Assembly: GCA_030583805.1 (NCBI GenBank) | Contig: CP129476.1 | Span: forward strand, 604,129 to 668,128 | DNA: 64,000 nucleotides | Direction of reading: 5' to 3' | Source: Patescibacteria group bacterium | GTDB lineage: Bacteria; Patescibacteriota; Patescibacteriia; SG8-24; DYFX01 | Shown here: positions 1 through 64,000 of the stretch, piece after piece | Layout of the letters: every line of letters begins with the position of its first letter | How positions within the stretch are numbered: the first letter of the stretch is position 1 | Notes under the pieces: model-generated | The model's input: the letters and a program-made list of their open reading frames with translations, nothing else | The model's database searches: none | What the model was told of the DNA's origin: nothing | Position numbers and translations under genes: made by a program

Positions 1-344
1 TCAAGCTTATGATAACCGCCGAACGGCGTAATGGCGCCGGGGTTCAGCTTCATCTTTTTCAAGGTCTTCTCGACCGCCATCTCCACTTTTTTGGCCTTGA
101 GCTGCTTTTTGATCTTCTGGAAGTTCGCGCGATACGAAGCCGGAATCACCAAAATAAAGTGCTTCCCCTTCTTGTCGACTTTCGGCAGCTCGACCTTCAC
201 GAGCAGCGTCTTGGCGATACCGTCGAGCTTCTCGCCGAGGGTCTGCGCCAGGTCGTAGGCGGTATAGACCTTCTTGTGCGGCACGATCTCGTACTTGATC
301 TCGGCCTTGTCGAGATATTTGAGGAGGGGTTTGGCTACAGCCAT
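1..344 (-). CDS. YbaK/ProX-like aminoacyl-tRNA deacylase; ATG at 344, C-terminal end runs off the window
   Basis: Reverse translation from 344 gives MAVAKPLLKYLDKAEIKYEIVPHKKVYTAYDLAQTLGEKLDGIAKTLLVKV...KKVEMA...GAITPFGG. It resembles the YbaK/ProX deacylase fold (compare E. coli YbaK: KTLLV, KKVEMA, GxSPxG). It is absent from the ORF track because it has no in-window stop. Confidence 0.6.
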   Translation of the reverse strand, partial: MAVAKPLLKYLDKAEIKYEIVPHKKVYTAYDLAQTLGEKLDGIAKTLLVKVELPKVDKKGKHFILVIPASYRANFQKIKKQLKAKKVEMAVEKTLKKMKLNPGAITPFGGYHKL

Positions 345-379
345 AGCAAGGGGTTACCTGTTGAAAACTCCCTTCAATA

Positions 380-1786
380 TTAGCCCTTTTTCTCTTTCGG
401 GGCGAGGGCGAGAATATGCGCTTCCTGAAGCTGGACTTCCGGGAGCGGCGAGGGCGCGCCCATCATGGGATCGCGGGCGTCACCTGTCTTCGGGAACGTG
501 ATGACTTCACGAATATTCGGCTCGCCGGCAAGGATCATGGCGACGCGGTCGATGCCCGGAGCGATGCCGCCGTGCGGAGGCGCGCCGTATTCAAAGGCTT
601 CAAGCATGTGGCCGAAGCGCTCGACAATTTCATCGTCAGCCAAGCCGAGGATCTGGAAAATCTTGTTCTGCGTTTCCCGGTCGTGAATACGAATGGAGCC
701 GCCGCCGATTTCGTAACCGTTCAGGACGATGTCGTAAGCCTTGGCGATCACCTTCTCGGGCGCGGTCGCGAGCAGCTCCTTCTGATCGTCGCGCGGCGCG
801 GTGAACGGATGGTGCGCCGAAACCAGACGGCCTTCGGATTCCGACTTTTCGAACAGCGGGAAGTCCACGATCCAGCAGAATGCCAGCTCGTTCGGATCGT
901 CCTTGTTGACGCGCACGTCGGGCTTGTCGTTGCCGTACTTCTCCATCGCTTCGGCGTAGGACAGGCGCGGGAACGGCTTTTGCAGAATTTTCTTTTCGGG
1001 GGAAACCGTTTCGACGAGCTTGATCAGCATTTCTTCCACCAGCGAAATGACGTCCTCTTCGTCGACGAAGGACATCTCCATATCGAGCTGGGTGAATTCC
1101 GGCTGGCGGTCGCCGCGCTGGTCTTCGTCGCGGAAGCAGCGCGCCACCTGGAAGTAGCGCTCCATGCCGGCGACCATGAGAAGCTGCTTGAACTGCTGAG
1201 GCGATTGCGGCAGCACGTAGAACTTGCCGGCGTGCAAGCGCGAGGGCACAAGATACTCGCGCGAGCCTTCCGGCGTGCCCTTGGTGAGAATCGGCGTCTC
1301 GATTTCGAAGAAACCTTTCTGTTCCAGGAAGTCGCGGAAGAATTTCGTGACCTTGAAACGCAACTCCGTATTCTTGCGCATGCGCTCGGAGCGGAGGTCG
1401 AGGTAGCGGTATTTCAAACGAAGCTCTTCGTCGACCGCGCTGGTGTCGGCGTTGAGTTCAAACGGCGGCGTTTTGGCGGCGTTCAACACCGTAAGCTCGA
1501 GCGCTTCGAACTCGACCGTGCCGAGCGGCTGGTTGGCCTGCACTTGTTTCTCGGGACGCGCATTCACCTTGCCGCGAATGGCGACGACGTATTCTGAACG
1601 CAAGTCGGCCGCAGCCGCGAGCGCCTCGGGGTTGCCCGGGTGGAAAACGACTTGGATGATTCCGGTGCGGTCGCGCAATTCGATGAAAATCATCTTGCCC
1701 ATGTTGCGGCGCACGTGCACCCAGCCTTTCAGCAAGACTTCCTCTCCGATCCGGTTCAGGGTTTCTAAAACAAAAATGCGTTTCAT
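380..1786 (-). CDS. aspS: aspartyl-tRNA synthetase, short form lacking the GAD insertion
   Basis: 468 aa. N-terminal OB-fold anticodon-binding domain, class II core with FRDE and GGGSIRIHD-type motifs, no insertion domain. Confidence 0.9.
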
Positions 1787-1846
1787 ATGCAGTATTTCCT
1801 CCGAACTTTACCACGCGTTTCTCACTTCAGCAACCCCGGCCAAAGT

Positions 1847-1880
1847 ACGAAAAAATGGCTTAGGTAAGCCATTTATTTGA
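1847..1880. terminator. bidirectional hairpin AATGGCTTA-ggt-TAAGCCATT flanked by an A-run and a T-run
   Basis: Perfect 9-bp stem seen in the sequence. It separates the YecM-like gene from aspS. Confidence 0.45.
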
Positions 1881-1886
1881 TGTCGC

Positions 1887-2393
1887 TCAATGCATCTCGT
1901 CACGCTTGATCTTGTCGATCAAGGCCTCGGGCTCGATCCGAACCTTGAAGGTCGGGCTGATGAGGGCGTCGTACGTCACGTGATGCGGACGTTCGTGCTT
2001 CTCGAACACGACCTGCTTGCGCGCGAACGAGGCAACGAGCTCTTCGACCGAACCGCACGTGGGATAGATCTCGATGTGGTCGAACCCGCGCTTCTGACTG
2101 CCGTCCTTCTTCTGATCGGACAGCTCAAGGAACGAGATCGGGCCGAGGAACGTCGGCAGCGCGGGATCGAACTTGATCACGGCGATGCGACGACCTGAGA
2201 TCCAGGACTGGTAGAGGAACCCGTCCGGCCTCTCGAAGAACGACCGTACGCGTTCGAATTCGCCGTCATCTTGGCAGCGATAACACAGGTGATCTGCGGT
2301 CGCGAACGGATTGAGCCTGCCCGCCCACGCATCGAACAGTTCCGTGGCATGATTCGCCTCTCGCATGAACGTTTCCAGCGTCAGTCGTCGCAT
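1887..2393 (-). CDS. YecM-like protein (VOC/glyoxalase-fold family)
   Basis: ADHLCYRCQ and GFDHIEIYP..FKVRIEP align by eye with E. coli YecM (DHISLRCHQ, GWEHIEIVLP, TIKFHPW). Start taken at internal ATG MRRLTL (2393), which has an AGGAAAG-like RBS; the maximal ORF begins with TTG at 2453. Confidence 0.5.
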   Translation of the reverse strand: MRRLTLETFMREANHATELFDAWAGRLNPFATADHLCYRCQDDGEFERVRSFFERPDGFLYQSWISGRRIAVIKFDPALPTFLGPISFLELSDQKKDGSQKRGFDHIEIYPTCGSVEELVASFARKQVVFEKHERPHHVTYDALISPTFKVRIEPEALIDKIKRDEMH

Positions 2394-2453
2394 GCTCTTT
2401 CCTTTCAAAAAGGAGCCTCCGTCACTGTAGGACGAAGGCTCGTGCGGGGTCAA

Positions 2454-2890
2454 CTACCTCCGAGGAGCTCTGCGACTCATATCACGGCGTTCGCCGAGCG
2501 TTGCGAGGCTGAGATACCACTTCAGCATGAAGGCGGCGGTACCTGTCGCCCGCTTCAAGGAGCGACGCACGTTCCCCTCTCGGTCAAAGCAGTCGGGAAG
2601 CCGCTCTACCAGTAGAGCGACACGACGCGCCGATCCCTGCGAGCGATCCGGCCACGGATCCTTCCGACGCGCGCGCTTGACGAGGCGCCGCATTTCTTTT
2701 CCGATCTCGCGCAATGGGCGCAGTTCGCCGCGAAGCTTCTCGATCACCTCCGGCGTAGCATCCCTTCCCCTCTCCATACTCTCCAGGAGGGAATCACACG
2801 GATCCTTTCGAGGATGCATGAACGCATGGATCGCCATGTTATACAGCAGCGAGCCCGAGCCGGGCGCAAGAACGTTCGACGTACCCATGT
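2454..2890 (-). CDS. hypothetical protein, about 145 aa
   Basis: ORF between asnS and the YecM-like gene, MGTSNVLAPGSG...EVIEKLRGELRPLREIGKEMRRLV. The upstream part of the track ORF overlaps asnS and is R-rich, so only the distal part is called. Confidence 0.35.
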
Positions 2891-2947
2891 CGTGCCTCCA
2901 AAAAGAAAGACCACGCCCATCATAGGAGCGCGGTCTTGCTTCGTCAA

Positions 2948-4246
2948 TCACGGGTTCAGGCGGTTCAGGAGGCGTGCGAACGGGATCGTTTCGCGGACGT
3001 GCGGGAGTTTGCAGATCCAAGCGACCGTGCGCTCGAGGCCGATGCCGAAACCGGAGTGCGGCACGGAGCCGTAGCGGCGGATGTCGAGATACCATTCGAA
3101 GGCTTCCTTCGGCAGACCGTGCTGCGCGATGCGTTCCTCGAGGAGTTTCAAGTCGTCGATGCGCTGCGAACCGCCGATGATTTCGCCGTAGCCTTCCGGA
3201 GCGAGCATGTCGTTGTTCAAGACCTGCTTCGGATTCTCCGGGTCGGGCTTCATGTAAAACGCCTTCACTTCCACCGGATAGTGGTGGATGAAGATCGGCT
3301 TGTCGTATTGCTGGGTGAGAATCGTTTCGTCGTCGGCGCCGAGATCGTCGCCCCACTTCACGTCGCTGCCGAGCTTCTGGAGCTGCGCAATTGCTTCGTC
3401 GTAATGGACGCGCGGGAAACCGCCGGCGACGACCGCTTCGAGAGGCGCCGTGTCGCGTTCGAGCGTTTTCAGATCTTCGCGGCGGTTGGCCAGCACTTTT
3501 TTGACGATGTGCACGACCATATCTTCCTGAAGCTGCATGTTCTCCGCGTAATCCATGTAGGCCGCTTCGGCTTCAAGCATCCAAAACTCCGTGAGATGAC
3601 GGCGTGTCTTGGATTTTTCGGAGCGGAAGGTCGGGCCGAAGCAATACGTCTTGCCGAGCGCGGCGGACGTCGCTTCAAGATAGAGCTGGCCGGACTGCGA
3701 GAGGTACGCTTTATCGTCGAAGTATTTCACTTCAAAGAGATCGGTCGTGCCTTCGACGGCGTTCGGCGTGAAGATCGGCGAGTCGGTCAGGGTGAATCCC
3801 CTCTCGTGCATGAATTCGCGCATGGCGAACTCGATCTCGTCGCGGACGCGCAGGATTGCCTCCTGGCGCGAGGAACGCAGCCAGAGGTGGCGGATGTCCA
3901 TCAAGAATTCGACGCCGTGCTCTTTTTTGCCGATCGGAAATTCTTCGGTCGGCAGCGCGACGACGCGGACAGCCTTCGCCTGGATTTCGTAGCCCGACGG
4001 CGCACGCGGTTCAGCCTTCACCAGCCCCTCGACTTCGACCGAAGCCTCGATCGAAAGCGACTGGCAAGCGTTCCACGTTTCTTCAGAAACCTCTTTCTTG
4101 GAGATCACGGCCTGCAGGCGGCCGGAGCCGTCGCGGAACTGCAAAAAGAAGATCGATCCGGACGATCGGAAGTTATGGCACCAGCCTTTCAGCAGGACTT
4201 CCTGACCGTCATATTTCGCGATGTCGCGGACGAGCGTGTGTTGCAT
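2948..4246 (-). CDS. asnS: asparaginyl-tRNA synthetase
   Basis: 432 aa. Class IIb aaRS with N-terminal OB fold and motif 2/3 ([37 protein letters not shown]), typical of AsnRS. Confidence 0.9.
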
Positions 4247-4282
4247 ATCGGCCTTACCTTAGCCGGAAATGTCCGGAAAAAC

Positions 4283-4310
4283 AAGACCCGCCGGGAGGGC
4301 GGGTCTGTCG
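4283..4310 (-). terminator. hairpin GACCCGCC-ctcc-CGGCGGGTC followed by a T-rich tract on the minus strand
   Basis: 8-bp GC stem downstream of the 4323-4967 gene and upstream of asnS. Confidence 0.4.
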
Positions 4311-4322
4311 GTATGCGCGTTC

Positions 4323-4967
4323 CTATATTGGAAAATACAGGAGCGTATCGTAAATCTCGCGCATCACCTTCAGGACGTTCTGCTGGGGGTCTTGAGAGAC
4401 GATCACGCAGTTGAACCCCGTCTTGGCGAGCGATGGGCTGTCGGGTTGGATCAGGATGTAGCTCAACTCTTTCGCATCGCTTCCTGGGGTCGGCGTACCC
4501 TCCCCTAACACGACCCGGATGGATCCTCCAGGTCCCGAGATGTTCTTTTCCTTGTTTTTGAATTCCCATTCTTCGAATGCAAAGACGTCGGGGGCCGGGC
4601 ACGTGAACTGCGCAACCGCTTGTGCGCCGTTCATGAGCAAACCCGATGATCTGTCGTACCGATCCAACGTCAGCTCTGGATCGACCTCGAACATATATTC
4701 TCCGAGACGATGAACCCGAGCCGCGCCGGCGCCGATCTGACCCTCCTCCAAAAGACCGACCTTTTCTGAGACCTCGCCGACGACCTTTCGAGTCTGATCA
4801 GATGACGACCCCGCATCAAGGATCATTGCCTCAAGCTCGCCTCTCATATTGTCGACATACAACCAGCCGCCGATCACGGTGGCGATGAAAAGAATGACCG
4901 CCAGGCCGGCAATCGGCTTCGCTGGCACGGCTTTTCCGGACAAGGGATTCATTGGTTCCATAGGCAT
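4323..4967 (-). CDS. membrane-anchored hypothetical protein
   Basis: One N-terminal TM helix (AGLAVILFIATVIGGWLYV) followed by a soluble domain. No recognised motif. Confidence 0.55.
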   Translation of the reverse strand: MPMEPMNPLSGKAVPAKPIAGLAVILFIATVIGGWLYVDNMRGELEAMILDAGSSSDQTRKVVGEVSEKVGLLEEGQIGAGAARVHRLGEYMFEVDPELTLDRYDRSSGLLMNGAQAVAQFTCPAPDVFAFEEWEFKNKEKNISGPGGSIRVVLGEGTPTPGSDAKELSYILIQPDSPSLAKTGFNCVIVSQDPQQNVLKVMREIYDTLLYFPI

Positions 4968-5741
4968 TTAAAATGCGAGTCTTGCCTCCAGTGTAGCACG
5001 CGCGGGGGCGAGATGAACACGCACGAGCGGCAAGCACGTAAGCGGGCGGTCAAGCTGGGATTCGAGCAGCGCCAGGCTGGAACGGATCGTGGCGTGATGA
5101 AGCGGCATCTTTGCCGCGCCTTCCAAAACCGCGAGGATCTCCGCGTGGGCTTGGCCGTCGAGCGTTTCCGCTCCGGCGAGCGCGCGCTCGTCGAGCGGGC
5201 ACAGGCGGCAGGCGGCGGAACCGCGGGCGGGCAGGAAGCGCGAATGCTCGTAGCGCAAATCTTTTCCGCACTCGCAGCACGCTTCAAGCTTCGGATGGTA
5301 GCCGAGATGCGACAGGAGACGCCACACGAAAACGGAGAGACGCGGCATCAGGCGGTCTTCCGGCAGCACGGCCGCGTCGGCGTACCATGATTCGACGAGG
5401 CGCCACAGCTCCTCGTCGCGTTCGCCAAGTTTCACGAAATGATCGAGCGCCTCGGCGACAAACGAAGCGGCGACATAGCGGCGGTCGTCGGCGACGAGCG
5501 GCTCGGGCGAGCGCGCCATGATGGCGCCGCAGAGCGTGTCGAGCTTGCGCCCGCGCGCGAGATGCAAATCCACCAGCGTGAACGGTTCCAAATGCGGGCC
5601 GAGTTTCGAAAGCACTTTGCGCGTGCCGCGGCCGACAGCCAAAAGCTTGCCGCCTTCGCGGGTATAGAGCGTGTACAGGCGGGCGGCGTCGCGCCACGTT
5701 TCGCGGCGCAGCACGATGGCGCGGGCGTGGTAGGTCGACAT
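4968..5741 (-). CDS. recO: DNA repair protein RecO
   Basis: MSTYHARAIVLRR... N-terminal OB fold. C-terminal CxxC...CxxC zinc motif (CCECG...CRLC). Confidence 0.85.
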   Translation of the reverse strand: MSTYHARAIVLRRETWRDAARLYTLYTREGGKLLAVGRGTRKVLSKLGPHLEPFTLVDLHLARGRKLDTLCGAIMARSPEPLVADDRRYVAASFVAEALDHFVKLGERDEELWRLVESWYADAAVLPEDRLMPRLSVFVWRLLSHLGYHPKLEACCECGKDLRYEHSRFLPARGSAACRLCPLDERALAGAETLDGQAHAEILAVLEGAAKMPLHHATIRSSLALLESQLDRPLTCLPLVRVHLAPARATLEARLAF

Positions 5742-6163
5742 TATTCCGTTTTCATCCGATCCAGGAAGGACTGCAGGAACAGGGTCGCGGCGGCAGTATC
5801 ACGATCGAGTCCGGAGGCTTTCCAAGCTTTCTTGCCGCCCATCGCTTCCATATGCGCCTCGATTTCGCGGCTGGAGAGGCGTTCGTCTTCAAGAACGACC
5901 GGCACGTCGAGCGCCTCCTCAAGCTTGGCGGCAAAAGCGCGGGCGATCTCCGTCTGCTCGGTGGAACGGCCGTCTTTCGAAATCGGCAACCCGACGACGA
6001 CGTGGTCGACGCGCTCCGAAACGATGACAGCCTTGATATCTTCAATCAGCGCGGCTTCGCCGTGATGATCGAGCAGTTTGAGCGGCGCGGCAACTCCGGC
6101 GTCGGTCGAACCGATTGCGAGACCGACGCGCTTCGAGCCGTGATCGATGCCGAGCACGTTCAT
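5741..6163 (-). CDS. ruvX: Holliday-junction resolvase-like RuvX/YqgF
   Basis: LGIDHGSKRVGLAIG...GLP, RNase H-like YqgF signature. Its TAA overlaps the recO ATG (TAATG). Confidence 0.85.
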   Translation of the reverse strand: MNVLGIDHGSKRVGLAIGSTDAGVAAPLKLLDHHGEAALIEDIKAVIVSERVDHVVVGLPISKDGRSTEQTEIARAFAAKLEEALDVPVVLEDERLSSREIEAHMEAMGGKKAWKASGLDRDTAAATLFLQSFLDRMKTE

Positions 6164-6164
6164 A

Positions 6165-6941
6165 TCAGATCGGCAGCGGAGTCAAAATTTCGTAGCCGTC
6201 GTCCGTGACGGCGACGGTGACCTCCCAATGCGCGGCCGGCTTCTTGTCGATCGTTTTGATCGTCCATTGGTCGCGGGCGAGGAGCACGTCCCAGCTGCCC
6301 ATCGTGACCATCGGCTCGACGGCCAAGACCATCCCTTTTTTGATCGTGACGGCCGGCATGTCCGGATCGTCATAATTCGGCACGTTCGGCTCTTCATGCA
6401 CGTGGCGACCGACGCCGTGCCCGACCAGCGCGCGCACGACGCCGAAACCGGCCCGCTCGACGACCGGCTGAACGGCTCTTCCGACCTCCCGGATTTTGAC
6501 GCCCGGACGGATGACGTCGATGCCGGCAAGCAAGGATTCTTTCGTAACACGCACGAGTTTCTGCCACGATTCCGGCACTTCGCCGATCGGCAGCGTGACC
6601 GCCATGTCGGTGCAGAGGCCTTTGTAGCGCAGTCCGATATCAAGAGAAAGAAGCATTCCCTCTTCCAATGCGCGGCCGGGATGCGGCGGCGCGTGAACGA
6701 CCTCGTCATTAATCGACGTGCAGACCGTGCCGTTGAACGGCACCGCGCCTCCGGCCTTGTAGCCCTTGAAGGACGGCTCGCCGCCGGCATCGCGCATGCG
6801 TTTTTCGGCGTGCGCGTCGAGCTCGGCCGTCGTGACGCCGGGTTTGGCCATCCGCGCGAGTTCACCCAAAATCTCCGAGAGGAGGCGACCCCCTTCCCGG
6901 AGCTTGGCGATATCTTCGTCTGTGTAGTGCTGGATGGCCAT
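6165..6941 (-). CDS. map: methionine aminopeptidase type I
   Basis: 258 aa. FNGTVCTSINDEVVHAPP, VGHGVGRHVHEEP and other metal-ligand motifs of MetAP-1. Confidence 0.9.
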   Translation of the reverse strand: MAIQHYTDEDIAKLREGGRLLSEILGELARMAKPGVTTAELDAHAEKRMRDAGGEPSFKGYKAGGAVPFNGTVCTSINDEVVHAPPHPGRALEEGMLLSLDIGLRYKGLCTDMAVTLPIGEVPESWQKLVRVTKESLLAGIDVIRPGVKIREVGRAVQPVVERAGFGVVRALVGHGVGRHVHEEPNVPNYDDPDMPAVTIKKGMVLAVEPMVTMGSWDVLLARDQWTIKTIDKKPAAHWEVTVAVTDDGYEILTPLPI

Positions 6942-6948
6942 TGGATCT

Positions 6949-7698
6949 TTAGGAATTCAGAATATACCCGGTAATCGTCAATACCGCAAAGGTCACAACG
7001 GCCAAGGCGAGGAAAATCAGCCCCCACAACTTGAGCCGCCGCGCCCGCGCTTTTCGGTGAAACAGATCCTCCAATTTCAACTCGGCTTCATGGGCGACCT
7101 CGGCGATGCCCTTGCGCGCGTCGACCAGGACGAGCTTCCCTCTCGCGGCGAACCATTCCTTGAGCGGTTCGGTGACTTCGTGATAGTGCCGGAGGCGTTC
7201 TTCGACGAGTTCCGGGGTGTCGTCGCCGCGCCGCACGAGCTCTCCGCCGCACTTGTCGCACGTGCCGTTCGGGCTGTGCGGAGGCTGCGTGATCAGGTTG
7301 TAGTTCGTCTTGCATTTCGAGCAGAGGCGGCGGTACGAAATGCGCTTTTTGGAATCCTCGTCCGGCACTTCCAGATAGAGCACGGCGTCAGGCTTGAAAA
7401 AGCTTTCGCACTTCTTCGCCTGCTCGACCGAACGGGGAAATCCGTCGAGAATCCACCCCTCCGGATGCTTGGAGACCCAGTCCTTCACGAGCGGCATGAT
7501 GATGTCGTCATCAACGAACGCGCCCTTGGCCATTTCGATTTTCGCCGTGTGGCCGCGTTTGGAATCTTCGTTCTGCAACTCACGAAGCAATTCGCCGACC
7601 GAAGCGGTCTGCACGCCCATGATGACGCTCAGGATGTGCGACTGCGTGCCTTTACCGGAGGCCTGCGTTCCGAGCACGGCGACTTTCATCCGCTTCAT
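6949..7698 (-). CDS. adk: adenylate kinase with Zn-LID and an unusual C-terminal hydrophobic tail
   Basis: Start chosen at MKRMKVAVLG (ATG 7698); the upstream part of the track ORF is R-rich and overlaps the neighbouring gene. P-loop GTQASGKGTQ, LID CSKCK...CDKCGG. Last 30 aa RRLKLWGLIFLALAVVTFAVLTITGYILNS look like a TM helix. Confidence 0.85.
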   Translation of the reverse strand: MKRMKVAVLGTQASGKGTQSHILSVIMGVQTASVGELLRELQNEDSKRGHTAKIEMAKGAFVDDDIIMPLVKDWVSKHPEGWILDGFPRSVEQAKKCESFFKPDAVLYLEVPDEDSKKRISYRRLCSKCKTNYNLITQPPHSPNGTCDKCGGELVRRGDDTPELVEERLRHYHEVTEPLKEWFAARGKLVLVDARKGIAEVAHEAELKLEDLFHRKARARRLKLWGLIFLALAVVTFAVLTITGYILNS

Positions 7699-8546
7699 GA
7701 TGGAAAAATGAAGAATGAGACGATGTAGGCAAGGGAAGCGCCGAGCGCGATGGGTGGCAGCGCCGGAATCGGCCTGCGTCGCGGTTGGGCGAGAAACAAC
7801 ATGAACATGAGGGCGAAACCGAGCGAGGCGCCAGCCAGCGTCGCGACCGCGTGCACGGGTCCAGTACGAAGCGCCGCGATGGCGAGCATGACGGGCAGCG
7901 CGACGTCGCCCGTGCCGAGCAGCATGCCGCGCTGTTCCGAAGAAGGCGCGGAGAGCAGCGCTCGCGGCGTAAGCGGCGTGAGCACGAACGCGAAAACGAC
8001 GCCGTGCGAAGAAAGGTCGCGGAACATTTTGACCATGTGCTTCGTGCGGTACACGGCCACAATATCGTAGAAGGAAAGCACGGTCAAAAGCGCGAGCATG
8101 GCGACGGGAGACATCTCGAGCGCCAGGCTCGCGGCGATGCCGGCGATGCCGACGACCAAGACCGCGTTCGCCGCGCCCGCGGCTTTCCACAAGAAGCGCA
8201 GCAGGATCACCGCTGATCCGAGCAGCAGGGCGATTCCCGGAGTGAAAAAGATGTCGGCCAGGAACCAGGTGCCAGCCAGGACCGAGAGCACGAAGAGCGC
8301 TTCAAAGACGATCGGGTTCTTGAAGGCGCGGAGCGCCAAGATGAGCATCGCCGTCGCAAACAAGATCAGCATGAGCACGTACGGCACCGACACCGCCGCC
8401 GAGGGTACATACCCGCCCCGCACGATCGTTTTCGCTCCGGCGGCCAGCGCCAGTCCGCCCGTCACGAAAAAGATGAGTAGCCCGTGGGCAAGAATGCTCC
8501 ACTGCTCCCCCTTCGGCAGCGCGGCGACGGGATGATGGTCGGACAT
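7695..8546 (-). CDS. polytopic membrane protein with presenilin/signal-peptide-peptidase-like YD and GxGD motifs
   Basis: Start chosen at MSDHH (ATG 8546). About 8 predicted TM helices. LSFYDIVAVY (YD) and LLGTGDVALP (GxGD), then PPIALGA (possible PAL-like), in the order seen in A22/presenilin-like intramembrane aspartyl proteases. Stop is adjacent to the adk start. Confidence 0.5.
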   Translation of the reverse strand: MSDHHPVAALPKGEQWSILAHGLLIFFVTGGLALAAGAKTIVRGGYVPSAAVSVPYVLMLILFATAMLILALRAFKNPIVFEALFVLSVLAGTWFLADIFFTPGIALLLGSAVILLRFLWKAAGAANAVLVVGIAGIAASLALEMSPVAMLALLTVLSFYDIVAVYRTKHMVKMFRDLSSHGVVFAFVLTPLTPRALLSAPSSEQRGMLLGTGDVALPVMLAIAALRTGPVHAVATLAGASLGFALMFMLFLAQPRRRPIPALPPIALGASLAYIVSFFIFPS

Positions 8547-8566
8547 ACGCAGGCAGTGTACCAAAA

Positions 8567-8586
8567 ACCCGGCTATTAGGCCGGGT
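8567..8586. terminator. palindromic hairpin CCCGGC-tattag-GCCGGG
   Basis: Perfect 6-bp GC stem between the 8596-8940 gene and the presenilin-like gene. Confidence 0.35.
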
Positions 8587-8595
8587 TCGAGAGGA

Positions 8596-8940
8596 CTACC
8601 GCTTCGTCGATGAGGTCTTGCGGAAGGCGTACACATAGGTCGTTGTACCATCGCCGCCGCCCGACCCGCCGTCGAAGCCTTGATCGAGGAGATAGGTCTC
8701 GGTATCGCGAGCGTGCTGATCGTGACCAGCGTCGTTAAAAATCCACGCACCGTTCTCGGCCACGCCATGATCTTCGAACAGGCGCTTGCGCGGATTGGCA
8801 GCAATCCCGACGTACCAGTTTCCGAGCTCGCAGTCCACGCCGTCGCAGCGAGTGGCGTACTGTTTGATAGCCTCGACTATTTTCCAGTCAGTCATATCGG
8901 TCATTGGGTTATGCGGATAAAAATCGGACAAGGGTTTCAA
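8596..8940 (-). CDS. hypothetical small protein with weak GIY-YIG-like motif
   Basis: 114 aa. NWYVGIAANPRKRLFEDHGV resembles the YIG...RR..H half of GIY-YIG/UPF0213 proteins. Gly-rich tail. Sits in the inserted block beside XRE/ImmA. Confidence 0.4.
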   Translation of the reverse strand: MKPLSDFYPHNPMTDMTDWKIVEAIKQYATRCDGVDCELGNWYVGIAANPRKRLFEDHGVAENGAWIFNDAGHDQHARDTETYLLDQGFDGGSGGGDGTTTYVYAFRKTSSTKR

Positions 8941-9115
8941 ATCGGGCCAGGACGGGGCATAATAATAAAGGGACGCCCCTCGACCTTGTCGTGGCCGGAT
9001 GTTCTACCTGCGTTAGCCTCCTCCAGCCGCAAAACTTGGGGAGGCTTTCGCTATTTTTGAGGCTATCACGACGGGTCACTCCGTACAACCTCAAAAAATT
9101 GAGGTTTATCCACAG

Positions 9116-9144
9116 TTGACGATACCGCCGGCGTAGAGTATCTT
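9116..9144 (+). promoter_or_regulatory. sigma70-like promoter TTGACG-N17-TATCTT, about 7 nt before the XRE ATG (near-leaderless)
   Basis: Hexamers and spacing read directly. No SD between the -10 and the ATG at 9151. Confidence 0.45.
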
Positions 9145-9150
9145 TTCCAC

Positions 9151-9465
9151 ATGGACGAAATGCGCGCGTTCTATCGGCCTCTCGGGGAAGCTCTTCGAAA
9201 TACTCGAATCGAGCTAAATTTAACGCTGGAGGAGACTTTGATTCGAAGCGAGCTTGGTCTAAACAAGTCTTCCCTGGTCAACATAGAAAAGGGACGGCAA
9301 CAGATTTCAATTTTTCAACTTTATAGACTATGTAAAGCCTTGCGGATCTCCCCTACTCATTTTCTTGAACAAGTATTCGAAACCCCTGTTAATCTCGATT
9401 TAGGTATTTTCCTGAGTGACGGATCGGAAAGAAAGAAAATGATTGAACTGATCAACAAGTATTAG
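9151..9465 (+). CDS. XRE-family helix-turn-helix transcriptional regulator
   Basis: 104 aa. LRNTRIELNLTLEETLIRSELGLNKSSLVNIEKGRQQISIFQLYRLCKAL is a Cro/C1-type HTH. Local GC is far lower than the flanks. Confidence 0.75.
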   Translation: MDEMRAFYRPLGEALRNTRIELNLTLEETLIRSELGLNKSSLVNIEKGRQQISIFQLYRLCKALRISPTHFLEQVFETPVNLDLGIFLSDGSERKKMIELINKY

Positions 9466-9466
9466 C

Positions 9467-9994
9467 ATGTTCTACAATCAGACAAATGAGCTGCGAAGCA
9501 GGGCTAGTAAATTAATTGAACTTTTGCCTTTGGAAAAAAGGATACCCGTTGCGGTTGAAGATCTTCCGGGTCTTTTGGGAATCAATGTAGATTATTCTGA
9601 TAGTCTTCCAGACGAAATATCGGGCTTCTTTAAAAGGAACGGAAAGGGAAATACTCCTGTAATTGTGATCAATAGCGCACACCCAAAGGAGCGCGGACGT
9701 TTTACGCTCGCTCATGAGATTGGACATTACCTACTGCACGCGCAAAAGGCAGTCACTATTAATACACTGCATTTCCGGAAAAGAGATAGCAGCCTTTCAC
9801 TTGATCTTGAAGAAATTGAGGCGAATCAATTTGCTGCAGAGCTATTGATGCCCTACCATTTGATGATTTCAGAAATTACCGGTAGCGATTTATTAAATCA
9901 TGATTCCGTGAATAAACTTACAACTAAACTTTCAAAGAAGTTTCTGGTAAGCGAACAGGCGATGACTTTCCGTATTGCCAAGCTTTTTTTCTAA
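9467..9994 (+). CDS. ImmA/IrrE-family zinc metallopeptidase (COG2856-like)
   Basis: 175 aa. HEIGHYLLH HExxH motif plus downstream E...AAELLMP, characteristic of ImmA/IrrE. Its ATG lies 2 nt after the XRE stop. Low GC. Confidence 0.8.
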   Translation: MFYNQTNELRSRASKLIELLPLEKRIPVAVEDLPGLLGINVDYSDSLPDEISGFFKRNGKGNTPVIVINSAHPKERGRFTLAHEIGHYLLHAQKAVTINTLHFRKRDSSLSLDLEEIEANQFAAELLMPYHLMISEITGSDLLNHDSVNKLTTKLSKKFLVSEQAMTFRIAKLFF

Positions 9995-10010
9995 AAATTT
10001 GTACTAAAAG

Positions 10011-10040
10011 AACCGCCAAAGGGCGGCTCTTTTTTTCTTC
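10011..10040 (+). terminator. rho-independent terminator CCGCC-aaag-GGCGG followed by a T7 run
   Basis: Stem-loop plus T-run immediately after the ImmA stop. Confidence 0.55.
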
Positions 10041-10129
10041 ATCCTCGCGTACTGATTATGACATTCGACGCGGTGCGGGTACTGCCCTGGAAACCCGTTG
10101 TTTGGAGGGGTATTACTCGTGCTGCGTCA

Positions 10130-10170
10130 ATACCAAAAGAACCCCGACATGACGTCGGGGTTCTTTCTTG
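10130..10170. terminator. bidirectional hairpin AACCCCGAC-atgac-GTCGGGGTT downstream of secY
   Basis: 9-bp stem, A-rich before and T-rich after. Confidence 0.5.
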
Positions 10171-10174
10171 GATC

Positions 10175-11458
10175 TTATTTGATGCTGTCGTAGTCGTACT
10201 CGCGCATCGTCATCTGACTCTCGACCTGCCGGACGATTTCCAGCACGACCGAGACGATGATGAGGAGCGAGGAGCCGCCGACGACCAGGTTCTGCGAGCC
10301 CGTGAGGAACTGCTGAACCAGGAGCGGCAGGATGGCGATCGCGGCGATCGCGGCTGCGCCAGCCAGGGTGATGCGGTTGACCGTATACGTCAGGTAGTCG
10401 GCCGTCGGCTTGCCCGGGCGGATGCCCGGAACGTAGCCGCCCTGCTTCTGCAGGTTTTCCGCGATACGCTCCGGTTTGAAGACGATCGCGGTGTAGAAGT
10501 AGGTGAAGGCGAAGACCAGGACGAAGTACGAAATGCCGTACACGAGCTGGTTTTGCGAAGCGACGAGCACCCAGTTGGCGGCATCTGCGAGCCATGCCGT
10601 TTTGGCACGGACGAAGAACTGCGCGACCATCGGCGGGAACAGGACGATCGAGATCGCGAAGATGATCGGGATCACGCCGGCCATGTTCACGCGAAGCGGC
10701 AGGTGTGTGTTGGCGCCGCCCGCCGTGCCGTTTCCAACTACGCGCTTGGCGTAGGTTACCGGGACGTTGCGCTGGGCTTCCGAGATCACGACGACGCCGG
10801 CGACCGTCAGCACCGCGACCAAGAGGAACGCGATGTAGATCGGCAGCTTGGACGGATCATACGTGAGCAAGGCTTGCTGCGTGAGGCGCGGCAGGCTCGT
10901 GACGATGCCCGCGAAGATCAGGATCGAGATGCCGTTTCCGACTTTCTGCGCGTCGATCAGTTCGCCGAGCCAGACCAAGAACATCGTACCGGCCGTCATC
11001 GCGAGCAGCGTCGTCGCCAATTGAATGGCGTCGAGGCTCGTGATCACGCCCGAGGACTGCTTGAGCAGGCTGATCATGGCGTAGGCCTGAAGCACCGCGA
11101 GCGGCACCGTCAGGTAGCGGGTGTACTGGTTGATCTTGCGCTGGCCTTGTTCGCCTTCCTTTTGAAGGTCTTCAAGGGCGGGAACGATCATGCCCAGGAG
11201 CTGCAGGATGATGGAGGCGGTGATGTACGGACCGACGCCGAGCGACACGAGCGAGAAGTTGTCGAGCGTGCCGCCGGAGAAGACGTTCATCAGGCCGAGC
11301 AGCTGGTTCGACTGGAAGAACGCCCGCAGGTTCGCCAAATCGACACCCGGAATCGGGATGTGCGCGGCGATGCGGAAGACGACCAGAAGCAGCAGCACCT
11401 TAAGCAGACTGGCACGGAGATCCTTCTGTTTCCAGATTTGGGAGAATTTGGCCCACAT
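10175..11458 (-). CDS. secY: preprotein translocase subunit SecY
   Basis: 427 aa, 10 TM helices, conserved SecY N-terminus and plug region. Confidence 0.95.
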
Positions 11459-11489
11459 AGTAGTGGCAGTCTACCGTAATGACGAAGGC

Positions 11490-11927
11490 TTAGGCAATCG
11501 AACCGCCGGCTTTCTCGATCGCGGCTTTGGCGCCGGCCGAGACGTTGAGGCCCTTGAGCGTCAACTTGCGCGACAGCTCGGAGGAACCGACAACTTTGAG
11601 CGGCGCGCGGGTGTCGGTGATGACGCCGCGCTTCGCGAGTTCGGCGCGCGTGACGATGCCGCCCTGCGGAAACGCTTTCACGAGATCGTGAAGGGTGATC
11701 GTGCCGTCCTTGCCGTACTGGCTCTTGAAGCCGCGCAGCTTCGGAATGCGGCGGATGATCATCTTCATGCCCATGAGGCGCAGCTTGTTGCGGCCGCCCG
11801 TGCGAGCTTTCTGACCCTTGGTACCCTTACCGGCGGTTTTACCGCGGCCGGAACCAGGACCGCGGCCGAGCCGGCGGGTCGAGGTCTTTGCGCCTTTGGC
11901 AGGCTTGAGAGAGTGGAGTTTCAGCAT
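11490..11927 (-). CDS. rplO: 50S ribosomal protein L15
   Basis: Gly/Arg-rich N-terminus GRGPGSGRGKTAGKG, L15 fold. Confidence 0.9.
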   Translation of the reverse strand: MLKLHSLKPAKGAKTSTRRLGRGPGSGRGKTAGKGTKGQKARTGGRNKLRLMGMKMIIRRIPKLRGFKSQYGKDGTITLHDLVKAFPQGGIVTRAELAKRGVITDTRAPLKVVGSSELSRKLTLKGLNVSAGAKAAIEKAGGSIA

Positions 11928-11928
11928 A

Positions 11929-12516
11929 TTAGGCGTTGACGACCACTTTCTTCAGGCGAAGCTGCTGGAGCGCGTCCAGGGTCGCTTTCGTGTTGTTGAT
12001 CTTGTTCTTGCCGCCGAGAAGCTTGCCGATGATGTTCGGCACGCCGGCGAGTTCCATCACGACGCGCATGGCGCCGCCGGCTTTGACGCCGGTACCTTTC
12101 GGGGCGGGCTTCATCAGCACCTTGGAAGCGCCGAATTTGCTCTCGACCTGATGCGGGATGGTTTCGTTGACGAGCGGAATGGTCATGAGGCGCTTCTTGG
12201 CCTGCGTGACGGCTTTGTTGACCGCAGCCGAAACGTCGGCAGCCTTGGCGACACCGTAACCGACGCGGCCCTTGTGGTCGCCGATGATGACGGTGGCGCG
12301 GAAGCGCATGCGCTTGCCGCCCTTGGTGACGCGCGTGACGCGGTCAAGAGCGAGAATGCGCTGATCGAATTCCTTCGGCTCTTCCGGACGGCGGCCGCGC
12401 GGCGGACCGCGGCGGTCACCGCCACGGCCTCCACCGAAACCGCCACCGCGCGAGTCGCGGGACGGGGCGGCGCTGGTCGTCGCCGGAGCTGCGGATTTTG
12501 CGTTGGTGTTCTCCAT
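11929..12516 (-). CDS. rpsE: 30S ribosomal protein S5
   Basis: RVTKGGKRMRFRATVIIGD...VPNIIGK; directly follows rplO with no L30 ORF between. Confidence 0.9.
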   Translation of the reverse strand: MENTNAKSAAPATTSAAPSRDSRGGGFGGGRGGDRRGPPRGRRPEEPKEFDQRILALDRVTRVTKGGKRMRFRATVIIGDHKGRVGYGVAKAADVSAAVNKAVTQAKKRLMTIPLVNETIPHQVESKFGASKVLMKPAPKGTGVKAGGAMRVVMELAGVPNIIGKLLGGKNKINNTKATLDALQQLRLKKVVVNA

Positions 12517-12524
12517 AGTTCCGG

Positions 12525-12899
12525 TTAGAATTGCAGGCCTCCGGCGCGAGCGCCATCGGCGAGAGCCTTGATACGGCCGTGGTACGAGTAGCCTCCGCGA
12601 TCGAAGACGACGGCGGTGATGCCGGCCTTCTTGGCTTTCTCGGCGAGATCCTGTCCGACGGCGTGCGCCGAGGCGATCTTCGCTTCCATGCCTTCGACCT
12701 TGGCCGCCTTCTTGGACTTGGCGTCCGTGGCGGCGGCGAGCGTCTTGCCGGTCGCGTCGTCGATCAGCTGCGCGTAGATGTGCTTCGCGCTGCGGAAGAC
12801 CGCGAGGCGCGGGCGCTCCGCAGTACCGATGACGCGGGCGCGGATGCGCGCGCGGCGGCGGGTGCGGGTTTCGTTTTTCTTCTGGCTAAGAGATTTCAT
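12525..12899 (-). CDS. rplR: 50S ribosomal protein L18
   Basis: RLAVFRSAKHIYAQLIDD...VVFDRGGYSYHGRIKALADGAR. Confidence 0.9.
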   Translation of the reverse strand: MKSLSQKKNETRTRRRARIRARVIGTAERPRLAVFRSAKHIYAQLIDDATGKTLAAATDAKSKKAAKVEGMEAKIASAHAVGQDLAEKAKKAGITAVVFDRGGYSYHGRIKALADGARAGGLQF

Positions 12900-12908
12900 A
12901 GGCGTCGA

Positions 12909-13457
12909 TTACTTGGCGCCGGCCTTGGCCGACTTACCGGCCTTGCGGCGGATGACTTCGTCGACGTACTTGATGCCCTTGCCCTTGTACGGTTCCGGCT
13001 TGCGGATGCGGCGGATGCGCGCGGCGGTTTCGCCGACGAGCTGCTTGTCGATGCCGGAGAGCGTCAGCGTGTTCTTGTCGACTTTGGCTTCGATGCCGGC
13101 CGGGAGCGGGAAGTCGACTTCATGGGAGAAGCCCACGTCCATCTTCACGGTTTTTCCGGCAAGGCTCACCTTGTAGCCGACGCCGACGAACTCGAGACCC
13201 TTCTCGTACCCCTTGGTGACGCCGACGATCATGTTGGCGACCAAGCGGTTGAAGAGGCCCCAGAGGGCGCGGTCCTTCTTGTTTTCCTCGCTCTTGACGG
13301 CGACCGTCAACACGTCGCCCGCGCGCTCGAGGCGCACGTGCGGGTGCAGAGCGAGCTTCAGCTCCCCTTTCGGACCTTTGACGCGGACTTCCGTTTCGGA
13401 AATCGCGACGTCGACGCCCGCGGGGACCTGGATGAGTTTTTTACCGATACGAGACAT
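12909..13457 (-). CDS. rplF: 50S ribosomal protein L6
   Basis: MSRIGKKLIQVPAGVDVAI..., two L6 repeats. Confidence 0.9.
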   Translation of the reverse strand: MSRIGKKLIQVPAGVDVAISETEVRVKGPKGELKLALHPHVRLERAGDVLTVAVKSEENKKDRALWGLFNRLVANMIVGVTKGYEKGLEFVGVGYKVSLAGKTVKMDVGFSHEVDFPLPAGIEAKVDKNTLTLSGIDKQLVGETAARIRRIRKPEPYKGKGIKYVDEVIRRKAGKSAKAGAK

Positions 13458-13467
13458 AGTCGCGGGA

Positions 13468-13857
13468 TCAGTAGACTTCGCACACGACTTCGCCGCCCAG
13501 GCCGCGCTTGCGCGCTTCCTTGTTGGTCATAAGACCGGCGGAGGTCGAGACGATAGCGATGCCCTGGCCGTTCAAGACGCGGGGCAATTCGGTCTTCGTC
13601 GCATAGACGCGAAGTCCGGGTTTCGAAACGCGGCGGATGTCGCGGATAGCGGCTCCGTTCTCGTCGTAACGCACCTTGAGCTTGAGCTGCCCATGATGCT
13701 CGTCCGTTTTCTCGACATTCGAAAGGTAGCCCTCTTTCTCGAGGATCTTGGCGATCTCGAATTTCATCCGCGAGAGCGGGAGGACGACTTCCTGTTTGCG
13801 CACCATGGCGGCGTTGCGCAGCCGGGTGAGCATGTCAGCGATGGGGTCGGTCATCAT
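13468..13857 (-). CDS. rpsH: 30S ribosomal protein S8
   Basis: MMTDPIADMLTRLRNA...EVVCEVY. Confidence 0.9.
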   Translation of the reverse strand: MMTDPIADMLTRLRNAAMVRKQEVVLPLSRMKFEIAKILEKEGYLSNVEKTDEHHGQLKLKVRYDENGAAIRDIRRVSKPGLRVYATKTELPRVLNGQGIAIVSTSAGLMTNKEARKRGLGGEVVCEVY

Positions 13858-13860
13858 AAG

Positions 13861-14046
13861 TTACCAGCTAGCTTTCTTGATACCCGGGATCTCGCCACGG
13901 TTGGCGAGCTCACGGAAGCAGATGCGGCAGAGGTCGAAGTCGCGCATGAAACCATGGCGGCGACCGCAGCGCCAGCAGCGGCGGACGATGCGAGTCGTGA
14001 ACTTCGGCTTGCGGTTGGATTTGGCGATCTGATTTGCTGTTGCCAT
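13861..14046 (-). CDS. rpsN: 30S ribosomal protein S14, zinc-binding type Z
   Basis: 61 aa with [20 protein letters not shown]. Confidence 0.9.
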
Positions 14047-14058
14047 AGGGGTGCGGCC

Positions 14059-14595
14059 TTAGCCGTGGAAGGGAAAGCCGAGACGTTTGAACAATTCCAG
14101 GCCCTCTTCACGGGTTTTGGCCGTGGAGGAGACCGTCACCTGCACGCCGTGCAGGCGTTCGATCTCGTCGGAGCGGATCTCCGGGAATGCGATGTACTCT
14201 TTGAAGCCGATCGAGAGGTTGCCCTGCTTGTCGACCAGTTTCGGAGAGATGCCGCGGAAGTCGCGGATGCGGGGCATGGTCACGTGGATCAGCTTCTCGA
14301 GGAAGTGCCACATGCGGTCGCCGCGGAGCGTGACCTTCATGCCGATATGCTGGCCTTCGCGGATCTTGAAGCTCGCGATCGACTTCTTCGCCAGCGTCTT
14401 GACCGGCTTCTGGCCGGTGATGCGGGTGAGCGTCGACTCGACGGTCTCCGGGATCTTGGGATCCTTGAGGAGGTTGGTGGACATGCCGACGTTGACTGAA
14501 ACCAGCTTCAGCTTCGGAACCGCCATGCGGTTCTTATAGCCGAAGTGCTTCATCAGGTCGGGAGCCACTTGTTTTTCGTAGATTTCGCGAAGCAT
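14059..14595 (-). CDS. rplE: 50S ribosomal protein L5
   Basis: Start taken at MLREIYEKQVAPDLMKHFGYKN (ATG 14595), abutting the rplX stop. Confidence 0.9.
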   Translation of the reverse strand: MLREIYEKQVAPDLMKHFGYKNRMAVPKLKLVSVNVGMSTNLLKDPKIPETVESTLTRITGQKPVKTLAKKSIASFKIREGQHIGMKVTLRGDRMWHFLEKLIHVTMPRIRDFRGISPKLVDKQGNLSIGFKEYIAFPEIRSDEIERLHGVQVTVSSTAKTREEGLELFKRLGFPFHG

Positions 14596-14596
14596 A

Positions 14597-14905
14597 TCAT
14601 TCGATCGTTTCACCGCTCTTCTTCATCACGCGGACCTTGCGGCCGTCTTCCAAGACCTTGTAGCCGACGCGTGTCGGCTTGCCGGACTTGTCGACGAGCA
14701 TGACGTTGGAAGCGTTGATCGGGCCGTTGTATTCGATCTTCTGTCCCTTTTCTCCCTGCTTGCGGGTCTTGGCGTGTTTGACGGTGGCGTTGACGCCCTC
14801 GACCACGACCTTGCCCTCCACGGGGAAGACTTGGAGAACCTTGCCGGTCTTGCCGCGGTCTTTGCCGGCCATGACCATCACGTTGTCGCCTTTTTTGATC
14901 TTCAT
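14597..14905 (-). CDS. rplX: 50S ribosomal protein L24
   Basis: MKIKKGDNVMVMAGKDRGKTGKVLQV KOW motif. The upstream part of the track ORF is R-rich overlap with rplN. Confidence 0.9.
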   Translation of the reverse strand: MKIKKGDNVMVMAGKDRGKTGKVLQVFPVEGKVVVEGVNATVKHAKTRKQGEKGQKIEYNGPINASNVMLVDKSGKPTRVGYKVLEDGRKVRVMKKSGETIE

Positions 14906-14916
14906 ATGGATGGTGA

Positions 14917-15288
14917 TCAGACGACTTCGGGAGCCAAGGAGATGATCTTGCCGTAGCCCATCGAGCGGAGCTCGCGGGCGACGGGTCCGAAGATGCGAGT
15001 ACCCTTCGGTTCCTTGCTCTCTTTGTCGATGATGACGGCAGCGTTGTCGTCGAAGCGCACGTAGGAGCCGTCCTTGCGGCGGGTTTCCTTGTGGATGCGG
15101 GTCAGGACCGCGTGAACGACGTCGCCCTTTTTGACCATCCCGTGCGGGACAGCCTCTTTGACGGCGCACGTCACGATGTCACCGAGGACCGCGTAGCGCT
15201 TTTTATAGCCGCCGAGCACGCGAATGACCTGGAGCTTTTTGGCGCCGGTGTTGTCGGCGACCTTCAGCATTGCACGATGTTGAACCAT
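14917..15288 (-). CDS. rplN: 50S ribosomal protein L14
   Basis: [21 protein letters not shown]... Confidence 0.9.
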
Positions 15289-15298
15289 AGCGCGTGGG

Positions 15299-15550
15299 TT
15301 AAGCGGCTTTGCCGATCACGCGCCAGCGCTTATCGCGCGAGTACGGACGGCATTCTTCGAAGGCGACTTTGTCGCCGACCTTGAATTCGTTCTTTTCGTC
15401 GTGAACTTTAAAACGCTTCGACATGACGTACTGCTTGCCGTATTTGGCATGCGTCTTCACGGTGTCGACGTTGACGACGATCGTCTTCTGCATTTTGTCG
15501 GAGACGACGGTGCCGACGAGTTCGCGGCGGTTGTTCTGTTTCGTAGTCAT
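15299..15550 (-). CDS. rpsQ: 30S ribosomal protein S17
   Basis: [20 protein letters not shown]...[21 protein letters not shown]. Confidence 0.9.
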
Positions 15551-15555
15551 ACGGC

Positions 15556-15747
15556 TTACTTACTGACCTCCTTTTTGAGGAGGGTCAGGATCCGCGCGAT
15601 CGTCTTGCGAGCGTTGCGGACTTTGCGGACGTTGCTCTCTTGGGAGGCAGCGATCGCGAAGCGCGTGGCACGCAGGTGCTCGCGCTGTTCACGAAGCAGC
15701 TTTTCCAGCTCCGCGAGAGGCTTGTCCTTGAGTTCCTTCAGCTTCAT
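15556..15747 (-). CDS. rpmC: 50S ribosomal protein L29
   Basis: 63 aa, MKLKELKDKPLAELEKLLREQREHL. Confidence 0.85.
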   Translation of the reverse strand: MKLKELKDKPLAELEKLLREQREHLRATRFAIAASQESNVRKVRNARKTIARILTLLKKEVSK

Positions 15748-15756
15748 AGAGCGGAA

Positions 15757-16173
15757 TTAGTCGTGCTTGGTGATGAATCGCGAGCGGAACGGCATCTTGT
15801 GGGACGCGAGGCGCATGGCTTCGCGCGCCGCCTCGACGGCAACGCCGTCCATTTCGAAGACGATCGTGCCGGGGCGGACAATCGCGACGTAGTGGTCGAC
15901 GCCGCCTTTGCCGCCGCCCATCGGGACTTCGAGTCCTTTGGTGGTGACCGGCTTGTCCGGGAAGATGCGGATCCAGATCTTGCCGCCGCGCTTGATGTAG
16001 CGCGACATGGTGCGGCGAGCCGCTTCGATCTGGCGCGAGGTGACCCAGGCAGGCGTCAGGGCCTTGAGGCCGAATTCGCCGAAGCTGAGCGAGAGCTTGG
16101 TGGTCGCCTTCTGGAGACCGGAGCTCTTCAGCTTGTGCCACTTGCGATGTTTGACTTTTTTCGGAATCAGCAT
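15757..16173 (-). CDS. rplP: 50S ribosomal protein L16
   Basis: [16 protein letters not shown]...[22 protein letters not shown]. Confidence 0.9.
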
Positions 16174-16182
16174 AGCGGTGGG

Positions 16183-16953
16183 TTACGCGGCTGCCTTTTT
16201 AGGAGCAGCGGCGCGAGGAGCCGGGCGGCGGTCGCCGCCTCCGCGCGGGCGGTCGCGATAGGCGCGTTCCGCGGCGGAGAGAGGCGCTTTGAGCGCCGGA
16301 GCGATGCCGTCCTTGTCGAAGATTTCGCCGCGGTAGATCCAGACTTTGACGCCGATGGCGCCGAAGATGGTGCGGGCGAAGTCAGCGGCGTAGTCGATGT
16401 CCGCGCGAAGGTTCTGCAGCGGGACGGAGCCCCACGAGAGCATTTCGCGGCGGGCGATTTCAGCGCCGTTCAAGCGGCCGGAGACCATGACCTTCACGCC
16501 GAGCGCGCCGGCCTTCTGGGCGCGGTCGATCGTCGTTTTGAGGACGCGGCGGAACGGCATGCGCTTTTCGAGGTCGGCGATCATGTTCTGCACCGTGATC
16601 GCGGCCGAGAGGCTCGGGCGCGCGACTTCGACGATGTTGAGCTGGACCTTCGACTTCTTGCTGCCAGAGAAGAATTTGTCGGCGAGCTTCTTCTTGAGGT
16701 CTTCGATGCCGGTGCCTCCGCGACCGATGACGAAACCCGGCTTGCCCGAGTGGATCGTGATCGTGATCTGGTTGCGTCCGCGGTCGATTTCAATTTTGTC
16801 GACGGCCGCTTCGCGCAGCGCGGTGCGGAGGAATTCGCGGATCTCGACGTCCTGGCGCAGATTGGCCTTGTAGTCGCCGCGGCTGAACCATTTCGAATCC
16901 CAGCTGTAAATGGTGCCGATGCGGAAGACTTTCGGATTGACTTTGTGTCCCAT
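16183..16953 (-). CDS. rpsC: 30S ribosomal protein S3
   Basis: MGHKVNPKVFRIGTIYSWDSKWF, KH domain, Arg/Pro/Ala-rich C-terminal tail. Confidence 0.9.
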   Translation of the reverse strand: MGHKVNPKVFRIGTIYSWDSKWFSRGDYKANLRQDVEIREFLRTALREAAVDKIEIDRGRNQITITIHSGKPGFVIGRGGTGIEDLKKKLADKFFSGSKKSKVQLNIVEVARPSLSAAITVQNMIADLEKRMPFRRVLKTTIDRAQKAGALGVKVMVSGRLNGAEIARREMLSWGSVPLQNLRADIDYAADFARTIFGAIGVKVWIYRGEIFDKDGIAPALKAPLSAAERAYRDRPRGGGDRRPAPRAAAPKKAAA

Positions 16954-16954
16954 A

Positions 16955-17404
16955 TTACTTCTTCTTCGCGGCAGCTTTCTTAGCGGCGGGCTTCTTCACG
17001 GCTTTCTTCGGCTTCTCTTCGTGCGCGTGGTCGTGACCGGCGTGGTCGTGAGCGTCTTCCTTCTTCAGGCCCGTCTTCGAAGCGAGGACGAGCGAGATGT
17101 GGCAGGTGCGCTTCAGGATCGGCGCGGCCGAGCCCATGGCGCGCGGGCGCCAGCGCTTCAAGGTCGGTCCTTGGTTGACCAGCGCCGACTTGATGAACAA
17201 GCCGCTGCGGTCGAGTTTGAAGTTGTGCGTGGCGTTGGCCACGGCGGACTCGAGGAGTTTCTTGACCGGACGGGCGGCCGCGCGCGACATGAAGGTCAGC
17301 TGCGCGAGCGCCGGGTCGACGGCCATCCCGCGGACAGCATCAACCACGAGCCGCACCTTGCGGGGCGACATGCGGAGATAGCGGGTGTGAGCTTTGACTT
17401 CCAT
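16955..17404 (-). CDS. rplV: 50S ribosomal protein L22 with His-rich, lysine-rich C-terminal extension
   Basis: MEVKAHTRYLRMSPRKVRLV... core, then KEDAHDHAGHDHAHEEKPKKAVKKPAAKK. Confidence 0.9.
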   Translation of the reverse strand: MEVKAHTRYLRMSPRKVRLVVDAVRGMAVDPALAQLTFMSRAAARPVKKLLESAVANATHNFKLDRSGLFIKSALVNQGPTLKRWRPRAMGSAAPILKRTCHISLVLASKTGLKKEDAHDHAGHDHAHEEKPKKAVKKPAAKKAAAKKK

Positions 17405-17409
17405 AGACG

Positions 17410-17736
17410 TTATTTCTTGGCAGCGGATGCGGCGGCCGGAGCGGCAGTCGCAGCCTTGGCGGCCTCGATTTCCTTGGTGAGTTTACCGCCATGGCGCTGG
17501 AACTTGCGCGTCGGAGCGAATTCGCCCAGACGGTGTCCGACCATGTTTTCTACGACGGTGACCGGCGTGTGCTGGCGTCCGTTATGAACGCCAATCGTGT
17601 AGCCGACCATCTCCGGCGTAATGACGGAAGAGCGCGACCACGTTTTCACGATGGTCTTGTCGCCCGGCTTCACCTTGGAGAGTTTTTTGAGGAGTTTGGG
17701 TTCCGTGAACGGACCCTTCTTCAGTGATCGGCTCAT
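17410..17736 (-). CDS. rpsS: 30S ribosomal protein S19
   Basis: [19 protein letters not shown]...[13 protein letters not shown]. Confidence 0.9.
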
Positions 17737-17737
17737 A

Positions 17738-18568
17738 TTACTTGCGGCGCTTCACGATGAATTTGGACGACTGCTTCTTGTGCTTCCTGGTCTTCACGCC
17801 GAGCGCGGGCTTGCCCCACGGAGTCTTCGGATGCTTGAGACCAATCGCGTTCTTGCCTTCACCACCGCCGTGCGGGTGGTCCACCGGGTTCATGACCTTA
17901 CCGCGGACGCGCGGGCGGAAGCCCTTGTGGCGCATGCGGCCAGCCTTGCCGAGACGGACGAGCCAGTGGTCGGGGTTCGAGACGACGCCGATCGTGGCTG
18001 CGCATTCCTTCGAGACCATGCGGTACTCGCCGGACGGGAGCTTGAGCTGCGCCATGTCGCCTTCGATGGCCATGAGCTGCGCGCCGTTGCCGGCGCCGCG
18101 AACCATTTTGCCGCCGGAGCCGACGTAGAGCTCGATGTCGTGGACCATGAGACCGATCGGGACGTGCTTGAGCGGCATGCGGTTGCCGTTCTTGCTTTCA
18201 ATCTTGTTCTGGGAGGAAACGATCGTCTCGCCGACTTTGAGGTTGGCGGGAGCCAGGATGTAGCTCTTCACGCCGTCGACGTAGTTGAGGAGCGCGAGGC
18301 GTCCGCCGCGGCCCGGATCGTATTCGATCGCGGCAACCTTGGCCGGAATGTCATAACGGCTGCGCATGAAATCGACCACGCGCACCATGCGCTTGGCGCC
18401 GCCGCCACGATGGCGAACGGTGATCTTGCCCTGGGAGTTGCGGCCGTCGATGCGCTTTTTGTGCACCAAGAGCGACTTCTCGGGAGCTTTTTTGGTCACG
18501 TCTTCGAACGAATCGACGCTCGCGCCGCGGCGTCCGAAGGTGATGGGTCGGTAGGATTTGATCGGCAT
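17738..18568 (-). CDS. rplB: 50S ribosomal protein L2
   Basis: 276 aa, [29 protein letters not shown]. Confidence 0.95.
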
Positions 18569-18577
18569 ACGCGGGAA

Positions 18578-19000
18578 TTAAGCGTTGGCGTACAAGTCGA
18601 TGCGATCGCCCTTCTTCAGGGTCACGATCGCCTTGCGCCAAGCGCTGCGGCGGCTCTTGCCGGCGCGGGTGCGCACGGGCTTGCCGGCGATGCGCATGAC
18701 GCGGACGTCCGTCGGCGTCACGCCGTAGACAGCCTTCACGGCCTTGCGGATCTCGAGCTTATTGGCGTCGGTCGCGACTTCGAAAGCGTACTGATTGTCC
18801 TTGCCAAGCAAGGTGCTCTTTTCGGTGACGATGGCGCGAACGAGCACGCGATAGGCGGCGCCGGTCTCGCGCGGAGCGCTGACGGCGACGGCCTTCTTCG
18901 GCTCTTCGGCTTTCGCCTCGGCCTTCGGCTTGTCAGCCTTGGTGGCCTTGGCGGGCGCTTTCTGGCCTTCCTCGTTTTTCTTGCGGTTGAAGAATCCCAT
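18578..19000 (-). CDS. rplW: 50S ribosomal protein L23 with Lys/Ala-rich N-terminal extension
   Basis: Core ...VLVRAIVTEKSTLLGKDNQYAFEV...KVKAV... preceded by about 45 aa KAPAKATKADKPKAEAKAEEPKK. Confidence 0.85.
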   Translation of the reverse strand: MGFFNRKKNEEGQKAPAKATKADKPKAEAKAEEPKKAVAVSAPRETGAAYRVLVRAIVTEKSTLLGKDNQYAFEVATDANKLEIRKAVKAVYGVTPTDVRVMRIAGKPVRTRAGKSRRSAWRKAIVTLKKGDRIDLYANA

Positions 19001-19001
19001 A

Positions 19002-19631
19002 TCAGTTGCTGTAACCCTTTTCGATAAGGGCGATCGTCTCGAGCGGAGCGACGACCGTGGAGGCCTTGAGCACGTCGACGAGGTTGAGGTCGCCGGCGGT
19101 CACGGTCCAGATGTTCTGGAGGTTGCGGGAAGCGCGGATCGCCATCTTGTCGGCCTTCGGGAGGACGAGCAGGACGTTGCGGCCGACCGGGAGCTTCTTC
19201 AGCATGCCGGCCATGAGCTTCGTCTTGCCTTCTTCCATCTTGAAGGCGTCGAGACCGATGAACGATTCGCCGCGGACCTTGTCGGCGAGCACCATGGCGA
19301 GCGCGGCCTTCTTGGTCTTGCGGTTGATCTTCTTGGAGAAGTTGCGGTTGGAGCGCGGACCGAAGGTGATACCACCGCCGACCCAGATCGGAGAGCGGGT
19401 GGAACCGTGGCGAGCGCGGCCGGTGCCTTTCTGCTTCCACGGCTTCTTGCCGCCGCCGCGAACTTCGCCGCGGGTTTTGGTGTGCGCGGAAGCGGTGCGG
19501 CTGTTGGCCATCTGCGCTTCAGCGGCGAGGTGGACGAGGCCTTCGTTGACCTTCACGTCGAACGGCTTCGGAGCCATTTCGCGCTCGGACACGACCTTGC
19601 CCTCCATGTTGTAGACTTTGATCTTCGACAT
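19002..19631 (-). CDS. rplD: 50S ribosomal protein L4
   Basis: 209 aa, L4 fold with extended loop RGGGKKPWKQKGTGRARHGS. Confidence 0.9.
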   Translation of the reverse strand: MSKIKVYNMEGKVVSEREMAPKPFDVKVNEGLVHLAAEAQMANSRTASAHTKTRGEVRGGGKKPWKQKGTGRARHGSTRSPIWVGGGITFGPRSNRNFSKKINRKTKKAALAMVLADKVRGESFIGLDAFKMEEGKTKLMAGMLKKLPVGRNVLLVLPKADKMAIRASRNLQNIWTVTAGDLNLVDVLKASTVVAPLETIALIEKGYSN

Positions 19632-19635
19632 ATGT

Positions 19636-20349
19636 TTATTCGGTCACGGCTGCAGCTTCCGTAGCGGGAGCCGCTTCCTGCGCGACCGGCGCCTCTTCGG
19701 CCGGCTTCTTCGCGGAGATGTATTTCATCGCGCCTTCCGGAGCGACGACGAGGAGGGTCGTGCCGCGCGCGCCCGGAACCGCGCCTTTGACGGCGATGAG
19801 TCCCTGTTCAGCGTTCACGTCAACGATCTCGAGATTCTTCACCGTCACGCGGTCGCCGCCCATGCGTCCGGCCATGCGCTGGCCCGGATGCACGTGCTGG
19901 TGGCCGCCCGCGCCGATCGAACCCGGCATGCGGAGGTTGTCCTTGTGACCGTGGGTCGCAGGACCGCCGCCGAAACCGTGGCGCTTCACGACGCCCTGGA
20001 AGCCCTTACCCTTCGAAAGGCCCGTAACGTCGATGACGTCGCCGGAAACGAAGGATTCAGGATCGCAGACCGCACCGACTTCGATCCCTTCGACGGAATC
20101 GAGGCGGAATTCGCGGAGCGTGGCGAGGTCGCCATGCTCGGCAACGGGCTTCAAATGCCCGACCTGCGGCTTGGCGAGGTGCTTCTTAGAGCCCGTGCCG
20201 ACCTGGACCGCGACATAGCCGTCCGTGTCGGAAGTCTTGACCTGCGTAATGACGCAGGGCTCGACCTTCACGAGCGTCACCGGCACCACTTCGCCCGAAG
20301 GGCGGTAGCGCTGGGACATTTCGAGTTTTCGTCCGATGATGAATTTCAT
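19636..20349 (-). CDS. rplC: 50S ribosomal protein L3
   Basis: 237 aa, ...TQVKT...GKGFQGVVKRHGFGGGPATHG. Confidence 0.9.
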   Translation of the reverse strand: MKFIIGRKLEMSQRYRPSGEVVPVTLVKVEPCVITQVKTSDTDGYVAVQVGTGSKKHLAKPQVGHLKPVAEHGDLATLREFRLDSVEGIEVGAVCDPESFVSGDVIDVTGLSKGKGFQGVVKRHGFGGGPATHGHKDNLRMPGSIGAGGHQHVHPGQRMAGRMGGDRVTVKNLEIVDVNAEQGLIAVKGAVPGARGTTLLVVAPEGAMKYISAKKPAEEAPVAQEAAPATEAAAVTE

Positions 20350-20677
20350 AGTTCTCTTAGGCAGAGGAACACTTAGTTATGTTCGATGCCTGTCTCCGTT
20401 TCGCTTGGGATCCTCCCCCGTCCTGCGCAATAACAGAAACAAGAAGTTCCGGCGCCGATCCTTCCGAACATGTTCGGGGGATATCAGCGAAGAAACTTCT
20501 TGCATCTGTCACGTACGCGTGGCTTGGCGTTGTCGAGACAAGTCAGGTTGTAGCGGGAACTCTCACTCTCGCGAAGGATGCATCCAGAGGTTTTGGCGCA
20601 GTAGCCACCAGGAAATCATGCCATCTTTCTCTGCCGTTCCATGCGAGGTTGAGTTGTCACTCGGGCTCGGACCGATC
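20350..20677 (-). other. 328-nt noncoding spacer between rpsJ and rplC inside the ribosomal operon; candidate structured leader or ncRNA
   Basis: No ORF of 60 aa or more on the operon strand even with alternative start codons. Contains perfect palindromes CCGAACATGTTCGG and GGATGCATCC, and C5/G5 tracts able to pair over long range. Confidence 0.3.
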
Positions 20678-21016
20678 TTACATTTTGATCTCGACGTCGA
20701 CGCCGGCCGGGAGGTTCAGGGACATCAGCGATTCGACCGTTTTCGGAGTCGGATCGACGATATCGATGAGCCGCTTGTGCACGCGCATCTCGTACTGCTC
20801 GCGGGCGTTCTTGTGAACGAAGGTCGAGCGGTTGACGGTGTACTTGTGCTTTTCGGTCGGAAGCGGGACGGGACCTTTGACGGAAGCGCCGGTGCGCTGC
20901 GCCGTATCGATGATCGTGCGCGTGGACTGGTCGATGACCTTGTGGTCGTAGGCGCGGATCTTGATGCGGACGCGGCTGGCCGCCGTCGTTTCGTCAGTCT
21001 TGGTTTTCTTCTCCAT
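20678..21016 (-). CDS. rpsJ: 30S ribosomal protein S10
   Basis: [39 protein letters not shown]. Confidence 0.9.
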
Positions 21017-21076
21017 AAAGATCGTTTTCAGCAGGCAACCCCGGCCCCCTTAATGGGGGTCGGGGTCGGTGCATTG

Positions 21077-22270
<1,194 letters not shown>

Positions 22271-22309
22271 ACGTATACTAATAAAAAAGTTGACGTGTGT
22301 CGGTGGGGA

Positions 22310-22337
22310 GTGTAGCAGAGGCTCAAAAAGCGGTCAA
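22310..22337 (-). promoter_or_regulatory. sigma70-like promoter TTGACC-N17-TACACT upstream of tuf
   Basis: On the minus strand CTTGACCgctttttgagcctctgcTACACT, about 45 nt upstream of the tuf ATG. Confidence 0.4.
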
Positions 22338-22429
22338 GTGGTCCTTTTTGGCCTTATCTCAGGCTTAAGCGGGGCGTAGCGAAGCGCAGTACAGAGGATG
22401 ACCTAACCTCTCGCTCAAGCCCGCAGGGC

Positions 22430-22891
22430 TTATTCCAGGGGCTCTAAGTAGAACTGTTCCTCCCCCTCTTGGTCCTGTGCCGCATTTTGCGGGGTGGGAG
22501 GCGGTTGGAGGGGGTTCGGGCGGGGTTCCGGCGCCAGTTTCGGGCGCGGTTCCGGAGGTTTTAAAGCTTCCGGAGCTGGCCGTTCATCGATCCGGGGCCG
22601 GTCCTGAGCCAGGCGTGGGCCGGGTGGCGGAGGCTGCGGCGGAGCTTTCCAAAGCGGGATTTCGCGTTTTGGAGGCTTATTATCGGGGAAACTCGTGGAA
22701 ATCGGCAGGGTTTGCGGCGGCGCCGGGTCGCGTTTCATGACCTCAGGCTTCCACTCGCCGACGACCAGTTTTTCGTAATGGTCGAGCCCCATGAGCACGA
22801 AGGGGTTCTCTCCCGCCGGGTCGGTGATGACCAAGCGATCCCCCGTTTTTTCAATCAGGGAGAGAAGGCGTTTGAGTGTTTCTTCCTTCAT
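22430..22891 (-). CDS. hypothetical protein: Phd/YefM-like N-terminal fold followed by a proline-rich tail
   Basis: Start MKEETLKRLLSLIEKTGDRLVITDPAGENPFVLMGLDHYEKL (ATG 22891), then PxxP-rich low-complexity APPQPPPPGP...PEPRPKLAPEPRPNP. Confidence 0.45.
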   Translation of the reverse strand: MKEETLKRLLSLIEKTGDRLVITDPAGENPFVLMGLDHYEKLVVGEWKPEVMKRDPAPPQTLPISTSFPDNKPPKREIPLWKAPPQPPPPGPRLAQDRPRIDERPAPEALKPPEPRPKLAPEPRPNPLQPPPTPQNAAQDQEGEEQFYLEPLE

Positions 22892-22959
22892 AGGCAAGGC
22901 CGTTAAGTGGCCACACTGTAGCGCGTCCGGGCCGGGTGTCAACCCATAGAAAAAACCCG

Positions 22960-23172
22960 TCACCGCGAGGCGGAACGGGGTGGCCGATACACGGTTCGCG
23001 CCTTGGGGAGCGGCGCGCGAGCGGGCGGTCGAACTTCGAGAGCGTCGCGCTTGGCGAACACGTGCTGCAGCACGACGGCCAGGGCAATCAACATCACGAC
23101 GGCCGCGAGAATGATGAACGCGGACACGAAGAGCACCAAGAGGGCAGCAGCCAGGAGAGCGAAGAACAGCAT
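22960..23172 (-). CDS. small single-TM hypothetical protein
   Basis: MLFFALLAAALLVLFVSAFIILAAVVMLIALAVVLQHVF, about 70 aa. A longer N-terminus is possible (track ORF 22960-23238). Confidence 0.3.
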   Translation of the reverse strand: MLFFALLAAALLVLFVSAFIILAAVVMLIALAVVLQHVFAKRDALEVRPPARAPLPKARTVYRPPRSASR

Positions 23173-23260
23173 CGGTGTCTCCTTGCGCACGGACGGCGAC
23201 AATGGGGATATCGTAGCAGCAAAATACGAAGAGGTCACGCCAGAAAGAAAAAAGAAGGCG

Positions 23261-23869
23261 TTAGGAAGCCTTCTCTGCGCTCGTCGACTCTGCTGGATAC
23301 AGATCGTCGATCGTCGCGTTTGCCAAGATCAGCAGGAGTTCGAGCTGGCCGTCCGCGAGCATTGCGGCCTGGCCATTCTCTCCCCCGCGTATCGCCCTGC
23401 GACGCGCGCGGGCTCGAGCGATCAGGGCCTGGTAGTGCAGATCACGCAGCTCGACCCAAGTCGTGCCGATCGCTTTCCAGTCATATGCGTGATTCGCTTT
23501 TCGCAGGTGCTCGGTGAGCTCCGGGATGCACGTGAGCGGTTCGTGATTGTTCCGACGCAGATCCTCAAGGAGCTTCATGGCCGCGTTCAGATGCGCATTC
23601 CATCGAAACTTCTCGAGCTCGTCAGGATGTGTGCCGATATCTTCGTACTCCAGGCCGTGCTCGCTGCACGCGTTCTTGAGGTACTGCAGGTCGTGAAGCG
23701 TCTCGTTCCCGCGCATGGCATGCACGCGCCTGCGGAGCAAATCGCGTTCCGTGATCCGCTTTCTGCTTTGTTTCTCACGAGCCTTCTTCCGACCGACGAG
23801 AAACCAAAGGGGTACGACGACGACGCAAAGCGCGGCAAAAATGATTGCAGAGAGAACGAGCGGATGCAT
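23261..23869 (-). CDS. membrane-anchored hypothetical protein, about 200 aa
   Basis: Start MHPLVLSAIIFAALCVVVVPLWFLVGRKK (ATG 23869), then a charged helical domain. No recognised motif. Confidence 0.45.
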   Translation of the reverse strand: MHPLVLSAIIFAALCVVVVPLWFLVGRKKAREKQSRKRITERDLLRRRVHAMRGNETLHDLQYLKNACSEHGLEYEDIGTHPDELEKFRWNAHLNAAMKLLEDLRRNNHEPLTCIPELTEHLRKANHAYDWKAIGTTWVELRDLHYQALIARARARRRAIRGGENGQAAMLADGQLELLLILANATIDDLYPAESTSAEKAS

Positions 23870-23948
23870 GAAATCCTCCTCCGATGGCGGAAGAATCGCA
23901 TGGTGTATGCGCCGTGTCAATATAAAAACGCCCCGGACAGCAGGGCGC

Positions 23949-24206
23949 TTACTCGAAGATTGCGGACAGGCGGCGCGCCGCGCGGCACGCACGCCAGGAA
24001 CGTATCCAGTCCCCGACGAGCGTATGGCATATCGCTCCGCCACTCAGCGGCAGCAGGCTGAAGATCGGAAGGAACGTCGCTTTGGAAGCGAGGGAGATCC
24101 TCGGATCCGACGCGAGCGCGTACATCCCGTTTGCGCCGAAGCCGATGTAGAACAGGCCGACGAGCACAAGAAGAACCTCTCCCAAAATGCGCGTGTGCAT
24201 CGGCAT
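23949..24206 (-). CDS. small two-TM hypothetical protein
   Basis: MPMHTRILGEVLLVLVGLFYIGFGANG...LPIFSLLPLSGGAICHTLV. Confidence 0.3.
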   Translation of the reverse strand: MPMHTRILGEVLLVLVGLFYIGFGANGMYALASDPRISLASKATFLPIFSLLPLSGGAICHTLVGDWIRSWRACRAARRLSAIFE

Positions 24207-24272
24207 GCGTGCCTCCGTATGGAAACGGTCGCATGATCGCATACGTGCGTCAACAGAAGAAAAAAGCCGACA

Positions 24273-25043
24273 CTAGGCCGGCTGCAAGGCGTTTTTTCGA
24301 TAGAGATCATGGGCTTCGCGCCACATCCGCAACGTCTGGTCCCAACGAAGGGGTTCGATCGAGTAGAGATGACAGCGCGCGCCGTTCCGGCCGAGGAGCA
24401 AATCGTACTTCAACGCGTGGTACGTGCCGACGATGACGACGTCCGGCCGTTCGCGATCAAGCACGTCGAGACTGTGTCTTTCGCGACGAATCGAGGTATA
24501 GGCCGGCTGAAGATCGTTCCATTCCAGGCTCTCAGCCCACTGACTTTCCTCGACGAGAGGGCTCGCCCTGTCTTGCATGACCCACGCCTGGAAGTCCGGA
24601 TGCTCGAGCGGCAGGATTTCCATGCCCGCGTCGATGCAATGAAGCATCCCCTTGTGGCTGCCGGACAATGAACGCTGGTAGCTCCTCAGATCGTCGACCA
24701 ATTCGTCCGACGGCTTTTCGCCTCGGATCGTCTTGTTCGCCGCATACTCCTTGGCACACCGCAGGAAGTCGCTGAGCCACTCAAGCTGCTGCGGCATCAT
24801 TTCCGCACCGATCCGCAAACGCCGTTCCGGCAGGACTCCGCCGAACGATTCAGCGATCACTTTCGGGAAGTCCCATGGGACGTCGTGGCTGTTGCCGATA
24901 ATGAGCGGATCGTACCCTTCCCGCTTCATGCGCTCGACGGCCGGCGGATAGATGCCTTCGGTGATGCGAGAGAACTCTTCCTCCAGATGCGCCGGCGCGG
25001 CGTCGCCGAACTCCTCGAAACAGAACTTCGGTGCGTACGGCAT
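24273..25043 (-). CDS. hypothetical protein, about 256 aa
   Basis: Start MPYAPKFCFEEF (ATG 25043). No motif recognised by eye. Directly downstream of fusA on the same strand. Confidence 0.5.
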   Translation of the reverse strand: MPYAPKFCFEEFGDAAPAHLEEEFSRITEGIYPPAVERMKREGYDPLIIGNSHDVPWDFPKVIAESFGGVLPERRLRIGAEMMPQQLEWLSDFLRCAKEYAANKTIRGEKPSDELVDDLRSYQRSLSGSHKGMLHCIDAGMEILPLEHPDFQAWVMQDRASPLVEESQWAESLEWNDLQPAYTSIRRERHSLDVLDRERPDVVIVGTYHALKYDLLLGRNGARCHLYSIEPLRWDQTLRMWREAHDLYRKNALQPA

Positions 25044-25138
25044 AGCTCCTCCTTTTGCCGACTGAAAAAGATACCTGGTTGAAGCTCGCATGTCAATGCA
25101 AAAACGCCCCGCGGATGCGGAGCGTTTTCGGGAAAGGC

Positions 25139-27220
25139 TTAGCCTTTCTTCTTTCCTTCGAGAATCGCCATTTCGACGTTCTTCGGCACTTCTTCGTAGT
25201 GGTCGAAGGTCATCGAGTAGGAGGCGCGTCCCTGGGAGATCGAGCGGAGCTGGGTCGCATAGCCGAACATTTCGGAGAGCGGAACCATCGCGTCGACGAC
25301 TTTCACGGCGCCGCGATCGCGCATTTCCTGCACTTGTCCACGCTTCGAGTTGATGTCGCCGACGACGTCGCCCATGGCGGACTCCGGCATCAGGACTTCG
25401 ACTTTCATGATCGGTTCGAGAAGGACGAGGCCCGCTTTCTTACAAGCGTCCACGAACGCCATCGAGCCGGCGATTTTGAAGGCGATTTCCGACGAGTCGA
25501 CGTCATGGTACGAACCGTCGTAGACGGTCGCGACGACGTCGAGCAGCGGATAGCCGGCGAGCACGCCCTTCTGGGCGGTTTCGACGACGCCTTTTTCGAT
25601 CGGCTTGATGAATTCCTTCGGAATCGAGCCGCCTTTGATTTCTTCGACGAACTCGACGCCCTTGCCGCGCTCGTTCGGCTTCACGCGCAGCCAGCAGTGG
25701 CCGTATTGGCCGCGACCGCCGGACTGCTTGATGTACTTGCCTTCGGCTTCGGCTTCGCCGCGAATGGCTTCCTTGTAGGCAACCTGCGGCTGACCGACGT
25801 TGGCTTCGACTTTGAACTCGCGCTTCATGCGGTCGACGATGATGTCGAGATGCAGCTCGCCCATGCCGGCGATGATCGTCTGCGCGGTTTCTTCGTCGGA
25901 GCGGACGCGGAAGGTCGGATCTTCTTCGGCGAGCTTGGAGAGCGCGACGCCCATCTTTTCCTGGTCGGCCTTCGTCTTCGGCTCGATCGCGAGCGAGATG
26001 ACGGGCTCGGGGAACGTGATGGACTCGAGCAGTACGGGGCGCTTCTCGTCGCAGAGCGTGTGGCCGGTGAAGGTGGACTTCAAACCGACGCCCGCGGCGA
26101 TGTCGCCGGCGTAGACCTGATCGACCTCTTCACGCTCGTTGGCGTGGAGGCGGACGATGCGGCCGAGGCGTTCGCGCTCGCCCGTCGAGGTGTTCACGAC
26201 GTACGAACCGGCCTTGATGGTTCCGGAGTACACGCGGAAGAAGCAGAGCTTGCCGACGAACGGGTCGGACGCGACCTTGAAGGCCAGCGCCGTGAAGGGT
26301 TCGGCGTCGTCCGTCTTGACCAAGACTTCCTTCGACGGATCGTCGACGTCATGCGCCTTGAGCGGCGGAACGTCGAGCGGGTTCGGGAGATAGTCGACGA
26401 CGGCGTCGAGCATCATCTGCACGCCCTTGTTCTTGAGCGCCGAGCCGCAAAGCACCGGAACGATCTTGAACTCGATGACAGCCTGGCGCAGCACGCGCTT
26501 CAAATCCGCGACGGAAATTTCTTCTCCGGCGAGGTATTTGTTCAGAAGCTCCTCGTCGTTCTCGCAGATAGCTTCGACGAGCTTGGAGCGCCATTCCGCG
26601 GCCTGGGCGGCGTACTCGTCCGGAATGTCGGTTACGTCGACTTTCTGACCGAGGTCGTCGCGGAAGAAGTGCGCCTTGCGCTCGAGCAGGTCGATGATGC
26701 CGTTGAAGCCATCTTCGACGCCGATCGGCAGCTGGATCGGGTGCGCGTTCTTCGTGAGGCGGTCGTGGATCGACTGCAAGTCCTTGTAGAAGTCGGCACC
26801 CGTACGGTCGAGCTTGTTGATGAAGCAGAGGCGCGGGACTTTGTAGTCGTCCGCGTAGTGCCAGTTGGTTTCCGACTGCGGTTCGACGCCGGCGACGCCG
26901 TCAAAAATGACGCACGCGCCGTCGAGCACGCGAAGCGAGCGCTTCACTTCGACCGTGAAGTCGATGTGCCCGGGAGTGTCGATCAGGTTGATGCGGTGAT
27001 CCTTCCAGAAGCAGGTCGTGGCGGCAGCCGTAATCGTGATGCCGCGTTCCTGTTCCTGTTCCATCCAGTCCATCGTGGCGGCGCCTTCGTGCACTTCGCC
27101 GATCTTGTGCTTCTTGCCGGTGTAGAAGAGCACGCGCTCGGAGACGGTGGTCTTGCCGGCGTCGATATGGGCGATGATGCCGATGTTGCGTGTCCGTTCA
27201 AGGGAATATTCGCGGGGCAT
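25139..27220 (-). CDS. fusA: elongation factor G
   Basis: 693 aa, [17 protein letters not shown], full five-domain EF-G. Confidence 0.95.
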
Positions 27221-27248
27221 AAAGAAGAGCTAAAAGGGAGACTCGCGA

Positions 27249-27716
27249 TTAGCGAGCGAAGTGGGCGAAGGCGCGGTTCGCCTCGGCCATGCGGTGGACA
27301 TCCAGCTTCTTCTTGACCGCGTTGCCTTCGCCGGCGGCGGCGGAGACGATCTCGTTGCCGAGCTTCTCGGACATCGAGCGGCCCTTCACGGCGTTGGCGG
27401 CATCAATAATCCAGCGGAACCCGAGCATGATGCGGCGTTCGCCGCGCACCGGGATCGGAATCTGGTAGTTGGCGCCACCGACGCGGCGAGATTTGACCTC
27501 GACCTGCGGCATGACGTTCTTGAGGGCTTCGTCGAAGACTTCGATCGGATCCTTTTTCGTCTTTTCGGAGATGAGTTCGAGCGCGCCGTAGACGATTTTC
27601 TGGGCCGTCGACTTCTTGCCGTCGCGCATCACGTAGTTCGTGAGCTTGGCGACGGTTTCGGAGCTGTACTTGGCGTCCGGCTTGATCAGACGCTTGGGGG
27701 CTTGTTTGCCTCGCAT
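27249..27716 (-). CDS. rpsG: 30S ribosomal protein S7
   Basis: 155 aa, ...[16 protein letters not shown]... Confidence 0.9.
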
Positions 27717-27740
27717 AGGAATTCTATTTCAACGTCTGAT

Positions 27741-28166
27741 TTAGGACTTGACCTTCGGACGCTTGTTGCCGTAGAGCGAGCGGCCGCGGCGGCGGTCGGC
27801 GACGCCCTGCGTGTCGTAGACGCCACGGACGATGTGGTAGCGGACACCCGGAAGGTCCTTCACGCGACCGCCGCGGATCATGACGATCGAGTGTTCCTGG
27901 AGGTTGTGGCCGACGCCCGGGATGTAAGCGGTGACTTCCATACCGTTCGAAAGGCGGACACGGGCGATCTTACGAAGAGCCGAGTTCGGCTTCTTCGGGG
28001 TCATGGTGGTGACCTTCACGCAGACGCCGCGCTTGAACGGAGAGCCTTTCGGCATGAACTTCTTCCGGCGCTTGATCGTGTTGTTCACGGTCTGCATTGC
28101 CGGGGACTTGGACTTGACCTTCACCGGACGGCGAGGGTTCTTGATCAATTGATGAATGGTAGGCAT
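27741..28166 (-). CDS. rpsL: 30S ribosomal protein S12
   Basis: Start [14 protein letters not shown] (ATG 28166), [32 protein letters not shown]. Confidence 0.9.
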
Positions 28167-28289
28167 GAGAATGGTTACAAAACGCAACTCACGAAACCAT
28201 GAGGGGTTTCGTGCTTCGTATCGCTTCCTCCGCAGCTATGCAGGATCGGCGACCATATTCACTACATCGCCGGGACAGCCTTTCCCTAA

Positions 28290-28335
28290 AGAAAAACCGT
28301 TCCGGTCGAGTAATTCGACAAGCGGAACGGTATCA
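28290..28335 (-). terminator. long imperfect hairpin (CCGTTCCG...CGGAACGG) followed by T-rich tract on the minus strand
   Basis: Read from the sequence, downstream of the 28358-29506 gene and upstream of rpsL. Confidence 0.45.
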
Positions 28336-28357
28336 TTTGAGGGTAAAGGCGTCAAGC

Positions 28358-29506
28358 TCAGCCGACGGTGAACTCGCGAATGAGCTCCGGGTCGCCGTAC
28401 CGGACGGGCTTGAAGATCGTGAGGGCGATGCGCGGACAATTGCGCCAAACCGCCTCATCCGCAGACGCGCTCCGAGCCGTAAGCCAGGCTTGCACCTGGT
28501 CGTGCAGATCGTGCGCGATCCGATGAAAATCGTTCACGTCTTCGCCGGTTGCCGACCAGCTCTTGCTCGCGCCGATCTTCAGATCGACGCGGGGCGGCTG
28601 CGACCAGTACGACGGTTCGAAGCTGTGGATTTGTCCGGCGGGAAGCTTCAGCGCGCTGCGCAGGTCGCACATCGCGTCGTGCAGACCACGATACGCTTTC
28701 GCGTCACGCGCCAGCGCTTGGATCAGCGGATCGGCGTCGAGGTCGCGCGAACTTGAAACCCCAAGATTGCTGAGCGGTACGTGTTGCATGATCGCGCCGA
28801 GCGCCTGGATCTCCCGGCGCTCGAATTGCCGCGCGAGCCCTTTCCACATCGTTGGAACGGCATCCACGCCTCCGAAGTATTGCATCGACGGCGTCTTTTC
28901 GATGAGGAGCAAGATGCCGCGCATGGTGCGATCGCGATGCGCATGGTGTTCCTTGGTCGCGCGAAAGGCCTTCTTCAGAAGATCGTTGCCGCCTTCGTCT
29001 TTCCGCACCGATGCGTCAACAATCGCCGTGAAAAGCGCTTCCGCCTCCTCTTCCGAATTCGTCTCCCGCCAGCGCTGCACGATGATCTCGAGCAATCGCT
29101 GCTTGTACACAAGGAGCGTCGGATCCTTGATTTTCCAACTTTCGTACGTGTCCCGGTCATGCGCCGTGCCGTCGCGGTACTCAGGCGACGCGCGCCAGAG
29201 CTCCATGGCCGCCTGCGCCTGAGCGGCTTTGACCGCCTCTTCATGACGGCGCTGGCGTGCACCCGCATTGGCTTCCGCAACCGACACGCTCTCCTTTCGG
29301 AACGCCTCCGCGTGAACGTCGTCGATCGCAAGCAACAGGAGCTCAAACAGCGCCAGCGCGCGCTCGTCATCATGCCGCTTCACGGCATGGTTGGTGAGTG
29401 GGGCCCTGAGGAGATCCGGGCGCTCCCCAACCGCATGACGCTTGAACAGATCGATCTCCATCCAACGCTTCTCGCCTTCCAGTTTCTTCAAGAGCTTCTC
29501 GTGCAT
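28358..29506 (-). CDS. hypothetical protein, 382 aa
   Basis: Long ORF with ordinary composition. No recognised domain. Confidence 0.55.
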   Translation of the reverse strand: MHEKLLKKLEGEKRWMEIDLFKRHAVGERPDLLRAPLTNHAVKRHDDERALALFELLLLAIDDVHAEAFRKESVSVAEANAGARQRRHEEAVKAAQAQAAMELWRASPEYRDGTAHDRDTYESWKIKDPTLLVYKQRLLEIIVQRWRETNSEEEAEALFTAIVDASVRKDEGGNDLLKKAFRATKEHHAHRDRTMRGILLLIEKTPSMQYFGGVDAVPTMWKGLARQFERREIQALGAIMQHVPLSNLGVSSSRDLDADPLIQALARDAKAYRGLHDAMCDLRSALKLPAGQIHSFEPSYWSQPPRVDLKIGASKSWSATGEDVNDFHRIAHDLHDQVQAWLTARSASADEAVWRNCPRIALTIFKPVRYGDPELIREFTVG

Positions 29507-29555
29507 TGATCTCTCCTTGCGGCCTTGGCCGCCGACTTCTCCCTCGGGAGAATGA

Positions 29556-29590
29556 AAGAAACGCGAGCCTTGGCCCGCGTTTCTCTCTTA
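29556..29590 (-). terminator. hairpin GAAACGCG...CGCGTTTC followed by a T-rich tract on the minus strand
   Basis: Stem read from the sequence, downstream of the M50 protease gene. Confidence 0.35.
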
Positions 29591-29614
29591 GCAGATTGCG
29601 ATGATGTGTTCAAC

Positions 29615-30259
29615 TCAAAACCCCAGCACGCGGAAGGCGAGGCTGGAGAGCCCGTGGATGATCGTGCCGAAGAACATGCTGTTCAAAAGCAGCGCGTCGA
29701 TCAGGATCGCGAAGAGGAGAGCGGTCGGACCGCGCGTTTCGAGCCAGACGCGGGCATGCAGGTATTTCGGATGCTGGAGGAAGAGCAGTAATAATTTCGA
29801 TCCGTCGAGCGGCGGCAGCGGGATCAGGTTGAAGGCGAAGAGGACGACGTTGACCGCCATGAGCGCGCCGAGGAATCCGGCCAAGGCGCTGTTGACCGAC
29901 ATGACGCCGGCCGTGGCCAGGGCGCGGTACGTAAGTCCCACGACGAAGAACAGGAAAAGATTGGAAAGCGGCCCGGCGATAGCGACCCAGACGGGGCCCC
30001 ATTTTTGATCACGGAGGTTGTAAGGGTTGTACGGAACCGGGCGCGCCCAGCCGAAACCGGCGAGCAGCGCGGCGAGCAGACCGATCGGGTCGATGTGCGG
30101 AACCGGATTCAGCGTGAGGCGCCCCAAGCGCTCGGCCGTGTCGTCGCCTTGCATCTTGGCGACCAAGCCGTGACAAAATTCATGAAACGTAAGCGCGGTG
30201 ATGAAGGCGAAGACCCAGGCAAAGGCTTGCAGCGGATCGTTGAGGAGGTTGAACAGCAT
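29615..30259 (-). CDS. site-2 protease family (M50) zinc metalloprotease
   Basis: 214 aa polytopic. HEFCHGLVA HExxH within a TM helix, [13 protein letters not shown] (LDG motif). Confidence 0.8.
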
Positions 30260-30303
30260 ACGGTTGCAGGATAGCCCAGAAAAAAGAAAAAGAGTAGCTG
30301 GGG

Positions 30304-30600
30304 CTACTCAATATCCTCCATTGACCGCACGTGCAGGATCAGCCGATCCCCTTCCCCGCGGTACTCGCCAGGGGCGTCGACGACTTCTGCCCAGATCGGG
30401 GAACTTCCAGGAACATCCGGAACGATCAGCACTTCTTCGGCGAAGATTTTCCGAGGGTGGAGCGCACCGGAGCCGTCATCGATCATTAAGATGAACGCGC
30501 CCGCATCCAACATGCGCACGGAGCGCACGTTCGTGATGCGCGTCTCGGTCGGGCGGACGCAGCCGAAATACAAGAAAGAGCAAAGAATGATTTTCTTCAT
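30304..30600 (-). CDS. small secreted protein or lipoprotein
   Basis: Start MKKIILCSFLYFGCVRP (ATG 30600), signal peptide with Cys. 98 aa. Confidence 0.45.
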   Translation of the reverse strand: MKKIILCSFLYFGCVRPTETRITNVRSVRMLDAGAFILMIDDGSGALHPRKIFAEEVLIVPDVPGSSPIWAEVVDAPGEYRGEGDRLILHVRSMEDIE

Positions 30601-30656
30601 GAATTCCTCCTGGCCGCGGCCTACCAAACCCCGCACCGCGATGTCAACAAGCACCC

Positions 30657-30685
30657 TTGTCAATCTTTCCGCCCTGTGTTACAGT
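30657..30685 (+). promoter_or_regulatory. sigma70-like promoter TTGTCA-N17-TACAGT for rpmB
   Basis: Hexamers and 17-nt spacing read directly, about 30 nt upstream of the rpmB ATG. Confidence 0.4.
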
Positions 30686-30714
30686 CCCGGCACACTAAAA
30701 AGAACCCGATCGCT

Positions 30715-30900
30715 ATGGCACGTCGCTGTGACGCCTGCGAGCGCGGCCCCCTCACCGGGAACACCCGCTCCCACTCCAAAATCGCGAGCAAGACCCGCCG
30801 CCTGGTAAACCTCCAGACGAAGACGATCTCCGGCGTGAAGATGAAAGTCTGCACCCGCTGCATCCGGACCCTGGCTCCGAAAGAAAAAACCGCCGCCTAA
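30715..30900 (+). CDS. rpmB: 50S ribosomal protein L28
   Basis: MARRCDACERGPLTGNTRSHSKIASKTRRLVNLQ...VCTRCIRTL, 61 aa. The track ORF starts at an upstream alternative codon. Confidence 0.85.
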   Translation: MARRCDACERGPLTGNTRSHSKIASKTRRLVNLQTKTISGVKMKVCTRCIRTLAPKEKTAA

Positions 30901-30920
30901 CGGGCGACGGTTTTTCTTTT
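30886..30920. terminator. bidirectional terminator ACCGCCGCC-taa-CGGGCGACGGT, A6 upstream and T-run downstream
   Basis: Serves rpmB on the plus strand and the methyltransferase on the minus strand. Confidence 0.5.
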
Positions 30921-30921
30921 G

Positions 30922-31509
30922 CTAGGCGGCCGGGCGTTTTGCGACCAGGTGGATGCGGTGCTGGAAAATCTCCTCGCCGCTCACGAGCGGCCACGGGCCT
31001 TTGTATTCGTTCATCGCGAGCACCTCCCAGCCGGACCAGAGCAGCTTGAACTCTTCGAGCATCCAGAAGCTCATGTCCTTGCGGTTGGCCCAAGCGTGCT
31101 CGAGGCCGTAGACGGAAAGCACGACCGCGCCGCCGGGCTTGAGCGCAACCTTGATGCGTTCAAGCAACGATTGGCATTCCTCTTTTTTCAAAAATGGCAG
31201 CGAGTTGATGGCGACGGCGAGCGTGTAGTAGCCGGGGCGCAGTTCGAACTCGCGGAAGTCGCCCTGGATCGCGTCGACCGTCAGGCCTTGGCAGCGCTCG
31301 GTCGTATAGGCGATGGCGGCTTGGCTCTTGTCGATGGCGTCGACCATCATCCCGTTCTTGGCGAGGTATTCCGCTTCGGCGCCGGAACCGCACCCGAGGT
31401 CGAGGGCGATCCCGCCGTGAATATCGAGACGCGGAAACCAGTCCGTCAAAAGGCGGGCGGCGGGGCGCTGCAGGATGCGCTGCTTCAAATCGGCGATGGG
31501 GTCGCTCAT
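30922..31509 (-). CDS. class I SAM-dependent methyltransferase
   Basis: Start MSDPIADLKQR (ATG 31509). LDLGCGSGAEAEYLAKNG motif I. The upstream track ORF extension runs through the tRNA and is rejected. Confidence 0.7.
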   Translation of the reverse strand: MSDPIADLKQRILQRPAARLLTDWFPRLDIHGGIALDLGCGSGAEAEYLAKNGMMVDAIDKSQAAIAYTTERCQGLTVDAIQGDFREFELRPGYYTLAVAINSLPFLKKEECQSLLERIKVALKPGGAVVLSVYGLEHAWANRKDMSFWMLEEFKLLWSGWEVLAMNEYKGPWPLVSGEEIFQHRIHLVAKRPAA

Positions 31510-31538
31510 GCAGGCAGTATAGCAAAACGGCAAGGGAA

Positions 31539-31567
31539 AAAGAAAAACGACCGTCTTGAACGGTCGT
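31539..31567 (-). terminator. hairpin AACGACCG-ttcaaga-CGGTCGTT with T-run on the minus strand, downstream of tRNA-Pro
   Basis: 8-bp stem read from the sequence. Confidence 0.45.
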
Positions 31568-31573
31568 TTTCCA

Positions 31574-31648
31574 TGGTCGGGCTGACAGGAATTGAACCTG
31601 CTGCCTTTCCCACCCCAAGGGAACGCGCTGCCGATGCGCCACAGCCCG
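31574..31648 (-). tRNA. tRNA-Pro, anticodon GGG, CCA encoded
   Basis: Reverse complement CGGGCUGUGGCGCAUCGGCAGCGCGUUCCCUUGGGGUGGGAAAGGCAGCAGGUUCAAUUCCUGUCAGCCCGACCA folds by hand as a cloverleaf. 7-bp acceptor stem, anticodon loop UUGGGGU, T-loop UUCAAUU. Confidence 0.85.
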
Positions 31649-31649
31649 G

Positions 31650-31990
31650 TCTTTGTCGGCACGGGGAACTCTAGATGTTTTTGAGTGATCCGGCAAGGGT
31701 CTTTGGAAACGCAAAGGCTCCGCGGCGGAAGGCATGATTTGGCGAGTGAAGTCATGTGGGCTCCCCGGCGGGTGCCGGGGCGGCATCGGAAGACGGGCTC
31801 TTGAGAATCCCTGACGGGCTGCCCAAGAGGCGTCTTCTTCCGCTCTTACCGCTGAAGCCGTCGGCCTAGTCGCCACAGCGACAGGTCTCTTCGGCCACTC
31901 TGCCAAATGATTGTCCCAAAACATGTTCTTCCGGGCACGGAGCCAACTCCAGTATACCGCCCGCCACATACCCTTTCAAGACAGAAAAGA
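31650..31990. ncRNA. about 340-nt noncoding, highly structured region between the ndk terminator and tRNA-Pro; candidate ncRNA with RNase P-like motif fragments, strand unresolved
   Basis: No ORF on either strand (frequent stops on plus; the minus track ORF is R-rich and crosses the tRNA). On the minus strand CUUC-AGCGGUAAGAGCG-GAAG, a 12-nt match to the conserved GGUAAGAGCG segment of bacterial RNase P RNA closed by a helix, sits mid-region. On the plus strand GAAGUC...GGGCUCC(n5)GGGUGCC resembles the P4/CR-I region. Many nested perfect GC stems. Confidence 0.3.
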
Positions 31991-32016
31991 ACCGGGAAAA
32001 ACCCGGCTCTTTTCGG
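31990..32016. terminator. bidirectional terminator CCGGG-aaaaa-CCCGG with flanking T-runs, downstream of ndk
   Basis: Read from the sequence. Confidence 0.5.
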
Positions 32017-32025
32017 AAATCGCGT

Positions 32026-32535
32026 CTACTTTTTGATCGTGAACTTGGTGTAGGACGGGTCGTGCGCGACGAGTTCTTCCGGTTTGAACCAGACGCCGAG
32101 CTCGACTTCCGCTTCTTCCGGCGAACCGGAAGCGTGGATGAGGTTGAAGACGCCGATCTGCTTGTCGTCGGCGTACTTGAACGAAACGTGCGCGTAGTCG
32201 CCGCGGATCGTGCCGGGTGCGGCGCTCTTCGGTTCGGTCGCGCCGATCATCTTGCGGACGACTTCGACCATCTCGATGCCTTCGAGCGCGATCGCGAGGA
32301 TCGGGCCGGAGGTGAGCATCTCGACCATCAGCTGGCGGACCTTTTCGCCGCGGCGCTGCGCGAGGTCGTCGGTGTAGTGCTTCATGGCCGTGTCCTTTTC
32401 GGAGACGAGCAGCTTCATGCCGACGAGCTTGGCGCCGACGCGCTCGAAGCGCGTGACGATTTCGCCGACGATGCCGCGGTCGAGCGCATCGGGCTTGAGG
32501 AGGACGAGGGAGCGTTGGATCATAATCGTATTCAA
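32026..32535 (-). CDS. ndk: nucleoside diphosphate kinase
   Basis: 169 aa, ...RSLVLLKPDALDRGIVGEI...NLIHASGSPEEAE. Confidence 0.9.
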   Translation of the reverse strand: MNTIMIQRSLVLLKPDALDRGIVGEIVTRFERVGAKLVGMKLLVSEKDTAMKHYTDDLAQRRGEKVRQLMVEMLTSGPILAIALEGIEMVEVVRKMIGATEPKSAAPGTIRGDYAHVSFKYADDKQIGVFNLIHASGSPEEAEVELGVWFKPEELVAHDPSYTKFTIKK

Positions 32536-32565
32536 ATTGATGCCGGCAGCATAACGGAGCGGCCT

Positions 32566-33468
32566 TCACTTTGCAAGATGCAGGCGTCCGCCCGCGCAGG
32601 CGTAGCGGATCGTTCCTTCGCGATCGGTGCGATGGATGGAAATGCCGCGTTCAAGCAGCGCCGAGAGGACGCGCGGCGTGGGGTGGCCGTAGCGGTTGCC
32701 CGCGCCGGAAGAAATGACGGCCTCCTTGGGACGCACGGCATCGAGAAAGGCTTCCGACGTGGAGTAGGCTGAACCGTGATGCGCCACCTTGAGAAGTTCG
32801 GCACGCAGGGCGGACGCATCATCGAGCAGCGCGGCTTCGACGTGCGCGGAAATGTCGCCCGTGAAAAGCGCGCGCGACGCGCCGCACGAAAACGTCCCGA
32901 CGATTCCGAAATCGTTGGTACCGCCGCCTTTGGCGCTCGAAGTCGCCGGCGGCACGATCCTTCCCCGCATCTCTTCGCGCGGCCAGAGCACTTGGAACGA
33001 CGTTCCGTCGGCGAGGTCGGCGCGCTCCCCCGCCTGCACGAAACGCTGCGCGATTCCCTTCGCTTCGACCGCCGCGACGAACCGTCGCGCCGTATCGGTT
33101 GTTGGTGCCGCGCCGTTCCACCAAATTTCTCCTATCTTATATTTCTGCAGGACGCCGAAGAGTCCGACGTAATGATCGGCGTCGAGGTGCGTCACAAGCA
33201 CGACGTCGATCGTGCGGTCCCAAAAGGGCATGGCGTCGGACAAGCCTTCGAGCACGTCGGCGCCCGGCCCGCCGTCGATCAGAACATCTTTTCCTTCCCT
33301 GTCGCGAATGAGCACCGCGTCGCCTTGGCCGACATCGAAAAACCAGAGCTGCGCCGAAGCCGTCACGGCCAGGCGGCGCTGCTCGATGATGCCCGCGAGC
33401 GAGAAGGCTCCGGCGAGCGCCAGGACGATGAGAAGGATGTGGTGGCGTTTCAGAAACGTTTTATTCAT
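32566..33468 (-). CDS. comEC: ComEC/Rec2 C-terminal part: TM anchor plus metallo-beta-lactamase domain
   Basis: MNKTFLKRHHILLIVLAL TM, then VLVTHLDADHYVGL and ...VAHHGS MBL motifs. Its ATG overlaps the stop of the upstream ComEC membrane ORF (ATGAATAA, 8-nt overlap). Confidence 0.7.
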   Translation of the reverse strand: MNKTFLKRHHILLIVLALAGAFSLAGIIEQRRLAVTASAQLWFFDVGQGDAVLIRDREGKDVLIDGGPGADVLEGLSDAMPFWDRTIDVVLVTHLDADHYVGLFGVLQKYKIGEIWWNGAAPTTDTARRFVAAVEAKGIAQRFVQAGERADLADGTSFQVLWPREEMRGRIVPPATSSAKGGGTNDFGIVGTFSCGASRALFTGDISAHVEAALLDDASALRAELLKVAHHGSAYSTSEAFLDAVRPKEAVISSGAGNRYGHPTPRVLSALLERGISIHRTDREGTIRYACAGGRLHLAK

Positions 33469-34501
33469 AGACAGCATAGCGGAGCGAGGCGCGGCGGCGC
33501 CAACGCCATAAGAGAAATATCGAGGCGAACTCGACAAGCACCAAGAGCGCGAAGGCGGTCAGACCCGAAACCGAAGCGGCGCGCCACGTGGCCATCTCGC
33601 GAATCAGCGCGAGAGGCAGCATGAACAAACCGCGCGAGACGAGCGCGAGCGCGAAAGCGAACGGTATTGAAATGAAGCTGACGAATACAAGCAGCGCTCC
33701 GCCCGCCATGAGCGTCGGAATGAAGGCGGCGACGGCGACGTTGGCCGGAAGGCTGACGAGCGAGTACGCGCCCGACATCCAGGCGATGAGCGGCGCCGTG
33801 GCGATCGAGGCCGCGAGCGTTTGGCTGATCCACTCGACGGGCGCCCGCGGCCAAGCGCGTGGGAACGAAGCTTCAAATGCCGGCGCGATCGTCGCAAGGC
33901 CGAACGCCGCCATGAACGAGAGTTGGAATCCCCGATCGGCCACGAGACTCCTCGGCGAAAAAAGTCCGATCAGCGTCGCTGCGAGCAAAAGCGCGCGCAA
34001 CGGTTTCACCGGGCGTCCAAGGTAGCGTCCGGCCTCGACAGCACCGATCATGACAGCCGCGCGGACGACCGATCCTGGCGCCCCGGTCAGCAACACGAAA
34101 GCGACGATCGATCCGGCGGCCAGAAGCAATCGCGCGCCGCGTCGAAACGGCAGGCGCAGCAAAAATGTTTGCGTCGCCATGATCACGAGCCCGACGTTAT
34201 ATCCGGAAACCGCCGTGAGATGACTCGTCCCCGTGCGACGAAACGCGTCTTTCCATTTTTGAGAGAAGCCATCATCTGCGCCAAGCAGAAGCCCCGCCAC
34301 CCACGCCGACACGGGCGGATCGAACACGTCGTCGATTTGGCGGACGATCATACTGCGCCAACGATCAAAAATCCCGTTCGTCTTTTGCGGACGCGGAAGA
34401 AACGCGCCGTAGATACACAAGAGCGCGAGCAGCACGCCAACGCACGCCTCGAAGACGAGCGAACGCTTCGGAAGATCGTTCTTGAACCCTTGAAAACGCA
34501 T
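33461..34501 (-). CDS. comEC: ComEC/Rec2 N-terminal competence (membrane channel) domain
   Basis: 346 aa polytopic, ...FRRTGTSHLTAVSGYNVGLV... characteristic of the competence domain. Confidence 0.7.
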   Translation of the reverse strand: MRFQGFKNDLPKRSLVFEACVGVLLALLCIYGAFLPRPQKTNGIFDRWRSMIVRQIDDVFDPPVSAWVAGLLLGADDGFSQKWKDAFRRTGTSHLTAVSGYNVGLVIMATQTFLLRLPFRRGARLLLAAGSIVAFVLLTGAPGSVVRAAVMIGAVEAGRYLGRPVKPLRALLLAATLIGLFSPRSLVADRGFQLSFMAAFGLATIAPAFEASFPRAWPRAPVEWISQTLAASIATAPLIAWMSGAYSLVSLPANVAVAAFIPTLMAGGALLVFVSFISIPFAFALALVSRGLFMLPLALIREMATWRAASVSGLTAFALLVLVEFASIFLLWRWRRRASLRYAVYE

Positions 34502-34544
34502 AACGCCGTCGTCCTAACGGAGACGGCGTTCTTGTGTCAACGGG

Positions 34545-37367
34545 TTAAACGGCAACGATGTTGACGAGGCGTTTCTTCACCACAATCACCTGCTTCACCG
34601 TCTTCCCTTCAAGCGCGGCTTTCACTTTTTCATTCTCCATCGCGAGGCGCTCGAGCTCTTTGTCGTCGGCGTCGACCGGGACGGTAATGCGATCTTTCAC
34701 TTTACCGGTGACCTGGAGCGCGATTTCGACTTCGCTGTCGACGGTGAGCGCGGCGTCGTAGGCCGGCCACGGGGCGAGGGCGATGAGCTCTTTCTGGCCG
34801 GACGCTTCCCAGAGCTCCTCGGTGATGTGCGGCGCGAAGGGCGAGAGGATTTTCAGGAAGGCTTCGTAGTCCGCGTTCGAAAGCTGGGCGCCTTCGTTTT
34901 CGTTCACGAAAATCATCATCGTGCTGATGGCGGTGTTGAACTTGAAGGCTTCAATGTCTTCCGTGACTTTCTTGATCGTCTTGTGGAGCAGCGAGCGGAG
35001 CTTGGCCGGAGTTTCGGCGGCGCCGGACTGCATCTTCCAAACGCGCTCGAGGAAACGGCGCTGGCCGATGATGCCGGAGGTGCTCCACGGTTTCACCTGC
35101 TCGAAGTCGCCCATGAACATTTCATAGAGACGGAAAGCGTCGGCGCCGTGCTCGGCGATGACGTCGTCGGGGTTCACCACGTTGCCGCGCGACTTGGACA
35201 TTTTTTCGCCGTCCTCACCGAGGATAAGGCCCTGGTTCTTGAGACGCGTGAAGGGTTCTTTGAATTTCACGAAACCGGCGTCGAAGAGCACCTTCGTGAA
35301 GAAGCGCGCGTAGAGAAGGTGCAGCACGGCGTGCTCGGCGCCGCCGACGTAGGTGTCGACGGGGCACCAGTAATCGACTTTGGCTTTGTCGGCGAAAGCG
35401 CTTTCGTTCTTCGGATCGCAGTAGCGCAGGAAGTACCACGAAGAATCCACGAACGTATCCATCGTGTCGGATTCGCGCTTCGCGGGCTTGCCGCATTTCG
35501 GGCACGCCACGTCGTGGAATTTTTTCGAGCGGGCGAGCGGCGACTCCCCCGTCGGGCGGAAGTCGACGTCGTCGGGCAGCGTGACGGGGAGCTGTTCCTC
35601 GGGCACCGGCTGTTCGCCGTGCTCGTCGCAATAGACGATCGGAATCGGCGCGCCCCAATAGCGCTGGCGGGAAACGAGCCAGTCGCGAAGATGATAATTC
35701 ACCTGCTTGCGGCCTTTCTTTTCGGCTTCGAGCGCAGCGGTGATTTTTTTCCTGGCGTCCGCCGAAGCGAGACCGTCGAAGGCGCCGGAACCCGTCAGGA
35801 TGCCGTCGTCGGTGTAGGGACGGTCGAACGCGAACTTCTGGAGCACGTAGGCGTGCAGCGGGTCGGACACTTTCGTGGCGGCGTCTTCGAACGACAGCCA
35901 CTCGACCGTGAACTTTCCTTCTTCGTTCGCTTCAAGCGCCGTCGATGCACGGCGATCGCTCTTCAAGCGGAAGTGGAGGCCGATCGCGTCGATGGCGCGG
36001 GCGACGTTTTTGGAGTGCGCGAAATAGTTGTGGTGGATCGTTTCGGACATGCCGACGAGTTCGAGATCGGCATACCCCGTCTCTTCGAGAATCTCGCGGC
36101 GCGCGCAGGCTTCCGGATCTTCGTTTTCGTCGCGTCCGCCGCCCACGAGCAAATGTCCGCCCATCGAAGAGCCCCAGTTGATGGAGAGCACTTTTTTGCT
36201 CGAAGGATCTTCAACAAGCGCCACGATGCTGCGGCGGTATTCCGGATTTTCCTGCGGCGTGCCGGTGACCGGCTCGACGACCGTCGTGATGCGAAGGCCG
36301 TACGTTTTCGCAAAGGCGTGATCGCGCTCGTCGTGCGCGGGGACGACCATGACGGCGCCTGTGCCGTATTGCGGCAGGACGTAGTCGGCGACATAGACGG
36401 GAACGTCTTCGCCCGTGAACGGATGCTTTGCGTAGGCGCCGGTGAAGACGCCCGTCTTGGCTTGGTCGGTGCCGGTGCGCTCGATTTCCGATTTGCGCTT
36501 GGTCGCTTCGATGTAGGCCGCGACCGCGCCGCGTTCCGCTTCCGCGGTCAGACGCTCGACGATCGGGTGTTCCGGAGCGACGACGACGGCTGAAACGCCG
36601 AAGAGCGTGTCGGGGCGCGTCGTGAAAACGGTCAGGTCGAATTCTCCCCCGTCCGGCGTGTGGCCGCGGAAGTCGATCTCGGCGCCTTCGCTGCGCCCGA
36701 TCCAGTTGCGCTGCATCGCCTTGATCTTCTCCGGCCATTCGAGGCTGTCGAGATCTTCAAGCAAGCGGTCGGCGAAGTCGGTGATCTTGAAGAACCACTG
36801 CGAAAGATTTTTCTGGACGACCGGGTTCTTGCAGCGTTCGCACTTTCCGTCGACAACCTGCTCGTTGGCCAGCACGGTGTGATCGAATTCGCACCAATTG
36901 ACCGGCGCCTGTTTCTTGTAGGCCAAACCGTTCTTATAGAGGAGCAGGAACATCCACTGCGTCCACTTGTAATAGGAAGGCAGGCTCGTGTTGATTTCGC
37001 GTTCCCAGTCGTACGAAAAACCGATCAGCTTGAGCTGGCGGATGTAATTGGCGACGCTTTGCTGCGTGATGTCGTGCGGATGGCCGCCGATCTTGATGGC
37101 GTAGTTTTCGGCGGGCAGGCCGAAGGCGTCCCAGCCCATCGGATGCAGCACGCACTTGCCGTCCATGCGGCGCTTGCGCGAAAGGATGTCGGTCGCGATG
37201 TAGCCGATCGGGTGCCCCACATGGAGACCGTTCGAGGACGGATACGGGAACATGTCGAGGATGTAGCACTTCTCTTTGGAAGCGTCCTCCTTTGCCGCAA
37301 ACACGCGCTCAGCATCCCAGCGCGCTTGCCACTTCTTTTCGAGTTCCCGGGGTTCGTATTTCGGCAT
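34545..37367 (-). CDS. leuS: leucyl-tRNA synthetase carrying an inserted Nudix-box domain (about residues 368-519)
   Basis: 940 aa. HVGH and KMSKS (GEKMSKSRGN), CP1 editing domain (TRPDT...AVMVVPAHDERDHAFAKTYGL). Between editing-domain end and VNYHLRDWLVSRQRYWGAPIP lies about 150 aa containing GGGRDENEDPEACARREILEETGY, a match to the Nudix box G-x5-E-x7-REUxEExGU. Confidence 0.9.
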   Translation of the reverse strand: MPKYEPRELEKKWQARWDAERVFAAKEDASKEKCYILDMFPYPSSNGLHVGHPIGYIATDILSRKRRMDGKCVLHPMGWDAFGLPAENYAIKIGGHPHDITQQSVANYIRQLKLIGFSYDWEREINTSLPSYYKWTQWMFLLLYKNGLAYKKQAPVNWCEFDHTVLANEQVVDGKCERCKNPVVQKNLSQWFFKITDFADRLLEDLDSLEWPEKIKAMQRNWIGRSEGAEIDFRGHTPDGGEFDLTVFTTRPDTLFGVSAVVVAPEHPIVERLTAEAERGAVAAYIEATKRKSEIERTGTDQAKTGVFTGAYAKHPFTGEDVPVYVADYVLPQYGTGAVMVVPAHDERDHAFAKTYGLRITTVVEPVTGTPQENPEYRRSIVALVEDPSSKKVLSINWGSSMGGHLLVGGGRDENEDPEACARREILEETGYADLELVGMSETIHHNYFAHSKNVARAIDAIGLHFRLKSDRRASTALEANEEGKFTVEWLSFEDAATKVSDPLHAYVLQKFAFDRPYTDDGILTGSGAFDGLASADARKKITAALEAEKKGRKQVNYHLRDWLVSRQRYWGAPIPIVYCDEHGEQPVPEEQLPVTLPDDVDFRPTGESPLARSKKFHDVACPKCGKPAKRESDTMDTFVDSSWYFLRYCDPKNESAFADKAKVDYWCPVDTYVGGAEHAVLHLLYARFFTKVLFDAGFVKFKEPFTRLKNQGLILGEDGEKMSKSRGNVVNPDDVIAEHGADAFRLYEMFMGDFEQVKPWSTSGIIGQRRFLERVWKMQSGAAETPAKLRSLLHKTIKKVTEDIEAFKFNTAISTMMIFVNENEGAQLSNADYEAFLKILSPFAPHITEELWEASGQKELIALAPWPAYDAALTVDSEVEIALQVTGKVKDRITVPVDADDKELERLAMENEKVKAALEGKTVKQVIVVKKRLVNIVAV
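35811..36266 (-). other. Nudix-hydrolase-like domain embedded in leuS (box at 36072-36143)
   Basis: Segment RRSIVALVEDPSSKKVLSINWGSSMGGHLLVGGGRDENEDPEACARREILEETGYADLELVGM... replaces the about 55-aa linker found at this position in E. coli LeuRS. Confidence 0.6.
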
Positions 37368-37411
37368 AGCAAAACGACGTTAGCACGGACGCGAACGTCC
37401 GGCAACGCCGG

Positions 37412-37837
37412 TTATTCCATCAACTTATTGTAGGCGTAGCGGCCGAGTTCCACGACGACGCCCAGGCCGAAACAGGTGACGTAGAGCTGCATGAACGCGA
37501 CAAACGGCAGGAGGTTCATGACGCGGCCGAATTTGGCGAGCACGAGGAACAGGTAGGCGGCCTCGGCCAGGAAAAACCCGACCAGACCGAACCAAAACAG
37601 GAGACGCAACTGCAGGCGCCCGGCGACGAACGGCAAGAAGGCAGCGGTGAAGAAGCACGTGTAGACGAGCGATGATTGCGTGAGGAGCAATCCCCAATCG
37701 AGATCCGGCTGCCAGCGGTATGCCAAGGCCAACCACAAGCCGAGCTTGGCGATCGCGAGCGTCAGGCCGTATTTCCACCAAACGCCTTCAAGAAATTTCG
37801 CTTCGAGCACGAGCACCATATAACGGCAGTATACCAT
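37412..37837 (-). CDS. polytopic membrane hypothetical protein
   Basis: 4-5 predicted TM helices (LGLWLALAYRW, VYTCFFTAAFLPFVAG, LLFWFGLVGFFLAEAAYLFLVL). Start ambiguous between 37819 and 37906. Confidence 0.4.
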   Translation of the reverse strand: MVYCRYMVLVLEAKFLEGVWWKYGLTLAIAKLGLWLALAYRWQPDLDWGLLLTQSSLVYTCFFTAAFLPFVAGRLQLRLLFWFGLVGFFLAEAAYLFLVLAKFGRVMNLLPFVAFMQLYVTCFGLGVVVELGRYAYNKLME

Positions 37838-37923
37838 AGGATTGACGCGTGAAGTCTCCCATGTAATGCTGGGCGTAGTCCTGTACCAACAGACCAGATA
37901 TCCCAAAACCGGGGGGTTCAGCC

Positions 37924-38964
37924 ATGCGCACGTTGTTGTCCGTTGTTTTCGTCGCGCTTAGCTTGATGCTCTGTGCTCGAACCGTCCGCGCTGACACGTT
38001 CCACCTGCCTTGCGACCCGACTGCGGCCATCTCGGTCGGCGGCGGCTTCTTCAAGGGCAAGACCACGGCGGACGGCGTCGGTGATATCACGTTCGACCGC
38101 TGGATGATCGGTATGCCCCGCCTCGAGCTCACGTTGCTCGAGAACTGCGGTCGCGACAGCGAGGATCACCCCACGGTGACGCGCTGGTGGCTCGGCCGGC
38201 TGAACGTCTTCGGTTCCATCATCCCGGAGCAGAACTCGCTCACGCTGCGCAACACGCCGAAGACGATCGTCGTCACCGACGAGAACGGGGAGCCGCTTCT
38301 GGATACGCTCGGCAACCCGGTTACCACGACCGAGAACACGCTGGTGGAGGCCGGCCTCAACGGAGGCACGTCGTACTCGTACACGCTCGGCGCGCGCGCT
38401 TCGCTGCTCGATGCGACGCACTTCCACGTCGAAAGCTACGTCGAGTACACCTCGACGTTCGGCTGGAACGGAAGCGACGCCGGCACGGTGATCGCTCACG
38501 TGAACGGCAACGACATCGACGTCTCTCCTTGGATCGACGAGTTCGCCGACGTCATGTACCGCTACAAGATGTTGTCCTACGGCGTGACGATCGGCGTGCC
38601 GCTTCGGCGCAACACGCTCCCGAACTGGCGCTTCACGCCGTTCGCCACGGCCGGACGGACGCACTTCAGTGCCGACGTCGAGGCGCGCGTCGATCGCACC
38701 CTGCTCACGACGCTCGAAGCGTTCGGCGTCGAGCCGGAGACGATCACGCGTCGCCGGAGCGTCACCAAGAAGTCCTGGTCGGGATTGGGAGGCGTGCGCG
38801 CGGACATCCGCCGCAACTTCTCGATCGAAGGTTCGTTCTCCTACGGAGAAACGGAAAAGACCACGATCAAGGTCTTCATGATCATGACCACGGTACGCTT
38901 CGACATCGGGAACCTCTGGGAGATGAGCAGGCACCCGATCGCCGTCGACAACTATCCCTTCTGA
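37924..38964 (+). CDS. secreted beta-rich protein, possibly outer-membrane beta-barrel-like
   Basis: Signal peptide MRTLLSVVFVALSLMLCARTVRA. Alternating hydrophobic/polar beta-strand pattern rich in T/S/G/Y. C-terminal ...VDNYPF with terminal aromatic Phe. Confidence 0.55.
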   Translation: MRTLLSVVFVALSLMLCARTVRADTFHLPCDPTAAISVGGGFFKGKTTADGVGDITFDRWMIGMPRLELTLLENCGRDSEDHPTVTRWWLGRLNVFGSIIPEQNSLTLRNTPKTIVVTDENGEPLLDTLGNPVTTTENTLVEAGLNGGTSYSYTLGARASLLDATHFHVESYVEYTSTFGWNGSDAGTVIAHVNGNDIDVSPWIDEFADVMYRYKMLSYGVTIGVPLRRNTLPNWRFTPFATAGRTHFSADVEARVDRTLLTTLEAFGVEPETITRRRSVTKKSWSGLGGVRADIRRNFSIEGSFSYGETEKTTIKVFMIMTTVRFDIGNLWEMSRHPIAVDNYPF

Positions 38965-38973
38965 CCGTACGCC

Positions 38974-38998
38974 CGTCGCGCAGCGACGGCGTTTTTTT
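38974..38998 (+). terminator. rho-independent terminator CCGTCGC-gca-GCGACGG followed by T7
   Basis: Immediately after the 38964 stop. Confidence 0.55.
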
Positions 38999-39230
38999 AT
39001 GGCCGCATCGAGCCTCCCGGCTTGCCCTGCAGGTCGATGCAAAAACCGGCCGGGTCTTCGAAAAATCCTTCAGGGCAGTCGCAGGCATTGTCGCCAACGG
39101 CGCCTCCGGACTTCACGCAATTCTCTTCGTTCACGCCGGGCGTGGCGTCCTCGGGAATCACCGGTTCAGACGACGCGCATCCGGCACCCAGCAAGAGACC
39201 GACCGCCATGATCAAAAAAAGTTTTTTCAT
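38997..39230 (-). CDS. small Cys-rich lipoprotein
   Basis: MKKLFLIMAVGLLLGAGCASS lipobox. 77 aa with 6 further Cys. Confidence 0.5.
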   Translation of the reverse strand: MKKLFLIMAVGLLLGAGCASSEPVIPEDATPGVNEENCVKSGGAVGDNACDCPEGFFEDPAGFCIDLQGKPGGSMRP

Positions 39231-40427
39231 AGTGTTCCGCGATGACGCATCGCTTCGGATATTTTTTGAATCGCGCTGATGAACGCCGCGGTGCGGAGCG
39301 TGCCGCCGTACTTCCCCCGCGACTTCAGCACGTCATCCCACGCGCGCAGCATTTTCTCTTTCAGCTTGTCGTTCACGGCTTCTTCCGTCCACTCCTCGCG
39401 CGTCAGGTTCTGCACCCATTCGAAGCACGAGACGGTGACGCCGCCGGCGTTCGCCAGCACGTCCGGCACGACGGTGACGCCGCGACGCTCCAGGACCTCG
39501 TCGGCCTCCGGCGTCGTCGGCCCGTTGGCGAGTTCGAGCACGAGCTTGGCTTGCACGCGCTCCGCGACGTCGGCGGTGATTTGGTTCTCGAGCGCGGCGG
39601 GCACGAGCACGTCCCAATCGCACGTCAGCAATTCCTCCTGCGTCAGCGTCTTCGGTAATTCCTTGAACCGCGCGAGATCGATGCCGTTCGGATCATAGAC
39701 ACCGCCTTTGGAATCGGAAACGGCCACGACGCTCCATCCGGCTTCGGCCGCGAGCTTCGCGAACCAGAAACCGACATTGCCGAACCCCTGAATCGCGATG
39801 CGGCGCTGCGACGATCCGAGTCCTGCTGCAGCAGCAGCGGCATCGAGCAGGAAAAAACCTCCGCGCCCCGTCGCGGCCTCGCGGCCGAGCGAACCGCCGA
39901 GCGAGAGCGGTTTTCCCGTCACGACGCCGGGGGGCGGAACGACCGATCGTCTTTTCATATTCGTCGAGAAACCAAGCCATCTCGCGGCCGGACGTGTTCA
40001 TGTCCGGCGCGGGAATATCGAGATCGGGACCGACATGCGGCGCGAGCGCGCGGGCGAAAGCGCGGGTCAGGCGCTCGAGCTCCGCCGCCGAGAGCGCTTT
40101 CGGATCGACGACGATCCCGCCCTTGCCGCCGCCGAGCGGGACGCCGACCACAGCCGTTTTGACCGTCATCCAAAACGAAAGCGCTTTGACTTCATCAAGA
40201 TCGACGGCGGGCGCGTAACGGATGCCGCCCTTATACGGGCCGCGCGCGCGGTTCCATTGCACGCGATAGGCGGGAAACGTTTTCTTCTCGCCGGAATCCA
40301 TTTGCACCTCGAGTTCGAAATGCAAAACACGGTCGGGCGTTTTTAGTTTTTCAAGCACGGCCGCGTCGAGCCCCATCTTCGCGGCAGCCGTGTCGAGCTG
40401 CGCCATGGCATTCTGAAAGGCATTCAT
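39227..40427 (-). pseudogene. gdh: glutamate dehydrogenase (Glu/Leu/Phe/Val dehydrogenase family) interrupted by a +1 frameshift in a G6/C6 homopolymer
   Basis: N-terminal ORF has GGGKGG and ends ...[11 protein letters not shown], then runs into R-rich nonsense. Second ORF frame gives [24 protein letters not shown]...GFGNVG. The frames switch inside CCCCCC (plus-strand GGGGGG at 39928-39933). One fewer G would restore a continuous about 399-aa GDH. Confidence 0.7.
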
Positions 40428-40450
40428 ATGCCTCCATCCTACGCTTTCCG

Positions 40451-40482
40451 AAAAAAAGAAAAAGCCCCGCGAAGCGGAGCTA
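40451..40482 (-). repeat. copy 1 of a terminator-like hairpin repeat (AGAAAAAG-CCCCGCGArGCGGAG-CTA)
   Basis: Compare copies at 41161-41196 and 41471-41505. Each lies just downstream (minus strand) of a gene and is followed by a T-run. Confidence 0.45.
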
Positions 40483-41109
40483 CTTGACGAGAATGGCGAT
40501 GACCCCCGGCTCGGCGAGCACGGCGCCAACGGGCATGCAGCGCGAGAACCAGCGCAGGATCGGCTGGAAGCGCTTCAGCATCACGTCGTCATCGACGGCT
40601 GCGGCCATGATGGCCATGCCCTGGAGCTGGAGGTAGGCCAGCATCGGATCGGTGAGCACTTCCTTGCGCACGGGATCATCGTCCGACGGTTCGGGAAGGG
40701 CGGCGTCGAAGGCTTCGAGCAGCGCCTGGGACAGGCCGTCGGAAACGCGCCAGGCGCTCCAAGTCTCGAGATCCCGAAGGAGAAGATCGAGATCGATCAG
40801 GCTCCCGTCGAGCGAACCGAGCTCCGAGGCGACGCGCTCGGCATACGCCTCGTCGGCTTCGTCCGGCAAGCGCGCGAGGAGCGCTTCGAGCGACAGCGGG
40901 CGAACGGCGGTGACCGCGAAGCCGAACAGCGTTTCGAGGGCCACGCGGATTTCTTCGAGGTCGCCGTCGACGAGCGGACGGAACGTGTAGTCGCGATTCG
41001 CGAACGAGGTGAGAACGGGCAGCACGGCCTCGCGGGCCTCAATGCGGCGCCAGTCGTTCTTCACATGAGCGGACAAGAAGTCGAGGATCGGTTGCGGATC
41101 GAACGGCAT
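40480..41109 (-). CDS. hypothetical protein, 209 aa, acidic
   Basis: Ordinary ORF, no motif recognised. Confidence 0.5.
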   Translation of the reverse strand: MPFDPQPILDFLSAHVKNDWRRIEAREAVLPVLTSFANRDYTFRPLVDGDLEEIRVALETLFGFAVTAVRPLSLEALLARLPDEADEAYAERVASELGSLDGSLIDLDLLLRDLETWSAWRVSDGLSQALLEAFDAALPEPSDDDPVRKEVLTDPMLAYLQLQGMAIMAAAVDDDVMLKRFQPILRWFSRCMPVGAVLAEPGVIAILVK

Positions 41110-41160
41110 CGAATCTCCTTTGTTGAACGCGCTTCATTCCAACAGGAAACATCATGCGCG

Positions 41161-41196
41161 TCAAGACAAAAGAAAAAGCCCCGCGAGGCGGAGCTA
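41161..41196 (-). repeat. copy 2 of the hairpin repeat (TCAAGACAAAAGAAAAAG-CCCCGCGAGGCGGAG-CTA)
   Basis: Shares 18 of 18 nt of the TCAAGACAAAAGAAAAAG leader with copy 3. Stem is GC-rich. Confidence 0.45.
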
Positions 41197-41418
41197 GAGA
41201 ACGAAAATGTCTCGCTTGATGCACATGAGGCCCGTGAGGCCGACGAGTCCGCTGAGCAGCGCCGCGAAACACGCGCCGAGCGCGACGGCCTTGGAGGTCG
41301 TCGCGAAGGCGAGTGCAGCCGCGATGCAGCCGAAGAAGCCGCCGAGAACGAGCCCGCCCATGACCATGGCGATCATCACGAGAGCAAAGAGCTGAGCGAT
41401 CCACCTCAATACGTTCAT
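41194..41418 (-). CDS. small two-TM hydrophobic protein, 74 aa
   Basis: MNVLRWIAQLFALVMIAMVMGGLVLGGFFGCIAAALAF..., followed by repeat copy 2. Confidence 0.4.
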   Translation of the reverse strand: MNVLRWIAQLFALVMIAMVMGGLVLGGFFGCIAAALAFATTSKAVALGACFAALLSGLVGLTGLMCIKRDIFVL

Positions 41419-41470
41419 GATTCCCCCTGAAAAATGGATGGAGATGTTCTATCAGAAATGCGGCTGTCGG

Positions 41471-41505
41471 TCAAGACAAAAGAAAAAGTCTCGCGGAGGC
41501 GAGAC
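41471..41505 (-). repeat. copy 3 of the hairpin repeat, stem changed to GTCTCGC/GCGAGAC with compensatory substitutions
   Basis: TCAAGACAAAAGAAAAAG-TCTCGCGGAGGCGAGAC. Stem sequence differs from copy 2 but pairing is preserved. Confidence 0.45.
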
Positions 41506-41521
41506 AGCTTGCCGTCGTGCT

Positions 41522-41710
41522 TCATGAGCGAGGCTTGCCGAGATCGATCGCGCGATCCACGGTGATGACGCCGACGATGACACTGCCGACGAACCCGGCG
41601 AGGACGTCGAGACCGTCGCGACGGCCCGTGTGGCCGGTCATGTAGAGCAGGATGACGGCAAGGGCCGACAGGAACGCCAGGACAGCAACGAACGAGAGAA
41701 CGACGCGCAT
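41522..41710 (-). CDS. small two-TM hydrophobic protein, 62 aa
   Basis: MRVVLSFVAVLAFLSALAVILLYMTGH...VLAGFVGSVIVGVITV, followed by repeat copy 3. Confidence 0.35.
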   Translation of the reverse strand: MRVVLSFVAVLAFLSALAVILLYMTGHTGRRDGLDVLAGFVGSVIVGVITVDRAIDLGKPRS

Positions 41711-41782
41711 GCTTCCTCCAAAGGTGGGCGGTTGGCAACTTCATATACGTAAAACGCCTCCCTGTCAAGGGGAGGCGTATCC

Positions 41783-42736
41783 TTATTTGCCGTTGTTCTC
41801 GGAAGCGCCGAAGCCTCGATGCGTGAGCAGTCGTTCCGCTTCGAGCGCGGCCATGCAGCCGGTGCCGGCGGCGGTGACGGCTTGGCGGTATTTCTTGTCC
41901 ATGACGTCGCCGCAAGCGAAGACGCCTTCGATTTTCGTTTTGACGTCGCCCGGGCCCGTCGTCACGAGATAGCCGAGCTGATCGAGATCGAGCTGGCCTT
42001 TGAACAAGTCGGTGTTCGGCACGTGGCCGATCGCGGCGAAGAGGCCGTCGATCTTCATTTCGGATTCCTCGTTCGTGGCGACATTCTTGATTTTGATGCC
42101 GGTCACGTGTCCAGCGTCGACGCCGAGTACTTCGGTGACGACGACGTTTTCCATGAACGCGATCTTCGGGTTGTTCTTGGCACGATCGAGCAGCGGTTTC
42201 GAAGCCTTGAATTTGTCGGAGCGGTTCAGGATCGTGACCTTGTTCGCGAACTTGGTGAGGAACGTCGCCTCTTCCATCGCGGAGTCTCCCCCGCCGACGA
42301 CCACGACGTCTTTTCCTCTGAAGAAGAAGCCGTCGCACGTGGCGCAGGCGGAAACGCCCTTGCCGAAGAGCGCCGTTTCCGAAGCGAGGCCGAGGCGGCG
42401 CGCCGAAGCGCCCGTGGCGATAATGGCCGTTTCCGCTTCGTAGGATTGCTTGTTGGTCGTGATCTTGAGCGGTTTCGAGGAGAAGTCGACGGACGTGACG
42501 GTTTCATCCGAGACGCGCGTGCCGAATTTTTCGGCTTGCGCCTTGAGCTTGATCATCAAATCCGGACCCATGACGCCGTCTTCGGCGCCCGGCCAGTTTT
42601 CGACCTCCGTCGTGGTGGTGAGCTGTCCGCCGGGTTGCGGTCCGGCGAAAAGCAGCGGCTTGAGATCGGCGCGTCCGGCGTAGATGCCGGCGGTGTAACC
42701 GGCCGGACCGGCGCCGATGATAACAAGGCGTTCCAT
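41783..42736 (-). CDS. trxB: thioredoxin-disulfide reductase
   Basis: GAGPAGYTAG FAD motif, CATCDG redox-active site, VVGGGDSAMEEA NADPH motif. Confidence 0.9.
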   Translation of the reverse strand: MERLVIIGAGPAGYTAGIYAGRADLKPLLFAGPQPGGQLTTTTEVENWPGAEDGVMGPDLMIKLKAQAEKFGTRVSDETVTSVDFSSKPLKITTNKQSYEAETAIIATGASARRLGLASETALFGKGVSACATCDGFFFRGKDVVVVGGGDSAMEEATFLTKFANKVTILNRSDKFKASKPLLDRAKNNPKIAFMENVVVTEVLGVDAGHVTGIKIKNVATNEESEMKIDGLFAAIGHVPNTDLFKGQLDLDQLGYLVTTGPGDVKTKIEGVFACGDVMDKKYRQAVTAAGTGCMAALEAERLLTHRGFGASENNGK

Positions 42737-42744
42737 GTGTGGAA

Positions 42745-43065
42745 TTACATCCGCGCCGTCAGTTTCTCAATCAGCGCGTCTTTGGCCGTGACACCGACCA
42801 TCTGATCGACCGGTTCGCCACCCTTGAAGATCATGAGCGTCGGAATGCTCATGATGCCGTACTTGGGCGCGATGTCCGTGCTCTCGTCGACGTTCATCTT
42901 GGCGACTTTGACCGGCTTGCCTTCCATTTCTTTGGCAACTTCTTCGACGATCGGGCCCATGATCTTGCACGGACCGCACCAGGGCGCCCAGAAATCGACG
43001 AGCACCGGCACGTCGGATCGCAGGACTTCCGCTTCGAAATTCTGATCGTTCAAAATGACTTCCAT
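42745..43065 (-). CDS. trxA: thioredoxin
   Basis: 106 aa, WAPWCGPCK. Confidence 0.9.
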   Translation of the reverse strand: MEVILNDQNFEAEVLRSDVPVLVDFWAPWCGPCKIMGPIVEEVAKEMEGKPVKVAKMNVDESTDIAPKYGIMSIPTLMIFKGGEPVDQMVGVTAKDALIEKLTARM

Positions 43066-43203
43066 AAAAATTGAGGGTAGGAATAGGCGGGATTCGCGCC
43101 GTTCCGGAGCCGGACGCGCCGCCAGGCGGTCGGACTCGTACTCGCGCGAAGCGTTTCCACTGTAGACGAAAGCGGCTCACCTGTGAAGGCAAGCCGCTTT
43201 GTC

Positions 43204-45222
43204 TTAGAACCCGAGTTGTTTCTCGCGCTTCTCTTCAGAAAAGACTTCGAGCACGTCGCCGAGGGCGATCGTTTGGCCCTTGCCTTCGAAGCGGATACCG
43301 CACTCTTGGCCGCCGAAGACTTCTTTGACCGACTGCTTCTGGCTCTGGAGGTCGGAGATTTTTCCGGACGCGATCGGTTCGCCGGCGCGGAAGACCTGCG
43401 CCATGGCGCCGCGTTCGATCTTGCCGTCGGTGACGATGCCGCCGACGATCTGGCCGTCCTTGCCGCTCTTGAAGACGCCGCGGATCTCGAGCTTGCCGAG
43501 ATCGGTGCGGATGACTTCAGCCTTCAGATTCTTCTTCAGCTCTTCTTTGACGTCGTTCAGCAGGTCGTAAATGACTTTGTACTGGCGAATCGGAATATCT
43601 TTGGTGTTGGCGAGGCTTGCGGCCGACGTCGTCGGCGCGACGTGGAAACCGAGCAGCATGGCGCCGGTGGCTTCCGCGCTCAGGACGTCGGCGTCAGTGA
43701 TGTTGCCGAGGCCTTTGCCGACGACCTTCACGCCGACTTCGGGATGCGTCATGCGTTCGAGCGAACCCATGATCGCTTCGAGCGAGCCGAGCACGTCGGC
43801 GCGGATGATGACGTTCGTCCACTGCTTGTCGGCGCTTCCCTCTTCGGACGACGACGATTGCGACGAGGTCGAGACGGTCGACTGCGTGGTGCTCTGGGCG
43901 TGCTTGACCGCTTTCCAATCTTTCAAATCCTTGGCGCGTTCCGGCACTTCCAAGACGTCGCCGACCGTCGGCGCGAGCTTGAAGCCGAGAATCTTGACCG
44001 GCATGCCCGGCGGCGCTTCGTCGACATTCTCGCCGGTGAAATCTTTCATGGCGCGCACGCGGCCGTAATTCACGCCGCCGATGCCGGCGACGTCGTTCTT
44101 CTTCAACGTGCCGCCCTGGATCAAGACCGTCGCGACAGGGCCTTCGCCCTTGTCGACGTGCGACTCGATGATCGTGCCGATGGCGCGGCGTTCGGGGTTC
44201 GCGCGGATCTTGTCCTTTTCCAAATCAGCCACGAGCAAAATCGTCTCGAGGAGGTTGTCGATGCCTTGTTTGGACTTTGCGGAAATCGGGACCATGACGG
44301 TCTTGCCGCCCCAGTCCTCCGGCACCATGCCGAGATCGGAGAGCTGGCGCTTGACCTGGTCCGGGTTGGCGTCGGCTTTGTCCATCTTGTTGATGGCGAC
44401 GACGTACGGCAATTTCGCCGCTTCGATGATGCGGACGACTTCGACGGTCTGCGGCTGGACGCCGTCGTCGGCGGCCACGACCAAAATCGCGACGTCGGCC
44501 ACGCGGGCGCCGCGCGAGCGCATCATGGTGAAGGCTTCGTGGCCCGGCGTGTCGATGAAGGTGATCTTGCGGCCGTTCTTTTCCGCCTGGTAAGCGCCGA
44601 TGTGCTGGGTGATGCCGCCGGACTCGTCCTTGGCGACGGCCGAAGTGCGGATCGTGTCGAGCAGCGTCGTCTTGCCGTGGTCGACGTGGCCCATGACGAC
44701 GACGACCGGAGGGCGCGGCTTCAAATTGCCGTCGTCTTCATTCAGCACGGACTCCTTGAGCGTCTCGAGCGCGTTCGTGACCGTCTCTTCTTTTTGCGTT
44801 TCGGATTCCTTTACGGCCTGATAGCCCAAATCCTCCGCCGTCACGGCGGCGGTGTCGAAGTCGATACGCTCGTTGATGGACGCCAGGATGCCGCCCTTCA
44901 TGAGCTCGCGGATGACGTCGGTAGCGGGGCGCTGGAGCTTGTCGGCCAGCTCGCGGATCGTGATGGACGGCGGCAGCGAGATCTTGCGATCCGCCGTGAC
45001 TTCACCGGCCTGAATCTTGCGGCGCAGCTCCATCTTGGCCTTCTCGTCGGAGAGCTGTTTTTGGCGCCAAGCGAACTCCTGCCAGCGGCGGATGATGCGC
45101 TCGCCCTCGCGCTGGTCGACCTTAATAGCCTTGCGGCCGATGTCGAAGCCGAGCACAGGGAGCTTTTGGCGGAGTTCTTCGGGGGTGACGCGCAAGCGGC
45201 GCGCAAGTTCGGTGATGTTCAT
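43204..45222 (-). CDS. infB: translation initiation factor IF-2
   Basis: 672 aa, [25 protein letters not shown]-terminal beta-barrel domains. Confidence 0.95.
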
Positions 45223-45288
45223 GGTAGGGGCAGCGTACGCTTAAAACATCGGCCTGTCAATAAAAATGCCCCGATCTGCATCGGGGCG

Positions 45289-46524
45289 TCAGTGTTCGGT
45301 CGGCGGATCGTTCTCGGCGAGCAGCTCGGCGACGGCGTGCTTGGCCGTCCGTTCGGTCTCCTCGCGCTCCATTCGTGCGAACTCGGCCTCGAGGTCGACG
45401 CCCCTTTCGACGGCGTCGCCTTCGATAAAGTCCATGTCTTTCTCGAATTGTTCGGGCAGCTCGGCCTGAGGGAGCTCGCCGCCGGGGATCGGGAACCAGT
45501 GCAGTCTCGGCGCGTTCGTCCGGCGGTCGCCGAAGATATCGCGCGCCATGAGCGCGGCATTGTGTTCCGCAAGCACCCGGGTCGTGCTGAGCCGGCTTTG
45601 CGCGTCTGCCAGCAGGCTCTGAATGCGCAGGATCCGCGTGCGGTATCCGATAAGCATCCCGCCCATGCGGCTCGCAATGATCCGCTCTTCGAGATCCGAC
45701 GTCTCGTCTTTCGCAACGCCGTTTACGGCCACGGCCCTGGCATTGTAGCCCTGCATGATGTGCACGAGCCGCCAACAACTGAGCATCCAGACGTTCTGGA
45801 ACTCGGCAATCTGCGGAAGCGCGTCCGACCTGGCGCCGGAGCGCTTGGAGGCGACCGTCCAGGTTTGGTTCAAGTTAGCGATGTACTGAAGGAGCTGCTG
45901 CGTCGCCTCGTTGTTCGCGGTAACGACGCGCATCGTCGCGATGTCGCGACGACCCTTTCGGCGCACGCGGCGCGTGTCACGCACGCGTCTGACCACGGCC
46001 GTCGCGAGTCCAAGCAGGACGCCGAGGGCCGGGTGACCGGCCGCAGCGATCGCGGCGCCTGCGGTCGCGGCCGCGGCAAGATCAGGCGCATGCGCTTTCG
46101 CGCCGTGGCGCATGGCGTTGTGAATGAAAGCGGAAACAACGTTGCTCTTCCGCTCCTTCAGGATACCTTCGAGCGTTTCGAAGGGCACGAGGAGCAGGTC
46201 ATCGATCTCGAGCTGGGCGATGTCGCCGTTGCAGTCGATCGCTTCTTGCTTCCGTGCAACCCTCTCCTGACGCTGCGCTTCGAACGCTTCGGGATCGTGC
46301 AGCCAGAGCGGGCCGGGACGCTGATAACGCGGCCTCGGAACTTTTTCCTCTTCCTCAGCCTCGTCGTCCCCCTCTTCATCATCGATCGTCTCGATCGGTA
46401 TGCCCGACACGTTGCCGGCCGCGTCCGTCACCACGACGGTGACTTCCGCTTCGTCTTCGGCACCATCAGACGGCGCCACGTTCCCCTCGTTGAGGGGCTT
46501 TTCTTCATCCCCTTGGGAACCCAT
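45289..46524 (-). CDS. hypothetical protein with acidic N-terminus, 411 aa
   Basis: N-terminal 60 aa D/E-rich, remainder of ordinary composition. No recognised motif. Divergent from truB. Confidence 0.5.
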   Translation of the reverse strand: MGSQGDEEKPLNEGNVAPSDGAEDEAEVTVVVTDAAGNVSGIPIETIDDEEGDDEAEEEEKVPRPRYQRPGPLWLHDPEAFEAQRQERVARKQEAIDCNGDIAQLEIDDLLLVPFETLEGILKERKSNVVSAFIHNAMRHGAKAHAPDLAAAATAGAAIAAAGHPALGVLLGLATAVVRRVRDTRRVRRKGRRDIATMRVVTANNEATQQLLQYIANLNQTWTVASKRSGARSDALPQIAEFQNVWMLSCWRLVHIMQGYNARAVAVNGVAKDETSDLEERIIASRMGGMLIGYRTRILRIQSLLADAQSRLSTTRVLAEHNAALMARDIFGDRRTNAPRLHWFPIPGGELPQAELPEQFEKDMDFIEGDAVERGVDLEAEFARMEREETERTAKHAVAELLAENDPPTEH

Positions 46525-46598
46525 GGTCGTCCTCCTTGGTTGTCGGAAGCGCCTTTTCAGGCTAGGCTCACCGTAGCATTTCTCGCCAACGTGTCAAT

Positions 46599-47273
46599 AT
46601 GGAAGCCATCTCCTCTCCTTCAGGATTTCTCCTGATCGACAAACCCGTCGGACCAACCTCGCACGATATCGTCGATATCGCGCGCCGGGCTTTGCGTACG
46701 CGGAAAGTCGGGCACGCCGGCACGCTCGATCCGTTCGCGTCGGGGCTCTTGATCCTCGCGGTCGGCTCCAAAACGAAAGAGCTTTCGAAATTCGTCGGTC
46801 TCGATAAGGCGTATGAAGCGACCGTTCGTTTCGGCGCGACCAGCGACACGATGGACCGCACCGGCAAGATCGAGCAAAAAGACTGTTCGCCGGTTTCCCA
46901 GGCGGAACTTGAAACTGCCTTGGAAAAATTCCGCGGCGAGATCGATCAGACGCCTCCGATGTATTCGGCGAAGAAAATTGGCGGCAAGAAACTCTATGAA
47001 CTCGCGCGTGAAGGAAAAGAGATCGAACGGAAACCCGTGCGCGTGACGATTCACGAATTGGAACTCGTTTCGTTCGCTTGGCCGACGGCCGTCATCCGCA
47101 CGCGCGTTTCTTCCGGCACCTACATCCGCGCACTCGCCGATGACATCGGAAAAGCTCTAGGATGCGGCGCGTATCTTGAAGAGCTGCGGCGCACGAGGAT
47201 TGGAACCTACGCGGTTGAGGAAGCGGTGAAACCCGAAGCCATTGACGCGATGCGTCTCACAAGCTTAGAGTAG
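46599..47273 (+). CDS. truB: tRNA pseudouridine(55) synthase
   Basis: GFLLIDKPVGPTSHDIV...GHAGTLDPFASGLLIL. Confidence 0.9.
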   Translation: MEAISSPSGFLLIDKPVGPTSHDIVDIARRALRTRKVGHAGTLDPFASGLLILAVGSKTKELSKFVGLDKAYEATVRFGATSDTMDRTGKIEQKDCSPVSQAELETALEKFRGEIDQTPPMYSAKKIGGKKLYELAREGKEIERKPVRVTIHELELVSFAWPTAVIRTRVSSGTYIRALADDIGKALGCGAYLEELRRTRIGTYAVEEAVKPEAIDAMRLTSLE

Positions 47274-47297
47274 GCGCACCGCGAGGAGGAATCGCAC

Positions 47298-47678
47298 ATG
47301 AGACAAACATCCGACGCGCAAAAACGCCAAGCGCGCGCCAAGAAGATGCTGTCCGCGAAGTCGGCTGCCACGCAGCGTGAGATTGACGCGGCTGATCTGC
47401 GCCGGAAAGTCGCGGAAGCAACGCCTGCAGCCCGAAAGGCCTATCAGCGCTGGTTGAAAGCCGCGCTGCAGGAGCAACGGCGCACAAAGAAGCGAGCGCT
47501 GCTTATCGCTTCCGAGATCGTGACATTCGAGAAAGTGCCTGCGTGGTGTTGGGAAGCGGCCGCGTTGCTCCAGCATGCAACGCACGGAAACTGTTCCGTG
47601 AGTGTCGAGGTCGTAGAGTCGGAGCATTCGAACATACTCTATGTCCATCTTGATGGCCGCGTCCGCGCCGCGGCCTGA
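47298..47678 (+). CDS. hypothetical protein, 126 aa, basic
   Basis: ORF with ATG start just downstream of truB. Confidence 0.45.
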   Translation: MRQTSDAQKRQARAKKMLSAKSAATQREIDAADLRRKVAEATPAARKAYQRWLKAALQEQRRTKKRALLIASEIVTFEKVPAWCWEAAALLQHATHGNCSVSVEVVESEHSNILYVHLDGRVRAAA

Positions 47679-47709
47679 TCACGCCGTCACCGCTTTGATC
47701 GATGAGGCC

Positions 47710-47738
47710 CGTGAACATCGGGTCTTTTTTTATTGACG
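47710..47738 (+). terminator. hairpin GGCCCG-tgaacat-CGGGTC followed by T7
   Basis: After the 47678 stop. Confidence 0.5.
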
Positions 47739-47766
47739 CGCTGGCCTCGCGCTGCTACGGTCTGGC
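47738..47766 (+). promoter_or_regulatory. sigma70-like promoter TTGACG-N17-TACGGT
   Basis: Precedes AAGGAG RBS and GTG start at 47790. Confidence 0.35.
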
Positions 47767-47789
47767 CAACGCCAAACAAGGAGTTATCC

Positions 47790-48152
47790 GTGAAGAAGCC
47801 GCCGTTTACCGCAAGGGAGCTGATCGAGCGCAAGAAGACTGCGGCCGAAAAGCTGCGGCGAGAGACCGAGGAGGCCCTGGGCGCAGCGAAGCCTCGGGTG
47901 CGCAGCGAGTACCAGCGCTGCACCAAGAAGATCAAGGCCGTGCCGAAACACCCCTTGAACACGCATGGCGTGTCCTGCGAGACCGTGATCTACAAGTCGC
48001 TGAACGGACGTCTCACGCGCACGGAGATCACGCTCATCCACGACCTGCTCCAGAAGCAGGGCTGGGACGTGCGCCTCGCGACGACGCTCGACAAGAAGAA
48101 GGGGCCGAAGCCGATCGAGCTGATCTACCACCATCATCATGGCCGCGCATGA
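47790..48152 (+). CDS. hypothetical protein with His-rich C-terminus (HHHHG), GTG start
   Basis: AAGGAG 7 nt upstream of GTG 47790, then VKKPPFTARELIERKK.... Its own promoter and terminator. Confidence 0.5.
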   Translation: MKKPPFTARELIERKKTAAEKLRRETEEALGAAKPRVRSEYQRCTKKIKAVPKHPLNTHGVSCETVIYKSLNGRLTRTEITLIHDLLQKQGWDVRLATTLDKKKGPKPIELIYHHHHGRA

Positions 48153-48178
48153 CCCGTCCTCGCACGGGTCTTTTTCTT
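48152..48178 (+). terminator. hairpin GACCCGT-cctcgc-ACGGGTC followed by TTTTTCTT
   Basis: Read from the sequence. Confidence 0.5.
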
Positions 48179-48200
48179 GACCTGTTCGCCAGGACGTGCT
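48172..48200 (+). promoter_or_regulatory. sigma70-like promoter TTGACC-N17-TATCTT
   Basis: Precedes AAAGGAG RBS and ATG 48235. Confidence 0.4.
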
Positions 48201-48234
48201 ATCTTCGGCAGTCCGTAACCCGAAAGGAGCTTCG

Positions 48235-48633
48235 ATGCAAGGTTCAGATCTCACGTTCGCCCGTTCCACGCTCAGCAACATCCACAGAGCCAGCAAGTCG
48301 ACCCGCGAGAAGCGTGCCGAGCTGGTCCGGCACCAACTCGTGCCGCTCCGCGCCAAGGTGGAGGCCCGCCTCCGCGAGTCCGAGAACGCGTTCGCGATCC
48401 CCTACCTCGACGAGGTCTTCGACGGGCTGCGCGATGCCGTCGTCGACGGCAAGGACGCCCGGATCGCGCTCGTCGACGTGCTCGAGCACGACATCAGCCA
48501 GGAGGAGGCCGACCGCGTTTCGGACGCGATCGTGAACGGCTTGTCGGCGATCGAATGCGCCGCCTCCGCTCACTGGGCGCGCGAGCCCGGCGGACGCGCG
48601 CCGCGCACCAAGATGCTCGTCATCGCGCTGTGA
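48235..48633 (+). CDS. hypothetical protein, 132 aa
   Basis: AAAGGAG-n6-ATG, then MQGSDLTFARSTLSNIHRASKS.... The upstream track extension lacks an RBS. Confidence 0.5.
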   Translation: MQGSDLTFARSTLSNIHRASKSTREKRAELVRHQLVPLRAKVEARLRESENAFAIPYLDEVFDGLRDAVVDGKDARIALVDVLEHDISQEEADRVSDAIVNGLSAIECAASAHWAREPGGRAPRTKMLVIAL

Positions 48634-50125
48634 TCTTCCACACCTCCGCTTCCGCATCCGCGTAGACCCGTTCAAAAGACGGGTCGTTTTTTATTGTCGT
48701 AAGAAACTTGTCGCGCTTCGGATCCACGAAGACGTACTGCGCTTCGAAATGGCTCTTGATCAGCGCGGCAGGTTCGCGGCGCCGTCCGTCGCCGATGTCG
48801 CGCCAGAGCCAGTAGTGCGACGGGTCGTTGCGATACAGGAACAGCGGATCCATGCCCGCGATGTACCGGTGCGCCGGATCGCGGTAGAACAAGAATGGAA
48901 AATCGTCCCACGAAGCGTGGAAGACGATCTCTCCCGGCGGCACGTGCGCTTGCATCCACGCACCCGCGCGCTCGAAACGTACGAACGGCACACGGCGCGC
49001 ATAGAGTTGATGCGCGTACCAAACGCCATGGATCGCCACGAACGCGAAGCACGCGAGGATGGCCGCAAGCAGCAGGTTGAACCGACGCCCCCACCAAGCG
49101 CGCAGGCGCGCAAACGCCTGTCGCGTATCGAGTTGCAACGCGTCGCCCAGAAGCGCGCCCGCAAAGAGCGCGAGCGGCAGGAAATATTCCTTGTGGCGCG
49201 CCTGTCTGAGCGCCATGAGCAGGAAAACGCAGGCGAGCGACGCCGCAAAGACGATGCTGCGACGCCGATCTTCCGGCACGGCGGGCGCCGGTTCCTTGCG
49301 CCAGATCATGAGCGACAGGTACGCGAATGAAGCAGCGAGAGCGAAAAAGACCGGAACGTTTTCGACAAGGAGCTGACTGATCTCCACAGGACTCCATTCG
49401 TTACCGACCTGCACGCCCGCATCACGGCTGCCAAGAACGGCGATCTGCACGATCTGTTCCCAATTGAATAAAAAGTTTTCCGGGAAGAACGGATTGAGCA
49501 CGAAGCCCGCCGCCAGGCCGCCCATGACGACAAAAAACGTCTTCGGATCTTTCCGTACGATCGCGTGCGCGAGAGCCGCGATTCCGAGGATCGGCCAGCT
49601 CCCGTGCAGCCACGCGTACGCGAAGGCGACGAAAAACAGCGCGAAGCGTTTCTTCATTTTCAAGAAACCGAGTCCGAGAAAAAATGCGACGAGCGCGAGC
49701 GCGGTCGCTTTGGTCAGAAGGAGACGGAAGAGGAACCCGGTCGAGACGAGAAGCGGCAGCGTCCAAAGCCACGGCCTCCGCACGCCGTAGGCGCCGAGCA
49801 TCCAGGCGAAGGCGGTCATCGCGAGCGCCGCAAAGACGATCGTGGCGATCTTCAAGCCGTAAAAATCTCCAAGGACGCTCAAAAATGGCATGAGCGCGAC
49901 GTGATACAAAAAATGTTGGTCGGCAAAGTGGCCGGAAAGCGTCGTGAACGGCAGCCACGTAAAATCGCGCACCGGACCGGACGCGATCATCTGCTTGGCA
50001 ATGGCCAGGTGATAGTAGGCGTCGGGGTCGCCGAAGCCCGGTACCGCATGAATCGCGGAGAAAACCGCCAAGGCCAGCAAGAATATCGCAAAAACGGGGT
50101 ATGTACGCATGGGCACAGTATACAT
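48620..50125 (-). CDS. polytopic membrane protein, GT-C-fold glycosyltransferase-like (PMT/ArnT-like)
   Basis: 501 aa, about 12 TM helices, N-terminal DPDAYYHLAIAKQM loop typical of GT-C family 39/83-like enzymes, C-terminal soluble domain. Confidence 0.55.
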   Translation of the reverse strand: MYTVPMRTYPVFAIFLLALAVFSAIHAVPGFGDPDAYYHLAIAKQMIASGPVRDFTWLPFTTLSGHFADQHFLYHVALMPFLSVLGDFYGLKIATIVFAALAMTAFAWMLGAYGVRRPWLWTLPLLVSTGFLFRLLLTKATALALVAFFLGLGFLKMKKRFALFFVAFAYAWLHGSWPILGIAALAHAIVRKDPKTFFVVMGGLAAGFVLNPFFPENFLFNWEQIVQIAVLGSRDAGVQVGNEWSPVEISQLLVENVPVFFALAASFAYLSLMIWRKEPAPAVPEDRRRSIVFAASLACVFLLMALRQARHKEYFLPLALFAGALLGDALQLDTRQAFARLRAWWGRRFNLLLAAILACFAFVAIHGVWYAHQLYARRVPFVRFERAGAWMQAHVPPGEIVFHASWDDFPFLFYRDPAHRYIAGMDPLFLYRNDPSHYWLWRDIGDGRRREPAALIKSHFEAQYVFVDPKRDKFLTTIKNDPSFERVYADAEAEVWKITAR

Positions 50126-50344
50126 CTTGCTTAGGGCGGTACCGCATGATATGGTCGAAGCAGCTCAACATTATCCGCCCGACCCTCCTGAACCGGTTGA
50201 GTACGAACGTTGCGCCCACCTATGCCACTTTGGTCCGCCATTCCGGTTGAAACGTCAGAATCCGCGCGCACACCAAGGAAAGCCTAAGCTTTCCCGTTTT
50301 TCGTACGCACAACAGAACGGTTCAGTAGGGCGGCATTTCATCGT

Positions 50345-51874
50345 ATGATCGCCACCTTTATTCTGCTCGGCCTGCTCGCGCTCGCCGTCGGCCTCGTGGC
50401 CGGCACCTTCGTCCAGAAGAAGCTCTCGGCCGATAAAATCGCGTCCGCCAACGCCCGCGCCGAAGAGACCGTGAACAACGCCCGCGCCAAAGCGCAGGAG
50501 ATCGAACTCCAGGCCAAGAAGAAGTCCGTCCAGATGCTCGACGAGGCCAAGCGCGACGAAGCGGAGCGCCGCAAGGAGTTGAACGCCTTCCAGCAACGCC
50601 TCGAGAAGCGCGAATCCTTGTTCGACAAGCAGCTGCTCGAACTTCAGGAAAAGAACAAGAAGAGCGACGACCGCGCCAAGGAACTCGAGGCTGCCAAGCT
50701 CGACATCGACCAACTCAAGGCCGACATCCGCACGCGTCTCGAAAAAGTCGCCGAACTCCCGCGCGAAGCCGCGAAGGAGCAGCTCTTCAAGGCGGTTGAA
50801 GAGGAAGCGCAGGACGAAATCCTTTCCCGCATCCGCAAAATCGAGCGCGCCGGCACCGAGGAGTACGAAGTGAAAGCGCGCAACATCCTGTCGACCGTCA
50901 TTTCGCGCGTCGCCTCTTCGCACTGCGCCGAAACCACGACGACCCAGGTCCAGCTCCCGAGCGACGACATGAAGGGCCGCATCATCGGCAAAGAAGGCCG
51001 CAACATCAAATCGCTTGAAACCCTGACGGGCACCGAAATCATCGTCGACGACACGCCGAACGTCATTACCGTCTCAGGCTTCTCCCCCATCCGCCGCCAG
51101 GTCGCGCGCCTCGCGCTCGAGTCGCTCATCAAGGACGGCCGCATCCAGCCGACCAAGATCGAAGAAGCGATCGAGGAAGCCAAGCGCACGCTCGCGCTCG
51201 ACATCAAGAAGGCCGGCGAAGACGCGATGATCGAATGCGGCATCCCGCTCGGTTCCGTCGATCCGAAGCTGATCTCGATTCTCGGCCGCCTGAAGTACCG
51301 CACCTCCTACGGCCAGAACGTGCTGCGCCACTCGATCGAAGTCGCCTTGATCGGCAACTACCTCGGCAAGGAACTCGGCGCCAACGCGCAGGAACTCTTG
51401 AAGGGCGGCCTCTTCCACGACATCGGCAAGGCCGTCGACCACGACGTCCCCGGCGCGCACCCGGAGATCGGCTACAACATCATGAAGAAGTTCGGCTTCC
51501 CCGAAGAAGTCGCCTACCACTCGCTCTCGCACCACGAGGACAAGCCGCGCAACGTCGAAGGCTACATCTGCAAAGCCGCCGACGCGATCTCGGGTTCCCG
51601 CCCGGGCGCGCGCAAGGACACGCTTGAGAACTACGTCCGCCGCCTCGAGGACCTCGAGAAGGTCGCGACCTCCTTCCCCGCCGTCGAGCACGCCTACGCC
51701 ATCCAAGCCGGCCGCGAAATGCGCGTGTTCGTTTCGCCGCAAAAAATCGACGACTTGGGCGCTTGGCAGCTCGCCAAGGACATCGCCAAAAAGTGCGAGC
51801 AAGAACTCCAGTACCCCGGCGAAATCAAGATCAACGTCATCCGCGAAATGCGGGCGATCGAATACGCACGCTGA
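50345..51874 (+). CDS. rny: ribonuclease Y
   Basis: N-terminal TM, coiled-coil, KH domain (IIGKEGRNIKSLE), HD domain (HSIEVALIGNYL...HDIGK). Confidence 0.9.
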   Translation: MIATFILLGLLALAVGLVAGTFVQKKLSADKIASANARAEETVNNARAKAQEIELQAKKKSVQMLDEAKRDEAERRKELNAFQQRLEKRESLFDKQLLELQEKNKKSDDRAKELEAAKLDIDQLKADIRTRLEKVAELPREAAKEQLFKAVEEEAQDEILSRIRKIERAGTEEYEVKARNILSTVISRVASSHCAETTTTQVQLPSDDMKGRIIGKEGRNIKSLETLTGTEIIVDDTPNVITVSGFSPIRRQVARLALESLIKDGRIQPTKIEEAIEEAKRTLALDIKKAGEDAMIECGIPLGSVDPKLISILGRLKYRTSYGQNVLRHSIEVALIGNYLGKELGANAQELLKGGLFHDIGKAVDHDVPGAHPEIGYNIMKKFGFPEEVAYHSLSHHEDKPRNVEGYICKAADAISGSRPGARKDTLENYVRRLEDLEKVATSFPAVEHAYAIQAGREMRVFVSPQKIDDLGAWQLAKDIAKKCEQELQYPGEIKINVIREMRAIEYAR

Positions 51875-52674
51875 TGCTTACCGTACTTCTCTTCGGCGAC
51901 GTCGTCGGCAAAATCGGCCGAACGGCGCTTCTCAAAGCACTCCCGAGCTTGAAAGCCGAGTACAAGCCTGACCTCACCATCGTCAACGCCGAAAACCTCG
52001 CGCACGGCAAAGGCGTCACCAAGTCGATCATCGCGGAACTCAAGGACGGCGGCGTCGACTTCTTCACGTCCGGCAACCACATCTTCGCCAACCCGAAAGG
52101 CGTGCACGACGTGTGGGACGACCCGGAGCTCGGCAATCTTCTCATTCGGCCCGCCAACTTTCCCGATGGCACGGCCGGCGTCGGCGAAAGCGTGCTCGAT
52201 CTTGGCGGCAAAAAAGTGCTGGTGGTAAACTTGATCTGCCAGGTCTTCATGCGCGAGCCGTACGGCAACGCGTTCGAAGCGATGGAAGCGATTCTCGAGC
52301 GGCACAAAGGCGAGAAGCTCGACGCGATCATCGTCGACCTGCACGGCGAAGCCAGCTCGGAGCGCATTGCCTTCGGCTTCCACTTCGACGGCCGCGTTTC
52401 CTCGGTCACCGGCACGCACACCCACGTCCCGACCGCCGACGCGCGAATCCTTCCCAAGAAGACGGCGTATCTCACCGACATCGGCATGACCGGCGCGCGC
52501 GTCTCCGTTCTCGGCGTGAAACCCGAAGGCCCGATCAGCCGGTTTGTTCCGGGCGAAGCGATCCCCTTCGAGATTCCCGAGGAAGGCGCCGTCGACCTGA
52601 ACGCTGTCCTGATCACGATCAACGACGACGGCACGGCCGAACGCATCCAACAGATTCAAAAGATCATCGAGTAA
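51874..52674 (+). CDS. ymdB: YmdB-like metallophosphoesterase (2',3'-cyclic-nucleotide phosphodiesterase)
   Basis: MLTVLLFGDVVGKIGR...NAENLAHGKG...GNHIF. ATG overlaps the rny TGA (TGATG). Conserved rny-ymdB pairing. Confidence 0.8.
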   Translation: MLTVLLFGDVVGKIGRTALLKALPSLKAEYKPDLTIVNAENLAHGKGVTKSIIAELKDGGVDFFTSGNHIFANPKGVHDVWDDPELGNLLIRPANFPDGTAGVGESVLDLGGKKVLVVNLICQVFMREPYGNAFEAMEAILERHKGEKLDAIIVDLHGEASSERIAFGFHFDGRVSSVTGTHTHVPTADARILPKKTAYLTDIGMTGARVSVLGVKPEGPISRFVPGEAIPFEIPEEGAVDLNAVLITINDDGTAERIQQIQKIIE

Positions 52675-52678
52675 CCAT

Positions 52679-52963
52679 ATGAACAAAGCAGAACTGGCGG
52701 TGAAGCTCGCGGAGAGAATGGAACTTCCGAAAAAGCGCGGCGAGGAAGTCATCGAAGCCCTGACCGACCTGATCATCCAAGAACTCAAGAACGGCGGCGA
52801 AGTCACGATCGCGGGCTTCGGAGCCTTCTCCGCCCGCACCCGCGCCTCGCGCATGGGCGTGAACCCGCAGAAGCCGACGGAAAAAATCACGATTCCCGAA
52901 GTGAAGGTGCCGAAGTTCAAAGCCGGCAAGACGCTCAAGGATTCGTTGAAAGGAAAGGCGTAA
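52679..52963 (+). CDS. hup: DNA-binding protein HU/IHF family
   Basis: 94 aa, MNKAELAVKLAE...GFGAFSARTRASRMGVNPQKPTEKITIPE. Confidence 0.85.
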   Translation: MNKAELAVKLAERMELPKKRGEEVIEALTDLIIQELKNGGEVTIAGFGAFSARTRASRMGVNPQKPTEKITIPEVKVPKFKAGKTLKDSLKGKA

Positions 52964-52966
52964 AAG

Positions 52967-53030
52967 AAAAGCGACGGCGAGAGCCGTCGTTTGCGTTTCC
53001 GGACTCCCCGCTCTCAAGAGCGGGGTTTAC
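52967..53030 (+). terminator. two tandem hairpins (GCGACGGC-gaga-GCCGTCG ; CCCCGCTCT-caag-AGCGGGG) after hup
   Basis: Read from the sequence, followed by T-rich tracts. Confidence 0.5.
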
Positions 53031-53331
53031 GTTCCTGTGCGGCGGCGTCTTCCGCGCGCTTGGCTTCGAGCCGCATGCGCCAGAAGGCGGTGTTGCGCTT
53101 GCGGCGCGCACGCGTCGCCAAGCGGCGCGCCTCGCGTTCCGTTTCCGTGACGCGCTCGTTGCGATCGATCACCTTGAGGAAGCAGAACAGGGTCAGGCTC
53201 ATCATGCCGAAACAGGCGGCCCAGCCCTGGCTGACGTGCGTCCACAAAAGCTGAAAAACGACCAGGAGCGACAGGAGAAACAGCGCCGGACGCGCCCAAC
53301 CCGTGAAAATCCAAACAGCGAATCGTTGCAC
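53014..53331 (-). CDS. possible small membrane protein
   Basis: Two hydrophobic segments. The 3' end overlaps the hup terminator hairpins, so it may be spurious. Confidence 0.25.
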   Translation of the reverse strand: MQRFAVWIFTGWARPALFLLSLLVVFQLLWTHVSQGWAACFGMMSLTLFCFLKVIDRNERVTETEREARRLATRARRKRNTAFWRMRLEAKRAEDAAAQERKPRS

Positions 53332-53358
53332 GGTTGACCTCCTCCGAACGGTTTGGGC

Positions 53359-54627
53359 TTACGCCTTCAGCCACTCCACCACGAGAGCGGCCAAGCGATC
53401 AAGGGGAACGGATTCCGCGTCGGCTGTGCCGCGCTCCTTCCATTCGACGGCATTGGCCGCGAGGGTCTTTTCGGAAATGACGAGGCGGAGCGGAATGCCG
53501 ATCAAATCGGCGTCGGCGAACTTCTCGCCCGCGCCCTTGTCGCGATCGTCGACCAGCACTTCAACGCGCTGCGCCGCGAGGTCGCGTTCGATCGTCGAAA
53601 CGGCGGCGTCGATCAGCTTCTGGGTTTCTTCGTCTTTCGATTTGAGCGCCACGACATGCACGTCGAACGGCGCCACGCTCTTCGGCCAGACGATGCCCTT
53701 GGCGTCGTTGTAGGCTTCAACGATCGCGCCGACGAGACGCGAGGTGCCGATGCCGTAGCAGCCCATGAGGACGCGCTCCTGCTTGCCTTCGTCGTTCATG
53801 AAGTTGAAATCGAAGGCGTCGGTGTATTTGGTGCCGAGGTCGAAGATGTTGCCGACCTCGATTCCCTTCATCTTCTTCAGCGTGCCGCCGCAGGACGGGC
53901 AGGCGTCGCCTTCCTTCAAGGTAGCGATCTCGCTGTTCTGGCCGAACGAGCACTTCTCGCAAGCGATCAGCGCGTCTTCGCCCGACTCGGTCAAAGCCTG
54001 GAACTCATGCGAAACTTTGCTCGTGAAAATGCCACCCGAAGCCTGCACGACTTTCACGTCGAGGCCGCAGCGCGCAAAGACTTTGACGTAGGCTTCCAAG
54101 GCGCGGGCGTAGAACGCCTCGAGATCGGCCTGGTTCGTGTGGAAGCTGTACATGTCCTTCATGCGGAACTCGCGGCCGCGCAGGACGCCCGACTTGGCGC
54201 GCAGCTCGTCGCGGAACTTGGTGTTGATCTGGTAGACGGCAAACGGCAACTCTTTGTACGAACGCGTGAACTTCTGCGCGAGCGGCGTGACGACTTCCTC
54301 GTGCGTGCAACCGAGCGCGTATTCCTTTTCCGTCTGCGATTTCAATTTGAAAAGCACGTCGACGCCTTCCCAGCGCCCGGTCGTTTCCCAGTATTCCTTC
54401 GGCTGGAGCGACGGCATGAAAACTTCCTGGGCGCCGAGCGCGTTCATTTCCTCGCGCACGATCTGCTCGACTTTGCGCAGCACCGAAAGCCCGAGCGGCA
54501 GCCACGAATAGACGCCGGCCATGACGTGCTCGACGAAGCCGCCCTGTTCGAGCAGGCGGGCGTTCGGCGAATCGGCATCCGACGGGGCGTTTTTGGAAGT
54601 TTTTCCGAAGAGTTGGCTGTAGCGCAT
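53359..54627 (-). CDS. proS: prolyl-tRNA synthetase, bacterial-like, lacking the INS editing domain
   Basis: 422 aa, class II motifs (FRDELRAKSGVLRGREF, GCYGIGTSRLV), C-terminal anticodon-binding domain. No insertion between motifs 2 and 3. Confidence 0.9.
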   Translation of the reverse strand: MRYSQLFGKTSKNAPSDADSPNARLLEQGGFVEHVMAGVYSWLPLGLSVLRKVEQIVREEMNALGAQEVFMPSLQPKEYWETTGRWEGVDVLFKLKSQTEKEYALGCTHEEVVTPLAQKFTRSYKELPFAVYQINTKFRDELRAKSGVLRGREFRMKDMYSFHTNQADLEAFYARALEAYVKVFARCGLDVKVVQASGGIFTSKVSHEFQALTESGEDALIACEKCSFGQNSEIATLKEGDACPSCGGTLKKMKGIEVGNIFDLGTKYTDAFDFNFMNDEGKQERVLMGCYGIGTSRLVGAIVEAYNDAKGIVWPKSVAPFDVHVVALKSKDEETQKLIDAAVSTIERDLAAQRVEVLVDDRDKGAGEKFADADLIGIPLRLVISEKTLAANAVEWKERGTADAESVPLDRLAALVVEWLKA

Positions 54628-54639
54628 AGTAGGCTCAGC

Positions 54640-54668
54640 TTAGCCTTGGAGAACGGTCAGGTCAAGAA
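54640..54668 (-). promoter_or_regulatory. sigma70-like promoter TTGACC-N17-TAAGCT upstream of proS
   Basis: On the minus strand, just after a GACCCCG...CGGGGTC terminator hairpin (54668-54690). Confidence 0.35.
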
Positions 54669-54690
54669 AAAAGACCCCGGCGAGACGGGG

Positions 54691-55272
54691 TCAGGAAACG
54701 CGATCCGCGATGTCGGGCGTAAACGTGATCTTGGGCTGGTACCGTTCGAGCCTGTCGCCCATCCACCAGCCGGCCATCCGGTAGCCTTCGCCGAAGCAGG
54801 GGCCGCGCAGGCAGCCGAGAAACCCACCGTCGACGGCGGACTTCCAGCGCTGAGGATACGTGTCAACCTCCGGTCCGTCCGCGCAGACCTTCACCATCTG
54901 TCCGGGCACGATCGCGTGACCGCAGTCGCAGCAACGCCTCGTGACTTCGAGAAGTTTCGCGAGTATGCAGGAGCCGCATGCCTCCCCTGCCCGCCAGCCG
55001 CGCTTGTCGTACAAGGTCCGGCCCCACAGATTGATCCTGAAGCGCACGTGATCAACGTGGCCGCAGCGATGCCGCGCGCGACGCCCTCTCAGGTCATAGA
55101 CCCGGCAGGATTCCGTCGCCAGTACCGCGTCCTCTTCCTCGGCCCTCTGTTCCTGCGCCGCTTCCTGCCAGGAAGGCCAGACGAGGAAACGGAACGCGAG
55201 CGCGGCGACAACGAAAGCGACGAGCGCCACCGTGAGCGTGATAACGGGATCGAACATGCGTACCTCCTGCAC
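54691..55272 (-). CDS. TM-anchored Cys-rich hypothetical protein (paralog of the 60143-60820 product)
   Basis: N-terminal TM, then CGSCILAKLLEVTRRCCDCGHAIVPG and other Cys pairs. Start at 55272 or 55257. Confidence 0.5.
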   Translation of the reverse strand: MQEVRMFDPVITLTVALVAFVVAALAFRFLVWPSWQEAAQEQRAEEEDAVLATESCRVYDLRGRRARHRCGHVDHVRFRINLWGRTLYDKRGWRAGEACGSCILAKLLEVTRRCCDCGHAIVPGQMVKVCADGPEVDTYPQRWKSAVDGGFLGCLRGPCFGEGYRMAGWWMGDRLERYQPKITFTPDIADRVS

Positions 55273-55316
55273 ACAGGAGAAACGAAAACGGCGCCCGTGT
55301 CAAGGCGCCGTCTTCG

Positions 55317-57122
55317 TTATTTTCCCGCCGCGCGCTTTCGGACGTTGGAGTCCAAAATCGTTTTGCGGATGCGGATGTTTTTCGGGGTGATTTCGACGAG
55401 CTCGTCGTCGCCGATGTATTCGATGGCGTCTTCGAGACCCATGATGTGCGGCACATCGAGCGCCTCGGCCACGCCGTCGCCCTTCGAACGCATGTTCGAG
55501 AGCTGCTTCAGCTTGCAGACGTTGACCTCGAGATCTTCCGGTTTGGCCGTCTCGCCGACGACCATGCCGGCGTAGACCTCGACGGACGGGCCGATGAACA
55601 TCTGGCCGCGTTCCTGGGCGCCGAGCAGACCGTAGTTGGTGGTCGTGCCCGTTTCGAAGGCGATGAGCGAGCCGTGCGGCATGTTCGAGAACTCGCCGCG
55701 ATATTCCTCGTAACCCTTAAGCAGGCTGTTCATGAGGCCGAGACCGCGCGTGTCCGTCATGAACTCGCTGCGGTAACCGATGAGGCCGCGCGTCGGAATT
55801 TCGAACTCGAGGAAGGCGGTCGGACCTTCGACTTTCATGTCTTTCATTTCGCCGCGGCGCTGACCGAGCTTCTGAATGACGGCGCCGGAGTGCTCTTCAG
55901 GGCACTCGATGGCGAGCTGCTCGATCGGTTCGAGCTTCTTGCCGCCCTCTTCCTTGAAAATGACTTGCGGGCGGGAGACTTCGAGCTCATACCCTTCGCG
56001 ACGCATTTTTTCGATGAGGATCGCGAGGTGGAGTTCGCCGCGGCCGGAAACGACCCAGCGGCTTTCGACGTCGGTGGAAGCGACTTTCAACGCGACGTCC
56101 GTTTCGAGCTCGCGGTCGAGGCGTTCCTTGATTTGGCGCGAGGTCGTGAATTGGCCTTCCTGGCCGGCGAAGGGCGACGTGTTCACGCCGAACGTCATTT
56201 TGACGGTCGGTTCTTCGATGTCGATGGTCGGGAGCGGGCGCGGGTCGTTCAGATCGGTGATCGTTTCGCCGATCGAAACGCCGTCGATACCGGAGACAGC
56301 GCAAATGTCGCCGGCTTCGGCGCTTTCAATGTCGACGCGGTTCATGCCGACGTAGCCCATGAGGCTCACGATCTTCGCTTTCTTGCGAGCGCCCGTGCGG
56401 TCGATGTGCAGCACGTCCATGTTCTTCTTGAGCGTGCCGGAATACAAACGGCCGACAGCGATCTTGCCCTTGAAGTTGTCGTAGGCGAGGTTGACCGTCA
56501 GGAACTGGAGCGGCGCGTCCGCGTCGATCTTCGGAGCCGGGATGATTTCGAGAATCTTCTCAAAAAGCGGCTCGATGTCTTTCATCTCTTCGAGCTTCTC
56601 CGTCATGCCGGCCTTGCCCTGCACGCCGGAGGCGTAGACGATCGGGAAATCCAGCTGCTGGTCGTTGGCGCCGAGCTCGACGAACAAATCGAACGTCTTG
56701 TTGACCGTCCATTCGGTGCGGGCGCCGGGCTTGTCGATTTTATTGATGACGACGATCGCCTTGTGGCCGGCCTGGATGGCTTTGCGCAGCACGAACTTCG
56801 TCTGCGGCATCGGGCCTTCCTTGGCGTCGACGACCAAAAGCACGCCGTCGACCATGCGCATGATGCGCTCCACTTCGCCGCCGAAGTCGGCGTGCCCGGG
56901 GGTGTCGATGATGTTGATTTTCGCATCCTTGTACTGGACCGAGGCGTTCTTCGAGAAAATGGTGATGCCGCGCTCGCGTTCCAAGTCGTTCGAGTCCATC
57001 ATGAGCTCCGTGACGGCGTCGGATTTCTGCTTGAAATTGAAAGACTGCTTCAGCAAAGCGTCCACGAGCGTGGTTTTGCCGTGGTCGACGTGGGCGATGA
57101 TGGCGATGTTGCGGATGTCCAT
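55317..57122 (-). CDS. typA: translational GTPase TypA/BipA
   Basis: 601 aa, [27 protein letters not shown]-like domains without domain IV. Confidence 0.9.
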   Translation of the reverse strand: MDIRNIAIIAHVDHGKTTLVDALLKQSFNFKQKSDAVTELMMDSNDLERERGITIFSKNASVQYKDAKINIIDTPGHADFGGEVERIMRMVDGVLLVVDAKEGPMPQTKFVLRKAIQAGHKAIVVINKIDKPGARTEWTVNKTFDLFVELGANDQQLDFPIVYASGVQGKAGMTEKLEEMKDIEPLFEKILEIIPAPKIDADAPLQFLTVNLAYDNFKGKIAVGRLYSGTLKKNMDVLHIDRTGARKKAKIVSLMGYVGMNRVDIESAEAGDICAVSGIDGVSIGETITDLNDPRPLPTIDIEEPTVKMTFGVNTSPFAGQEGQFTTSRQIKERLDRELETDVALKVASTDVESRWVVSGRGELHLAILIEKMRREGYELEVSRPQVIFKEEGGKKLEPIEQLAIECPEEHSGAVIQKLGQRRGEMKDMKVEGPTAFLEFEIPTRGLIGYRSEFMTDTRGLGLMNSLLKGYEEYRGEFSNMPHGSLIAFETGTTTNYGLLGAQERGQMFIGPSVEVYAGMVVGETAKPEDLEVNVCKLKQLSNMRSKGDGVAEALDVPHIMGLEDAIEYIGDDELVEITPKNIRIRKTILDSNVRKRAAGK

Positions 57123-57161
57123 AAAAAATAACCGACGGAGTCGGAGTTCAATCGTGGGCAG

Positions 57162-57190
57162 ATCCTACCTTTTTTTGCCCGTACTGTCAA
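57162..57190 (-). promoter_or_regulatory. sigma70-like promoter TTGACA-N17-TAGGAT upstream of typA
   Basis: On the minus strand, just after the dut terminator hairpin. Confidence 0.4.
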
Positions 57191-57220
57191 GAAAAAACCG
57201 GAAAGGGTCACTTTCCGGTG
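57191..57220 (-). terminator. hairpin CCGGAAAG-tgaccc-TTTCCGG plus T6 on the minus strand
   Basis: Overlaps the last codons of dut. Confidence 0.5.
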
Positions 57221-57681
57221 GAGCCGTAGCGGTCGGCGCCGCGGGCGGTCTCGGGCAGGGCGTCGACGTCGGAGGTCTCGGGGACGATGAGTCGGTAGAG
57301 CACGAGCTGCACCAGGGACTCCCCCGCCGGAACGACGACCTTCCGGCGGCCGCGGTTGCGGAAGCGCGGGTCGAGCGGGCCGGTGTAGCCGTTGTCGATC
57401 GGTGCCGAGCAGAGCTCGAGCGTCGGGTAGCGCAGGTAGAGACTGCTGCGCGGCTCGATCCGGGCGAAGCAGCCCTTCGGCAGTTTCACGCGGATGCCGG
57501 TCGGCAGATCGACGGGCGGGCGCAGGCCGGGCGGAATGACGGTCTCTTCGATGCAGTAGAGGTTGTATCCGGCGTCCCCATCCTTTGAAGGACGGAACTC
57601 CGGCTGCAGCGCCTTGGCGCGCGGATCGCGGAGAATCTGGAGCAGCTCCTCCAGATCCGAAGGCGTCTCGGATGCGGACAT
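57208..57681 (-). CDS. dut: dUTP diphosphatase
   Basis: dUTPase motifs in order: DAGYNL (AGYDL), EPRSSL (PRSGL), IDNGYTG (ID.DYRG), RGADRYGSTG (RG..GFGSTG). Confidence 0.75.
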   Translation of the reverse strand: MSASETPSDLEELLQILRDPRAKALQPEFRPSKDGDAGYNLYCIEETVIPPGLRPPVDLPTGIRVKLPKGCFARIEPRSSLYLRYPTLELCSAPIDNGYTGPLDPRFRNRGRRKVVVPAGESLVQLVLYRLIVPETSDVDALPETARGADRYGSTGK

Positions 57682-57758
57682 GGGCTCCTCCTAGTAAGAA
57701 CCGGCACAATCTTAGCACAAGGAAAAAGGGTGATATCCACAGATAAAAAACACCGCTC

Positions 57759-58379
57759 TCAGGCGGTGAAAACGAAGTCGATGCCGATCAGGTCGCGGAG
57801 CAGCTGGAAGAGCGCGGATTCGGAAGCGTAGCTCTCGCGGAGGGTGCTCATGGCGGCGCGAAAATTGCGGGGATCGAGAATCGTCTCGCACAGGAACGGC
57901 TCGATGTCCTCGTCGCGGATGCAGAATGCCAGGAGATCGGAGCCGAGCGGCGACGGAAAGGAGCAGTTCTCATGTCCGGGGTAGGACGTGTGCAAGCCGA
58001 TCAGATACGTCAGTGCGCCGAGCGCGATGCGCGTCGTCGTCACGACGTGGTGATGCACGATGAAGACTTCCCGCAACCCGCGTTCCGGCACGTAGGACGG
58101 ATCGATGACGCGACCGGCTTCGATCTGGGCGAGCGCTTGCGCATAGCGATCGTGATCCGCCTGCGTGTACACGCCCCATTCATGCCGACCGCCCCCTTCG
58201 TCATACGTGACGTTCGGGCTGCCGATCGGCCCCGGCTCATGCAACTTGCTGGGATCGCCCGGAGCGCGCACGCCGGCACGCACGAGCGGCGCTAGGATCG
58301 CTTCCATGATCGGACGAAGCTTCGCTTCGAGCATCCGTTGCGCCTCGAGCGCGCGCGTGAGGTCTTGCGTGTCGGGCAT
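57759..58379 (-). CDS. hypothetical protein, about 206 aa
   Basis: Start MPDTQDLTRALEAQRM (ATG 58379). No motif recognised. Confidence 0.45.
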   Translation of the reverse strand: MPDTQDLTRALEAQRMLEAKLRPIMEAILAPLVRAGVRAPGDPSKLHEPGPIGSPNVTYDEGGGRHEWGVYTQADHDRYAQALAQIEAGRVIDPSYVPERGLREVFIVHHHVVTTTRIALGALTYLIGLHTSYPGHENCSFPSPLGSDLLAFCIRDEDIEPFLCETILDPRNFRAAMSTLRESYASESALFQLLRDLIGIDFVFTA

Positions 58380-58420
58380 GGCGATCTCCAAGGAACGTGT
58401 TTGGCCAGTAAAGCACGCGC

Positions 58421-58452
58421 AACAAAAAATCTCCACATCCGTGGAGATTTTT
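58421..58452. terminator. bidirectional hairpin ATCTCCAC-atcc-GTGGAGAT with A6 before and T7 after
   Basis: Between the 57759 gene start region and tRNA-Lys. Confidence 0.5.
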
Positions 58453-58528
58453 TGGTGCGTCGGCTGGGGGTCGAACCCAGGACCTTAGGCTTAAGAGGCC
58501 TCTGCTCTACCGGCTGAGCTACCGACGC
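58453..58528 (-). tRNA. tRNA-Lys, anticodon CUU, CCA encoded
   Basis: Reverse complement GCGUCGGUAGCUCAGCCGGUAGAGCAGAGGCCUCUUAAGCCUAAGGUCCUGGGUUCGACCCCCAGCCGACGCACCA, cloverleaf folded by hand. Confidence 0.85.
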
Positions 58529-58583
58529 GCGGACTTTTCTACAGACAGGATGCTACACGGATCTCTTCAGGAAATCAAGACCC

Positions 58584-58658
58584 TGGTGCGGGCGAAGGGA
58601 ATCGAACCCCTATCACTGGTTCCGAAGACCAGCGCTCTATCCGTTGAGCTACGCCCGC
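58584..58658 (-). tRNA. tRNA-Arg, anticodon UCG, CCA encoded
   Basis: Reverse complement GCGGGCGUAGCUCAACGGAUAGAGCGCUGGUCUUCGGAACCAGUGAUAGGGGUUCGAUUCCCUUCGCCCGCACCA, anticodon loop CUUCGGA. Confidence 0.85.
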
Positions 58659-58725
58659 GAGCCCTGCCAGCGTAGTCGAAACGGCCTTTTTTTTCAAGCA
58701 TAAAAGAAAATCCCCGCGACCAAGG

Positions 58726-60018
58726 TCACGGGGCGAGCGGGCCGAGCGTACCGCAGGGCGGCAGGCAGGCGGACGTCGGCGAAAGCCGGGGCGAGGAAGG
58801 AGCATCGTGCGCCGTGAGATCCCAGGCGAGATCAGGGTAGTAACGCGAGACGCCGTCGACCGTGAGGCGGTAGGAGCACCAGCCGTCGTCGGTTTCGAAG
58901 GGCAGCGCGCCGAGATTCTCCACGTCGTAGGCGAGGAGATAGTGCACTTCCGGCGGATCGACGCGTCCTTCGAAGGACGCAATCAATCCCTCGGCCTCCG
59001 AACCGTCCTTGGCGTAGGCGCGACCTTCCGACCAATTGACGAACCAGTCGCCGTAGCGGTCGCGGATTTCGACCAGCGTTTCCGACTGGGCGATCACCGT
59101 GATCGGCGTTTCGTGGGTTTCCTCGGTGCCTTCGCACTCACTCCAGAAATGCTGCTGGGCACGGTAGTCGCCGGAGACGGCATCGAGACTCGCGACGCGT
59201 TTCTTGCCTTCAATCGTGTACGCATGATGGCAGTTCGTCGATTCGCCCAGCGGGGTCAAGCTCATCGTCAACGCATCGAGATCCGCCCGGAAGACGCCCT
59301 TGAGGCGCATCGTGAACATGTCGATGCCTTCCCACGAGACGGTGAACCCGATGCCGGACCAGTCCAGAACGCCTTGCGCCGGAAGGTCGGTAATCGCGTA
59401 GATCATGCCGTCGAGGTTGAGTCTCAGTTCCGTCGTCGTCGGAACGACGTTGAGAAGGAAGACTTGCGAACCAAGCGGCTCCGCGGGAAGCGGCTCGTCG
59501 CCGCAAACCTCTCCGTAGTACGAGAGGCGCGTCTGGTGAATACCTTCGAGCGCCGTCGCGTCGTGAAACGCGCGTGCCGGACCGCGAACCCGGACTGTTC
59601 TGGCGCAATCGACCCTCTCGTTGCCTTCGTAGCGATACCACGCTTGGTTGAACGTCAGGTCGACGGCCTCCATCGTGAGCGTGCCGTCGATCTCGTAGTT
59701 GAACGAACGCTCGGCCAGCTTGGAATCGCGGGTGGCACGGTATGCGACCGCGCCGCCTTCGGCAACGCGCAGATCGGGATAGCTGTACGGCTCCGGAATC
59801 CAGCCGCCGTCATGGCGGAGTTCGACGCGGCCGTCCGCATGCAAGAGCGCATCGAGCTTGGGGAGGTTGTCGGCCGGCGGCACGCTCTCGTCGCAGGTGT
59901 CCACGATCTCATCGACCTGCACGAGGTAGGTCATATCGACGGCATCTGGCGGCGCGAGGTTGTCGCCGCAAGCGGCGAGCGTTGTCCACGCAAAAATGGT
60001 GATGAACACGGCTCTCAT
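58726..60018 (-). CDS. lipoprotein, about 430 aa, hypothetical
   Basis: Start MRAVFITIFAWTTLAACGD (lipobox LAAC, ATG 60018). Beta-rich with many Cys. No recognised motif. Confidence 0.55.
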   Translation of the reverse strand: MRAVFITIFAWTTLAACGDNLAPPDAVDMTYLVQVDEIVDTCDESVPPADNLPKLDALLHADGRVELRHDGGWIPEPYSYPDLRVAEGGAVAYRATRDSKLAERSFNYEIDGTLTMEAVDLTFNQAWYRYEGNERVDCARTVRVRGPARAFHDATALEGIHQTRLSYYGEVCGDEPLPAEPLGSQVFLLNVVPTTTELRLNLDGMIYAITDLPAQGVLDWSGIGFTVSWEGIDMFTMRLKGVFRADLDALTMSLTPLGESTNCHHAYTIEGKKRVASLDAVSGDYRAQQHFWSECEGTEETHETPITVIAQSETLVEIRDRYGDWFVNWSEGRAYAKDGSEAEGLIASFEGRVDPPEVHYLLAYDVENLGALPFETDDGWCSYRLTVDGVSRYYPDLAWDLTAHDAPSSPRLSPTSACLPPCGTLGPLAP

Positions 60019-60142
60019 CGACGGCCTCCTTGGGTAGTGTTGGCCGGATCCACCGTAGCAAAGTCGTGCCAAGGCGGAAAGTCCGGCTTGACGCTCGGGC
60101 ACACACTATGGAAAATAGCCCCATCGCTCCTTGGAGGTTCCC

Positions 60143-60820
60143 ATGAACACGTGGTTTTGGATCGTATTCGCGATCTTCGGGATTTTCTGCGTCCTGCTCC
60201 TGCTGCGACGCCGCGCGCCTCGACGCGCGCACGCGAACGAAGCGCCGGCACGCCAGCCGCCTCCCTCCTTGCCCCGCAAGCTCTACAACGTCAACGCGTT
60301 GCCGCCCTTGCGGCCGATGCCCGACGACGATGCGCTCGGGATCGTGCGAGGAAGCGGCGGCCGCTGCATGGTGCTGCCGTGCGAGCACCACGAACGGCCC
60401 CGTGCCGTGCGCTACCGCGTCTTCGGACAAGAGTTCATCTTCCCCGTCCCCTCTCGGTGTCCGGAGTGCATGCAGGGACTGCTCGAAGTTCTCAGCGAGC
60501 ACTGCGCCGTGTGCGGCCTCGGCATTCCTCCGTCGTGCAACGTCGCGATCGCCTGGGTCGGCGCTCCGCACCCGTTCACCCACATCGAATGCGCCGAAGC
60601 GCGGACGCTCTTGTGCGGCATGTGGGGCTGGGGCCAGCTCATGCCGCTCAGCACGCTCGATGCGAGGTTCAATGTCGGCGCCACGACTGCCATCGAAGAC
60701 GCGCTCATCGATGAAGCGCGGGAGCGCGAAAACGCGTCGAACCCGAGCGAAGCGGCGCCCGACGAAGAGTCCGAGGAAACGACGGATCCGTCCGTCGTGC
60801 CGAAGCCCGGAGCCAACTAG
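60143..60820 (+). CDS. TM-anchored Cys-rich hypothetical protein
   Basis: CCTTGGAGGTTCCC-ATG RBS. N-terminal TM. CPECMQGLLEVLSEHCAVCGLGIPP shares the C-x2-C-x3-LLEV-x4-C-x2-CG-x-I-P pattern with the 54691 product. Confidence 0.55.
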   Translation: MNTWFWIVFAIFGIFCVLLLLRRRAPRRAHANEAPARQPPPSLPRKLYNVNALPPLRPMPDDDALGIVRGSGGRCMVLPCEHHERPRAVRYRVFGQEFIFPVPSRCPECMQGLLEVLSEHCAVCGLGIPPSCNVAIAWVGAPHPFTHIECAEARTLLCGMWGWGQLMPLSTLDARFNVGATTAIEDALIDEARERENASNPSEAAPDEESEETTDPSVVPKPGAN

Positions 60821-60868
60821 CAGCTCGTTGAGCTGCCTTTTTTTATACAAAAGACCCGCCGGAGCGGG
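60821..60868. terminator. two convergent terminators (CAGCTC-gttg-AGCTG + T7 for the plus gene; GACCCGC-cgga-GCGGGT + T-run for pilT)
   Basis: Read from the sequence. Confidence 0.5.
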
Positions 60869-61912
60869 TTACTTTTGCGCGTCGCTTGAAGCGAGCAGAT
60901 AATTCTCGGCGACCTCTTCGGCCAGAAGGCCGTCTTTGACGAGGCGTTTCAGGTCTTGGGCGTAGGAAGTCATGCCGATCGCGGCGCCGGTCTGGATGAC
61001 GTTCTTGATCTGTTCGACTTTGTTCTCGCGGATCAAGTTGGCGCACGCCGGCGTATTGACCAGGATTTCGCGCGTCGCGACCAAGCCGCCGCCGAGCCGC
61101 GGCAAGAGCTGCTGCGAGATGACGCCGCGCAGCGTCATGGCGAGCTGCAGACGGATCTGCGTCTGTTGGTGCGGCGGGAAAACGTCGATGATACGCGAGA
61201 CGGTTTGCGGCGCGCTGAAGGTGTGGAGCGTGGCGAACACGAGGTGGCCCGTTTCGGCCAGGGTGAGCGTGGTCGCGATCGTGTCGAGGTCGCGCATTTC
61301 GCCGACCATGACGACGTCCGGGTCTTGGCGCAGCACGTGCTTCAAGCCTTCGGCGAACGAGACCATGTCCGACTCGAGCTGGCGCTGGCGGATGATGCTC
61401 TGCTTGGCGTCGAACAGGAATTCGACCGGGTCTTCAAGCGTGATGATGTTGAGGCGGCGCTTGGCATTGATGTCGTCGATCATGGCCGCGAGCGTCGTCG
61501 ATTTACCGGCGCTGGTCGGACCGGTCACGAGAATCAGGCCGTGCGACAACTCGGTGAAGCCTTGCACGACGGGCGGCAACTCGAGCTGGTCCATCGTCGG
61601 GATGATCTGCGGAATGGTACGAGCAGCCAGGCTGATGTGGCCGCGCTCCCACGACAAGTTCACGCGGAAACGGACGCCTTCGTTGGCATAAGCCAAGTCG
61701 AGTTCCTTCTCGATGCGGAAGCGCTCCATCTGCTGCGGCGTCACGATCTGGCTCAGGATCTTCTCCATCGAAGCCTCCGTGAGAACCTCCTCTTTGTCGA
61801 GATCGTACAATTCGCCAGAAATACGCAAAACGGGCCGGTGACCGACGATCAGGTGCAAGTCGGACGCGTTTTTTTCGGCGGCGGCGCCGAAGAGCGACTG
61901 GGCGGTGAGCAT
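60869..61912 (-). CDS. pilT: type IV pilus retraction ATPase PilT
   Basis: 347 aa, Walker A GPTSAGKST, Asp box, Walker B, His box (FATLHT), typical PilT. Confidence 0.9.
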   Translation of the reverse strand: MLTAQSLFGAAAEKNASDLHLIVGHRPVLRISGELYDLDKEEVLTEASMEKILSQIVTPQQMERFRIEKELDLAYANEGVRFRVNLSWERGHISLAARTIPQIIPTMDQLELPPVVQGFTELSHGLILVTGPTSAGKSTTLAAMIDDINAKRRLNIITLEDPVEFLFDAKQSIIRQRQLESDMVSFAEGLKHVLRQDPDVVMVGEMRDLDTIATTLTLAETGHLVFATLHTFSAPQTVSRIIDVFPPHQQTQIRLQLAMTLRGVISQQLLPRLGGGLVATREILVNTPACANLIRENKVEQIKNVIQTGAAIGMTSYAQDLKRLVKDGLLAEEVAENYLLASSDAQK

Positions 61913-61928
61913 ATGCGACTAGTATACA

Positions 61929-61958
61929 CCAAAACGAAAAGAGCCGGGATATCCGGCT
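61929..61958 (-). terminator. hairpin AGAGCCGG-gata-TCCGGCTCT with T-rich tract on the minus strand
   Basis: Immediately downstream of rnc. Confidence 0.5.
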
Positions 61959-62651
61959 CTACCACCCCTTCGTTTCCAACGCCTTCCGGGCGGCTTCGAT
62001 TTGCGCGTCTTGCTTGGAAGAACCCTTGCCCGTTGCGACGAGCTCGGACCCGAGAAAAACGCCGACTTCGAATTCTTTGGCGTGATCGGGGCCGACTTCG
62101 GAAAGCACTTTGTAGTTCGGCGTGACGCCCGCCGTCTCCTGCGCCGCTTCTTGGAAACGGCTTTTCGGATCGACGTACAATTTATGCTCGAGAATGTGAT
62201 CGAGTTTCGAAAGGACGAAACGCTCGATGAAAGCGCTGACGACCTCCCACCCGCGATCGAGATAGATCGAGCCGATCAGGGCTTCGATGGCATTCGCGAG
62301 GATGTACTGACGGGCTTTTGAACCGGAGTCTTTCGCTTCGCCGCGCGACAGGTACAGGTACTCGTCCATCCCAAGATCCTCCGACGCGATGGCCGAAAGC
62401 GTGTTGGCGTTGACGAGCGAGGCGCGCCAGTTGGTGAGCTCGCCTTCCGGATTTTCGTACCGCTTATAAAGATACTCCGTAACGACGAGTTCGATGACGG
62501 CGTCGCCGAGAAATTCCAAACGCTCGTTGTGGCCGAGGCGGAAATCGGGATGCTCGTTCAGATACGAACGGTGCACGAACGCTTGGACGAGAAGATCCTT
62601 GTTTTCGAACTGTACTCCGATCTTCTCCTCGAATTTCGAGAAGTCTTTCAT
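61959..62651 (-). CDS. rnc: ribonuclease III
   Basis: ERLEFLGDAV signature, C-terminal dsRBD. Confidence 0.9.
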   Translation of the reverse strand: MKDFSKFEEKIGVQFENKDLLVQAFVHRSYLNEHPDFRLGHNERLEFLGDAVIELVVTEYLYKRYENPEGELTNWRASLVNANTLSAIASEDLGMDEYLYLSRGEAKDSGSKARQYILANAIEALIGSIYLDRGWEVVSAFIERFVLSKLDHILEHKLYVDPKSRFQEAAQETAGVTPNYKVLSEVGPDHAKEFEVGVFLGSELVATGKGSSKQDAQIEAARKALETKGW

Positions 62652-62746
62652 GGTGCGCTTTTGCGCCTTTCAGTCGCGGCACATGCCGTACGTCTCCGTA
62701 GCACGGAGGGCGGCAGGTATCGCGGCTGAAACGCTAGACAGATGAA

Positions 62747-63256
62747 TTATGTTTCCTCTGGCGGTGAAGATTTTTTCTCTTCGCCATCCTCCCCTTCTTT
62801 CTTTTTCGGTTCCTGCTTGTCGACCTCCTTGATGCTGCCCGCAGCGATCATGTCTTTGAAGATCGCGCCGAGAACGCCGTTCACGAACTTGCCGGACGAC
62901 TCGCCGCCGTACGTCTTGGCGAGCTCGATCGCTTCGTTAATGGCCACCTTGGAGGGAACGCTGTCCGAATGCTTGAGTTCAAAAACGCCGATCCGAAGAA
63001 TATTCCGATCGACGATCGTGATCTGCGGCAGCGGCCACGCAGGCGCGTACTTGGTGATGACCGCGTCGATGTCCTTTTGATGCTTCAGCACGCCGTCGAC
63101 GAGTTCCTTGGCGAAACCCTTGTCGTCGAGACCGGGCGCGAACTCTTCCAAGTTGCGATCGGTCAGGGCGGTCATATCCTCGACCTTGCCATCATGAAAA
63201 TCGCGCTCGTACAGCGATTGCATGGCAACGGTGCGGGCAAGATGGCGGTTCGACAT
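62747..63256 (-). CDS. nusB: transcription antitermination factor NusB with K/E-rich C-terminal tail
   Basis: Start [20 protein letters not shown] (ATG 63256). The upstream track extension overlaps rpmF. Confidence 0.8.
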
Positions 63257-63291
63257 AAAAGGACGGGCTACCTTCTTCCTCCTAAAGAAAG

Positions 63292-63477
63292 TTATTTCGA
63301 GGCTTTGGCCTTGGTCACCTGGCGGCCCTTGTAGGTGCCGCAGAAGGCGCAGGCTTTGTGAGGCTGGACGGGCTTTTTGCACTTGGCGCACTCCGTGAGC
63401 TGCTTCTTGCCGAGGGCAAAATGCGCGGCGCGGCGGCGTTTATGCGAGCTGGTCCGGCGATGTCCGGGAAGACCCAT
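63292..63477 (-). CDS. rpmF: 50S ribosomal protein L32
   Basis: [22 protein letters not shown]...[25 protein letters not shown], 61 aa. Confidence 0.8.
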
Positions 63478-63609
63478 ATCTAGAATATCACTTAAAGGTA
63501 GGGACAGTATAGCGAAGCAAGCCATTCTTGGCAAGGGGCACGCGGCGCCCCGTCTTGACAATGAGGCCTTTTTGTCTCACAGTATTCCAATCGCACCTTG
63601 GAGGTTCCA

Positions 63610-64000
63610 TGTTGAACGCAAAGCAGCGCCGCCTTTCGCTCATCTTCGGTCTCGGCGCCTTCGCCGTCCTGATGTGCCTGTGCGCCTACTTCAACTTCGC
63701 CGAAGCACCGGCGGATCCGGAAGCTCCGCTCGCCTGGATTGCGCTCGCGCTCCTCTGCACCGTCACGGTCGGCATCGGAGCCTGGGTGGCAACGCTCCCC
63801 ATCTTCCCCGGGAGCGAGTCGCAGAGCATGGTCTTCCTGACCGCCATCGGCGCGCTCATACTCTTCATGGCGGTGATGGCGCGTATCGAGACGGGGGTGC
63901 AAATCCTCTTCGCCTTCCTGACCGGACGGCAGGCGTTCATCCTTCTCTGTGCGCACCTGCAAGAACGCGCGCCGCGCGTCGTCCTCCCCTCCGCGCGCCT
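63610..64000 (+). CDS. polytopic membrane protein, partial (runs off window end)
   Basis: CCTTGGAGGTTCC-ATG, identical RBS context to the 60143 gene. MLNAKQRRLSLIFGLGAFAVLMCLCAYF... with at least 3 TM helices. Not in the ORF track because no stop lies in the window. Confidence 0.4.

Follow-up and report, generated by a model that had tools for sequence, protein, structure and literature searches.

A conserved tuf-linked protein with a Phd/YefM-like N-terminal domain beside a variable gene interval in the split str operon of Patescibacteria

In Escherichia coli and many other bacteria, rpsL, rpsG, fusA and tufA form the canonical str operon. The Phd/YefM fold is best known from antitoxins, in which it acts as a dimeric operator-binding module, and EF-Tu itself is the target of the toxin Doc. 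A different architecture is found in tethered-tip hubs, such as SSB with its acidic tip and the P-stalk proteins (P1/P2, aP1 tail), which combine a small oligomerising N-terminal module with a long low-complexity linker and a short conserved acidic-hydrophobic C-terminal peptide; in archaea and eukaryotes, the P-stalk tail recruits translational GTPases. Patescibacteria (CPR) account for a large share of bacterial diversity and are characterised by reduced ribosomes and many unknown genes. Here, we analyse the fusA-tuf interval in a 64,000-nucleotide stretch of DNA from a member of this group, hereafter called the window.

In the window, rpsL (27741-28187), rpsG (27249-27716), fusA (25139-27220), five open reading frames termed ORF1 to ORF5, tuf (21077-22270) and rpsJ (20678-21016) follow one another on the minus strand, which also carries every other feature located below. 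The genes rpsL, rpsG, fusA and tuf, followed by the S10 operon, thereby keep the order and strand of the canonical arrangement. In contrast to the latter, however, a strong terminator ends fusA, a separate promoter precedes tuf, and ORF5 is always interposed. The intrinsic terminator of fusA, the final gene of the rpsL-rpsG-fusA unit, comprises a 13-bp hairpin, AAAACGCTCCGC-ATCC-GCGGGGCGTTTTT, followed by a T-run (25100-25128), and it is kept 3' of fusA in the related loci L089, L004, L001 and L003. The encoded EF-G (693 aa) is 90-99% identical to the EF-G proteins of relatives, in which the GTP_EFTU/EFG Pfam domains are present. EF-Tu is canonical and aligns over its full length with solved EF-Tu structures (E=1.9e-190) without unusual indels, and it displays no peculiarities that would mark a possible docking site for ORF5. 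Gene order bears out the interruption of the str operon described in the initial annotation, and the comparison with relatives that it proposed revealed that fusA and tuf are never adjacent in this clade, in which splitting of the classical str operon is systematic.

The coordinates of ORF1 to ORF5 and their dN/dS values against homologues (0.05-0.55) confirm that the interval between fusA and tuf contains five real coding genes on the same strand, as originally proposed. None of the five products reaches a Pfam or NCBIfam cutoff, in line with the earlier statement that no enzymatic family is recognisable among them. ORF1-4 are preceded by Shine-Dalgarno (SD) sequences of the GGAGG type; a promoter scan confirmed promoters for ORF1 and ORF5, and ORF2-4 each have a -35-like box. 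A hairpin with a T-run closes fusA and each of ORF1-4, with none located 3' of ORF5. Judged by these boundaries, ORF1-4 are not members of the str operon, each being enclosed by a promoter-like box and a hairpin with T-run, and ORF5 is linked to tuf only, with a terminator and promoter upstream and no terminator before tuf. A hydropathy scan detected one strong segment in ORF2, a single N-terminal transmembrane segment in ORF3 and a hydrophobic stretch of ~40 aa in ORF4. The earlier description of the block as containing membrane proteins holds for these three products only, as ORF1 and ORF5 lack transmembrane segments.

ORF1 (24273-25043) encodes a soluble protein of 256 aa and represents a rare, portable single-gene unit. 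The position 25091 initially given as the end of the block corresponds to an upstream in-frame ATG that lies within the ORF1 promoter (TTGACA-N17-TATCTT, 25068-25096, 10/12 consensus matches), and it is the SD-preceded ATG at 25043 that yields the quoted length of 256 aa. The ORF1 homologues in L001, L002 and L003 are preceded by an equivalent promoter. At its other end, the gene is closed by a hairpin followed by T6 (24257-24283), after which comes the -35 box of ORF2 (TTGACG, 24248-24253). In a set of 5.8 billion proteins, the ORF1 family is represented by only 4 clusters, with identities to the window protein of 54-63% and dN/dS values of 0.16-0.28. No relatives were found in Pfam, NCBIfam, PDB, PADLOC or PHROGs, and the AF2 model is unreliable (pLDDT 51.6), too much so for a search by fold. 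We also considered an assignment to the GxxH-repeat proteins ChaN/Tiki/TraB, based on sequence motifs that we presumed to be indicative of this group (IIGNSHD, EH, SIRRERH, VGTYHAL), and rejected it because the four family members gave no Pfam match at E<=10 and no sequence relative was found in the PDB.

ORF2 (23949-24206) codes for a small membrane protein of 85 aa. It was originally described as having two transmembrane segments, of which the scan supports one, the second (residues ~44-64) being weaker and discernible by eye only. Its homologue in L089 shares 74% identity (dN/dS 0.23), and L090 has a two-transmembrane protein at the equivalent position. The ORF2 terminator and the ORF3 -35 box together occupy positions 23915-23950. 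ORF3 (23261-23869, 202 aa) matches the previously annotated transmembrane-anchored protein of ~200 aa, with its one N-terminal anchor joined to a helical C-terminal domain. It is clade-restricted, with homologues in L089 and L090 (64% identity), L004 (44%) and L005 and L017 (31-34%), all located between fusA and ORF5, and evolves with a dN/dS of 0.32-0.55. ORF4 (22960-23172), a hydrophobic miniprotein of 70 aa with a basic tail, has homologues in L089 and L090 (69-80% identity, dN/dS 0.45) and an LPKART-containing counterpart in L004.

Across loci, the gap between fusA and ORF5 varies widely in content: the 156 ORFs located there group into 102 clusters, of which 83 are singletons, and among its occupants elsewhere are an APH kinase, a SAM methyltransferase, RecQ and PGA_cap/Memo. 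The two flanking genes have nothing between them in L010, ORF3 alone in L005, and ORF3 with an ORF4-like gene in L004. In L089, the closest relative (EF-G 99% identical), the order is fusA-ORF2-ORF3-ORF4-ORF5, so that the window shows the L089 order with the addition of ORF1. Locus L001, in turn, contains ORF1 with different neighbours and without ORF2-4. The breadth of the families is similarly uneven, ranging from 4 clusters for ORF1 and a handful for ORF3 to at least 480 for ORF5, with every partial combination observed.

These patterns bear directly on the initial view that the five genes constitute one cassette, that is, a membrane-associated accessory system whose members work together and entered the str operon as a unit. 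The genes lie side by side in one orientation, three encode membrane proteins, none has a known function, and L089 keeps four of them in order. However, the cassette reading fails because the families do not co-occur in related genomes: ORF5 is present in 121 species, precedes tuf in all 82 informative loci and is not tied to the other four genes; ORF1 is missing from L089 and occurs without ORF2-4 in L001; and ORF3 stands alone in L005. In addition, ORF1-4 are insulated by their own promoters and terminators, ORF5 and ORF1-4 differ about tenfold in evolutionary rate, and PADLOC and PHROGs returned no significant matches, making a single function for all five genes highly improbable. We attach equally little credence to the idea of horizontal transfer, with the block as a mobile island derived from a phage, a defence system or an integrative element. 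It could be motivated by the interruption of a normally conserved operon and by a 21-nt direct repeat, CGGGGCGTTTTTnnATTGACA, whose copies, 90% identical, bracket ORF1 and ORF2, one lying at the junction of the ORF2 terminator with the ORF3 -35 box and the other at the junction of the fusA terminator with the ORF1 promoter (25091-25111). Yet, this repeat follows the ordinary terminator/-35 junction grammar seen genome-wide and could stem from convergence between functional signals instead of from a duplication upon insertion. Moreover, no integrase, transposase or tRNA was found at the site, the GC content of the block (0.58-0.62) equals that of its flanks, and every homologue that could be detected belongs to the same Patescibacteria lineage, with most of them lying at the fusA-to-tuf locus. 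A defence or phage origin was rejected on the basis of the PADLOC and PHROGs results (0 hits in the former and only insignificant ones, to families of unknown function, in the latter). Only ORF2, ORF3 and ORF4 travel together, and they do so only in the closest relatives. The three genes may form a clade-specific membrane module, with ORF3 as the anchor, the miniproteins as its partners and no relation to ORF1 or ORF5, given that their order is kept in L089 and L090, an ORF3-ORF4-like pair persists in L004, and all three combine hydrophobic segments with signs of purifying selection. We consider such a module possible but rather doubtful, since each gene has its own terminator and promoter or promoter-like box, ORF3 occurs without ORF2 or ORF4 in L005, L009 and L017, and co-occurrence in very close relatives is explained by shared ancestry alone.

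ORF5 (22430-22891), a conserved tuf-linked protein of 153 aa, differs from the other four genes in both distribution and constraint. Its family is confined to Patescibacteria and was found in 121 species genomes by a profile scan of 185,579 species genomes that was blind to tuf; at 50% identity, it comprises 1563 representatives at E<=1e-3 and 480 at E<=1e-10. Its dN/dS (0.05-0.09) compares with 0.10 for tuf and 0.16-0.55 for ORF1-4, placing ORF5 under strong constraint, comparable to that of EF-Tu, and marking ORF1-4 as rapidly evolving. The initial annotation described a Phd/YefM-like N-terminus joined to a proline-rich tail, and this layout is supported by sub-threshold profile matches and by the AF2 model. 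The N-terminal domain (aa 1-45, 22757-22891) is predicted to adopt an alpha-beta-beta-alpha arrangement that lacks beta1, with pLDDT values above 90 for residues 1-44 and disorder in the remainder, and the model superposes on YefM, Phd and RelJ at 1.8-2.7 A. Against PF02604 (Phd/YefM), ORF5 scores 18.0-18.4 bits as a full protein and 21.3 bits as an isolated N-domain, with a cutoff of 29.8, and 59 of 59 family members match positions 13-49 of this profile, all of them below threshold (best E-value 2.4e-5). A search of PDB sequences with the ORF5 profile gave no meaningful match. The linker is disordered, acidic and rich in proline and contains a KREIPLWK motif in the window protein; a tryptophan is present in the linker of 161 of 190 family sequences. 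The linker leads to a nearly invariant C-terminus, GEEQFYLEP[ILV]E, represented in the window by GEEQFYLEPLE (22433-22465); this tail motif occurs in 200 of 204 sequences, and no FYLEP motif was found in other proteins of the window or of loci L001-L088. The family has a median pI of 4.3 (4.85 for the N-domain), and Arg/Lys residues are conserved at positions 8, 15 and 19. The notion that the FYLEP tail provides a displaced beta1 of the Phd/YefM fold was unsupported at the sequence level: relative to scrambled controls, placing the tail ahead of the N-domain brought neither a higher PF02604 score nor an alignment that reached into profile positions 1-12. Our literature searches yielded no description of the ORF5 family or of the fusA/ORF5-tuf gene arrangement.

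The association of ORF5 with tuf is without exception, with a homologue located upstream of tuf in 82 of 82 loci that include enough downstream DNA and a spacing from the ORF5 stop to the tuf start of 79-295 nt (median 132). By comparison, fusA and ORF5 are separated by anything between 92 and more than 7852 nt in 61 loci, and fusA was not detected upstream of ORF5 in 21 of those examined; in L026, L030, L063 and L073, it lies at least ~8 kb upstream, the span of sequence covered. In the window, ORF5 is preceded by the promoter TTGACA-N16-TACAGT (22915-22942, 10/12 consensus matches) and a leader of 23 nt without an SD sequence. Of 84 loci, 74 have such a promoter no more than 90 nt from the ORF5 start, and in 47 of these 74 the end of the -10 box is separated from the ATG by 8-10 nt, so that the ORF5 mRNA is predicted to be leaderless in most Uhrbacteria-type loci. 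The separate tuf promoter noted in the initial annotation, TTGACC-N17-TACACT, was confirmed at 22337-22309, has a TG before its -10 box and is kept nearly base for base in close relatives. As the window contains no terminator between ORF5 and the tuf promoter, transcription of ORF5 probably reads into tuf. A terminator-like hairpin was observed 3' of ORF5 in at least one Uhrbacteria locus, L075.

Several of these features might suggest that ORF5 is a DNA-binding autoregulator that acts at its own promoter, the tuf promoter or both to tune EF-Tu levels. In this scheme, a protein ligand, perhaps EF-Tu, would be sensed by the C-terminal motif. ORF5 is modelled with a fold similar to the one that serves antitoxins for operator binding, its gene sits directly on two conserved promoters, its basic residues 8, 15 and 19 are conserved, and, in the window, the ORF5 leader CCACTTAAC resembles the tuf -35 region CCACTTGAC. 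However, this likeness is not conserved in Uhrbacteria, no operator palindrome is consistent across clades at either promoter, and the N-domain is acidic and devoid of beta1, which leads us to regard autoregulation as unlikely. A second candidate role, that of an orphan or "guardian" type II antitoxin directed against a Doc- or YoeB-type toxin that is encoded at another site or introduced from outside, would fit the general antitoxin layout, in which a Phd/YefM-type fold is followed by a disordered C-terminal region, and the connection between Doc and EF-Tu would agree with the position of ORF5 beside tuf. We judge it very unlikely, though, as an adjacent toxin gene was found in 0 of 82 loci, the downstream gene always being tuf and the upstream neighbours being heterogeneous. 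The likeness to Phd/YefM antitoxins is limited to the predicted fold of the N-terminal 45 aa and the disorder that follows, whereas the protein falls below the family cutoff and lacks both beta1 and a cognate toxin gene. Its long, acidic, proline-rich linker ends in an invariant, proline-containing motif of 10 residues, unlike the helical regions with which Phd or YefM wrap their toxins, and a dN/dS of 0.05, at housekeeping level, together with a single-copy, fixed and vertically inherited locus, is untypical of toxin-antitoxin modules.

Instead, we consider it fairly probable that the interval is a composite of two elements, a fixed, lineage-specific partner of tuf (ORF5) and a gene-turnover slot that is occupied here by the unrelated ORF1-4. 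The underlying fusA/ORF5-tuf-rpsJ arrangement extends across a large Patescibacteria clade that includes Uhrbacteria and Paceibacter-type relatives, with ORF5 having its own consensus promoter and, judging from the missing terminator, probably being co-transcribed into tuf. The slot would reach from the fusA terminator to the ORF5 promoter and, in the window, hold four insulated monocistronic units, each composed of promoter, SD sequence, ORF and terminator. ORF3 may be its oldest occupant, accompanied by ORF2 and ORF4 in the closest relatives, and ORF1 may have been acquired on its own as a portable unit. Insertions seem to occur at compact junctions, formed by a terminator T-run and an adjoining TTGACA box.

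As to the function of ORF5, our best inference is that it may act as a dimeric adaptor with a tethered motif, linked to EF-Tu or translation. Its N-terminal module would dimerise, as assumed from the Phd/YefM fold, although beta1 is missing, and the flexible tether would present the terminal peptide to a partner protein; given the strict synteny, EF-Tu or another translation component is the most plausible partner. In its combination of N-terminal module, flexible linker and conserved C-terminal peptide, ORF5 resembles the tethered-tip hubs, and the location of its gene between those for EF-G and EF-Tu could be seen as a further parallel to the P-stalk. However, it has no sequence or fold relationship to SSB (an OB fold) or P1/P2, and its FYLEP tail is unlike the DDDIPF or GFGLFD tails of SSB and the P-stalk. 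It is tempting to speculate, as a tentative and still improbable extension of this idea, that ORF5 founds a CPR-specific, translation-associated class of antitoxin-fold dimers, exapted into the tuf operon, whose GEEQFYLEP[ILV]E tip and tryptophan motif bind EF-Tu or the factor-binding region of the ribosome, thereby modulating or recruiting EF-Tu. If this were true, ORF5 would be the functional counterpart, in bacteria, of the P-stalk tail or a feedback sensor for EF-Tu, and its leaderless mRNA would tie its expression to particular translational states.

Collectively, its unbroken link to tuf, EF-Tu-like purifying selection, hundreds of clusters and invariant C-terminal peptide make ORF5 a testable candidate for a component that this lineage has added to the translation apparatus or its regulation. 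It would also exemplify the recruitment of a toxin-antitoxin fold to a housekeeping role. The gap beside the str operon, in turn, would represent a hotspot for the gain and loss of small orphan genes packaged as promoter-gene-terminator units, and it may be informative on how new genes enter tiny genomes.

The window, which stems from a patescibacterial (CPR) MAG, carries on its minus strand, in this order, rpsL, rpsG, fusA, five ORFs, tuf, rpsJ and the S10 genes. This order, together with starts set by Shine-Dalgarno (SD) sequences, promoters and homologue alignments, bears out the five same-strand ORFs described between fusA (encoding EF-G) and tuf (encoding EF-Tu) in the initial annotation: ORF1 (24273-25043, 256 aa), ORF2 (23949-24206, 85 aa), ORF3 (23261-23869, 202 aa), ORF4 (22960-23172, 70 aa) and ORF5 (22430-22891, 153 aa), all on the minus strand. 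Their products are identical to NCBI QY323_03330 to 03350 of the 1.17-Mb contig. Each of the five ORFs is coding (dN/dS below 1 throughout), and the GC content of the interval equals that of its flanks. Hydropathy analysis confined membrane segments to ORF2, ORF3 and ORF4. None of the five products reached a Pfam or NCBIfam cutoff or matched PADLOC or PHROGs models, and searches gave no support for ORF1 as a ChaN/Tiki protein.

The five genes had been read as a possible membrane-associated accessory system, against which scattered or non-co-occurring homologues in related genomes were to count. This reading is not supported, since the families do not co-occur. Among 5.8 billion proteins, ORF1 is represented by just three clusters besides its own, and ORF3 has three close relatives and a few distant ones. 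For ORF5, a word search returned 62 clusters and an exhaustive profile search 1563 representatives at 50% identity (E<=1e-3), 480 of them at E<=1e-10. Patterns derived from ORF5 alone matched 121 genomes in a scan of 185,579 species (one genome each), nearly all labelled Uhrbacteria, Parcubacteria, Paceibacter, Minisyncoccota or Patescibacteria. Among the homologous loci from other genomes (designated by L numbers), those of close relatives with 90-99% identical EF-G showed graded gene content: fusA-ORF5 in L010, fusA-ORF3-ORF5 in L005, fusA-ORF3-ORF4-like-ORF5 in L004, fusA-ORF2-ORF3-ORF4-ORF5 without ORF1 in L089, and the L089 arrangement plus ORF1 in the window. L001 has fusA, a 67-aa gene, ORF1, a 90-aa gene, three reverse-strand genes (including one for a MotA/ExbB protein) and ORF5. 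The sole grouping that persists is ORF2-ORF3-ORF4, and it is limited to the nearest relatives. Between the window and L089, amino acid identity is 65-74% for ORF2-4, 95% for ORF5 and 99% for EF-G. ORF5 is constrained at the level of housekeeping genes: its dN/dS is 0.05 in the comparison with L089 and 0.09 in that with L004, and tuf and fusA have values of 0.10 and 0.03, respectively, whereas ORF1-4 are relaxed (0.16-0.55).

The position of ORF5 before tuf is invariable, as became clear when the five ORFs were mapped, along with EF-G, EF-Tu and S10, onto 88 loci. Its stop lies 79-295 nt (median 132) from the tuf start at all 82 loci with enough downstream sequence, and the spacing between the fusA stop and the ORF5 start ranges from 92 nt to >7.8 kb (n=61 loci, median 1850). 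At a further 21 loci, fusA was not detected upstream of ORF5; where about 8 kb of upstream sequence was covered, it thus lies at least that far away. The 156 ORFs in this gap fall into 102 clusters, 83 of them singletons, and their products range from an APH-family kinase and a SAM methyltransferase to RecQ and a PGA_cap/Memo protein. The region upstream of ORF5 tolerates insertions and the one between ORF5 and tuf never does, so that ORF5 appears to be functionally tied to tuf; ORF1-4 occupy a turnover slot as orphan genes restricted to their lineage. Just upstream of the ORF5 homologue, 12 Uhrbacteria loci (including L019, L020, L043 and L044) carry a reverse-strand gene whose 188-aa product is a SAM methyltransferase and weakly matches PrmA-like proteins (PrmA methylates ribosomal protein L11), and 15 (including L033, L037 and L059) carry the APH-family kinase; both could be neighbours particular to the lineage, with roles linked to translation. 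A second turnover slot flanks the str genes: a 382-aa ORF without family match (28358-29506, minus strand) lies between the rpsL promoter and a conserved gene of 214 aa (29615-30259); the counterparts of the latter in relatives weakly match Peptidase_M50 (Pfam). The 382-aa ORF is missing at the same position in L004, L005, L013 and L014, and its sole homologue, 31% identical, occupies that position in L012.

The signals between the genes suggest how the gap fills. A strong hairpin with a T-run ends fusA, and each of ORF1, ORF2, ORF3 and ORF4 has its own; a TTGAC(A/G)-type -35 box follows each of these terminators within a few bases, and a GGAGG SD precedes ORF1-4. Such compact junctions, with the -35 box 3-9 nt past the hairpin and T-run, are not peculiar to the interval, at least 12 occurring across the 64-kb window (e.g. 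at 57197, 54672, 48171, 47725, 45266, 41487, 41177 and 10138, plus four in 22950-25110). ORF1-4 thus look like ordinary insulated monocistronic units in the genome's own style, of which the junctions suggest many, and these junctions may provide recombination-prone sites. The fusA terminator is conserved, and the promoter of the next gene (ORF1, ORF2, ORF3 or the 67-aa gene) always follows directly. A 21-nt direct repeat, CGGGGCGTTTTTnnATTGACA, at 25091-25111 and 23915-23935 brackets exactly ORF1 and ORF2, and in L004 the same junction links fusA straight to ORF3. This pattern would fit a scenario in which promoter-gene-terminator units inserted at terminator/-35 junctions and duplicated the junction, although convergence of functional signals could also account for the repeat.

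The promoter of ORF5 itself is near-consensus (TTGACA-N16-TACAGT), its 23-nt leader has no SD, and no terminator was found between the gene and the tuf promoter in the window. Judged from these signals, ORF5 is transcriptionally open towards tuf, unlike the insulated ORF1-4. At 74 of 84 loci, a TTGACA-N16-18-TAnnnT promoter is present no more than 90 nt from the ORF5 start. At 47 of the 84, the -10 hexamer (TAAAAT or TAAGAT in Uhrbacteria-type loci such as L007, L019, L024, L033, L039, L059, L075 and L088, just upstream of position ~8000) ends 8-10 nt before the ATG, predicting a leaderless mRNA. The proposed tuf promoter, TTGACC-N17-TACACT, was confirmed at 22337-22309 (minus strand), and tuf's own promoter is conserved in both subclades. 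The AT-rich tuf 5' leader (22271-22308, minus strand; CCCCACCGACACACGTCAACTTTTTTATTAGTATACGT before the ATG) lacks a GGAGG SD, is conserved nearly base for base among close relatives and may be a translational enhancer or regulatory leader.

Alignments divide ORF5 into an N-block of ~45 residues (consensus l.RlL.L..kTGDrlvvTDp.Ge...V.M.ld.YE.L.), a variable linker (14% Pro, 14% Glu, 8% Asp) and a conserved C-terminus, G-E-E-Q-F-Y-L-E-P-[ILV]-E-COOH, present in 200 of 204 family members. In 161 of 190 sequences the linker includes a Trp motif of the form KREIPLWK, DIWxxM or ETWN, and the median pI of the family is 4.3. AF2 predicts helix-strand-strand-helix for residues 1-44 (pLDDT >90) and disorder for the remainder, with pLDDT up to 70-77 in the tail. 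The N-module is Phd/YefM-like but stands in a new context and architecture. Functionally, ORF5 does not count as a member of the antitoxin family, because its score is sub-cutoff, none of 82 loci has a toxin neighbour and the housekeeping locus is vertically fixed. Prepending the tail to the N-domain did not extend the PF02604 match.

Phd/YefM domains dimerise, and the ORF5 N-module would do likewise, its acidic, proline-rich tether displaying the terminal peptide, and probably also the Trp motif, to a partner. By analogy from general knowledge, this layout resembles that of tethered-tip hubs, examples being the SSB tail and the archaeal/eukaryotic P-stalk tail, the latter of which recruits translational GTPases. 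The tie to tuf could reflect co-expression, or else ORF5 could act on EF-Tu or on the translation machinery; EF-Tu or the ribosome as the partner is a tentative idea. EF-Tu showed no unusual feature, and no other protein with the tail motif was found in the window or in L001-L088. ORF5 might instead be an autoregulator, an alternative that seems slightly less likely still and is weakened by an N-domain that lacks beta1 and is acidic (pI 4.85) and by the finding of no conserved operator.

Further features mark the adjoining ribosomal-protein genes. The rpsJ-rplC spacer (20350-20677, minus strand) measures 328 nt in the window and 198-443 nt across all 69 loci (the window; L004, 10149-10477; L005, 10123-10448; and 66 others). 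Among seven close relatives it contains long invariant blocks (75% column identity), and its RNAalifold consensus (-83 kcal/mol) comprises 79 pairs, 8 with compensatory changes; in L010, a hairpin is inserted in a loop. Two alternative pairing partners are available to GGCAGAG, an internal CCTCTG and CCTCTGCC immediately ahead of the rplC start, suggesting a putative switch that hides the RBS. Even with E<=10 allowed, Rfam gave no match for the spacer, which is a candidate for a structured r-protein-leader-type RNA not described so far. Low-complexity extensions occur in uL22 (rplV, 16955-17404; C-tail rich in His/Asp, then Lys/Ala, HDHAGHDHAHEEKPKKAVKKPAAKK...), uS19 (rpsS, 17410-17736; Ala-rich C-tail) and uL23 (rplW, 18578-19000; Lys/Ala/Glu-rich N-terminal extension of ~45 aa), all on the minus strand, in agreement with the reported enlargement of CPR uL22 and uL23 (PMC9297842).

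The literature searched contained no description of the ORF5 family or of the gene arrangement. The noteworthy element of the interval is ORF5, a widespread, strongly constrained and uncharacterised protein of the Patescibacteria that is locked to tuf and combines a probably exapted, antitoxin-like fold with an invariant C-terminal peptide.

Follow-up and report, generated by a model that had tools for sequence, protein, structure and literature searches.

We report a gene that likely encodes a stand-alone, folded non-coding RNA of a previously undescribed Parcubacteria family, and we infer that this RNA acts in trans, probably as the core of an RNA–protein complex. The gene lies on a 64-kb stretch of DNA (64,000 nucleotides, hereafter the window) whose host genome belongs to the Parcubacteria (Minisyncoccota, candidate phyla radiation or CPR); the best matches to its ndk bear the names Candidatus Parcubacteria or Patescibacteria. 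It was delimited with R1, a covariance model built from 19 sequences, which finds a single copy in the window (Table 1). An earlier note on this DNA had described a structured, RNase P RNA-like unit of about 350 nt. The conserved unit is shorter, and the 58 nt that lead from it to tRNA-Pro (31706..31649) are not conserved among relatives. The view that no plausible ORF exists here holds, as the long ORFs across the region pass through the tRNA gene and are spurious, mechanical artefacts. Likewise supported is the view that a functional structured RNA, and neither junk nor coding DNA, lies here: base pairs covary, the promoter is conserved, and the RNA is kept across deep Parcubacteria lineages.

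The RNA gene and its neighbourhood

The RNA is part of a conserved housekeeping neighbourhood, leuS-comEC-ndk-RNA-tRNA-Pro. Our promoter scan shows that it has its own predicted sigma-70-type promoter, in which TTGAAA and TATACT are separated by a 17-nt spacer. Across the 28 homologues, a TAnnnT −10 box ends 4–8 nt before the start of the model in 27, whereas by our own estimate about one sequence in 10 would carry a −10 box at such a position by chance; TTGnnn stands at a spacing of 16–18 nt in 20 of them, and the spacer sequences diverge. A U-rich 3′ flank is found in almost all homologues, several of which add a separate terminator hairpin. The −10 and −35 boxes and the U-rich tract directly after helix P1 point to a primary transcript whose first nucleotides form P1; it is predicted to start at about 31944, the first P1 nucleotide, and to end in the U-rich tract at about 31706.

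Table 1. Features of the RNA gene and of its surroundings in the window.
Feature	Position	Strand	Remarks
ndk	32535..32026	minus	Pfam NDK; upstream of the RNA gene
ndk terminator hairpin	31983..32012	minus	between ndk and the RNA promoter
−35-like hexamer TTGAAA	31974..31979	minus	promoter scan of the window
−10 hexamer TATACT	31951..31956	minus	promoter scan; 6–7 nt upstream of the first P1 nucleotide
RNA gene	31715..31945	minus	about 231 nt; covariance model R1, 248.8 bits
P1, 5′ strand GGCUCCGUG	31936..31944	minus	pairs with 31724..31716
P1b, 5′ strand CGGAAG	31928..31933	minus	pairs with 31731..31726 (CUUCCG)
Ha, 5′ strand CAUGUUUUGG	31916..31925	minus	pairs with 31742..31733 (CCAAAUCAUG)
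Junction strand J1 GACAAUCAUUUGGCAGAGU	31897..31915	minus	near-invariant GACAA and UUUGGC in the columns of alignments A2 and A3
H3	31856..31896	minus	outer helix GGCCG/CGGCU and inner hairpin with C-YKUG-G loop
Junction strand after H3	31838..31855	minus	conserved C(A/C)GCG(G/A), then RNase P-like UAAGAGCG
H4	31789..31837	minus	long hairpin with internal loops
H5	31760..31784	minus	variable hairpin; absent from minimal forms
Junction strand GCCCACAUGA and spacer	31743..31761	minus	before the Ha 3′ strand; family motif (G/A)YCCRNNUGR
U-rich tail UUUGCGUUUCC	31705..31715	minus	directly after P1
tRNA-Pro(GGG)	31574..31648	minus	Rfam and ARAGORN; downstream neighbour, outside the RNA
Second terminator	31572..31542	minus-strand order	after tRNA-Pro
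TehB-like methyltransferase	31509..30922	minus	Pfam

In the window the RNA sits between ndk and tRNA-Pro, all on the same strand, and no hairpin terminator precedes the tRNA, so that read-through of the RNA into tRNA-Pro would be plausible here. Such an arrangement is compatible with a cis-acting element, be it a tRNA-Pro leader, a riboswitch controlling a gene downstream or the 3′ UTR of ndk. Against this stand the RNA's own promoter and the arrangement of the locus in relatives. The tRNA gene shares the strand of the RNA in part of the relatives and points the other way in L001, L014, L017 and L166; other relatives have acquired genes between ndk and the RNA, such as the 535-aa ORF of L004 and L172; the RNA of L027 has its own terminator on its 3′ side; and in L043 the RNA converges on ndk, ends at its own terminator and has no downstream gene. 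Such variable context excludes leader, 3′ UTR and riboswitch roles to the point that we regard a cis-acting element as highly improbable. Co-transcription with tRNA-Pro was rejected as a defining feature because the orientation of the tRNA flips between relatives. The RNA gene thus has its own promoter and terminator signals and does not depend on its neighbours, an independence which suggests that its product acts in trans.

Other observations were made on the surrounding genes. ORFs of about 520–535 aa separate ndk from the RNA in L004 (3582-5189), L172 (4640-6244) and L168 (4490-6046); two of the three are without a Pfam match, and the third weakly matches ATP-grasp. In the LeuRS of the window (34545-37367, minus strand, 940 aa), a NUDIX hydrolase domain is inserted at residues 377-510 (E = 1e-12), immediately behind the editing domain. 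In relatives, L001 for example, LeuRS is 800 aa long and the NUDIX protein (172 aa) is encoded by a gene of its own that comes next. ComEC (32566-34501, minus strand) is encoded by two overlapping ORFs, one with the Competence domain (34501..33461) and one with the metallo-beta-lactamase domain (33537..32566), and the same split occurs in relatives. A 382-aa ORF between rpsL and an M50 peptidase gene (28358-29506, minus strand) has no Pfam match.

Homologues and common fold

In all, 28 distinct homologues were recovered from Parcubacteria/Minisyncoccota genomes and metagenomes. With ndk as the anchor, the element was located immediately downstream of ndk in related contigs at about 77% DNA identity, and the RNA is found beside ndk in 19 of 38 species-level related genome loci as well as in further metagenome and assembly contigs. 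At every locus found, it forms a discrete unit of 135–275 nt. R1 recovers distant members (L029, L015, L167, L165, L174 and L031) together with short forms of 135 nt in L043 (Sungbacteria) and 158 nt in L041, and one more short form, of 146 nt in L027, came from a motif search. As far as sampled, the family is restricted to Parcubacteria; the viral contigs searched contain no true homologue of the RNA. A pattern scan of metagenomes with TTTTGGGWCANNCNTTTGGC yielded the true RNA at 5 of 120 loci, the fifth of which, L061, is identical to L029. Most of the 120 matches are false because TTTTGGGWCANNCNTTTGGC also encodes the peptide GHQILGQAFGG of carA (glutamine amidotransferase), with which it coincides in L078, L096, L141 and others.

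All homologues can be described by a common fold, in which a terminal rod (P1-P1b-Ha) closes a junction with hairpins H3, H4 and H5. The rod consists of the paired 5′ and 3′ ends and measures about 25 bp (P1, 9 bp; P1b, about 6 bp; Ha, about 10 bp). We tested this structure on alignment A3 (19 sequences, 1260 cells), where 90.8% of the cells are paired, compared with 33–53% when the 3′ partners are slid by 1–3 columns. Compensatory changes back the fold: both partners have changed in 26 pairs (109 cells; the sampled sequences represent about a dozen lineages, and cell counts overstate the number of independent events), and none of 500 column shuffles reached the observed paired fraction, number of doubly changed pairs or covariation score. 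Independently, RNAalifold reported 21 compensatory pairs. The comparative alignment proposed in the earlier note thus came out in favour of a conserved structure.

Within the rod, the nine pairs of P1 are formed in 96.4% of cells, with UA/CG and GC/AU swaps and many G-U pairs. P1b, which formed part of helix 2 in the structure test, continues the rod in all single-sequence folds. Pairing in Ha is kept in at least seven sequence versions (CAUG/CAUG, AAA/UUU, AAG/CUU, UUUCGG/CCGAAA, UUUUAG/CUAAAA, CUUAAG/CUUAAUG and GAUUCC/GGAAUC). The two helices of H3 (helices 4 and 5) are 96–97% paired with 5 doubly changed pairs, and the hairpin carries a UGUG loop in the window and UUUG, CUUG or CGUG elsewhere in the family. 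The helices of H4 (6 and 7) contribute 11 doubly changed pairs, and in many relatives H5 is capped by a GNRA tetraloop (GCAA, GGAA or GUAA).

The most conserved nucleotides are those of the unpaired junction strands, namely G(A/U)CAA, UUUGGC, C(A/C)GCGG and (G/A)YCCRNNUGR. G(A/U)CAA directly follows Ha and is kept in the minimal forms, while (G/A)YCCRNNUGR is present in all 28 homologues. Peripheral hairpins are gained and lost between lineages: the homologues of 135–158 nt (L043, L041 and L027) have neither H4 nor H5 but retain the rod and the invariant motifs of the junction, the motif after H3 then reading UUGCGG and being joined directly to ACCCAC. Since the short forms retain only the rod and the junction, we consider these two elements to be the core of the RNA.

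In the window and L010 subgroups, a downstream UUUGGCAGAG repeat offers the 3′ strand of Ha an alternative pairing partner, so that the fold of the junction is not fully settled. In this area (window 31897-31925 / 31733-31746, minus strand), the 3′ strand CUCGCCAAAUCAUG has two similar upstream partners: CAUGUUUUGG, which gives the universal helix Ha, and AUUUGGCAGAG, which is found only in some subgroups and whose pairing may represent an alternative conformer. A helix AUUUGGC/GCCAAAU predicted by RNAalifold was rejected as a family-wide element, as in L167 and L165 the change from UUUUGG/CCAAAA to UUUCGG/CCGAAA affects the upstream copy alone; in some subgroups this helix may still be an alternative conformer. 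A pseudoknot between loop and junction (UGUGG with CCACA) was discarded as inconsistent across groups.

These data also bear on the strand, which the earlier note had left undecided. As the CR-I/P4-like strings that it pointed out on the plus strand implied, the functional RNA could be transcribed in the opposite direction. The plus strand alone folds slightly better against shuffled sequences (z = −2.96, compared with −2.7 for the minus strand), and the ndk terminator is bidirectional; both z-scores are modest, and by itself the structured appearance of the region is therefore suggestive rather than decisive. In the alignment, G-U cells outnumber A-C cells by 107 to 40 on the minus strand; reading the plus strand turns these G-U pairs into A-C mismatches and lowers the paired cells from 90.8% to 85.5%. 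In addition, the conserved −35 and −10 boxes and the U-rich tails occur on the minus strand only, where alone the GNRA and CUUG-type loops read correctly. Judging from pair counts and promoter signals, the minus strand is the transcribed one, and a plus-strand RNA appears extremely unlikely.

Comparison with RNase P, 6S and other RNAs

At gathering thresholds, Rfam 15 matched only tRNAs, as did a search of the whole 64-kb window at E ≤ 1, and ARAGORN found tRNAs and no tmRNA. At E ≤ 10, a segment of 801 nt and the isolated 251-nt RNA gave no match to RNase P, 6S, SRP, tmRNA or 5S models, and three divergent homologues (L029 and L167 among them) no relevant one. The covariance-model search suggested earlier for RNase P, tmRNA, 6S and SRP RNAs was therefore negative. 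In our literature searches, no RNA of this kind turned up for Parcubacteria or Patescibacteria. The RNA is not RNase P RNA, 6S RNA, SRP RNA, tmRNA or 5S rRNA under the current definitions of these families. A likeness of GGUCCGACUGG..CAUGCCGAAAC to loops B and C of 5S rRNA was dismissed, the strings being here in a paired context (Ha) and without model support; resemblances to SRP domain IV, the TPP riboswitch and Y RNA equally lack model support, stand in the wrong structural context and were, like that to 5S rRNA, attributed to chance. The raiA, OLE and ROOL/GOLLD RNAs are comparable in that they were likewise defined by covariation, have conserved junctions, are restricted to certain lineages and have no established biochemical function. 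The Parcubacteria RNA has no sequence or structure similarity to them, as all are in Rfam and none matched.

The RNase P possibility was examined specifically since, according to Lui et al. 2021 (PMC8172020), RNase P RNAs of the CPR can diverge strongly; in that study, 10 of the 35 complete CPR genomes lacked one at Rfam thresholds. According to this explanation, the Parcubacteria RNA would be an RNase P RNA that has been drastically reduced or has diverged, or a paralogue derived from one, in which P1 is stacked on a P4-like Ha, P2/P3 and the specificity domain are absent, and H3, H4 and H5 correspond to P5, P15 and P18. All the strings quoted in the earlier note are present in the sequence: on the minus strand GCGGTAAGAGCG (31852..31841), flanked by CTTC (31857..31854) and GAAG (31840..31837), and on the plus strand GAAGTC..GGGCTCC..GGGTGCC (about 31749-31776) and ACATGTTCTT (31921-31930). 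The window RNA has an exact 12-mer which we take to be shared with E. coli M1 RNA, and we roughly estimate the chance of any shared 12-mer at about 0.01. The likeness extends to architecture. As in the catalytic domain of type A RNase P RNA (RF00010), a terminal helix of the 5′ and 3′ ends is stacked on a second long-range helix, whose 5′ strand lies between a purine-rich run and a GGGAC on its 3′ side, a GNRA-capped hairpin lies near the 3′ side (H5 being often GNRA-capped, as P18 is), and peripheral helices are variable; the order of elements is that of the catalytic domain without P2/P3. In L022 and L035, the canonical RNase P RNAs have GGAAAGUCGGGACAC and ACAGAAUCCCGCUUA, to be compared with GGAAAAGUUUCGGGACAA and ACAUGCCGAAACUUGA in L167 for the family described here.

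This resemblance does not extend to what defines RNase P RNA. No RNase P model (RF00010, RF00011 and the other members of the clade) matches the isolated RNA or the three divergent homologues at E ≤ 10, and R1, run without filters, assigns no score to the genuine RNase P RNAs of L022 and L035. The Parcubacteria RNA has only two to four internal hairpins and neither P2/P3 nor a specificity domain (P7-P12, CR-II/CR-III). The lack of P2/P3 means that there is no P4 pseudoknot of CR-I and CR-V with its invariant AAG-U(bulge)/CUU; Ha is nested inside P1/P1b instead, and the positions that match the universal AAG/CUU and bulged U of P4 covary freely (AUG/CAU, AAA/UUU, UUUUAG/CUAAAA). Nor is the 12-mer segment GCGGUAAGAGCG conserved. 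Within the window clade alone it is common to this RNA and type A RNase P RNA; homologues have GCGGCACUAUGC, GCGACAGAAGCU or GCGACCUGUUGC instead, and unrelated sequence takes its place in the L010, L168, L015 and L029 groups; the CR-III-like 12-mer is thus not kept in the L010, L168 and L015 groups, and the corresponding UAAGAGCG of the window varies in relatives. The CUUC/GAAG closure, which the earlier note had read together with the 12-mer as a conserved segment, is not kept beyond the closest relatives and is lost in L001 and L004. Also proposed was a pairing of GAAGAACAUGU with ACAUGACUUC (ACAUGU/ACAUGA), which fails in the L010 group, where 5–6 of 9 positions pair (hand count on alignment A2).

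Related lineages, moreover, have a normal RNase P RNA. Canonical type A genes lie next to aspS-ndk in L022 (1581-1952, plus strand) and L035 (1147-1471, minus strand); beside aspS in the window (380-1786, minus strand) there is no RNase P RNA, and the region is gene-dense. The RNAs of L022 and L035 are 325–372 nt long, as opposed to 135–275 nt for the Parcubacteria RNA family, and score 108 bits, just over the Rfam threshold of 100, in the same search that was run on the window RNA. Both lineages fall between RNA-bearing ones in an ndk neighbour-joining tree (a single gene, with no support values), which makes co-existence of the two RNAs the more parsimonious reading. In yeast mitochondria, reduced RNase P RNAs reportedly consist of P1, P4 and P18 only and have a similar topology, with P1 nested around a P4-type helix and few internal hairpins. 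These RNAs are as short as about 140 nt and keep the consensus nucleotides of CR-I and CR-V, which the Parcubacteria RNA does not. Based on the relatives and on motif conservation, an RNase P role appears excluded, and we consider a reduced or paralogous RNase P RNA to be unlikely.

Shape and setting also recall 6S RNA, a promoter mimic that sequesters the RNA polymerase holoenzyme. To our knowledge, 6S is the only near-universal housekeeping RNA not reported for Parcubacteria, and our literature search for a Parcubacteria 6S RNA found nothing. The Parcubacteria RNA is encoded, like 6S RNA (RF00013), by a stand-alone gene of the abundant type, has a strong promoter and a length of 135–275 nt, and its ends pair in a long closing stem, next to which lies a large internal region containing two facing conserved single strands of about 18 nt. 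The closing rod and the two unpaired strands are indeed present; on the other hand, the distal part is branched (H3/H4/H5, or two short hairpins in L043), so that two to four separate hairpins replace the single terminal stem of 6S RNA. RF00013 and related models have no match, no feature can be pointed to as the template of a pRNA, and a link to RNA polymerase is only conjectural. A 6S-type function consequently strikes us as a doubtful prospect, with the odds clearly against it.

Possible role in Parcubacteria

The argument from architecture suggests that the Parcubacteria RNA is most likely the RNA core of a housekeeping RNA–protein complex. Its locked ends, invariant multi-helix junction, tetraloops typical of tertiary packing and dispensable peripheral helices would fit a compact RNA with either a specific binding partner or a catalytic activity, rather than a base-pairing sRNA or a cis-regulatory leader. 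Retention of the gene in genomes smaller than 1 Mb suggests a housekeeping role. Two more specific readings may be entertained together, both unlikely in our view: a minimal relative of RNase P, built on a P1-P4 stack and as short as 135 nt, which would be either the actual RNase P of some Parcubacteria, as a ribozyme or an RNA–protein complex, or an RNase P-derived paralogue with a new substrate; or the RNA core of a CPR-specific housekeeping complex without counterpart elsewhere. Unless whole-genome scans show that these organisms have no other RNase P, the RNase P label should be dropped.

An RNA most likely at the core of a housekeeping complex would be of interest in organisms whose genomes are tiny and leave little room for dispensable genes, and apart from rRNA, tRNA, RNase P, SRP and tmRNA, few non-coding RNAs are known in CPR bacteria. 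The Parcubacteria RNA escapes all current annotation models; the definition of the family gives annotators a model and removes a false RNase P lead. It also provides a concrete target for metatranscriptomics, pull-downs and structural work, the host organisms being essentially uncultured. An RNA that is driven by its own promoter, strongly structured and kept across several Parcubacteria lineages of tiny genomes likely has a basic role in these bacteria.

Follow-up and report, generated by a model that had tools for sequence, protein, structure and literature searches.

In the bifunctional NadM-Nudix proteins, one domain follows the other along the chain. The pair consists of an NMN adenylyltransferase and a Nudix part that is a characterized ADP-ribose pyrophosphatase (PDB 2QJO), whereas the Nudix domain in the window (the whole 64-kb stretch of DNA that was analyzed) is an internal insertion in a leucyl-tRNA synthetase (LeuRS). 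An isoleucyl-tRNA synthetase (IleRS) with an N-acetyltransferase domain, covered by the curated "exception" model NF040702, likewise unites a class Ia synthetase with a small-molecule enzyme domain, but the additional domain of the window LeuRS belongs to the Nudix family and lies inside the CP1 editing domain, and related LeuRS proteins hold two or three copies at three sites. Trans-editing factors (AlaX, YbaK/ProX, ThrRS-ed, and DTD) are free-standing synthetase editing domains, as are stand-alone CP1+Nudix proteins related to the insert, but the latter include a Nudix domain, and in several of them CP1 is reduced and its T-rich motif altered; a 2024 review of editing (PMC11295145) yielded no natural free-standing homolog of CP1. 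Free-standing Nudix proteins (Enterococcus faecalis Q836H1 [PDB 2AZW], NUDT2, RppH, and NudB) are 15 to 24% identical to the insert, which differs from them in being embedded in a synthetase, in its family-specific motifs INWG and HHxY[FY]AxSKN, and in its EPVTGxPQ linker. Few enzymes have been studied as much as aminoacyl-tRNA synthetases, but we found no description of a Nudix domain spliced into a synthetase editing domain in full-text literature searches, a comprehensive review of the Nudix clan, or the same 2024 editing review, and searches on LeuRS-Nudix combinations and on synthetases of the Candidate Phyla Radiation (CPR) yielded nothing relevant.

The leuS reading frame of the window is uninterrupted and encodes 940 residues followed by a stop codon (Table 1). 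The product scored 1051.4 bits against the equivalog HMM TIGR00396 (leuS_bact; cutoff, 548.4), with the match split by the insert into two stretches, and phmmer gave 780 bits to Thermus thermophilus LeuRS (1H3N) and 687 bits to Escherichia coli LeuRS. NCBI lists an identical protein, on a 1.17-Mb contig, under the name [quoted passage not shown] Overall, the enzyme is the same as canonical bacterial LeuRS (T. thermophilus 1H3N and 2BYT; E. coli 4AQ7 and 4ARC), with which it shares the HIGH and KMSKS signatures, the CP1 T-rich motif, the editing Asp, and the anticodon-binding and C-terminal domains. It differs by the addition of roughly 140 residues, which form the Nudix domain, and by the absence of the leucine-specific domain of about 56 residues (T. 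thermophilus 581 to 636) before KMSKS, where window residues 718 to 722 span T. thermophilus 580 to 637 in the 1H3N alignment. Because the leucine-specific domain is variable among bacteria and is not a universal defining feature, its absence leaves membership in TIGR00396 standing. Among 78 fused and unfused LeuRS proteins, H49, G51, H52, K722, and K725 of the synthetic site and T249, T250, R251, D253, T254, H345, D346, R348, and D349 of CP1 were invariant, and M723 and S724 were at least 90% conserved. The synthetase core is not remodeled. We conclude that the window LeuRS is best explained as fully functional, with its aminoacylation and CP1 editing motifs intact.

Table 1. Features of the leuS gene and its inserted domain, in window coordinates
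Feature	Position	Strand	Residues	Basis or remark
leuS CDS, bacterial-type LeuRS with insert	34545..37367	(-)		ORF; TIGR00396; 1H3N match
HIGH signature HVGH, synthetic active site	37212..37223	(-)	49-52
CP1 editing domain, first part	36252..36710	(-)	220-372	PF13603 profile 1-148 of 185
T-rich motif TTRPDT within CP1	36606-36623	(-)	249-254
CP1 motif GTGAVMVVPAHDERD	36321-36365	(-)	335-349	Contains AHDERD; D349 is the conserved Asp of HDxxD
Inserted Nudix module, relative to T. thermophilus LeuRS	35829..36248	(-)	374-513	PDB and ortholog alignments
Pfam NUDIX PF00293 match	35838..36239	(-)	377-510	48.6 bits; gathering 21.1
Nudix box GGRDENEDPEACARREILEETGY	36072..36140	(-)	410-432	Exact fit to Gx5Ex7REUxEExGU
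X-loop specificity motif HHNYFAHSK	36009..36035	(-)	445-453	Y448 is 16 aa past the Nudix box
CP1 editing domain, last part, after insert	35721..35828	(-)	514-549	PF13603 profile 152-184
KMSKS signature, synthetic active site	35190..35204	(-)	722-726

An earlier note on this DNA had proposed a LeuRS with an embedded Nudix domain on the strength of a motif fitting the Nudix consensus, and both the architecture (1051 bits to TIGR00396 together with a full match to PF00293) and the exact fit of GGRDENEDPEACARREILEETGY hold. The profile search, ortholog alignment, and structure prediction that the note had suggested agree: the PF00293 match on LeuRS covers profile positions 2 to 132 of 134, the insert scanned alone gave 52.1 bits (E value, 8.7e-14; cutoff, 21.1), and its AlphaFold model (pLDDT, 94.5) has the α/β/α sandwich of the Nudix fold. 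Alignment to 1H3N paired window residues 1 to 373 with T. thermophilus 1 to 370 and residues 514 to 718 with 373 to 580, such that about 140 residues are inserted between T. thermophilus residues 370 and 373. The note had described an extended segment (35811 to 36266, corresponding to residues 368 to 519) in the linker after CP1. The excess length is real, as the region measures 176 residues here versus 34 to 66 (mostly 35 to 40) in unfused orthologs, one of which (P0009) has the loop PPAGSK at the corresponding site, but the placement needs correction, as the insert occupies a surface loop within CP1 and about 35 CP1 residues come after it. A conserved N-terminal linker, EPVTGxPQxxPExR, begins at residue 365. 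The box supplies the catalytic and metal-binding residues E416, R424, E425, E428, and E429 and is the sole match to a Nudix box or Nudix profile in six frames of the entire window. In the X-loop, the insert alignment shows A450 and K453 as invariant and conservation of at least 90% for H445, H446, and Y448. We conclude that the insert is a self-contained Nudix domain, a modular plug-in in a surface loop of CP1.

At least 80 Patescibacteria species in GTDB, among them Saccharibacteria, Parcubacteria, Moranbacteria, and others, have the insert at the same site and with the same length. The Nudix box was intact in 50 of 50 insert-bearing close homologs, with overall identities as low as about 51%, and its E, R-E, E-E, and T-G positions were invariant across 37 inserts. 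Moreover, the dN/dS ratio of the insert was 0.09 to 0.14, near the value of the synthetase core, and thus the insert is under strong purifying selection. The insert has also been lost repeatedly among close relatives and is therefore dispensable for LeuRS function; no core residues were found to covary with insert presence, as might signal an interface or coupling.

Association of the domain with LeuRS and other synthetases is recurrent. Of the 150 best family representatives, nearly all lie within or next to LeuRS, and free-standing family members adjoin leuS or argS. Stand-alone CP1+Nudix proteins (P0001, P0135, P0138, and others) occur in a DPANN archaeon, with P0001 found in Aenigmatarchaeota CP066684.1, and also beside leuS in CPR, as in the case of P0138. 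A sister insert subtype has a degenerate Nudix box in which Glu is changed to Gln and the Arg is lost, and therefore catalysis is not universally retained; second copies in tandem Nudix pairs are also degenerate. The three sites, the presence of up to three copies, and the stand-alone CP1+Nudix proteins show that the architecture arose or moved repeatedly. The inserts of other CPR LeuRS proteins are Ham1/ITPase (197 bits), HAD phosphatase, or α/β-hydrolase domains, and a CPR IleRS contains a histidine phosphatase (His_Phos_1), such that the Nudix fusion is part of a broader pattern of phosphohydrolase domains inside CPR class Ia synthetases.

Complementarity by gene fission or fusion was ruled out, as the 172-residue Nudix protein encoded directly after leuS in an unfused relative (P0013) and the 263/264-residue Nudix proteins in L087 and L089 belong to another subfamily (15 to 34 bits); moreover, a fused relative (P0008) also has a separate Nudix gene and two unfused relatives have none. 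The Nudix protein of the Saccharibacteria nusB-nudix-rnc operon was likewise rejected as a paralog of the insert (22 to 43 bits, mostly over the box).

The inserted domain is predicted to be catalytically active because of its box conservation and an omega of about 0.1. We favor, at a probability of roughly 40%, an overall reading in which LeuRS carries a plugged-in, active Nudix domain that cleaves ApnA-type nucleotides at the synthetase. The domain would hydrolyze a pyrophosphate-containing adenine or purine nucleotide derivative and would have no part in leucine activation or tRNA deacylation. The preferred substrate class may be dinucleoside polyphosphates of the Ap3A/Ap4A type, which arise as side products when aminoacyl-adenylate reacts with ATP, and tethering to LeuRS would then make their clearance constitutive and stoichiometric in a minimal-genome organism. 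A mark of ApnA hydrolases is a conserved X-loop Tyr about 17 residues past the Nudix box (Dunn 1999, summarized in PMC5389931). Consistent with this mark, Y448 lies at +16, and hmmalign aligned Y82, A84, and K87 of NUDT2 column for column with Y448, A450, and K453. The conserved Tyr thus appears to favor dinucleoside polyphosphates as the substrate, with general nucleotide house-cleaning as the main rival.

Several observations weigh against ApnA clearance. Similarity to characterized Ap4A hydrolases is weak, as NUDT2 scored 16 bits against the insert profile (85% by hhalign, over the box only) and RppH models gave 16.7 bits to the whole protein, 19.3 bits to the insert alone, and 25 to 31 bits to free-standing members, for which they were still the best NCBIfam match (cutoffs, at least 116). 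Because neither NUDT2 nor the RppH models show significant whole-domain similarity, we do not file the insert in the ApnA-hydrolase subfamily (NUDT2 or RppH-NudH type) and regard it only as a possible functional analogue. No NCBIfam Nudix subfamily model reached its cutoff: the best match of the window protein was NudB (NF006961, 28.8 bits versus 103), and the MutT models NF008044 and MutT1 gave 12.8 bits versus 148 and 13.3 bits versus 475, respectively. Assignment of a substrate by curated subfamily models or PDB sequence profiles was abandoned, as none was above cutoff (best PDB E value, about 3e-5), as was assignment by nearest fold, as the best structural neighbor, 2AZW, is uncharacterized and itself labeled "Undetermined." The repeated loss of a dispensable insert, the degenerate box of the sister subtype, and the MutT-like gene neighborhood of one free-standing family member beside fpg/nei also count against ApnA clearance. 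Nor is LeuRS generally counted among the major producers of Ap4A, which is a further point against it.

One alternative is that the domain cleans the nucleotide pool as a MutT- or NTP pyrophosphatase-like enzyme acting on oxidized or noncanonical (d)NTPs. LeuRS would then be no more than a permissive carrier that a minimal genome expresses constitutively, and the domain would have no mechanistic link to aminoacylation. We consider this reading somewhat unlikely, although the unrelated hydrolases inserted in CPR LeuRS and IleRS hint at such a generic carrier and thereby also weaken the case for ApnA clearance. Moreover, the gene of one free-standing family member (P0153) follows that of an Fpg/Nei glycosylase at a distance of 5 nt, as in the classic MutM/MutT pair, another member has a dUTPase gene nearby, JGI annotates the free-standing relatives as MutT, and insert loss occurred without changes in the LeuRS core. 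Against house-cleaning, the family is concentrated in or beside LeuRS rather than spread over carrier proteins, insertion recurred at three LeuRS sites, and the stand-alone versions retain the CP1 scaffold. The MutT models also fall far below cutoff, and the X-loop motif is similar to the one in ApnA hydrolases.

Another alternative is that the domain acts on tRNA held by CP1, where it might strip a 5′-triphosphate, an NAD or Np4 cap (RppH/NudC-like), or an acceptor-end pyrophosphate or nucleotide adduct, making CP1+Nudix a module for tRNA-end repair or maturation. The insert does lie within the domain to which the CCA end of tRNA binds, the stand-alone CP1+Nudix proteins are consistent with such a module, and the structural neighbors include RppH and decapping Nudix enzymes, with RppH also the best, if sub-threshold, NCBIfam match of free-standing members. 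The domain is acidic, however (median net charge, -8; pI, 5.25), core residues are not remodeled toward a new RNA path, RppH models reach only 19 to 31 bits, and Saccharibacteria already encode a separate Nudix protein in the nusB-nudix-rnc RNA-processing operon, and we therefore judge action on tRNA ends improbable. A more specific version, to which we give still less credence, is surveillance of the tRNA acceptor end: CP1 would dock the CCA end or adjacent 5′ end of tRNA-Leu and the Nudix domain would strip a pyrophosphate-linked adduct, restoring chargeable tRNA. Adducts would include a toxin-installed 3′-pyrophosphate and an NAD/Np4-type or triphosphate 5′ cap, and the stand-alone CP1+Nudix proteins, of which one has been transferred to a DPANN archaeon, would do the same work in trans.

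Alternatively, the domain could be noncatalytic here and either serve as a nucleotide-binding sensor or modulate LeuRS in a structural or interaction role. Noncatalytic Nudix domains typically belong to multidomain proteins (PMC5389931), which is the setting here, and the degenerate boxes of the sister subtype and of second tandem copies point the same way. As all catalytic residues are invariant in the 50 homologs at an omega of about 0.1, and as binding-only domains usually lack the REUxEE glutamates, we regard a noncatalytic role as a long shot. Finally, although one apparent homopolymer frameshift elsewhere in the window (in a GDH gene) indicates that the assembly is not error-free, there is virtually no chance that an assembly chimera, a mobile or intein-like element, or a decaying remnant accounts for the insert, given the continuous frame, uniform GC (0.60 to 0.63) over the junctions without a composition shift, no notable flanking direct or inverted repeats, strong purifying selection, and recurrence in assemblies from independent projects, which also settles the concern about misassembly raised in the earlier note.

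The LeuRS-Nudix architecture extends well beyond one genome, and purifying selection maintains it in much of the CPR. The insert is relevant to annotation, as the sole name that NCBI at present gives such proteins is "class I tRNA ligase family protein," and to LeuRS-targeted inhibitors that bind CP1. If the domain acts in tRNA-end surveillance, it would add to deacylation a new class of tRNA quality control that is linked to synthetases. If it is a house-cleaning passenger, it would show minimal genomes packing maintenance enzymes into essential proteins. If it clears ApnA, it would provide a natural, testable system for the long-debated physiological link between side reactions of synthetases and Ap4A signaling.

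The Nudix domain that the earlier note had reported within a LeuRS was borne out by profile searches. The 940-aa product matched TIGR00396 at 1051 bits (cutoff, 548), the match being split in two stretches, and the NUDIX match within it likewise exceeded its cutoff. Searched by itself, the insert matched Pfam NUDIX at 52.1 bits (E = 8.7e-14), and the motif quoted in the note fits the Nudix consensus exactly. No second Nudix box or Nudix profile match was found in a six-frame translation of the whole 64 kb.

Coordinates of leuS and of the domains and motifs of its product
Feature	Protein position (aa)	Window position	Strand	Detail
leuS ORF	940 aa	34545-37367	minus	Bacterial leucyl-tRNA synthetase
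LeuRS editing domain PF13603, first part	220-372			Pfam profile positions 1-148 of 185
NUDIX domain PF00293	377-510			48.6 bits vs gathering 21.1; profile 2-132 of 134
Nudix box GGRDENEDPEACARREILEETGY	410-432	36072-36140		Exact fit to Gx5Ex7REUxEExGU
HIGH signature HVGH	49-52
KMSKS signature	722-726
Editing T-rich motif TTRPDT	249-254
AHDERD	D349			In CP1 editing domain

The insert had been placed in the linker after CP1, at coordinates that correspond to aa 368-519 of the LeuRS. Alignment to T. thermophilus LeuRS (PDB 1H3N; 780 bits) paired window aa 1-373 with residues 1-370 and aa 514-718 with residues 373-580, and therefore indicated an insertion of ~140 residues between T. thermophilus residues 370 and 373. 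The Pfam PF13603 profile resumed (positions 152-184) C-terminal of the insert, where ~35 CP1 residues follow, and orthologs aligned with V-[IV]-E-P before the insert and x-Y-T-x-x-G-[IV]-L after it. Thus, the enlargement was real (176 residues vs 34-66, mostly 35-40, in unfused orthologs), but the insert occupies a loop within CP1. Separately, the leucine-specific domain, which spans ~56 aa before KMSKS in T. thermophilus (581-636) and E. coli LeuRS, is missing from the window protein (aa 718-722, window 35190-35215) and, judged from length, from unfused relatives of ~800 aa.

The GC content was flat over the insert junctions (0.60 to 0.63), a search of the insert flanks gave no meaningful repeats on either side, and an identical protein is listed at NCBI on a 1.17-Mb contig ([quoted passage not shown]). 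Ortholog alignment, proposed in the earlier note for boundaries and spread, found the same insert at nearly constant length in 50 of the best 120 LeuRS relatives (window included), with source assemblies from NCBI, JGI, ENA, and Logan. Two peptide patterns specific to the family, scanned against the genomes of GTDB species, yielded at least 80 loci covering Saccharibacteria (including complete chromosome CP025011.1), Parcubacteria/Paceibacterota, Moranbacteria, Uhrbacteria, and Adlerbacteria, as well as two MAGs labeled DPANN archaea; 63 of 80 encoded the N-terminal core, CP1a, Nudix, CP1b, and C-terminal core with one full box each. Moreover, when 1.84 billion cluster representatives were searched exhaustively with the profile, 342 matched at E ≤1e-10, 31 of them at ≤1e-30, and the best 150 of the 342 were mostly LeuRS or LeuRS fragments. 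We conclude that the LeuRS-Nudix architecture is not an artifact and is widespread. Among the records, MAGs at L005-L008, L021, L027, L059, L061, and L078 carry a CPR-type LeuRS-Nudix locus under ENA/TPA labels of "uncultured Gammaproteobacteria," "Bdellovibrionales," or "Bacilli," which are probably taxonomic mislabels, and L052, labeled "Nanoarchaeia," encodes a full bacterial-type LeuRS-Nudix.

The full Nudix box was kept in 50/50 fused homologs. In an alignment of 37 inserts, E416, R424, E425, E428, E429, T430, G431, W398, A450, K453, E482, and W490 were invariant, and H445, H446, and Y448 were at least 90% conserved. The insert diverged about as much as the core (mean identity, 53% vs 55%), and dN/dS against the three closest relatives was 0.09, 0.11, and 0.14 for the insert and 0.05, 0.09, and 0.12 for the core. 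These patterns mark the insert as a functional domain that is being maintained. The synthetase itself is intact, as HIGH, KMSKS, TTRPDT, and AHDERD were invariant or nearly so in 78 fused and unfused LeuRS. No core column was conserved in fused yet different in unfused LeuRS, and sister lineages differed only at variable positions directly after the insert; therefore, the domain acts as a plug-in, with neither LeuRS active site remodeled. The data show that a complete Nudix domain under selection lies in a loop of CP1 and that the LeuRS is canonical in other respects.

Full-text searches covering LeuRS/aaRS-Nudix, aaRS of CPR, Patescibacteria, or Saccharibacteria, and free-standing CP1 turned up no description of the LeuRS-Nudix architecture, and tRNA synthetases are absent from a review of the Nudix clan (PMC5389931). 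The architecture is visible in public databases as precomputed Pfam hits but, as far as found, is neither described nor characterized.

Nudix inserts appear to have been lost and moved repeatedly. A core-only neighbor-joining tree contained at least five fused/unfused sister pairs, such as the window clade beside P0009 (91% identical), and Fitch parsimony counted nine changes of insert state, the direction of which is insecure at the root because deep sampling is biased to fused LeuRS; the tree is also rough. Among near relatives of the window LeuRS, insert identity follows core identity. Vertical inheritance with repeated precise loss is the favored reading near the window, and such loss would therefore make the domain dispensable for LeuRS function. 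In more distant LeuRS, Nudix occupies three sites, of which A separates the N-terminal core from CP1, B is the site used in the window LeuRS, and C is within the C-terminal catalytic half. Two or three copies occur in single LeuRS (P0124, P0128, P0142, and P0154; two to three NUDIX stretches by Pfam), and further multicopy or multisite LeuRS include P0123, P0131, P0136, P0210, and P0244. The best matches of site-A copies were site-B copies of other LeuRS (55 to 65% identity), and those of free-standing 160- to 200-aa proteins were LeuRS-embedded copies (44 to 61%), a pattern that points to repeated movement between free and embedded forms. A second subtype, "LKWK...TGGIExGQT...EETGY," in which the first Glu is Gln and the Arg is often missing, was found at site B of some LeuRS and in tandem pairs, where it forms the degenerate second copy after a first copy with an intact box.

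Proteins of 276 to 354 aa consist of CP1 with Nudix in the same loop and nothing else; the stand-alone and free-standing classes may include truncated gene calls, and several members were confirmed in long contigs. P0001 (L001 8001-8864, CP066684.1), recovered in three assemblies, lies near fibrillarin in a complete Aenigmatarchaeota genome, and its presence in a DPANN archaeon is a probable transfer from CPR. A normal unfused leuS (806 aa) follows P0138 (L084 6001-6831, CANQOR010000004.1) at a distance of 17 nt. In several such proteins, CP1 is reduced and its T-rich motif altered, but the second Asp of HDxxD is kept. No natural free-standing CP1 was found in a 2024 review of aaRS editing (PMC11295145). 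Free-standing family members have mixed gene contexts: P0177 precedes a Nudix-bearing leuS by 2 nt, P0272 follows argS by 13 nt with IleRS nearby, and P0153 follows an Fpg/Nei glycosylase gene by 5 nt. One nonsynthetase, P0248 (1318 aa), combines GNAT, two Nudix-like stretches of the LeuRS-insert family, GNAT, and an M17 leucyl aminopeptidase catalytic domain.

Other Nudix genes occur around leuS. Between leuS and comEC, several syntenic relatives, fused and unfused, encode a separate Nudix protein of 172 or 263/264 aa, which is from another subfamily and sometimes has a degenerate box (L085 10517-11035, L087 7863-8654, and L089 8708-9502); the window interval is 43 nt (34502-34544) and lacks it. 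In many Saccharibacteria, a conserved nusB, Nudix (~168 aa), rnc (RNase III) cluster lies ~1 kb downstream of Nudix-bearing leuS (L031 6712-8346; also L017, L033, L044, L058, L063, and others); this Nudix likewise falls in a different subfamily, as it scored 22 to 43 bits with the insert profile, and is an RppH-like candidate. Within the window, ComEC is encoded by two minus-strand ORFs overlapping by 77 nt (Competence, 346 aa, at 33461-34501 and Lactamase_B, 323 aa, at 32566-33537), a split that is probably genuine for this clade because it recurs in relatives L086 and L088. The glutamate dehydrogenase ortholog (39236-40427, minus strand) is split into two frames (aa 1-172 and 166-397) that meet near 39912-39931, just downstream of a C6 homopolymer (ccgcccccc), and reflects either a homopolymer indel assembly error or a pseudogene.

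We infer that the insert is an active pyrophosphohydrolase because its catalytic residues are invariant and omega is ~0.1. The X-loop is the one specific clue to a putative substrate. Nudix specificity motifs lie ~17 aa past the box, where a conserved Tyr is tied to ApnA hydrolases (PMC5389931). In the insert, Y448 stands at +16 in HHN-Y-F-A-HS-K, and human NUDT2 (sequence checked against 3U53) contains ELN-Y-V-A-RN-K, in which Y, A, and K are spaced alike; hmmalign placed both motifs in the same columns, with an overall score of only 16 bits. We tentatively favor, at a probability of about 0.4, that the LeuRS-tethered Nudix would clear dinucleoside polyphosphates or a related adenine nucleotide. 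Hydrolysis of aminoacyl-adenylate, also suggested by the earlier note, found no support and would be an atypical reaction for a Nudix enzyme because aminoacyl-adenylate is an acyl-phosphate, not a pyrophosphate.

The main rival, somewhat unlikely, is general house-cleaning of the nucleotide pool with LeuRS as the carrier. In its favor are the fpg neighbor of a free-standing family member and the Ham1 and HAD inserts that other CPR LeuRS carry besides Nudix: Ham1/ITPase in P0179 (aa 984-1167, 197 bits) and HAD phosphatase in P0169 (aa 640-795). A role directed at tRNA ends is improbable, as the acidity of the domain (median net charge, -8) argues against direct RNA binding, and a noncatalytic role is more improbable still.

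Synthetases with an added catalytic domain are a known kind, to which LeuRS-Nudix belongs as a variant. P0184 LeuRS carries an α/β serine hydrolase (aa 238-400) besides Nudix, and the L090 IleRS (6386-9889; TIGR00392, 868 bits), flanked by Nudix genes with argS upstream, has a histidine-phosphatase (cobC/PGM-like) domain inside. It thus seems that class Ia synthetases of CPR often harbor (phospho)hydrolase domains of the kind that acts on small molecules.
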